A stretch of 64,000 bases of DNA from Anolis carolinensis. Taxonomy: Eukaryota. The notes beneath the pieces are model-generated. The model saw only the letters and a list, made by a program, of their open reading frames with translations, made no database searches and was not told the origin of the DNA. The position numbers and the translations under genes are program-made. The number at the start of each line of letters is the position of its first letter. Position 1 is the first letter of the stretch. The DNA is taken from NCBI RefSeq assembly GCF_035594765.1, contig NC_085842.1, positions 130,957,036 to 131,021,035 of the forward strand, given 5' to 3'. Of the stretch, positions 1 to 64,000 are shown piece by piece.

Positions 1-365
1 TGTGAATGTTGTAATTAATCACCTTGATTAGTGTTAAATGGCCTTCCAAGCTTCATATCCTGGCCTGGGGGAATCCTTTGTTCAGAGTCATTAGCTGCCC
101 CTGATTGATTCATGTCTGGAATTCTTCTGTTTTCAGAGTGTTGCTCCTTATTTACTGTTCTGATTTTGGAGGTTTTTTTAATACTGGTAGCCAGATTTTG
201 TTCATTTTCATGATTTCCTCCTTTCTGTTGAAATTATCCACATGCTCATGGATTTCAGTGGCTTCTCTGTGTAGTCTGACATGATAGTTGTTGGAGTGGT
301 CAAGCATTTCTGTGTTCTCAAATAATATACTGTGTCCAGGTTGGTTCATCAAGTTCTCTGCTAGG
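1..365 (-). mobile_element. Penelope-like retroelement 3' remnant
   Basis: Encodes MNQPGHSILFENTEMLDHSNNYHVRLHREATEIH..NFNRKEE..KIWLPVL, the C-terminal part of a GIY-YIG endonuclease. Same family as 11945-12497. Confidence 0.75.
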
Positions 366-456
366 GCTGAAATTTACTAGTTAGACTACTAGGTCACAAT
401 TAAAGTTCAGACTTGGACATAATCAAGAAGTACACATGCAGAGACCCAACCTTTAG

Positions 457-8140
<7,684 letters not shown>

Positions 8141-8960
8141 GGGCACCTGAGTTCAGCACATTGTGGTTGCCTCTCTTCTTGGCACACAAGAAAAGAGCGT
8201 TCGCTGGGCGGTCCTGCAGAGGGAGTGGGGCAGGGCCCTTCATCATGTACGAAGTCAGTGTTTTTTTAAATGTCTCTTTGATTTAACGTCTGTGTCGATG
8301 TAAAAAGAGCCGCATGGGAGAAAGGAGGAGCAGGGTGCCATCCCACCCTCCAGGGCAGAGCAATGTCTGTGTGTGAGGGGTGGGTGGGTAGGTGTAGGGA
8401 GAATGCTCCCTGACTCTGTGCTGGGGAAGGAGTGCATGACCAGCCCTTTCTTAACTTCCATTGGTGCTAGACCTTTGTGGTGGAAGCAAAGTATGAAATC
8501 ACAGTCGGGGCACAAGACAAATGGGACACAGGCTGAAGAACAAGCCATGGGTACTTTATTGTGCAAGATGCTAGCTTATGCTCGAGAATTGGTTCAAAGC
8601 AGCTTCTGTGCCATCCAAAGCTGCCTTTGCTTTTCAGGGCACCACCTGCTCCACGTGTTGCTTCTGAGCTGGTTTTATTTGAACATCAGCTCTCCCCCAA
8701 GCAGGGAAAGAGCAGGGAGGTCTCTTTACTATGTCCAGCCTGGCACAACAAAACTGCCTGGAAGGGCTTTTCTGTAAGATGTTTGAAAAGAAAAACTGGG
8801 GAAGGCCCAGGTAGAAAGCTGAGGGCCAGCCCCTTCCTTTTGTCAGGTGCGATGGACTGGGGGATGGAGCATGGAGAGCTTTGCAGGGGTCGGGATGGAG
8901 ATGGGTCGGATTTTTAAATCATTGTGTAGCGTGATGAGCCGAACACCTCTTATTTTATAC

Positions 8961-8966
8961 AATAAA
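8961..8966 (+). terminator. RAC3 polyadenylation signal (AATAAA)
   Basis: AATAAA about 820 nt after the RAC3 stop, followed by GT-rich sequence (gtgtgatttggtt). Confidence 0.65.
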
Positions 8967-9027
8967 CATTTCTCCATAAGTAAGGCAGTGTGATTTGGTT
9001 ACAATTGGCAGCAGAAGGCAGGCATGC

Positions 9028-9033
9028 TTTATT
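9028..9033 (-). terminator. DCXR polyadenylation signal (AATAAA on minus strand)
   Basis: tttatt on the plus strand, about 155 nt downstream of the DCXR stop. Confidence 0.6.
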
Positions 9034-9186
9034 GTCTTTACTCTCTTTACATGGATACAAGGACTGGAGCCTTCCAACTGGATCTCTTTCTAGAAAGCAG
9101 TATTTCTACTATTTTCAGGATGAGCAGACATGATGAATCACACGGAGGGGAATGGCCTTCCAAAGGAGTGATGCCAATACCGTATT

Positions 9187-15044
<5,858 letters not shown>

Positions 15045-15169
15045 CTCCTCCCGCGGTGGAGTCCCGAGTCCAAAGAGCGAGAGAGACAGAGAGGCCCCTC
15101 CTCCGTGGCTGCCCCGCCCCTCTTCCTGCCTGCCTGCCTGCCTTAAAATGGTGGCGCTCCAGCAAAGAG

Positions 15170-15495
15170 TCCTGCCAACCTAGCAGTTCGAAAACATGCC
15201 AATGTGAGTAGATCAATGGCAGAAGAGCAGAAAAGGTAGAAAGAAAAGTTCAAGACTGAAGACTTCAAGTGTCTGAGGCCCCTTCCACACTGCTGAATAA
15301 AATCCCACATTATCTGCTTTGAACTTTGAACTTCCCGCTCCGGCGGGAAGGTAACGGCGCTCCATGCAGTCATGCCGGCCACATGACCTTGGAGGTGTCT
15401 ACGGACAACGCCGGCTCTTCGGCTTAGAAATGAGCACCAACCCCCAGAGTCAGACATGACTGGACTTAACGTCGGGGGGAAAACCTTTACCCTAC
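15170..15495 (+). mobile_element. 5'-truncated Sauria SINE interrupted by a 113-bp insertion
   Basis: Matches the 3' half of the SINE at 39234-39563, including the aaacctttacc tail. Interrupted at 15213-15332. Confidence 0.75.
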
Positions 15496-16478
15496 CAGCA
15501 AAGAGAGGGGAAGGGGAGGCTTCCTGTCCCTGCAGGCCTTTCCCTTCCCCTGCGAGTAGGCACCTTGGACAGCTATCAGTAGTTCTGGTAGTTCATGGGG
15601 CAGCTTGGGCCTTCCCTGCAGGTGTTTTGGACTTTAACTCCGCCATTCCTAACAGCCTCAGGCCCTTTCCTTTCCCCCCTCAGCCGCTTAAGCTGTAGCC
15701 AAGGTTAAAAAAAGGTTTATTCATTAATTTTAACTGGTTAACCAAATCCCCATGATAAGTCAACCAGAAGCAAAAATTAAACAAGTCCCTCCACAACTTC
15801 AGGCACTATCTCAAGCAAATTTTGATAATTTATTCACACTGTCATTAATTGACGCAATGGTCCCAAGAGCTAAAATATGGTCCGTGCCTCACCGTGGGGA
15901 CGAGAGCGACTGGTCTCGCTGAAGGGGCAAAGATGCAAAAAGTACTCCTTGAATCCAAAGTCAAAAGAGAGGGCGAGGAAGGACACCACAGAAAGTTGGA
16001 TCTTCAAATATTCCAGTTCAAAGCAGATAATGTGGGATTTTATTCAGCAGTGTGGAAGGGGCCTCAGACACTTGAAGTCTTCAGTCTTGAACTTTTCTTT
16101 CTACCTTTTCTGCTCTTCTGCCATTGAAGTTGCCAAGCTGGCTTCAGCTCCTTCACACATCTGAAAACAAGCCGTTGTGTGCCTGTTAGCCCCATAAGTA
16201 CATTTGAGATATTTGCAGAATAGTGTAAATATGTTCAAATATAAAACAATAAAAAGACAAAACTTTAAAAGCTGGGGAGGAGGGAGTGGCACCTGTACCT
16301 AGCACCTGAAAAATAAAATGCATTGAGCTCTCGTGCCCAAATTATATGAATACAGGTGCTGGGTGAACCAGTATGGGAAGATATCCCATCGTTTATTTTA
16401 TACCCGACCTTTCTCTGTACAGTTAAACAAAATATTCTTACAAAAGTGTAAAAATATTAAATGTTCAGTTAAAAAGTA

Positions 16479-16800
16479 CAGTAGTCTCTCACTTATCCAA
16501 CACTTGCTTATCCAATATTCTGGATTATCCAATGCATTTTTGTAGTCAATGTTTTTAATACATCGTGATATTTTGGTGCTAAATTTGTAAATACAGTAAT
16601 TACTACATACCATTACTGCATATTGAACTACCTTTTCTGTCAAATTTGTTGTATAACATGATGTTTGGTGCTTAATTTGTAAAATCATAACCTAATTTGA
16701 TGCTTAATAGGCTTCTCCTTAATCTCTCCTTATTATCCAACGTATTTGCTTATCCAATGTTCTGCCAGCCCGTTTATGTTGGATAAGTGAGACTCTACTG
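16479..16800. mobile_element. Tc1/mariner MITE, copy 2
   Basis: Same TIR family, TA TSD. Confidence 0.85.
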
Positions 16801-17046
16801 TACATAGGAAGCATAATCAGAGACAGTCATGTTGGCCATACCGCAAAATAAAACCAAATACACAAAAGAGCAATACCTTTATCAGACAACCAAGATGCAC
16901 AAAATACTTCATGGAAGCCTTTGAAGCTGCACTAGTCTCTTCATCAGGCAAGCAATGTTTTAAAAAACCACGACAAAAAAGTGATGTTATTGGGAGTCAC
17001 AGGTTTACACCTGATACAAAATTTAAAAAGCGTTGTCATCTCCCTC

Positions 17047-17329
17047 TCTGGGGGTTGGTGCTCATCTCCATTTCTAAGCCGAAGAGCCGGCGTTGTCCGT
17101 AGACACCTCCAAGGTCATGTGGCTGGCATGACTGCATGGAGCACCATTACCTTCCCGCCAGAGTGGTACCTATTGATCTACTCACATTTGCATGTTTTCG
17201 AACTGCTAGGCTGGCAGGAGCTGGGGCTAACAGCGGGTGCTCAAGCCGCTCCCAGGATTTGAAGCTGGGACCTTTCGATCTGCAAATTCAGCAGCTCAGC
17301 GCTTTAACGCACTTCGCCACCGGGGCTCC
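17047..17329 (-). mobile_element. Sauria SINE
   Basis: Reverse complement of the SINE at 39234; tRNA-like head ggagccccggtggcgaagtg with a B-box-like motif. Confidence 0.8.
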
Positions 17330-17960
17330 TTAGGAGAACACAATACAAATAATTTTAAATAAGTACAATATATTTATTTTTGACATACTGGTGGCTTGTG
17401 GTCCAACAAAACCTCCCATCGTGTTTGTATTTTTGAACTAACCATCTGTTAACCTTGCAGCCTCTTGTGAACAACGGTAGGCCCAGCAAGAGTTCAGTTC
17501 CAGGACATATGTATATGAGGAAAAAAACCTTAAATCATCAGGCCCCATATTATTAAATAGCAGCAACATTAATGTGCACAATTCAAAGTGTCCATGTCCA
17601 TGTTGCTTTCATTTAATAATAATACGCATGGTGATCTATGGTTGCTGGATATCATAGATGTGGATCCCGAATCTTTGTAGGGTTCATTGTAATTGTAAGC
17701 AACCTGCCTCCTCAGGAAGTGTATTTTCCAGCCACCTCTAAGCATTACATCCTTGTTGGCATACCATTTTTGTTTCATAATATTTACACTGCAGTAGACT
17801 TTTGGTACTTGCGTAAAGTAGTATGCTGCCCTTGATATGGACTTAGGATGAGTGAGGCTTGGTAGTGTTCCAGAACTGTAGTGTTCCTGTGACATCACTT
17901 CTTTCCTGTACCACAACGAGAATCTCCTTCCAGGGCACCATCACCAGCCTCTCCCTGCCC

Positions 17961-18707
17961 ATGTTGAGACGCAAGCAGCTGGTGCAGCAAGCACAGCTAG
18001 CAGAGCAATGTGGCCGATACAAGGACATGGCCGCTGCCATGAGGCAGCTTGTGGCTGAAGGAGGAGAGCCTTTAACCCAGGAAGAGAAGACTCTGCTTTC
18101 CAAGGCCTATACCTTCGTAATCCAGGAGCTTTGCTCTTCTTGGCGACGTCTAAAGAACTCAGTGGAGCAGGGAGTTGGAAAGGAGAAAGAACAAGCTGAA
18201 GCCTACCGTGAAACCATAAAAAGGGAACTGGAAACACAATGCTTGGAGATTCTTGGCCTCCTAGACCATGGGCTCCTAAAGCACTGCCATGAGACAGATA
18301 AGGGAAGCCGGGCCTTTTATCTGAAGATGAAAGGAGACAACTACCGCTACTTGGCAGAAGTGGCCCAGTCTGATACCAAGGACATGCTGGTGAAGTCTGC
18401 AGTGCAAGCCTACGAGGAGGCTCAGGAAATCAGTGAACGGCACCTGGAACCAACTCATCCACTGGCCCTGGCTGTGGCTCTGAATCACTCAGTCCTTCAT
18501 TATGAGGTTCTCAACAATGCTGAGAAAGCAACAAAACTAGCCAAGGCTGCTTTTGATAAGGCCATTGCTGGACTGGAGACCCTCAGCCTTGAGTTCTACA
18601 AGGAATCCACAGTCATCATGCAGCGCCTGAGGGACAACATTGTGCAGTGGACCAGTGACCAACATGAGGAAGTGGAGACCAACAGCAGAGAGGTTGAAGA
18701 TCAGTAG
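17961..18707 (+). CDS. Intronless divergent 14-3-3 family protein (gamma/eta-like), 248 aa; probable retrogene
   Basis: Uninterrupted ORF from ATG 17961 (cctgcccATG) to TAG 18705-18707. 14-3-3 motifs: QLAEQ..RY.DM, SSWR, FYLKMKGD.YRYLAE, PTHP...ALN.SV..YE, YK.ST.IMQ.LRDN...WTSD. The ORF-track start at 17859 is a GTG and is probably not the real start. Confidence 0.9.
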   Translation: MLRRKQLVQQAQLAEQCGRYKDMAAAMRQLVAEGGEPLTQEEKTLLSKAYTFVIQELCSSWRRLKNSVEQGVGKEKEQAEAYRETIKRELETQCLEILGLLDHGLLKHCHETDKGSRAFYLKMKGDNYRYLAEVAQSDTKDMLVKSAVQAYEEAQEISERHLEPTHPLALAVALNHSVLHYEVLNNAEKATKLAKAAFDKAIAGLETLSLEFYKESTVIMQRLRDNIVQWTSDQHEEVETNSREVEDQ

Positions 18708-18863
18708 CGGGGGTGCAGAGACATCCTGAAAGGAGCCATAGGCTCTAACAACAAGTTAGCAGTTACATGGATGTCATTAGCATTTGCTTTACTGCTATCC
18801 TGAGACCAAATCCATTCCTTATCTGACTAATGTGGGCACAGGTAACTCTAACTTCACAGCAGA

Positions 18864-18869
18864 AATAAA
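18864..18869 (+). terminator. Polyadenylation signal of the 14-3-3-like gene
   Basis: AATAAA about 157 nt after the stop, followed by T/GT-rich sequence. Confidence 0.6.
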
Positions 18870-20737
18870 AGCCCATTGCTGAACTATTTTCATTCTGTTG
18901 CTGTAAACATTGCAATCTTACAGGCTGTCATGCAGTGCTAGAGACAATGAGAAAGGCATATGTCAGATAAAAGTTAGGGAATAGTTAGAACTGGCAGAGG
19001 TCAGATTATGTAGTCACCAGCGTATTTGTGGTATGCATTTTTCACAGTGGAAAGCATTACAAGGGTAAACTACATTCAGACGTAACTTAGGTAGCTGATG
19101 TTGTAGGGTCTGTAAAAAGAAGACCTGCACCAAGTTTTAATGACAATTTGTAAAAGAATTACTGTAATAGATGAATTCTCTTACCACATTGTAAAATGGA
19201 TAAGTCAATGCTCAAGCCATCAACTGTTTCTAAATGTTCATTTCCCCCATTAAATATTAAATAGGTGCAAATCACTGTACAGCAATTCAGTATTTTCAAA
19301 TATAGTCTTACATTTTAGATAGATACATTTCTAATGGAATGTTTTTCATAACTCCCTGTCTTAAACAAGAATGCCTATTTTTCAACAGAGTGTTGAATGA
19401 CATCTTCTAAGTAGGAAAAATAACTAGCATTACATTATTTTATAGAATCAAGAATAGTATGAGTCCTTGATCAGCAACGAACTGTACTTGTAGCTAAATC
19501 TGTGGCTGCAAATATCATTTGGGTTTCATGAAAGCTGATATGAAGGCAAAATTAGAATTGTGCTCTTAATAGTACATAAGAATAAAGTACAGCCCCTATT
19601 AAGGCTGTAAAACTGACAACGCCCTGTTAGTCTGTCATGCCATTACTTAGCACATTTGGTGCCTCAATACTTAGTCCTTTGTTGTCACTAAAGCAGACTG
19701 CATTTTTTCCAACTGGGGAGATCTTTCTGAATCTCAAACCTACTTTTGTCATTAATAGTTATTAGAAACAATCCTGGAGAAACTGGGATCACACTGCTGA
19801 TTCAAAGGCTATGTGTGCATACAGATAAAAGAGAATGTTATGCTTCTACAAATATTTATTTTTGAAAAAGCAATCGTAACATAATTGAGAATGCTCCAGC
19901 ATTCACTTATGGCAGCAGAGGCAGAAACACTCTAAATAACAAACCAATAGTCCAAATCTTTATTTTTCGTCAGTGCTCTGCAATGACAAAAATCTGCAAT
20001 AGTATGTGCCAAGGAACCTGATTTCTGTATTTATAATTACCTACGCAATTGTGCATGAAATTTATTGGCATATTTTGACAAACTTAATTTTTTACTGATA
20101 ATTTGTTTTTTGGTATAAGAAGAGGTGGGAAAGAGCAAGAAGAAACTGGAGGTACATGTAGGGAAAAGGTACATAACTGAATGGGATGGGGTGGTGGCAG
20201 TGGCAAATATTCAAAAGAAGAGACAACTGCATAAGAAAAGCTACTCAACTACTGACAGCAAGACACCCTCTCACTCCTTGAAATAGATACATGCATGTTT
20301 TCCAGCATCTTCTGCTATCAGAGCTCTAAAATGGAAATATTCTGAGATTGAAAAATTGATATAAAACAAGAATAAAAATTAGGCCATGCCAGGGTTGTGT
20401 ACCCCTGCTCTACTGATAATTTTGGAAATTAAAGTATGCAGCAACTACAAGTCTCTTGATATACTGATAGTATATGCAGCTGCTATCATGGGGTGCAAAA
20501 GGAATTGTATCACTTTAAGAACCACAATCATAACTGTTACTTGAGGCTTGCAATATTCCAGCATATCTGGTCATCATGTTCCCAAGTAATGTGCTATGTC
20601 TACAGACCACAAAAATTCCAAACATTTAAGGCAATGCTCTAGTTGTAATTTCTTATTCTTAGTGAAGGGATTGTTGTGATAATTTTTCAGAAAGAAGGCT
20701 AAAAAGCAGAGTACACTTCATCAGTACCAATTATTTA

Positions 20738-21057
20738 CAGTAGAGTCTCACTTATCCAACATAAACGGGCTGGAACGTTGGATAAGCGAATATGTTGGAT
20801 AATAAGGAGGGATTAAGGAAAAGCCTATTATACATCAAATTAGGTTATGATTTTACAAATTAAGCACCAAAACATCATGTTTAACAACAAATTTGACAGA
20901 AAAAGTAGTTCAATTTGCAGTAATGCTATGTAGTAATTACTGTATTTATGAACTTAGCACCAAATTATCACGATGTACTGAAAACATTAACTACAAAAAT
21001 GCGTTGGATAATCCAGAACATTGGATAAGCGAGTGTTGGATAAGTGAGACTCTACTG
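20738..21057. mobile_element. Tc1/mariner MITE, copy 3 (opposite internal orientation)
   Basis: Same TIR family, TA TSD. Confidence 0.85.
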
Positions 21058-22288
21058 TAATATTTTTTGAAAATATTTCCCTAAAGTGGTACAGATTGTG
21101 TGAAACATGTTAACAGTCTGCCAATTTATCAAGTACATGTCATTTCAGACTGTGACACACAGCACTACCTCATCACATTCCCAAATGCAACCCTCTGCTT
21201 TTTTGGTGAAATCTGCTATATTTACAAGGAGGGTTACAACAGTCCTGTGTGATGGCTATTTTTTATTCTGGCTGAAGGTTAGTATGAAATGCTTTCAGCT
21301 TTGAGCCTCAGAAACACGTTTTATAAAGCTGATTCAGTTAGAAGAGGTAAAAGACCCTTAAACATTATCATGTTTGCCTAACCCCTTGGACGCAGAATTC
21401 AATAATATTATTTCTTCATTTATTCCAGCATACTGATTGTGAGATATACCAGGGATGTGAATGTACTGTCATTTCAAGAGACAATATATTCTAGCATATT
21501 GATTATGAGATGCACCATGACATAGATAACAGCTGCAGCATAAAAACTAAGATATATGCAATGGTCCAGCCAACATATACATGGATTTCAGCTATTCTGA
21601 AATAGTGGTCAGGGCATGTAGCGTCCAAGACAAATCCATTTGAGACTTGAAAGTGAAGAGTTTGTGGACATACATCTTTTAGGAAAGGAATAATATTAAA
21701 TTCAGGCATAATCCACTTTTCAAGAGTTATACAAATAAAAGTTCCATCATAACCTAGAGCACAGGTTTAGGGAGTACGTCTTCTGAAGATACTGGTCCAT
21801 CTCATATGCACTAGAAGAGAAACAGTCAATTTCTTTCAATTACAGTCTCATAAAAAACAGATGCTGAAGCAGAATGAATATGCTCCTAACATGATTACTT
21901 TCCGAAACAAGGACTTTTGTCTTCGCATTTGCAGTGTCAAAAGCTTATTTTGTTCCTGGCATACTGAGAGAAAGGAGATTTAGCCCTCCACCATGTTGCT
22001 GCAATGCCAGACTGAAAATTCCTGAGTTTTTACCAATGCTATACATTGCATTAGGTTTCAGCTAATAGAAATGACATCGATAACATTTGAAAAAGGAGTG
22101 AAAGAAGCTTTCTAAATGGGTTATAGTGTGCTTCAAGACTAAAGACTTTGCAAAATACTATTTCCAATAATGGCTGATGTGCCTGCAGACTTGTTTTCAC
22201 TTTAATCCTTGTTATTTTTCTACAAGGACAGCTTTAGCTGCTCATTTGAAGAAAGATCAAAGAGAAGATACATCTGAAACAGCAGATG

Positions 22289-25200
22289 TCACTTCACCAT
22301 TAGAGGAGGGCACCACAGTGTGTCAGGGTGGAGGAGGCAATGGACAGATTTGAATCTGCAAAGAGAAAGAGAAGAAACTGGCACATGATTTAAAACATTT
22401 TGATCTACAGGAATACAAATCCTGTAATGCAGTCATACTTTTGTAGTAAACCAAAGAAGGAAATACTGTTTTCTGCTCTTACGTTTTGATTTCTTGACCT
22501 AAAATCTCAAAGGAAACAAACCCTTCACTTGGAAGACTGATGTACCTACATACCGAGTTGGATCTTGCTGTACGCTGAATACTTCATCCACAGTCACGAC
22601 ATTACGTTTGTTCTCAGGACCACCATAACTCAAAGTAATCTGGAAAAAATATGTACAAACTCCAAAATTATACTTGGGCCTAAATAAGAAGCATAGAAAA
22701 GGAACATGAATAGAGCATGTTCATTAAATTAGCATGTCTCTGTGCTAAGCCAAGTTCCTTTCTCTCCAAAATGTCTGACATCTTCACAATATACTTTAAA
22801 ATTTTTGATCGTAGTTTCATTCTTCCTCACTTAAAAGTATCTCTATTATCTGTTGACTCTTTCACCCAATTTATGTTCTTCATCCACATAATACACTTTC
22901 CAATTCCCACTTTTATAATCCATTCTGATGTCAAGCTGTTTCTCAAGTTTTATTTGATAAATTGTATTCTAGGACTGTTTTATTCCAGAAGAGCAACTGA
23001 GGGGATATCTATGCCTTTTGTTCAAATACTTGTACTGATTTCACTAGTGTTTCTTTCTCTTGGACTCTCCATGATCACGGTGAACCTTCATTAGATGCAT
23101 CTGCATGTTTTTATTATATGCCCTAAACCCTTAGGGATAAATTCAACTAAAAGTCTACTCAAGCAGATCTATTTTCTGGAATGGCAGAAGGAAGAGGCAA
23201 TTCTTTGGCTTAAGTTGGATTTGTCCATTTGTCTATACCTGTTTGAGCACAGTGTCACCATGCAACCGCTGCAGGTTTTCCAGATGAGAGTGGAACAAAG
23301 GGCTGTGCAACAATTTCACTTCCAACAGGCCTTCAATTATATAGCCAATGGTGCAATCATCAGGGAGACGAATCCTTTCAGCGGTGCTAATGAAACTTCC
23401 CAAACTGTTCAAAGACAGGGTCAGAGAATGAAATCATCCTACTTTTTCTTAAGCTTTGGGTTTGGATGGGAAGCAGTTCCCCAAACTGCACTTACCTAGC
23501 CCAGGGACTCATCTTGAGGGCAAGGCCTCTGCTAATGCAGAATCCTGCACCTCCTGTGGCAAACCAGAACTTTGCAGTGGCCTAGCAAGATAAACAGAAA
23601 GTGGTCAGGAAACAAAGCATTCCTGTTCTGATCAGCTGACCATGTCACATTTGATCCCAGTAACAGATTAGAATGCATAGAACTCATATCTAAATGTGTC
23701 TAATTTGTATCATAATCTGATATAAATAGCAATCGATTCATGGTAAGCATTTATGGAGATAGCACAGATAAATACCAGTCTCCACCAAAACCTAGTGATA
23801 TCAGCAAAGAGATAACAAATCAAATTTTATTCTAGTGGGTGAATTTCTTATATGTATTCCCAACTCTTTCTACTGTTGCCATGAACTGAGTTCTGTAACA
23901 CATATAGGTAAGCATGTATAGTTCACAATTGTAATAATATAAAAGCTGCATCATAAAACAGTAAAGTCAGTCAATATAAATTTGTTTCTAGAGCCACTGA
24001 AAAAGCAGGTTAATAATGAACAGTATATATGTAAAGTTATGCAAAAATAGCCTAACCATCTGCAGACCAGTTTGTTTCTTGTTCCACAATGCAAAATGTA
24101 ATTATTTTCACTTGTTTCCAATAAGCTCCTTTCCTACAATATGCAGTTTTTAGTGTTTTGTATCTAAAACAATATCTACCCAAGAAATAACTATCAATTC
24201 TAAGAGTAGTAAATATATAACTATATCAACCTAATTCAGTTAGTAAAATGCACAACACCACACTACAAAAATGCTGGAAGATCTGGCTTGCCCAAGTTGC
24301 AATTGCTTGGCCCATGTGTGGCTGGACATCTTGGCAACAAACAAAGGAAAATAGGAATTTCTGCTGAAAGTAGGTAAGAATAGAGGGACAGTGCAATAAT
24401 CTGAGAAAATAAGAATCCAGTTAGAGAATATGCTTACTGATCCATCATTCCGGACATGGTCTGCTGCTTCAATAGGATGGTCTAGACTTGGTCTCCCTAT
24501 ATACACATCTTGGCTGTGTGAAAAAGCAGATAGCAGATTCAGGAGATTCTTCACATTCACATAATTGTCGTCATCCACATGACAAAACCACCTGCAGGAA
24601 AAGTAGACAAGAGACAAGTATAGAATAGGTTACACAGAATTAAGAGCTAGCTCTTTGTGTTATGTTCTCTTTGGAGGAGATCCTCACCTATTGGAATTAC
24701 AACAGCAAAACAGCAGATCTACTCACTGGGCCAAGAAGCGAAAGATTGAGAAGCTTTTCTCAACTGCCCAGAATTAAGACTGTATCTTACTTTTACTTAC
24801 TATTTTTTCCAGCCCAATGTGATTTTATTTCTTTTATGCTTATGGGAAGCATGCTAACTCACTGAAAGCCAAGAAAGGAGAATTTCAAGGTAAGTAACCA
24901 TGAAAATAGTGACTGCTACTTACTTTCGTCCAGATTCAAGAAATTTATCATATTCTACTGACATCTTGCAACACAGAGCTTGCCGGGTATGAACAGCTGA
25001 ACAGTTGGTATTGATGACACGGTCCCCTGTAAAATAAAGATGACAATTGGAGAATCAATATGATTTGTAAGAAAAAAAGGTGAAGTGAGGCTGAAATATG
25101 AGGAAGAGGTAGAGCATATTCATAAGTCAAATACATATAGCACAGCAGGATCCACCCATGCATCAATGGAGCCAAGTTATAAGTAACATGAAATGGAAAC

Positions 25201-26672
25201 ACCTAACATCAAACTTGAAAGACTTGATATGAAACCATGAAATTATAACTATTTAATAGTTACGTAGATTTCAGATGCCACAAAGAAAGCACACATGCAA
25301 GAATGGCACAAGTGTGAGTGGATGACGGAGTCACTGCATATGGGTGAAAACTTTGGGTTATGGTTAAAATGTGACATGTCTCAGCAATAACAAATATGCC
25401 ATGACTTCAAGAAATCTGGCAGGCGGCTCACCTGCTCTGAGACGTAGTTCACCATCTTCCCAGTCTGTGAATATAAATGTCTGTGGGAAGCACAAAAAAA
25501 CAAAGAAATGCCTCTTGAAATTTTGAAAATGGTACTAATACTGGTTTTGGTCAGAACAACCTTAAAAGTAAGATGTCCTTTCACTGTGTGCAGATTTAAT
25601 CAGCAGACTTTATTATTTGGTAAGATAAAGCTAAGTACATCATCCAATTTTGTAAATTCCACACACCCCAACCAAGCAAAAACTCCTCCTAAAATAAAAA
25701 CTGATAGACTTCATATCCCTTTCTTCTACCATCAAAAAACACTTAACAGATCTTTCAAATGAGAGAAACTCCTGGCTCTGTCAGAATGTCTCCTCATATA
25801 GATGAGATAGTGATATATGTAGATAAACGGGTACTCCCTGCTCACATACAATGAATAGAGAGAGAGAGCAAGTCTCTTAATACTTAACTGATGAGGGGTG
25901 GTGCAGCTTAAATGGCCGAACAACCTACCTTCACATTTTCTTTGCTTGAAACAGTTTGCTCTGGAGAGCTTAGCTTATTAAAACTCTGCCTAACATAATC
26001 ATGGGACCAGAAGAAGGGAAGCACAAAAATATCTTACACATCTCCAGGAAAAAAGAGATATTAACATTTGGGTGTGATAGTGATGCATGAAAAGGCACCC
26101 TGGTAGCAAGCTAAAAAATAATTTTACTGATAAACAAGTTTATACTTTAGTTTTCTGGGAAAGTGTATTCTTACCAGTTCCTTGGCCTGAGAAATCCAGG
26201 TTTGGAAGAGCAAGTTTAGTCTTGTTTTGTGATATTTCCTTGTTGTTTTCACAGCAATGAAGACATCGTTCTGTTCAAGCTTTTCCTTAGCAGTAACTCT
26301 GGTAGGCTCTATGTGGTCTTCCATCATGCTATTGAATTGATTAATTGGACTTCCATTCATCTTATCATTAGCTTTTAGTTTGGATCTCCGAGTATCTATG
26401 ACATAATTATTCCACTGTTTTACTAGGTCCTCTTTCATCAAGGGCACAATATTATTAGTCTCATCATCCAAACGATCAGTTGAGCTGGATTCCACTTGAA
26501 GTAGGGTATCATTTTTGCTGGAAACATTCAAAAGAAGTGGTAGACGTGGTTGTGGATAACTTCTGGATCTCCAACTGGCCTGAAATCTGGGAATTAGCAA
26601 GAGGAGAACTACACAGACAATAACAGAGAGCAGGAAACAGATCTTACTGAGCCTAATGCAAGAAAAGCTCAT
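22289..26672 (-). CDS. RFNG: Radical fringe O-fucosylpeptide beta-1,3-N-acetylglucosaminyltransferase, 8 coding exons, 402 aa
   Basis: Exons 26672-26175, 25480-25432, 25026-24924, 24591-24438, 23581-23496, 23404-23239, 22639-22554, 22355-22289 sum to 1209 nt. N-terminal signal-anchor, then [26 protein letters not shown] (DxD), [35 protein letters not shown]. Synteny with DCXR and GPS1 supports RFNG over LFNG/MFNG. Confidence 0.95.
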
Positions 26673-27204
26673 TCTTCAGCCCCAAGGGCCTTTGCCATAC
26701 TGGAAAGCTGGAACATTGTTTCTGAGAGATGCTGCTGCGGCCTTTGATGTGAATCCATGAATCTGTCCATCACATACTAGGAATGTACCAGTTACATAGC
26801 ATCATTTTTATAGCACTAAGACAACACAGAAATTGATTTTTTTTCCAATTTCTGACCTCTGGAATGGTCATCCTAAAAGCAGAACACAGGAATTGTCTTA
26901 TGTTTTGGCTGAATCCCTAAGCCACTGTATACCTTGAGTTGTTTAAATAAGAGTCTAATATGGCACATTAGCTAATAAGCTGAACATTTAGGGGTCATAA
27001 GCAAAAATCAAGTTCTTGTGAGATCAGTAAAGAGACCAGTCTATGTGCACACACACAGTCTATGTGCAAAGTCCGATCACAGATATATCTGATCCAGTAT
27101 TATTTAACTGGCAGTTAATCTCCAGCATCTCAGGCATAGGCACCCACTGATTCCCTGGCTGGTACTATAACTAGAAAGTTCTGCATGTAAAAAGTTCTGT
27201 ATAC

Positions 27205-27340
27205 TGGAGTCTCCTCTGGAGGTTTTTAAGCAGGGGCTGGATGGCCATCTGTTGGGAGTGCTTTGATGGCGTATTCTTGCATGGCAAAATATAGTTGGAC
27301 TGGATGGCCCTTCTGGTTTCTTCCAACAGTATGATTTCAT
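27205..27340 (+). mobile_element. CR1 LINE 3' end fragment
   Basis: ggaggtttttaagcaggggctggatggccatctg...ttggactggatggccc...ccaacagtatgatt resembles a CR1 3' UTR. Same family as 56050-56395. Confidence 0.6.
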
Positions 27341-29341
27341 GAAAGCCTGGCTCTGTTAGTAAGATGCTGCCATTTCTTGCCAACATGTCGTATCAGCAAT
27401 GCATCTGCATTCATCTTCAGTTGGTATAGGACAAATAATCACAAAAATATAAAAGTTTTGCTGAAAACTAAACAAAACAAAAACAAACCCATAAGTTTAG
27501 ACATTGTCATAGCATCATAGAATTTAACACTCTGCAGTTGGGTACATACAGAAACATTTTTAAAAAAACTTATACACACATATAGTATAAAATATCCTGC
27601 TTTTCTCCCCAGAGTGGGACCCAATATAGTTCTCATATATGGTCAATTTAATTTTTTAATAATAAATCTATATAAAACAGAAAATAAGGGTTTTTTTTTA
27701 AAAAAAAATAAACATCTGAAAGGAAGATCCCCTACTCACATGTTATAAGTCTGATCAAACCAAATGGACTTTGCTTGCTGGTGAAAGAAAAACAGAGAGA
27801 GGGCCAGCCTAGCTTTCCATGGAAGGGTCTTCCAGGGGCAGTGGAGCAGGCAATGAAAAGGCCATCTCTCATGGGATAGCGGAGGGACCTAAGATTTTCC
27901 TCTGTATATCTGTATGTAAGCTTATATGACTATAGTAGGCTTGTATGACAGAAAAGAAAATATAATCAAACAAAATTCACTTATACAAACCCAAGATGCA
28001 CTGCAAGTTTCTATCATAGGAGACCTATTTAAATATCACAATTGTCTATATTCCACAAGATGGTTATTCTGTATAATTTAAAGCATATTATATGTAGTAT
28101 ATTTAATGCCATGTCACAAAAAGAAAATGAATGAGTCTTAGCTATGCTTTTTCATATAATTTTCATTTTCCTCAACTTAAATAGATAAAAGATTGCCAAG
28201 AAAAGTTTCATTCAACTAAAACTTCCTTTTTTCAGTTGACCATGTTCTGAATGTTTTTGTTATAGGCCAGTTCTACACAGAACGGTATGTGTGTGAAAGT
28301 GCCTTGAAGTTGCTTGCTGATTTATGGCAACCCCATGAATTTCATAGGGTTTACTCAGGCAAGCCTAATTTCCTCCCTCTGATAATCTACCTATAACAAG
28401 TGGAATTAATTGGTGCTCCCCTATCCAAGTACTAATCAGGACTGACTCTGCTGAGCTTCCAAGATCAGGTAGGATCTGGTATCTTCAGGGTACTTGGGTC
28501 CAATGTGCAAGCACATTTATATCCACTGATTTCACTGGGTTGAAGCTTACCTTTGAGTTTGCCCTAAGCTCCCCTGAAAAATGTCAAAAGTAACATAGGT
28601 ATGCAACATTAATTAAAACACTAAAACTCAACACAAAGTGCTCAATGCACATTCAACCAACGCAAGGAAGGGAAACCTCAAAGGAAAGGATCACAAAGTG
28701 GTCCTGTGCGAGTTTATTCAGAAGTAAATTCAATTTATTCCCAATTGCTGTGCAATAAAAGTCTGTGGACGAATTCTAACCCGGGTGTGAGTTCACATTT
28801 CAGCCGAACAGCCGACACTGTTCTTTTTCTGCGTGGTTCGCCAGCAAAGGCCGCCCTGGGCCTAGGCGACCGGAATCTGATGCCCGAAAGCCCGCTTTGG
28901 GGTGCCCATGCTGGTTGCCATGGGAACAGCTGCTCTCTTCGCCGCCCCCCCCCCCCAGCTGGCTCCCATGGCAACAAAGGAAGACACCGACCTCGGCATC
29001 CCACCTTGCTCCTTCCCCCGGTCGTCGGCGGAACGCGCAGAAATCCCGGCCTCCCCCACCCGCCCCCTGCCTGCGGGCAGCATCGCCAGAGCAGTCTTTG
29101 CGAGGTGGAGGAAGCCCGGAGCCACCGCCTCGCCGTTCTCGCTCACCACAACGACGGCTCCCCTCAAGATACGGAGCCACCTGTAGCCGGGAACGCTAGA
29201 TAGGATTGTACCAGAAAAGGGTGCCGCGGCCCCTTTAAAGCTTTCACCTGCGGAGCGGATGTGATCCAGCTACGGAGGGTGACCCGGAAGTGGAAAGGGG
29301 CAAGCGGGCTGGGCCCGGAAGTGCTTGGCGCGAGGGTCAAT

Positions 29342-46642
<17,301 letters not shown>

Positions 46643-48029
46643 AGCTCTCTGAATCATCAAAAGACTCTTCCCCCTTCCCACCCAGGGCTGTGTGTGAACA
46701 CCTTGTCTGCACCACCAATCCTCCCTTGGTGCCTTTTCAGACTCTCTAGGTGTGGGAGGGGCAGGACTGTTGGGGACATGCCTTTAGAGTCTGAGAAACT
46801 CCTCTAGAACAGAAACCTCCATTAGATGCAGCATTTTCAAGAACCTGCAAGCGTGTCAGGACTGGGGTGTGTTTTGTCCAGGGTGTTTCCCAAACAGACC
46901 TTTCACTTGGCTTCCTTGAGCTGCCAGCAGAGCTTTCTAGTTTCCATTCAGTAAATTATATAGCATGAATCTGGAGGGACAAGTGTGTGTCTATACAACT
47001 TCTTATTCAGATAGACACAGTATCCCAGACCCTCCAAAACCCTCTCGAGCAACACCAATAGGCAACCTGGCAGAATTACTGTTCACTTAGTACAAGCTCT
47101 GTGTTTGCATTTACCCTGAATCAGGCCAACTTCAGACTGTTCTTTCCATTTTTAGAATCCAGATTCTGCCTTGTTCTCACAGCCTTCCTTGTCCAGATTT
47201 CGGCTAGTTTTGATCTTCCTTATTCAGATTTACTAGCTTATTTGTGCACCAACAGAGGGAGTGAAATGGCAGGGAAGGGCCTTCACTTGTATCTGGGCAG
47301 AACCTCACCTGGCTCTCTGAACTCCTGGAACCACTTATTTATCCTTTGCAAAAACAAGGGGGAGGGGGGAGTTGTGGTAGTGACCCCAGGCCAGGCTCTA
47401 ATTGTGTTTTGTTAACAAGCATAGTTTACATATTTGAGTATGCCACAATTCCTTTTGTTTAGGATTTATTCATTGGGGATTCATCCCAGGGACAAGTTAC
47501 AAATTTGAACCTAGCCCTTGACAACTCAATAGATTTTCTTCAGACACTGTTAATGCTATTTAGTTTAAAACAAAGTTTTCTCCTATGCATTAAAAAGCAT
47601 AATTGTAAAGATGACTGCAGATCTGAGCACTAATTCTTTCTCTCCTCATGGACATACCTCCTAAAATTAGAAACAAGACAACCTTTTAGCATAGATGTTT
47701 GAGGAAATGACAGATATGTGAAGATGCAGTCTTTACAAGTGGTACTGAATATATGTTTACCTTAATTAAAAGCAAACCCTGAAAGTCCACTTGGGCAGTT
47801 GAAAGGGTAAGCAGTTCTTTTAGAAAAGTGCATTTTTAAAAAGATGGAAGAAAGTTTATGACACCGTTTTGTGTATATTGTTTAGTTTCCATTTTTCAAT
47901 GAAAACTGGAATTATTAGAATCGATACCATGTAATAGACATCAGGCAATTTAGAATACACTGGCTGAACTGTGGAGAAATAGACTGCTGGTTAGAGGAAT
48001 TCTAGGCAACAAGGATGGAGGAGGAGAAT

Positions 48030-49345
48030 GGTTTGCTTACCTCTATCCATGTTTCTTCGAGTGGTTATCTGAAATTCACACATATGGATCTTCTTGCGTA
48101 TGTACAAACAGTTTCAGAACTTCCATTGGAAATGGAAACATTTTGGTGGTACCCCCGTCCACTCCCCCATGTAGTATAAAGCCAGTGGGAGGGACAAATG
48201 CCTCTGTTTCTTAGCCACAATAAAGGCCATGGATACCTAGGCATGATAACTGTGGGGAAAGTGGGCAGGGATATGCGAATTTCACAGATGACCACTCGAA
48301 TAAACATAGTTACAGGTAAGCAACCTGCTCTTCTTCGTGGTTTTTGTGAAATGTGCATATATGGGTGATTAGCAAGCTACCAACCTGGCAGTGGGATCAT
48401 GCCACATAGGAAAACAGGACAGCTCTGCCAAAGGCTGCATCTTGATGGGATGTGACATTGAGCTTGTAGTGGGAAACAGGTCAATGAAGGATGACCTTAT
48501 CTTTATGAAACTGAAGGTAAGGTTTGCCTGTAGGGCATATAGTTCACTAGCATGATGGGCCAAGGTGAGTTCTACGGGGAATCTATTGAGGCCAATCTAT
48601 TGAGATCTATTGAAGCCAATGGATTAAAGGGCGGACAAGAAAGCTGGGCCAGAACGAGCTTGAGGCTCCATGCTGAGGCCAGAAAAGTCACTGGTAGATC
48701 GACATTCTTGAGGCCTTTGAGGAAGCGTTTTACCAATGGGTTGGCAAAGTAAGATGAGTCCCCCTTATTTCCTGTACCAGGAAATGGCTGCCAGTTTACA
48801 TTTCAGTGATGTCTTGCCAAGGTCCTGTTTGGAGAGGTAGACCAGGAAGTCTAAAACTGCAGAGGTTGGAGCTGAGGTGGGGTTTGCATGGGATGGGCAC
48901 AGAAAGTATGTGTATGCTCATTTGGTGGATGCCTTTTGGGTGGTGTCTAGGATAGCCCGCACTGTGGCTGAGATTACAGGTGAGTGTATCCTCCAAGCTG
49001 TGAGGCAGAGAAAGCAGATGTCTGGGTGTCGAATTTGGCCATCCTGAAGGGTGACGAGGTCTGACCTCTGCCAAAGATGCTGGCAGTTGTGTTCCGACGC
49101 ATTGAGCAGTGATAACCAGGGTTGGTGCAGCTACCAGGGGCTATGAAGATGTAGTTCGCCCCTTCTTTTAGGATTTTCACCAAGGATCGGGTGATCAAGG
49201 GAATCGGAGGAAATGTGTACAGGAGGCCCTCCAACCATGTGATAAGGAACATGTCCCCGAGGCAGCTGGGAGACACTCCGGGCCGAAGGCACGTACAGAA
49301 TTTGGGACACTGAGCATTTAGGGGAGGTGCTAAGAGATGCACGTA
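48030..49345 (-). mobile_element. Decayed DIRS-type tyrosine-recombinase retrotransposon
   Basis: Inverted terminal/ICR-like repeats at 48030-48078 and 48277-48325. Minus-strand peptides FANPLVKRFLKGLKNVDLPVTFLASAWSLKLVLAQLSCPPFNPL (YR N-terminal region) and LYTFPPIPLITRSLVKI...YIFIAP (DIRS methyltransferase-like domain). Confidence 0.7.
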
Positions 49346-49359
49346 TATTGGAGTTCTAG

Positions 49360-50135
49360 AACATGTTGTGACCTTGGTTTTGGCTTTCAGTCTGCTGAGG
49401 TTAAATAACTTGCCATCTGTCTGAGAGATGATTTCCATGCCAGTGGTAAGCTTCCCATCAACAAGATGCAGTATCATAGTGATGAAGATGGAAAATAAGG
49501 TTGGGGCAATAACACATCCCTGTTTGACACCTGATTCACCTAAATGGGTCACTGGAGGCCATTGCTGTCCAAGACTGTTGCCATAATACTACTACTACTA
49601 CTAATATTAATAAAACTTTATTTATATTCCGCTCTCTGTGGGGACTCAGAGCAGATTACAGATTAACAACACAGACAAACAGTACAGAGGCAAGGCTTCC
49701 GTCTTTTTCAGCCTCCGGCATTTGGAGGCTGTGCCTGACTCAGCCATGGGGAGATGATGTTCCATTTTTCCATGCTGAGGAGCCTGTTGTCCATGGATGC
49801 CTTCCTGATTGAATTGCTGGCATGTCTTCATGGGTGCCTTGTACCTCCCCACCAAAGCGGTACTATTTACTCACATTGCTGTTTTTGAACTGCTGGGTAA
49901 GCTGAAGTTGGGACTGACAGTGGGAGCTCACTTCGACCCGTGGTTTGAACTGCTGACCTTTCAGTCGGCAAGATTTTCTGTAGCTGACATTTTAACCCGC
50001 TGTTCCCCATCATGTCATCATGGAACCACAGGATGTCCACGAATTTGTCAGGGCCTTAAATTTTTTGGAGTATGGTCCAGAGAGCACTGCGATTGACTGT
50101 GTCAAATGCCTTTGCAAGGTCAATAAGTGCCATGT
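49360..50135 (-). mobile_element. RTE/Bov-B-like LINE reverse transcriptase fragment with a nested SINE (about 49583-50005)
   Basis: Peptide SGVKQGCVIAPTLFSIF...DGKLFNLSRLKAKTKV. The upstream RT segment (ALIDLAKAFDTV-like) resumes at about 50010-50135 after the SINE. Confidence 0.75.
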
Positions 50136-50501
50136 ACAGATGTTGATTCTGTTTCCTTCCTTCTAAGCACCAAGCTCTGAAGGTGGATGGCTTTTGACTG
50201 GAGGTGTTCATGTTCTAGCTAATAACCATCAACCAGCTCTTTCAATAAACATTCTATCTTTTTAACTCATATAAATATTTTAATAGACTATATTTTAACC
50301 ATTTCCTCCTTTCACAGACATCATTATTATCCCCTTCCCTCCCAACCTTGTGGCACAGTATGGTGATGTGAATCTGGGTGTGCCTGGTTTGCATCAAGCA
50401 CTGCAATGACATCTTGGCACCCCTTCTACATTTTTAAGTTCTTTAAGACTAGCTGACAATATTTTTTCTTTTCTTACAAGATGTTGCAAAGTTCTCAATT
50501 A

Positions 50502-50801
50502 CACTATGTAACACGATTTTTGTTCCTGGGTTACAAATGTCATTTCCTAACTGGTTTTATCATAAAAACATGGAAAAGGTTTATTAAACTGCAACAACTT
50601 TGTGCGGGACATCCTGCAGCACATTTTTCTATAGTTTTTCAATGAATATCTCATAGAATCTCAACCAATTCAACATAGTTTGTGGCAGACACAAAAAACG
50701 AGTATAAGAACTACTTTCAAAGTTAGTGCCTCAGAATTAAACAGGAGATAACATTTTCAAGCCAGGAACAGATTTTTTCCCCCAAATTTCGTTACATAGT
50801 G
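50502..50801. mobile_element. Chapaev3-like non-autonomous DNA transposon
   Basis: TIRs cactatgtaac / gttacatagtg (CAC...GTG termini) flanked by a 3-bp TTA duplication. Confidence 0.55.
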
Positions 50802-51721
50802 TTATGTTTTGCAAAATGAAATACCATGGGGATTTTAAAAAATAAAAATCTTACCATGGTCTTAGGAACTGAATCACACATTGCATAGTTTCATGCAAAC
50901 AGAGTAAGTTAGGACAGCTAATGTTATGAACCTTCATATTATAAATGGTGGTTACACTTGAGTGTCCTAACCTTGGGGATACTGCTAAGTCAATATTTTC
51001 AAAACCTCATTAGAAAAGTCCATTTGCACTATGACAGCAAACCTAACACATTATCTGTGTGAAAGTAGCGAAATCATGCAAGTTCGGCTTCTTTTTAAAA
51101 GAACCGAACTCTCCAAACATGTTTAATATCTTCGAAGATAGTTTCTCTGCATGAAGTAAGCCCTCCATATTGGTCCTGATTGATGCCTTCACTACCCTTG
51201 AAAGAACTACAACAAAAGGTTTTTGGTTCAAAACTGACATAAATACAAAAGCCAATTTAAAATTGTGGTTGTACCTGCAGGATGTCGACAGAAGTCAACA
51301 TACCTTGGGTTTCTTACATATGATAATATGGAGTTTAAATTGCTTTGTTGAGATAGTCATCATACATAGCAAAGGGAAATCCCGTATGTACTCCTCCCAC
51401 ATTTACTAACCAAGGTCAAGTGGATAAACACACTAAAATCATATACTTATTTTGGAAATTCTATATTAAACACTGTGACCTTCTACCTTATCACTTCCTG
51501 AAAAAAAGAATAAACATTTCTTAGAAATCCGTAACGTCAATGGATTATAATTAATGGGATTTTAAAAGGTTGATTGCAACATGTTAAAATTATCCTATGC
51601 TCCACTGCTTAGAAGGCTTAAGGGCAAAAATAATGTCTGAGACTATCATAATAACAATCTTCTGAAGAACAAGCATGTTGCTGTAAATATTTTCACACAT
51701 GCAAAATGTGAAATAAAGCCT

Positions 51722-51996
51722 TTTTTTGTGTCAGGAGCAACTTGAGAAACTGCAAGTCGCTTCTGGTGTGAGAGAATTGGCCGTCTGCAAGGACGTTGCT
51801 CAGGGGACGCCTGGATGTTTTGATGTTTTTACCATCCTTGTGGGGGGCTTCTCCCATGTCCCCGCATGAAGCTGGAGCTGATAGAAGGAGCTCATCCGCA
51901 CTCTCCCTGGGTTGGATTCGAACCTGGCAGCCTTCAGATCAGCAACCCAACCTTCAAGTCACAAGGCTTTAACCCACTACGCCATCGGGGGCTCCT
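51722..51996 (-). mobile_element. tRNA-derived SINE
   Basis: Head ggagcccccgatggcgtagtgggttaaagc and B-box ggttcgaatcc. TSD ataaagcct at 51713-51721 and 51997-52005. Confidence 0.75.
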
Positions 51997-53145
51997 ATAA
52001 AGCCTGTTAATCTTAGATTTGTTCTACAGGTGTTGGATAAGCATAACTGAAATCTCTCCAGGTGGAGTGCTACCTTGTGATACAAGTAATCTTTTTAGTT
52101 GGCAGTAGGTGTATTGTTTCCTTCCCACTGTCTATTTCAAAACGTTAGAAGTTTTAAAAGAATCTGGAAATTAATTTTCCTATTACCAATCTGAAATCTT
52201 TGAATATGTCATCTTTAAGGGATTTAAGCTCATCAATCGAATTCCTCCCTCACTTCAAGTCCGTCCGAAGGATAGCTCAGCTACAGCGAGAAGCAGAAGC
52301 ACAGTGAAATTTCAGCATTGAGGAAGGAAGTTATTTCTATCCTTGCATACTAAAGTTGTGTGAGGTAGTGTGCGGAGGGGGAGACAGAATCACAAAGCAG
52401 CCTAAGTGGATGTTATCAACCTGGAAAAATTTAAAACTGGTTCAGGGAACCTTTGGCCCCAGGGTGCTCCACCCTACAACTCCTTGCAGCCACACCTACA
52501 TAGCACAGCTCAGGGTAAGGGATTGTGTGAGTTGTACTCCTATACCTCTGGAAGGCAACTTGAAGCTAACCTCAAATCAAAGCCTAGGCCAAGATTTTAA
52601 AACATGACAAACAAAAAACAGATCCCTGCTTTTCAACATTTATCCTCCCAAAGCGTAACAATACAATCTTACATCTGGGATCTCTCATTTATCTACATCT
52701 TCTGTAAATTAACCTCAGATTAAAAACATGCCCTTAAAATAATAGGTTGTTCCATTCATGTTTGCTGTGCTAACAATTACTACCACTATAGAGAATAGCC
52801 AGCACAACAACAGGTCAGTTTTTCTGATTAATATGACGCTTTAAGGTAAGATATAAAACATAATCCCATCAGCTGTCAAGCCTATGTGAATTGCATTACT
52901 ACGAACAGTAGAATTAAACATGAATGGGACCTGGAATCACAGAATCATAGTTAGAAGAGACCACATGGGCCATTTAGTTCAACCCCCTGCCATGCAAGAA
53001 AAGCACAAAGTACTGAAAGTGACTGGTTTTATACAGTATTTTTCCTAAAACATATTTTGCACATCTTCTACAGCACCATTTCTCCATCTGAAGAACCTTT
53101 CAAAACTGATTTTTCTTTGTCATTATTTTAAAACACAATGGGCAT

Positions 53146-53261
53146 CTTCTTCAGCATTTGTCCTGCTTGATGGCGGGGGCCGCTTTACTGGTTTGTCGGC
53201 GCCATTTCACCCGGTCATGAGCCTGATCAGGGCGTATGCCAGCAGTCTGCAGATCGTCGTA
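53146..53261 (-). mobile_element. 5'-truncated RTE-clade LINE 3' end
   Basis: Peptide DDLQTAGIRPDQAHDRVKWRRQTSKAAPAIKQDKC* followed by a gaagaaga tail. 18-bp TSD with 2 mismatches at 53128-53145 and 53262-53279. Confidence 0.65.
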
Positions 53262-55094
53262 TTAAAATACAATGAGCATACTCCTGAATAAACATGTATC
53301 ACATGAGTGAGACATTTTAAAGAGCCTCGTTTCAACTGAAACCTATCAATGTCTCCACTTCAGTAGCAGGTGTGGCGAACACCAAAACAGTTGAATTACA
53401 GATGTACATGATCAACATGATTAAAAATTGCATCCAGCCATTGTTCTTCCCCCAACTTACGTAATGATTTAACACTCTGCTTTGTCATTGGAGAACAGGC
53501 CAAGACAGTAAATAAGGTTGCTTACTTTCAAAGCAGGAATCCTTCAGCATCTTTGAGAGTGAGAGAAAGAACCCAGTCTGTTTCATGAGATGCATGTGAT
53601 GCAATCCACAAAAGTTAATTTTACACATTTCTTTCAGTCTCAAAAAGGATGCTGGAGGTTGCTTTATATCTTTTTATACTCATACAGTTTACCTCCAAGC
53701 AGAGTGAAGGGCACAACAGAAGAGAATGAGGTAGCAAAGGCTGTGTTTGGTCCACAGCCTGGAGGATCTCCTTTTCTGTATAGAAAGGGGTTGCACATCT
53801 GCAGTTCTCTCAACATACTTATGAAAACATAAGCAGCGTAAGACCTTTTTGGATATCTGGTTTAGAACTGAACTATTTATCTCAGGAAAATACACTAAAA
53901 AGAATTAATCAGTTAAAATCAATTGAAGACTTTATAGCACAAAGCTGCTATTCCACGGCAGTTGTATGATCACTGGCACCAGATACATACCGGCATGAGT
54001 ACCCTTGTTATCACACCTGTCTCCATTTGTGGAATTGAGCTAGTTTGTAAATGCTTGGTCCCATAACCGCACCTCCACATAGCCTCATAACATTTCTGCT
54101 GCTCTGTCATTTTTAAATTATTTTTTAAACAAGTTCCAGCAATGGTTAATTTTTTAAAATGCAAATATTATTAAAAATTATAAAATAAAGAGCTCAAGAA
54201 AGCAAGGGGCAAGGTAGTAGAGGGGAATCCCACCTCATGACACCACAGAAGTGGAATGGACCCATCCCTCAAGGAAGATGACAGGAAAGTGGTAGGATTG
54301 GCAGCTCCTGACAGGTTCTGCAGGGAACGGGTCAGACGCGGCAAGGAGGCAGGCCAACACTTCTGCATCAAGGCCGGTTTGCCTCCCTAAATTGGAGAAT
54401 TTCTAACACAGTTTTTTCAACTAAAGTGACTAAATTGTATTTTCACTTAATTCATGACTATGTTATTAATTACACAGTGCTAAAAAGCTAACAATTTCAC
54501 ATTTTCCAGTTATGCTTTGCCTAATTCTGTAGGTTTTTTGCTCAATTATTTCTTGCTTTCTGTTAGTTCCTCAGGGTTGGGGAATTACAATTGTTTATGT
54601 CAGAAAAATCACATGACTTATTTTTGTTCATGATTAGAGCATGACTGTTTACTCTGAGCAGCGATCATCCAGCCTGCTCTGGAATGCTGACCTCAACTGA
54701 ACTCCTCACTTGTGTTGCCCTACATCTTGAATGCTCCCTTTATTATATTCCAAAAACCCCTGTTCTTATATAAAAGAATCATCAATTTTAAACCACACAC
54801 AAAATTTTAAACAGGCAGGTGCTATCTTTAATTTGTCCCCATTGCAGCATATTGAGGCTGATGTTTCTTGCTCAGTCTTTTGACATCTTTTAAACACATT
54901 GTGAAAAAGCTTTCTTTGCATCCTTTTTTATTTCCACTACAGGACATTTCCCTGAGAAAAGAAATTTTTCCTTAATAAAACCTCTCACATTTGATCTGTG
55001 GCGTCACGTTCTTGTGTTCTGGAAGCAGGGATTTCTTTGGCCCAGAAGGGGAGACGGAAGCCAGTTCGCAAATCCAGGAGGATGTACCAAGGCC

Positions 55095-58000
55095 TCATGC
55101 AACACCATCAATAGCTTCTTTTAGCAACAGAGCCTCCTCTACCTCAGCTTCCTGTGTTTTCACTTCAATCTTTTCCAGGCTGGATTGCCCACTTTTCCAC
55201 AAAAGACTTTTTTCATATTTGGTTTTAAAAAGCAGCCCATGGCCTAAAGAACCAAAAAGAAAATGTGCCTTGATTAACTAGGTAGTATAGCCATGAGGGA
55301 AAGGCATATTATTTGGAATGGCAATTAGAGAATTAAAATTCCCCCAATATACAGGTGATATTTTTATAATTATATGAGGTTTCAAATCTTTTTTAAAAAC
55401 GTGTGTATGTCCATGGTACAGAATGTGGCTATTTCAGGAAAATGGAAAATGGGTCTGAATTCACAAAACGTTTAGGTGGATTATTTTACACATTGTGGGT
55501 CTTTCATCTACTGCTTTGTATATACTGTATATCCGACCATAATTTCCCTTGGTTTACAGAAGATCCACAGGCAACGAAAGCAGCTGGGCAATGGCTAGAG
55601 TGATGGGCAATGGCTAGAGTGATTGTGACAACAAGCACAACTAGTGAAGACTCTTTCCCATGCTTATTATGCATAGAGCAGTGATATTAGCAAATGTGTT
55701 TGCCTAGACAATCTGATCCTTGACATGCCACTCAGCACTTATTCTAACCCCTTTGCAATCAAACCAAGACTTTGCAATCAAACTTTAGTTATCTACTGTA
55801 TGAATCTGGTGCATGGAAAAGTCAATTACTTGTTAAAATTTGGCCCAAAGACTATCACAGAGTCTAAGGGAGCATCCAGTTTGCCATCTCATCAAGTTTC
55901 CCAGGAGCTGAGATCTCATAACACAGGCAAGATTGGTGTGTTGCACCATTTCCCAGATTGACATTTTCCCATGTTGGCTTTTAAAATTGAATGGAAGTGA
56001 ACTGATAGATGTGTGCTGTTGCTCTGAAGAAGTCTAGTCTGCACCTTTCTGAAGATGACTCAGAGGATACATGATAGCCATGTTTAAATGTTTGAAAGGA
56101 TGTCAAAAGGAAGAGAGGGTAGGATTGTTTTCTGCTGCCCTGGAGACTAGGACTTGGAGCAATGGGTTCAAATTACAGGAAAGGAGATTCTACCTGAACA
56201 TTAGGAAGAATCTCCTGACCAAGAGCTGTTTAGCAGTGGAACTCTCTGCTTTGGAGTCTGGTGGAGTCCTTTCTTGGAGGCCTTTAAACAGAGGCTGGAT
56301 GGCCATCTGCGGGGGGCTGCTTTGATTGTACTTTTCCTGCATGGCAGGGGATTGGACTAGATAGACCATGGAGTTTCTTCCAACCAAGATTCTAAATAAA
56401 GGAGTATTGCCATGCCCTGGCTAATAGCTCTTTTGGGTCCAGATGCTTGTATGAGTGGTGACTGGAGAACTACAAGCATTCTTGGAGAAAAGCAATTATC
56501 TGAACACATTTTAGACCAGAGATGGTATCAAAACAGCCTTCATTAGTCTGACCCACAACTTTTTGGGAATAAAATATAGGTTGTTGATTTTCCTGGACCT
56601 TTTTAGTGGCTGCCCTTCTGGTTACAGTTTGAATTAAAGATACTGATAATAGTTTGAATTAAAGATAAACAGCACTTAAAGCTCTAAATAGTGTAGAACC
56701 ATGATAACTGGGAAGTGCTTCTCTCTGTGCATGCCTGATCAAATTATTCTAGTGCTTAGCATTAACAATGTTCAATTACTTGTAACAAATACTAATAGTC
56801 TATTATTGGGAAAACATTAGAACCTTTGAGCAGTACCTTAAGAGAATCCAGAATAAACAAAAATCCTAACTTTTCATAAGGATTAGAAATAGGGAATGAT
56901 TACTAATAAATATTTTAAAAGGAGATGGAAAATAATTATGTAATTAAATATTACATACAGAATTAATAGCATAATAAAAGCTTAATTAATGAATAACTGC
57001 TGCTCTATCAAAGAAATATAATTTTTCAATAGCTTTCCAGAATATGAATATGGATTTTGCTTATTTGTCTGCCATGAACATTAAAAATGCAATTGAAAAA
57101 CTTTCCCATCTCTTTTAATGTTTTTTTTATAAATTCAGAAATAGCTAATTTTTCTGAAAAGCTCAATCAGGCAAACCTAACTATAACCTAGACTTCATAT
57201 GTCTTGATCTACTAATATTCTGAGCAGCAAAATATTCAATGGTTTTAACCTATTATGAAGTTTGGTTTAAAAATCTTTCTTTTACAAGTATTCAACTCTT
57301 ATGGGAAAATAAGCCTGGACAGTATTTACCTGGACAATCTGCTGTTTCTCTAAAAGCCCTTTTCTTACAGCATCCTCGACACAAGTTAAATACACACTTG
57401 TTACCCTGGAAAAATAACGAAACAAACAGGTTTAATATTTGCATTGGAATCCTAAAATGTCAATAGGTGGGAAGATAAAATATTGCCTTGGTGTTGAACC
57501 AGGATATGAAACAAACAAAAAGCTATCAAAATTGTGCAGAACATCTTTCACAGGAAAAAAGAAAGGATTTCCTTAGGAAAAGAATGCTCCCAAGTCCAGA
57601 TGTTAAATGGAAAGTCCACCAATGAGACCTTCAGAAGAATTATTGGGTTTTACAACTCTAGAAATGCCATAGTACCATGTGCTCTGTGTCTCAAGAGTCT
57701 GTTCTTGAAACTATGTTCAGATGAGAGGCTGAGTTAAACAAACTCCGCAAACAGCAGAATAAAAATAATCAATTATTATTCAATGAAGTAGCAGAGGCTT
57801 TTGATCTAATCCTATTTTTCTTCTTAATTTGATCTATTCAGAGTCTGTTGTGTAACACTGCCTCAGCAAAGCATCCTAATCCAAATGAATGATCCCTCCA
57901 ACCCAAATCAAAGGAAGTTCCGACACAGGAGCAATTTGATTGGACAACGGTTCTAATCACATCTGTACTAGAGTACTGTGTATATTGGGTAGAAGGCATG

Positions 58001-61000
58001 TGAATCAATTTATAATTGAAGCAAAAAATAGCATACAATCCTGTGACAAGAAAACAATGCCTCCAAAAATATCATTTAGTCATTAGGAAAAAAGTCTTCT
58101 GTAAAGGGGGTGGGGTGGGGAGTGTTCTGATGTATAACTCTACACTTGTAAATTCTAATTTTGCACTTGCTACAGTATGGAAAACTCCCCAAGAACTGAT
58201 AGTTCCAAATAAAGGATGTCTTTATCATTTAATGAGACCTGGTAATAGGGACACGGATGACCGTAATGCCATTTTAGCAGATTTTCAACTGCTTTCATCA
58301 TAAATTTATTTTGTTGTGCACACTGCACAGTAGTCTCTCAAATCTATGAAGAAACCATACTACAGATGCTATAGTCTATCTTTTAGCATCCTTACCCAAG
58401 CATTGTTGGAGCTTAAAAATTGGATTAGTAATATCATACTCCTTTTTTAAAATATGTAAACCATCTATTACCTAATTTTAGAAGTTCAATAGGAAAAAGT
58501 ATTCAGTTAATTATAAAGACAACACAGGAAGTAGGAAGTCAAATTTCCAGCTCTTTTTTGGTACAATACAGTATATCTAGCCCAGAATATAATGCAAAAT
58601 GATTCTGTCCAGCAGATGGCAGCTCATCACCATAAACCAGAATAGCTAACTGCTGAATGACAAAAGTCTGCCATCCATTACTGTAATTAATTAAAGCAAG
58701 CCACAATTATACAAATACACACACACACACATATGGCACAAAGAGCAGGATCATAAAGTATGTAATGTTACAGGTTCCAACAACATCCTTAGTTCTGGTA
58801 GTCTAATGAGGTTCTGTCAGACAGAGGCATGTATGCAGAGGTCTATGGGAAAAAGGCCTGCATTCTAGATTTAAATGGTATTCTATTGGCAGAGAATTCC
58901 TTTTGAGAAAGTTTTCAGGATTAGCATTTCAGATTGTAATAAAGATTTCTTAGCAATAAAGTGCTGGGCAACAAACTCCTCTTTTGAGAAAGAGAACAAG
59001 CAATTCAAACTTTGAGCTTTGCCTTGGGCAGCAGTTTCACTCCCACTGCCACAAGAATACGTAATAGTAATTGTAATCTTACTTAATATTTGATGACAAA
59101 GGTATTAGTATTAACAAAAAGAGAGACAGATGATGACCTACCTTTGGGTTTCCACACTGATCACATTTCGCATATTTAGCTGAAAGAAAGAAAACTTTTA
59201 ATAGTTCAAACTGGGATCCTTTTATATTTTAGTTATTGACAATTATAAATATATGAAATATATTTTTATAGGAGAAAATATAACAATGCAAAAGGATTTT
59301 AACCAATACAGATACCTCAAAGTTAAAATTAATGTTACTTTCTTAATTTGAAGATCAAAAAATTAATCCAATTCCTAAGTAGAATTATTCAGAAAAAAAT
59401 GAAGAAAACAGGGATTGCATTTAACAAATTATTCAAAGTAAACTTTCACTACAGTGACTGAAACCATAAAACTGTAAACAAAACTTACCAGTTTTGAGAG
59501 TCACAACAACTTTACATGAAAATCTGGCTAATTTTCTGGCTAGTATTTCTACAGTATTTTTGATCTTTATTTTCTGTGCACAAAAGGTTATCAGCCACAT
59601 AAAAGGAAAGGTGTTACGAACAAATTTCCCGTGGTGCTATCTATGCAATTTAGAATAAGAAGTCTTTACATATAATTAAGGCTGCCATCAAATTAAAGAC
59701 CTCTTGGGCAATGTGTGCTGAATATTCCTCTATGTGATGAAATACAGTACAGTCTGAGTTTCCCTTATCCAGAATGCTTGGGACCAGATGTGTTTTGGAT
59801 TTCGGGGGTGGGGGGGGTGGGTGGAATTTTTTGGTGTACCTGTATTTGCATATACATAAATAATAAGATAACTGGGACAAGAAGTCTAAACATAATGTTC
59901 AGTTATATTTCATATATCTGTTATACACACTGCCTGAACGTAACTTTAGACAATATTTTAAATAATTTTGTACATAGAACAAAATACAATGAACTTCCAG
60001 AAAAAGGTGTTACCATACTATCTCAATCACACAGAAGTATTTTGAATTTGTTGAGATAAGGAATGCTCCACATGTACTTACTATGTTTTTGAATGCCACA
60101 TTATTTGATTAAATCTATATAATTCCACCAAAGGAAAAAAATATTTTTTATAAAGTTGTCTTTCTTGTTTAAGTGCAACAAAAGCAAAGGCCCATTCTAC
60201 CACATACTTTCTACCATGTTTACATTAAAATTATTTTTCAAACAGCCATTTGATCTTTTGAAAGTCTGCCACCCAATTCATCAGGAACATGATTTGATCA
60301 AAAGGAATTTAATATTTTATCGCAAGAGTGCATAATTTTAAGCAAGCAAGTCCTTGAGCTCATGTTAAAAAAAACCTTCTCATTTAAAAGAAGGTGAGCC
60401 ACAAATCTGCACGTTGTTTTACTGGAGAACTACATTTCTGAGTGGCTTTCAAAGATATGATTCTCTTTTAGGCCAAAGGTTGTACTCCTTAAACACCTTG
60501 CTTTAGGAGCACAAATGGCAGGGGATTATCACAACTACTGCCACGCTGCCAAATTTGGAAGTGGTATATCTATCACAATGACGAAATATTGCAGCCCTAC
60601 ATCTTACGTTTTAAAGATGGATCAAAGCTTTTATTAGGATTTCTTAATTTCTTCTTTTGTTTGTTCTTTGAAAGAGAATCCAAGGTCCCATCTTCCTCAT
60701 CTTCCAAAGCTCGCTTTCCCCGTGTACTTCCTTCAATCCTACTAGCGCCATTTTCCTTGCATGTCTCTTTGGGCCTGCGAAGGTTAAACACCACGATATT
60801 TAAAAATAGAAGGCAGCAAGTGCTTTCTTTAAGGATCCCATTTTTATAGAAGCAAGTAGTATATGGAAAATAGCAAGGGTGGGCAAAATTCTGCCCTCCA
60901 AACTTTGCTGGACGACAATTCCCAGCATCCATTGTCATCAATTACACTGGCCTGGGCTGGCAGAGAAGCCTAGGCCACCAAGTTCTGCAGCGAAGCATTA

Positions 61001-63245
61001 TGCTTGACCACAGTATATAGGTACTTGAAGGAAAAATGAAGCAATAGTCACGTTATGAAAGAAAGCTCTTTATGTCACTGTATATACAGTATAAAGTGAC
61101 ATAAGTATCCAGGATTTCATGTCACATATATACATTGGTAGAATATTCAGGATTTTAGGCTCCTTGGAAAATGATTCCCTAAATATTAGTCAGGAAAGAT
61201 CATATACTACTCTAGAGAAAAAGAATCCCAAAGGAATTATCTTCAGTTCCCACTTCTTAAAAATGATATTGCCCATTTATGTTATGGCTAAATTACATTA
61301 TTGCCTCCTAAGCACATAGCACTATCACTATGTGTGACTAAAAACATGCTTTGTTTGAGGCTTAAGAAATATCTCTCAAATCCAGAATGAAATCCCAGGG
61401 TAAACTGTATGCATACTTCACCATACAAGGGTGAGGGGAAGCAGGGACGAGATGGGCATTCAAAGGTAAGAGGATAATATCATCATCACCTCTATAGCAA
61501 TTGATTTTTTTCCCCATTGTTGCCAGAGCTGGTGAAAAGGAACTCATCTTTGGCTTAGATTTGCTAAACTATCATTCAAAGATTGTAGATAACTGGCTTA
61601 ACTTGTGCAACACATTGCACTGCAATACAGAGACTCACCCTGGTCGGAGATATGGCTGACAAATCCAATGGAAGAATGGCAATCCTCCTTGTGGATTCTC
61701 GCCTTCCTTCAATTGTGCTATTTCTTTCTGTGAGCACAATAAGAAATTACGACAAATTCAGCTTTCGCTGAAGCCATTCATTGTTACTGCCAATTCACAG
61801 AGCGAGCAAAAATGAATTGAAATAACATGTTTTAGAAACTTGGATACACAAGAATTGCTGAGCAAATTCACACATTCCCTTCATCTTTCTCTCTCTCACA
61901 CACACAAAGACATGCCTTTCCTATCCCATGTCATTCCTTACTGCCTCCTCTGCCTCATGCCAGCTACTGCCTTCCCACATTTGCCACCATTACCTCAGCA
62001 CCCATCTGCATGGTTTTACTCTTCCTTGTCATTTTCCCTTCATCTGAGTTTATTAGGCAGTAGCAGAACCTTCTCTTTTTTCGTCAGAAGAATGTTTTAA
62101 AATCAGTCTGTCCATAGCACCCCAGCCAACTGTCATCGTCATTTGTTATGAAAGCAGTATGCTTAGCTGGGGCTCAGAGGCAAACCAGAGAAATAAAGAT
62201 GGCAGGTGGCTCAAAGATATGGTGCAATGTTAGGTCATATCATGGAGGAAAATAATGCTGTGAAAGTAGGACTGGATAATTCTGACTGGTGCTAACCAAT
62301 CACAGCTAAGGGAACTTTGTGAAGGGGTGGGGGGGTCTATGGAGAAGAAGAGATACAAAGCAGAAGTTTGTCTCTAATAGAAGGCAGATAGGGAAAAGAT
62401 TGCAGAGAGACAATGAAAGGATAGTCTAGATACAGGGAAAGCATTAGAGGGATAGGAAGGAGAGGGTACAGAGATGGGGAAAACTGTAATAGACATAGGA
62501 AAGTCAAACAGGGGAAGAATTGAATAGGAGTTTGTGGGAATTGTACATGATCAAACAATTCAGGAGTTAATATTTGATCTAATTATGAATTAACAAATGT
62601 CTACTTGTTTATTCTTTTTTCTGTAAAGTATGCCTAGTTGTTCCTGTTAAGTTTTGATAGGGATCCTGGTTACCTCAGGGAAACCACAGAGTATCACGGC
62701 CACTGGTCCACATAGAGCTCACCTTGAGGCCCAATACCCAATCTAGGGAACCTTAAGGGCATAAGGATCAAGAAGTGTGAGAGGAAAACAAGTGTTGCCA
62801 ACTATGGGGTTGAAAGGGGATCCATCATAAGTGCATTTGAATGAAAGTACCTGGCAATGTAACTTCAGTTCTTGGTTAACAGCTATAAGTCCATCCAGTG
62901 ACTTCACTTTTGCTAATTCATCACGCAGCCGATGATGAACTTGCAGCCTGGGGGAAAGATAACGTGAGCTGTGTTGCTTACCCATCAACAAGATCCCAAA
63001 TCCAGTATTCTTTAGGCAGGCTTAGTTCTGCCATGCCCTTGAGATCCTCCTCATCTAACAGAATGTCATATGAAGGGATATAAGCAACCCAATTACTCAC
63101 GTATGATGCCAAAGCTTAAAGAGATGAGCCCTGACATAGGACAGAGGGCAAGGGTACTGCTGTACTATTTCCAAGTATTCCTCAGCCATTTCCCAAACTA
63201 CAGGGTTTCTTCCTTCAAACAAAGCTGGATTGTGAAGATTGCCCT
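55095..63245 (-). CDS. DUS1L: tRNA-dihydrouridine(16/17) synthase 1-like; last 7 coding exons (gene continues beyond the window)
   Basis: Exons 63245-63101, 62947-62851, 61727-61639, 60774-60608, 59179-59142, 57405-57330, 55243-55095, all in frame. Translation: [14 protein letters not shown]...[13 protein letters not shown]...[11 protein letters not shown]...[30 protein letters not shown]...[12 protein letters not shown]. Confidence 0.95.
56050..56395 (+). mobile_element. CR1 LINE 3' fragment
   Basis: ORF2 C-terminus [47 protein letters not shown] plus 3' UTR. Confidence 0.8.
59750..60075. mobile_element. Tigger-like MITE; a related decayed copy lies at about 3175-3468
   Basis: tacagtctgagtttcccttatccagaatgcttgggaccaga...gataaggaatgctc ends. 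Confidence 0.5.
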
Positions 63246-63889
63246 CTGAGAAGAAAGAGCCAAAAGTAAGCTTTTAATTGTGTTATACTTGCAATGTTGG
63301 AGTTAGTTTCACAATGCTAACACACTGGGGCTGATGGTAGTGGAGCAATTCTAGGGGGAAATGACAGCAGGGCAGACTGTGTTTCACCTTTTCCTAAATT
63401 CTAATCTGTGTGCTTTTTTACACTCTTTTTCTGAGCTGGATATAGTGATTAGCCCCTCTAAATGTTTCATTTGCATTCCCTGTTCAGGTTTGAAAACATG
63501 TGTATGCCAAGACTGGCAACTGCTCCCAATTATTCAAACTGATTAAGCATTTTAATTTAGTTCGGAAATCTGAAAAAATGGCAAGAACATAATTTGAGTT
63601 TTTAAAACACATTTTGAGATTGAATGCCACAATACTCCACTGCTCACTCATAGAATAGTGTAACTGAGTATGGATTTGATCAAAGATCTAATCATTATAC
63701 TAGGTGGTAGGCAACCTTTCCTGCTTTACTTCCCGGACAACTACTACATGTTTATGTTTAATAATTTCTAAAAGACAACAAATTCCTCCATAATTCAACC
63801 TTTAAGTGCCCAAAGTTAGACAAATGTCTGTCTCATACTGTGTTGTTCCACCTTCTGCTAAAACCACAGTGGCTAACATGTATGGCCAA

Positions 63890-63895
63890 CATCTA

Positions 63896-63950
<55 letters not shown>

Positions 63951-64000
63951 ATCTATACCTAAATCTAATCTAATCGAAATCTATCTATCTAAATCTATCT
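63890..64000. repeat. (ATCT)n microsatellite
   Basis: Seen directly in the sequence. Confidence 0.9.

What the first reader, a model, noticed from the sequence alone, without database searches (positions are those of the whole stretch)
17961..18707. Intact 14-3-3 paralog with a dismantled phosphopeptide-binding groove: candidate natural pseudo-14-3-3 or dominant-negative partner
Seen: helix 3 reads LLSKAYTFVIQELCSSWR, where canonical isoforms have LLSVAYKNVVG(A/G)(R/Q)R. In zeta numbering the changes are K49->T (ACC 18111-18113), R56->C (TGC 18132-18134), V46K, N50F, G53Q and R55L. The hydrophobic face is also altered (G169A, L220R, L227Q). R127/Y128, N173, N224, W228, the LAE dimer motif, the R18-E89 pair and S58 are retained. 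Known: K49, R56, R127 and Y128 form the phosphate pocket, and engineered K49 and R56 mutants are standard binding-deficient or dominant-negative reagents. Inference: the protein is only roughly half identical to canonical isoforms by eye, yet has no stop or frameshift over 248 codons, a conserved core and its own AATAAA, which suggests selection. It could heterodimerise with normal 14-3-3s to give one-armed dimers, or bind different ligands through the new K46 and R220 charges.
Basis: partly seen in the sequence, partly recalled or inferred. Interest (0 to 1): 0.87.

Follow-up and report, generated by a model that had tools for sequence, protein, structure and literature searches.

The report
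Lizard and snake pseudo-14-3-3 retrogene
Lizards and basal snakes have kept, under strong selection, an extra intronless copy of the signalling adaptor 14-3-3 gamma in which a phosphate-gripping arginine is always replaced by cysteine, the same change that cripples phosphopeptide binding in a human epilepsy mutation, so it probably does a job other than reading phosphorylation.

Summary
Confirmed and extended. The 248-codon ORF (17961-18707, +; Anolis) is an intact, well-folding 14-3-3. Single-exon orthologues (71-94% identity; 17 compared, geckos to boas/pythons) sit between DCXR and RFNG in all nine other genomes fetched. Omega is about 0.19, so it is not a decaying retrocopy. It nests in the gamma/eta clade on a very long stem and lacks the YWHAG intron, so it is a retrogene. 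It is covered by spliced-RNA runs and missing from another RNA run; tissue and strand are unknown.

Corrections: the clade-wide lesion is R56C (17/17; R in 213/217 other 14-3-3s), plus N42T, N50L/F, G53Q/R, G169A, L220x and L227Q. K49T, K46 and R220 are lineage quirks; most orthologues keep K49 and have E46. The groove is remodelled, not decaying (omega 0.19).

R57C in human gamma is shown to cut phosphopeptide binding while keeping dimerisation (PMC12025923). A conserved heat-shock element plus CRE-like site suggests germ-cell or stress expression (inferred).

Best reading: a phospho-weak 14-3-3 with its own partners. No paper on it was found; RefSeq calls it 'gamma-like'. The only earlier scan note is on this same stretch.

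The parts
17961..18707 (+). Single-exon CDS, 248 aa, squamate-specific 14-3-3 gamma-derived paralogue (RefSeq-type name '14-3-3 protein gamma-like')
18132..18134 (+). Cys at the R56 (zeta) / R57 (gamma) phosphate-binding position; invariant in 17/17 orthologues
   Evidence: effect of gamma R57C in PMC12025923
18111..18113 (+). Thr at the K49 position; found only in anoles and geckos, K or R in the other orthologues
18090..18146 (+). Helix-3 groove face, remodelled: N42T, V46K (E in most), K49T, N50F, G53Q, A54E, R56C; R60 kept
18603..18650 (+). Helix-9 groove face, remodelled: D213E, L216V, L220R (H in most), L227Q; W228 kept
17862..17876 (+). Heat-shock-element-like site: two of three nGAAn units intact in Anolis; perfect GAAnnTTCnnGAA at the same place in 6 other genomic loci (twice in gecko) and nowhere else in those 20-kb loci; degenerate in snakes
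   Evidence: HSE definition PMC11059408
17890..17897 (+). CRE-like octamer TGACATCA (perfect TGACGTCA in Varanus), about 20-25 bp behind the HSE; present in 10 of 11 orthologous promoters, altered in gecko
18864..18869 (+). Proximal poly(A) signal AATAAA, positionally conserved in orthologues (AATAAT in Podarcis)
19168..19261 (+). Conserved non-coding block with ATTAAA at 19249 and 19256; candidate distal 3' end (RNA contigs end at 19267-19361)
17707..19361 (.). Region covered by contigs of three RNA runs (17946-19361; 17707-19325; 17707-19267); not covered in a fourth RNA run that does cover RFNG
14913..17707 (-). Inferred minus-strand GC..AG intron joining an alternative non-coding first exon from this promoter region to DCXR exon 2 (divergent or antisense transcription)
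   Evidence: (loose ends at 17707)
9191..15045 (-). Upstream neighbour DCXR (L-xylulose reductase), head-to-head
22286..26672 (-). Downstream neighbour RFNG, tail-to-tail; its 3' UTR reaches down to about 19570-19900

Best explanation
A YWHAG (14-3-3 gamma) mRNA was retrotransposed into the DCXR-RFNG interval before the squamate radiation (shown: gamma/eta clade, intron absent, synteny; retroposition itself inferred). It went through a burst of amino-acid change and was then held under purifying selection (shown). It encodes a folded, probably dimeric 14-3-3 (model; interface mostly kept) with strongly reduced affinity for canonical pSer/pThr motifs (inferred from the invariant R56C, whose human equivalent is measured, plus bulky or polar residues on helices 3 and 9). 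Because the remodelled groove is itself conserved, it most likely acts as a largely phosphorylation-independent scaffold for its own restricted partner(s), in a restricted cell type driven by an HSF + CRE promoter, most plausibly male germ cells (inferred from motifs, retrogene status and patchy RNA presence; tissue not shown).
For: Orthologues and synteny. Selection: NG86 0.06-0.23; GY omega 0.19, 2dlnL 348 vs omega=1. Tree: subfamily 100/100, inside gamma/eta 100/100, stem 1.33 changes per site. Gecko YWHAG has a 46-kb intron at codon 29-30 that the paralogue lacks. Fold: pLDDT 89.8, TM about 0.85, rmsd 1.9 A to gamma. R57C loses pTH binding, keeps about 30% at top concentrations for two other peptides, fails co-IP with TH and SLP76, dimerises normally (PMC12025923). 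Groove omega 0.187 equals the rest, 0.192, with new near-invariant residues T42, C56, L166, A169, E213, Q227. RNA present in three studies' runs, absent from another RNA run. Conserved HSE + CRE.
Against: No binding, proteomic or tissue data for this protein. Contigs give no strand, and two of them are joined to a minus-strand DCXR splice, so part of the signal may be antisense. Groove positions are not significantly more changed than others (11/29 vs 24/95, p=0.24), and many groove residues also pack the fold, so their conservation need not mean a ligand. Several groove positions vary among orthologues (46, 49, 128, 176, 220, 224), which is unusual for a tight conserved interface. The HSE is degenerate in Anolis and snakes.
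Confidence: 0.45

Rival explanations
1. Natural attenuator: it heterodimerises with canonical 14-3-3s, giving one-armed dimers that weaken bivalent clients (RAF, CDC25, kinases) in the cells that express it.
For: The dimer-face codons are the most constrained class (omega 0.134; 14/20 invariant; L12, A13, Q15, R18, D21, S58, Y82, E89 kept). Human gamma R57C dimerises with wild type as well as wild type does, and ligand-groove missense variants are suggested to act dominant-negatively (PMC12394150).
Against: The interface also carries fixed changes (A16C, K9A, V61R, M78Q, K85T which removes the D21-K85 pair) that could favour homodimers. A pure poison subunit would not need a constrained groove.
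Confidence: 0.2
2. Altered-specificity phospho-reader: it still binds a narrow set of phosphorylated or acidic motifs using K49 (where kept), R60, K120, R127 and Y/F128.
For: R127 and R60 are invariant, K49 is kept in most lineages, N173/E180/W228 are invariant; R57C gamma retains partial binding at high peptide concentration.
Against: K49 was lost in anoles and geckos, Y128 became F in 7/17, N224 became S or Y in 5/17, and E46 puts an acid next to the pocket; each of these is invariant in canonical isoforms.
Confidence: 0.17
3. HSF-driven holdase: it specialised in the phosphorylation-independent chaperone (anti-aggregation) activity reported for 14-3-3 zeta (own knowledge; the papers were not held) and is induced by heat or in heat-sensitive germ cells.
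For: A perfect three-unit HSE is kept just upstream in monitor, alligator lizard, lacertid, cordylid, skink and gecko, with variable spacer letters, and is duplicated in the gecko. The phospho-pocket is dispensable for this role.
Against: The HSE is degenerate in Anolis and snakes; HSF1/HSF2 also act in unstressed spermatogenesis, so an HSE does not imply heat induction; no heat-shock data were examined.
Confidence: 0.15
4. Decaying or non-functional retrocopy, or an ORF kept only because it overlaps an antisense DCXR exon.
For: Intronless; overlapping minus-strand transcript; faster change on the anole stem (branch omega about 0.36).
Against: Intact in every species retrieved, omega 0.19 over dS above 3; the antisense strand has 5-18 stops per frame; A. 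carolinensis vs A. sagrei omega 0.13.
Confidence: 0.02

Closest known systems
14-3-3 gamma (YWHAG), vertebrate
   Same: Fold, 52-54% identity, gamma/eta-type signatures (R4-x-Q6, C-S-E-T-x-Y-E-S in helix 4-5 loop, W-T-S-D-Q tail), most dimer-face residues
   Different: Intronless, other locus, about half of residues changed although gamma itself is nearly invariant; R57 to C fixed; helix 3 and 9 groove faces rebuilt; apparently restricted expression
Human YWHAG p.Arg57Cys (DEE56 hotspot; PMC12025923, PMC12394150)
   Same: Identical substitution at the identical position
   Different: In humans a de novo disease allele of the canonical gene; here fixed in a separate gene across squamates, with many further groove changes
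Cryptosporidium parvum Cp14a and Cp14b (PMC3154893)
   Same: Natural divergent 14-3-3 paralogues whose phosphopeptide pocket is thought to be disabled or occluded
   Different: Protist, independent origin; Cp14a has a disoriented but present RRY triad and Cp14b an auto-inhibited degenerate dimer; here the triad itself is mutated, in a vertebrate
14-3-3 sigma (SFN)
   Same: Intronless vertebrate 14-3-3 with tissue-restricted expression (own knowledge)
   Different: Sigma keeps K49/R56/R127/Y128 and binds phosphopeptides; it scores lowest of the human isoforms hit (215 vs 246 bits) and a sigma-like row falls outside the clade holding this gene
Mammalian 14-3-3 processed pseudogenes / retrocopies
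   Same: Intronless origin from an mRNA
   Different: Those decay (own knowledge); this one has omega 0.19 across the squamate tree

Membership tests
14-3-3 family (PF00244) | Full-length match above the curated cut-off | tested here: met
   247.8 bits vs cut-off 33.2, profile 2-223/223
14-3-3 family (PF00244) | All-helical 14-3-3 fold | tested here: met
   AF2 pLDDT 89.8, nine helical elements; Foldseek TM 0.85-0.92, rmsd 1.9 A to gamma; a prediction, not a solved structure
14-3-3 family (PF00244) | Dimerisation through helices 1-4 | not testable with these tools
   Sequence only: L12, A13, Q15, R18, D21, S58, Y82, E89 kept; A16C, K85T, V61R changed. No multimer prediction available.
Canonical phosphopeptide-binding 14-3-3 | K49-R56-R127-Y128 phosphate pocket | tested here: not met
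   R56 is C in 17/17; K49 is T in 4/17 including this gene; Y128 is F in 7/17; R127 kept
Canonical phosphopeptide-binding 14-3-3 | Hydrophobic groove face V46, G169, L172, V176, L216, I217, L220, L227 | tested here: not met
   V46E/K, G169A, L216V, L220H/R/N/C/Q, L227Q; L172 and I217 kept
Canonical phosphopeptide-binding 14-3-3 | Backbone-holding N173, E180, N224, W228 | tested here: inconclusive
   N173, E180, W228 invariant; N224 kept here but S or Y in 5/17
Canonical phosphopeptide-binding 14-3-3 | Measured binding of mode I/II phosphopeptides | not testable with these tools
   Only the proxy of human gamma R57C
One of the seven vertebrate isoforms (orthologue of YWHAG or YWHAH) | Orthology: two-exon structure, own locus, above 90% identity | tested here: not met
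   52% to gecko YWHAG, which has its own locus with a 46-kb intron; separate clade
Functional retrogene of YWHAG/YWHAH | Parental intron missing from a CDS that spans the junction | tested here: met
   CDS matches both parental exons without a break
Functional retrogene of YWHAG/YWHAH | Poly(A) tail remnant, target-site duplication, parental UTR similarity | tested here: inconclusive
   None found; expected to be erased at this age
Functional retrogene of YWHAG/YWHAH | Parent is gamma rather than eta | tested here: inconclusive
   Gamma scores best and is sister in the tree only at 88/32; no tetrapod eta row was available
Functional retrogene of YWHAG/YWHAH | Purifying selection and transcription | tested here: met
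   omega 0.19, p 1e-77; RNA contigs in runs with spliced RFNG, strand not shown
Testis-specific (CREM/HSF-driven) retrogene | Expression restricted to male germ cells | not testable with these tools
   Run tissues are coded; only presence in three and absence in one RNA run and promoter motifs

The most novel reading that the evidence does not exclude
An undescribed extra vertebrate 14-3-3 isoform, specific to squamates, that is a true pseudo-reader: it fixed the human disease substitution R57C before the squamate radiation, no longer reads phosphoserine, and either binds a new class of partner or tunes canonical 14-3-3 dimers in germ cells under HSF/CREM control.
Probability: 0.6. Interest if true: 0.72.

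Novelty: new variant of a known kind. Interest (0 to 1): 0.6.

Why it matters
14-3-3 proteins are among the most conserved eukaryotic adaptors, and R56 is kept in 98% of even the most divergent members fetched here. A vertebrate paralogue that fixed R56C and has been kept by selection across lizards and basal snakes would be a natural pseudo-14-3-3. It gives a direct handle on two open questions: what 14-3-3 proteins do without phosphopeptide binding (scaffold, chaperone), and whether one-armed heterodimers are used as regulators in vivo. It also offers an evolutionary comparison for the YWHAG R57C encephalopathy allele. It is hidden in databases under the label 'gamma-like'.

Tried and rejected
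Literature: searches for the accessions and names, for 14-3-3 with Anolis/YWHAG/squamate/retrogene terms, and for run accessions found no paper on this gene; subscription journals are not covered. Outgroups: a profile search, a full HMMER scan of 50% representatives and the ESM Atlas gave no non-squamate orthologue, but the word-based search also missed canonical human gamma, so this is not absence. An attempt to reach turtle, crocodile or bird DCXR loci through DCXR exon 2 returned only Anolis, so the interval was not inspected outside squamates. Dating by dS failed: synonymous sites against gecko YWHAG are near saturation (dS 2.1-3.6 or undefined). Spliced models (DCXR, RFNG, YWHAG) were used exon by exon; the joined step was left out. 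Tissue of the RNA runs could not be decoded, and skink and Podarcis Logan contigs (L009-L014) run through the promoter and may be DNA, so they were not counted as expression. Rejected: pseudogene (omega), RFNG 3' UTR read-through as the source of RNA (a run with RFNG has nothing over the gene; coverage gap between), sigma origin (tree, scores), an antisense coding constraint (many stops). Two papers on 14-3-3 chaperone activity were not held.

Full report
Observation. The window encodes an uninterrupted 248-aa 14-3-3 at 17961-18707 (+). The identical sequence is in the protein collection, in a cluster with Anolis carolinensis and A. sagrei entries named '14-3-3 protein gamma(-A)-like', so the window is an Anolis genome. 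It is 50-54% identical to human isoforms, with gamma (246 bits) ahead of eta (239), zeta (227), beta (222), theta (219) and sigma (215). AlphaFold2 gives a confident all-helical model (pLDDT 89.8) that superposes on 14-3-3 gamma at 1.9 A.

Orthologues and synteny. Searches returned a tight group at 71-94% identity, then a gap to 52%. With cluster members it includes anoles, Varanus, Elgaria, Rhineura, Podarcis, Zootoca, Lacerta, Hemicordylus, Lerista, Tiliqua, Euleptes, Sphaerodactylus, Python and Candoia. All nine genomic loci fetched show a single-exon CDS between DCXR (head-to-head) and RFNG (tail-to-tail), with RAC3-like beyond DCXR where in range. Geckos are included, so the gene predates the squamate crown (about 190-200 My, own knowledge). 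No non-squamate orthologue appeared, but these searches are incomplete and the outgroup interval could not be fetched. No colubroid snake, Pogona, Sceloporus or Eublepharis sequence appeared either; this is unresolved.

Selection. Pairwise NG86 dN/dS is 0.06-0.23. A codon model on 11 sequences gives omega 0.19 and rejects omega=1 with 2dlnL 348. The anole stem is faster (dN 0.074, omega about 0.36 by least squares), but the two anoles still differ at omega 0.13. The antisense strand is full of stops.

Origin. In a tree of 49 rows the subfamily is one clade (100/100) inside the gamma/eta clade (100/100), on a stem of 1.33 changes per site against 0.05-0.3 within the subfamily; sisterhood with tetrapod gamma is weak (88/32) and no tetrapod eta row was available (labels). 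Gecko YWHAG is split by a 46-kb intron at codon 29-30, whereas the paralogue runs through that junction, which points to retroposition. No poly(A) remnant or UTR similarity survives. Synonymous sites against YWHAG are near saturation, compared with dS about 0.8-1.5 between gecko and other orthologues, so the copy may be well older than the squamate crown. The pattern is burst then constraint, as expected of neofunctionalisation (inference).

The groove. Across 17 orthologues (zeta numbering): R56C 17/17; N42T 16; V46E 14, K 3; K49 K 12, T 4, R 1; N50 L or F; G53 Q 14, R 3; I166L, G169A, D213E 17/17; L216V 15; L220 H 10, R 3, other 4; L227Q 16; Y128 Y 10, F 7; N224 N 12, S 4, Y 1. Invariant and canonical: R60, F117, M121, D124, R127, P165, L172, N173, Y179, E180, I217, D223, W228. 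So the walls on helices 3 and 9 were rebuilt while the floor on helices 5 and 7 was kept. Among 217 other 14-3-3 sequences fetched, many of them the most divergent representatives, R56 is kept in 213. Groove codons have omega 0.187, dimer-face codons 0.134 and the rest 0.192 (my residue classes come from knowledge of zeta structures, and the classes are small). The groove was not hit significantly harder than the rest on the stem (11/29 vs 24/95; p=0.24).

What R56C does. The same substitution in human gamma (R57C) is a recurrent encephalopathy variant (PMC12394150). Measured effects: strongly reduced binding of three phosphopeptides, none for pTH, about 30% at top concentrations for two others; failed co-IP with TH and SLP76; normal expression; normal dimerisation with wild type; more nuclear localisation (PMC12025923). 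With E/K46, Q53, A169, H/R220 and Q227 added, I infer weak binding both of canonical phosphomotifs and of hydrophobic ligands such as R18. This is a proxy; the squamate protein has not been assayed.

Expression. Twenty runs from six studies hold the stretch; none is on record as RNA. I laid four. All four show the spliced RFNG junction 22355-22554, so they are RNA, and there is no coverage at 17347-17545. Three runs from three studies have long contigs over the whole ORF (17946-19361; 17707-18807 plus 18809-19325; 17707-19267). The fourth has RFNG and nothing between 17347 and 19336, which suggests restricted expression, although contigs cannot prove absence. Strand is not given. One contig starts 15 nt before the ATG, and the ends lie near conserved poly(A) signals (18864; 19249/19256), which fits a sense mRNA. 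In two runs the contig continues from 17707 into window 14911 and below, which reads as a minus-strand GC..AG splice into DCXR exon 2, with an in-frame TGA just before the junction. The promoter region thus also yields a divergent or antisense non-coding DCXR first exon, and part of the signal may be antisense.

Promoter. About 110 to 60 bp upstream of the ATG all orthologues share a block with an HSE-like element and a CRE-like octamer. A perfect GAAnnTTCnnGAA, the typical HSE (PMC11059408), occurs at this site in six of nine 20-kb loci, twice in the gecko, and nowhere else in them; spacer letters vary while the triplets stay. It is degenerate in anoles and snakes. TGAC(A/G)TCA is present in 10 of 11. 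HSF1 and HSF2 act in unstressed spermatogenesis (PMC11570959), CRE sites typify CREM-driven spermatid genes, and retrogenes are often testis-expressed (both own knowledge). Germ-cell expression is therefore my best guess (about 0.65), with heat induction as the alternative.

Mechanism. Best (0.45): a folded, dimeric, phospho-weak 14-3-3 acting as a scaffold for its own partner(s). Rivals: heterodimer attenuator (0.2), narrowed phospho-reader (0.17), HSF-driven holdase (0.15), non-functional (0.02). Shown: sequence changes, orthology, selection, intron loss, RNA presence, promoter conservation. Inferred: loss of phospho-binding, dimer state, tissue, partners.

Comparison and novelty. It is a 14-3-3 by profile and fold but fails the canonical pocket test and is not any of the seven isoforms. 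The nearest functional precedents are Cryptosporidium Cp14a/Cp14b (PMC3154893). I found no paper describing this squamate gene; databases list it only by automatic name. An earlier first-stage note on this same stretch suggested an old intronless gamma/eta derivative, which I tested and confirm. Verdict: new variant of a known kind; interest 0.6.

Noticed in passing
window 17707/17708 to 14912 (-): RNA contigs in two studies join the 14-3-3 promoter region to DCXR exon 2 through an apparent GC..AG intron; the alternative exon has an in-frame TGA before the junction, so it would give a DCXR RNA without the first coding exon (Rossmann motif start). The donor context is conserved in A. sagrei (L002 about 9735).
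   Followed up: partly
L001:2229-20744 (Varanus): One called gene of 628 aa fuses RFNG (Fringe) and DCXR across the 14-3-3 locus; either an annotation artefact or a read-through transcript.
   Followed up: no
L015 about 9855-9900 (Sphaerodactylus): The HSE is tandemly duplicated into a longer nGAAn array while the CRE-like octamer is altered, the reverse of anoles and snakes, which keep the CRE and erode the HSE.
   Followed up: partly
window 17961-18707, anole stem branch: Anoles show the fastest protein change in the subfamily (branch 0.23 in the tree; omega about 0.36), including E46K, K49T and position 220 R; A. sagrei also has N224Y.
   Followed up: partly
window 18009-18014 (codons 17-18): A16C and E17G are invariant in all orthologues at the dimer-face helix 1-2 turn; with C56, C94 and C109 the protein has four invariant cysteines, so redox or disulfide regulation is conceivable.
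   Followed up: no
window 18383, 18420, 18687: Coding differences in RNA contigs: D141E (three runs), A154T (one run; A154 is otherwise invariant in the alignment), R243G (two runs).
   Followed up: no
   Followed up: no
P0017 (Branchiostoma lanceolatum, 514 aa): A protein with two tandem 14-3-3 domains was the second hit among 50% representatives; possibly a fused gene model.
   Followed up: no
window 17035-17329, 15143-15496, about 20730-21060: Repeat copies (SINE-like by my recollection of the Sauria SINE, not tested) between the genes; they attract thousands of unrelated contigs.
   Followed up: no
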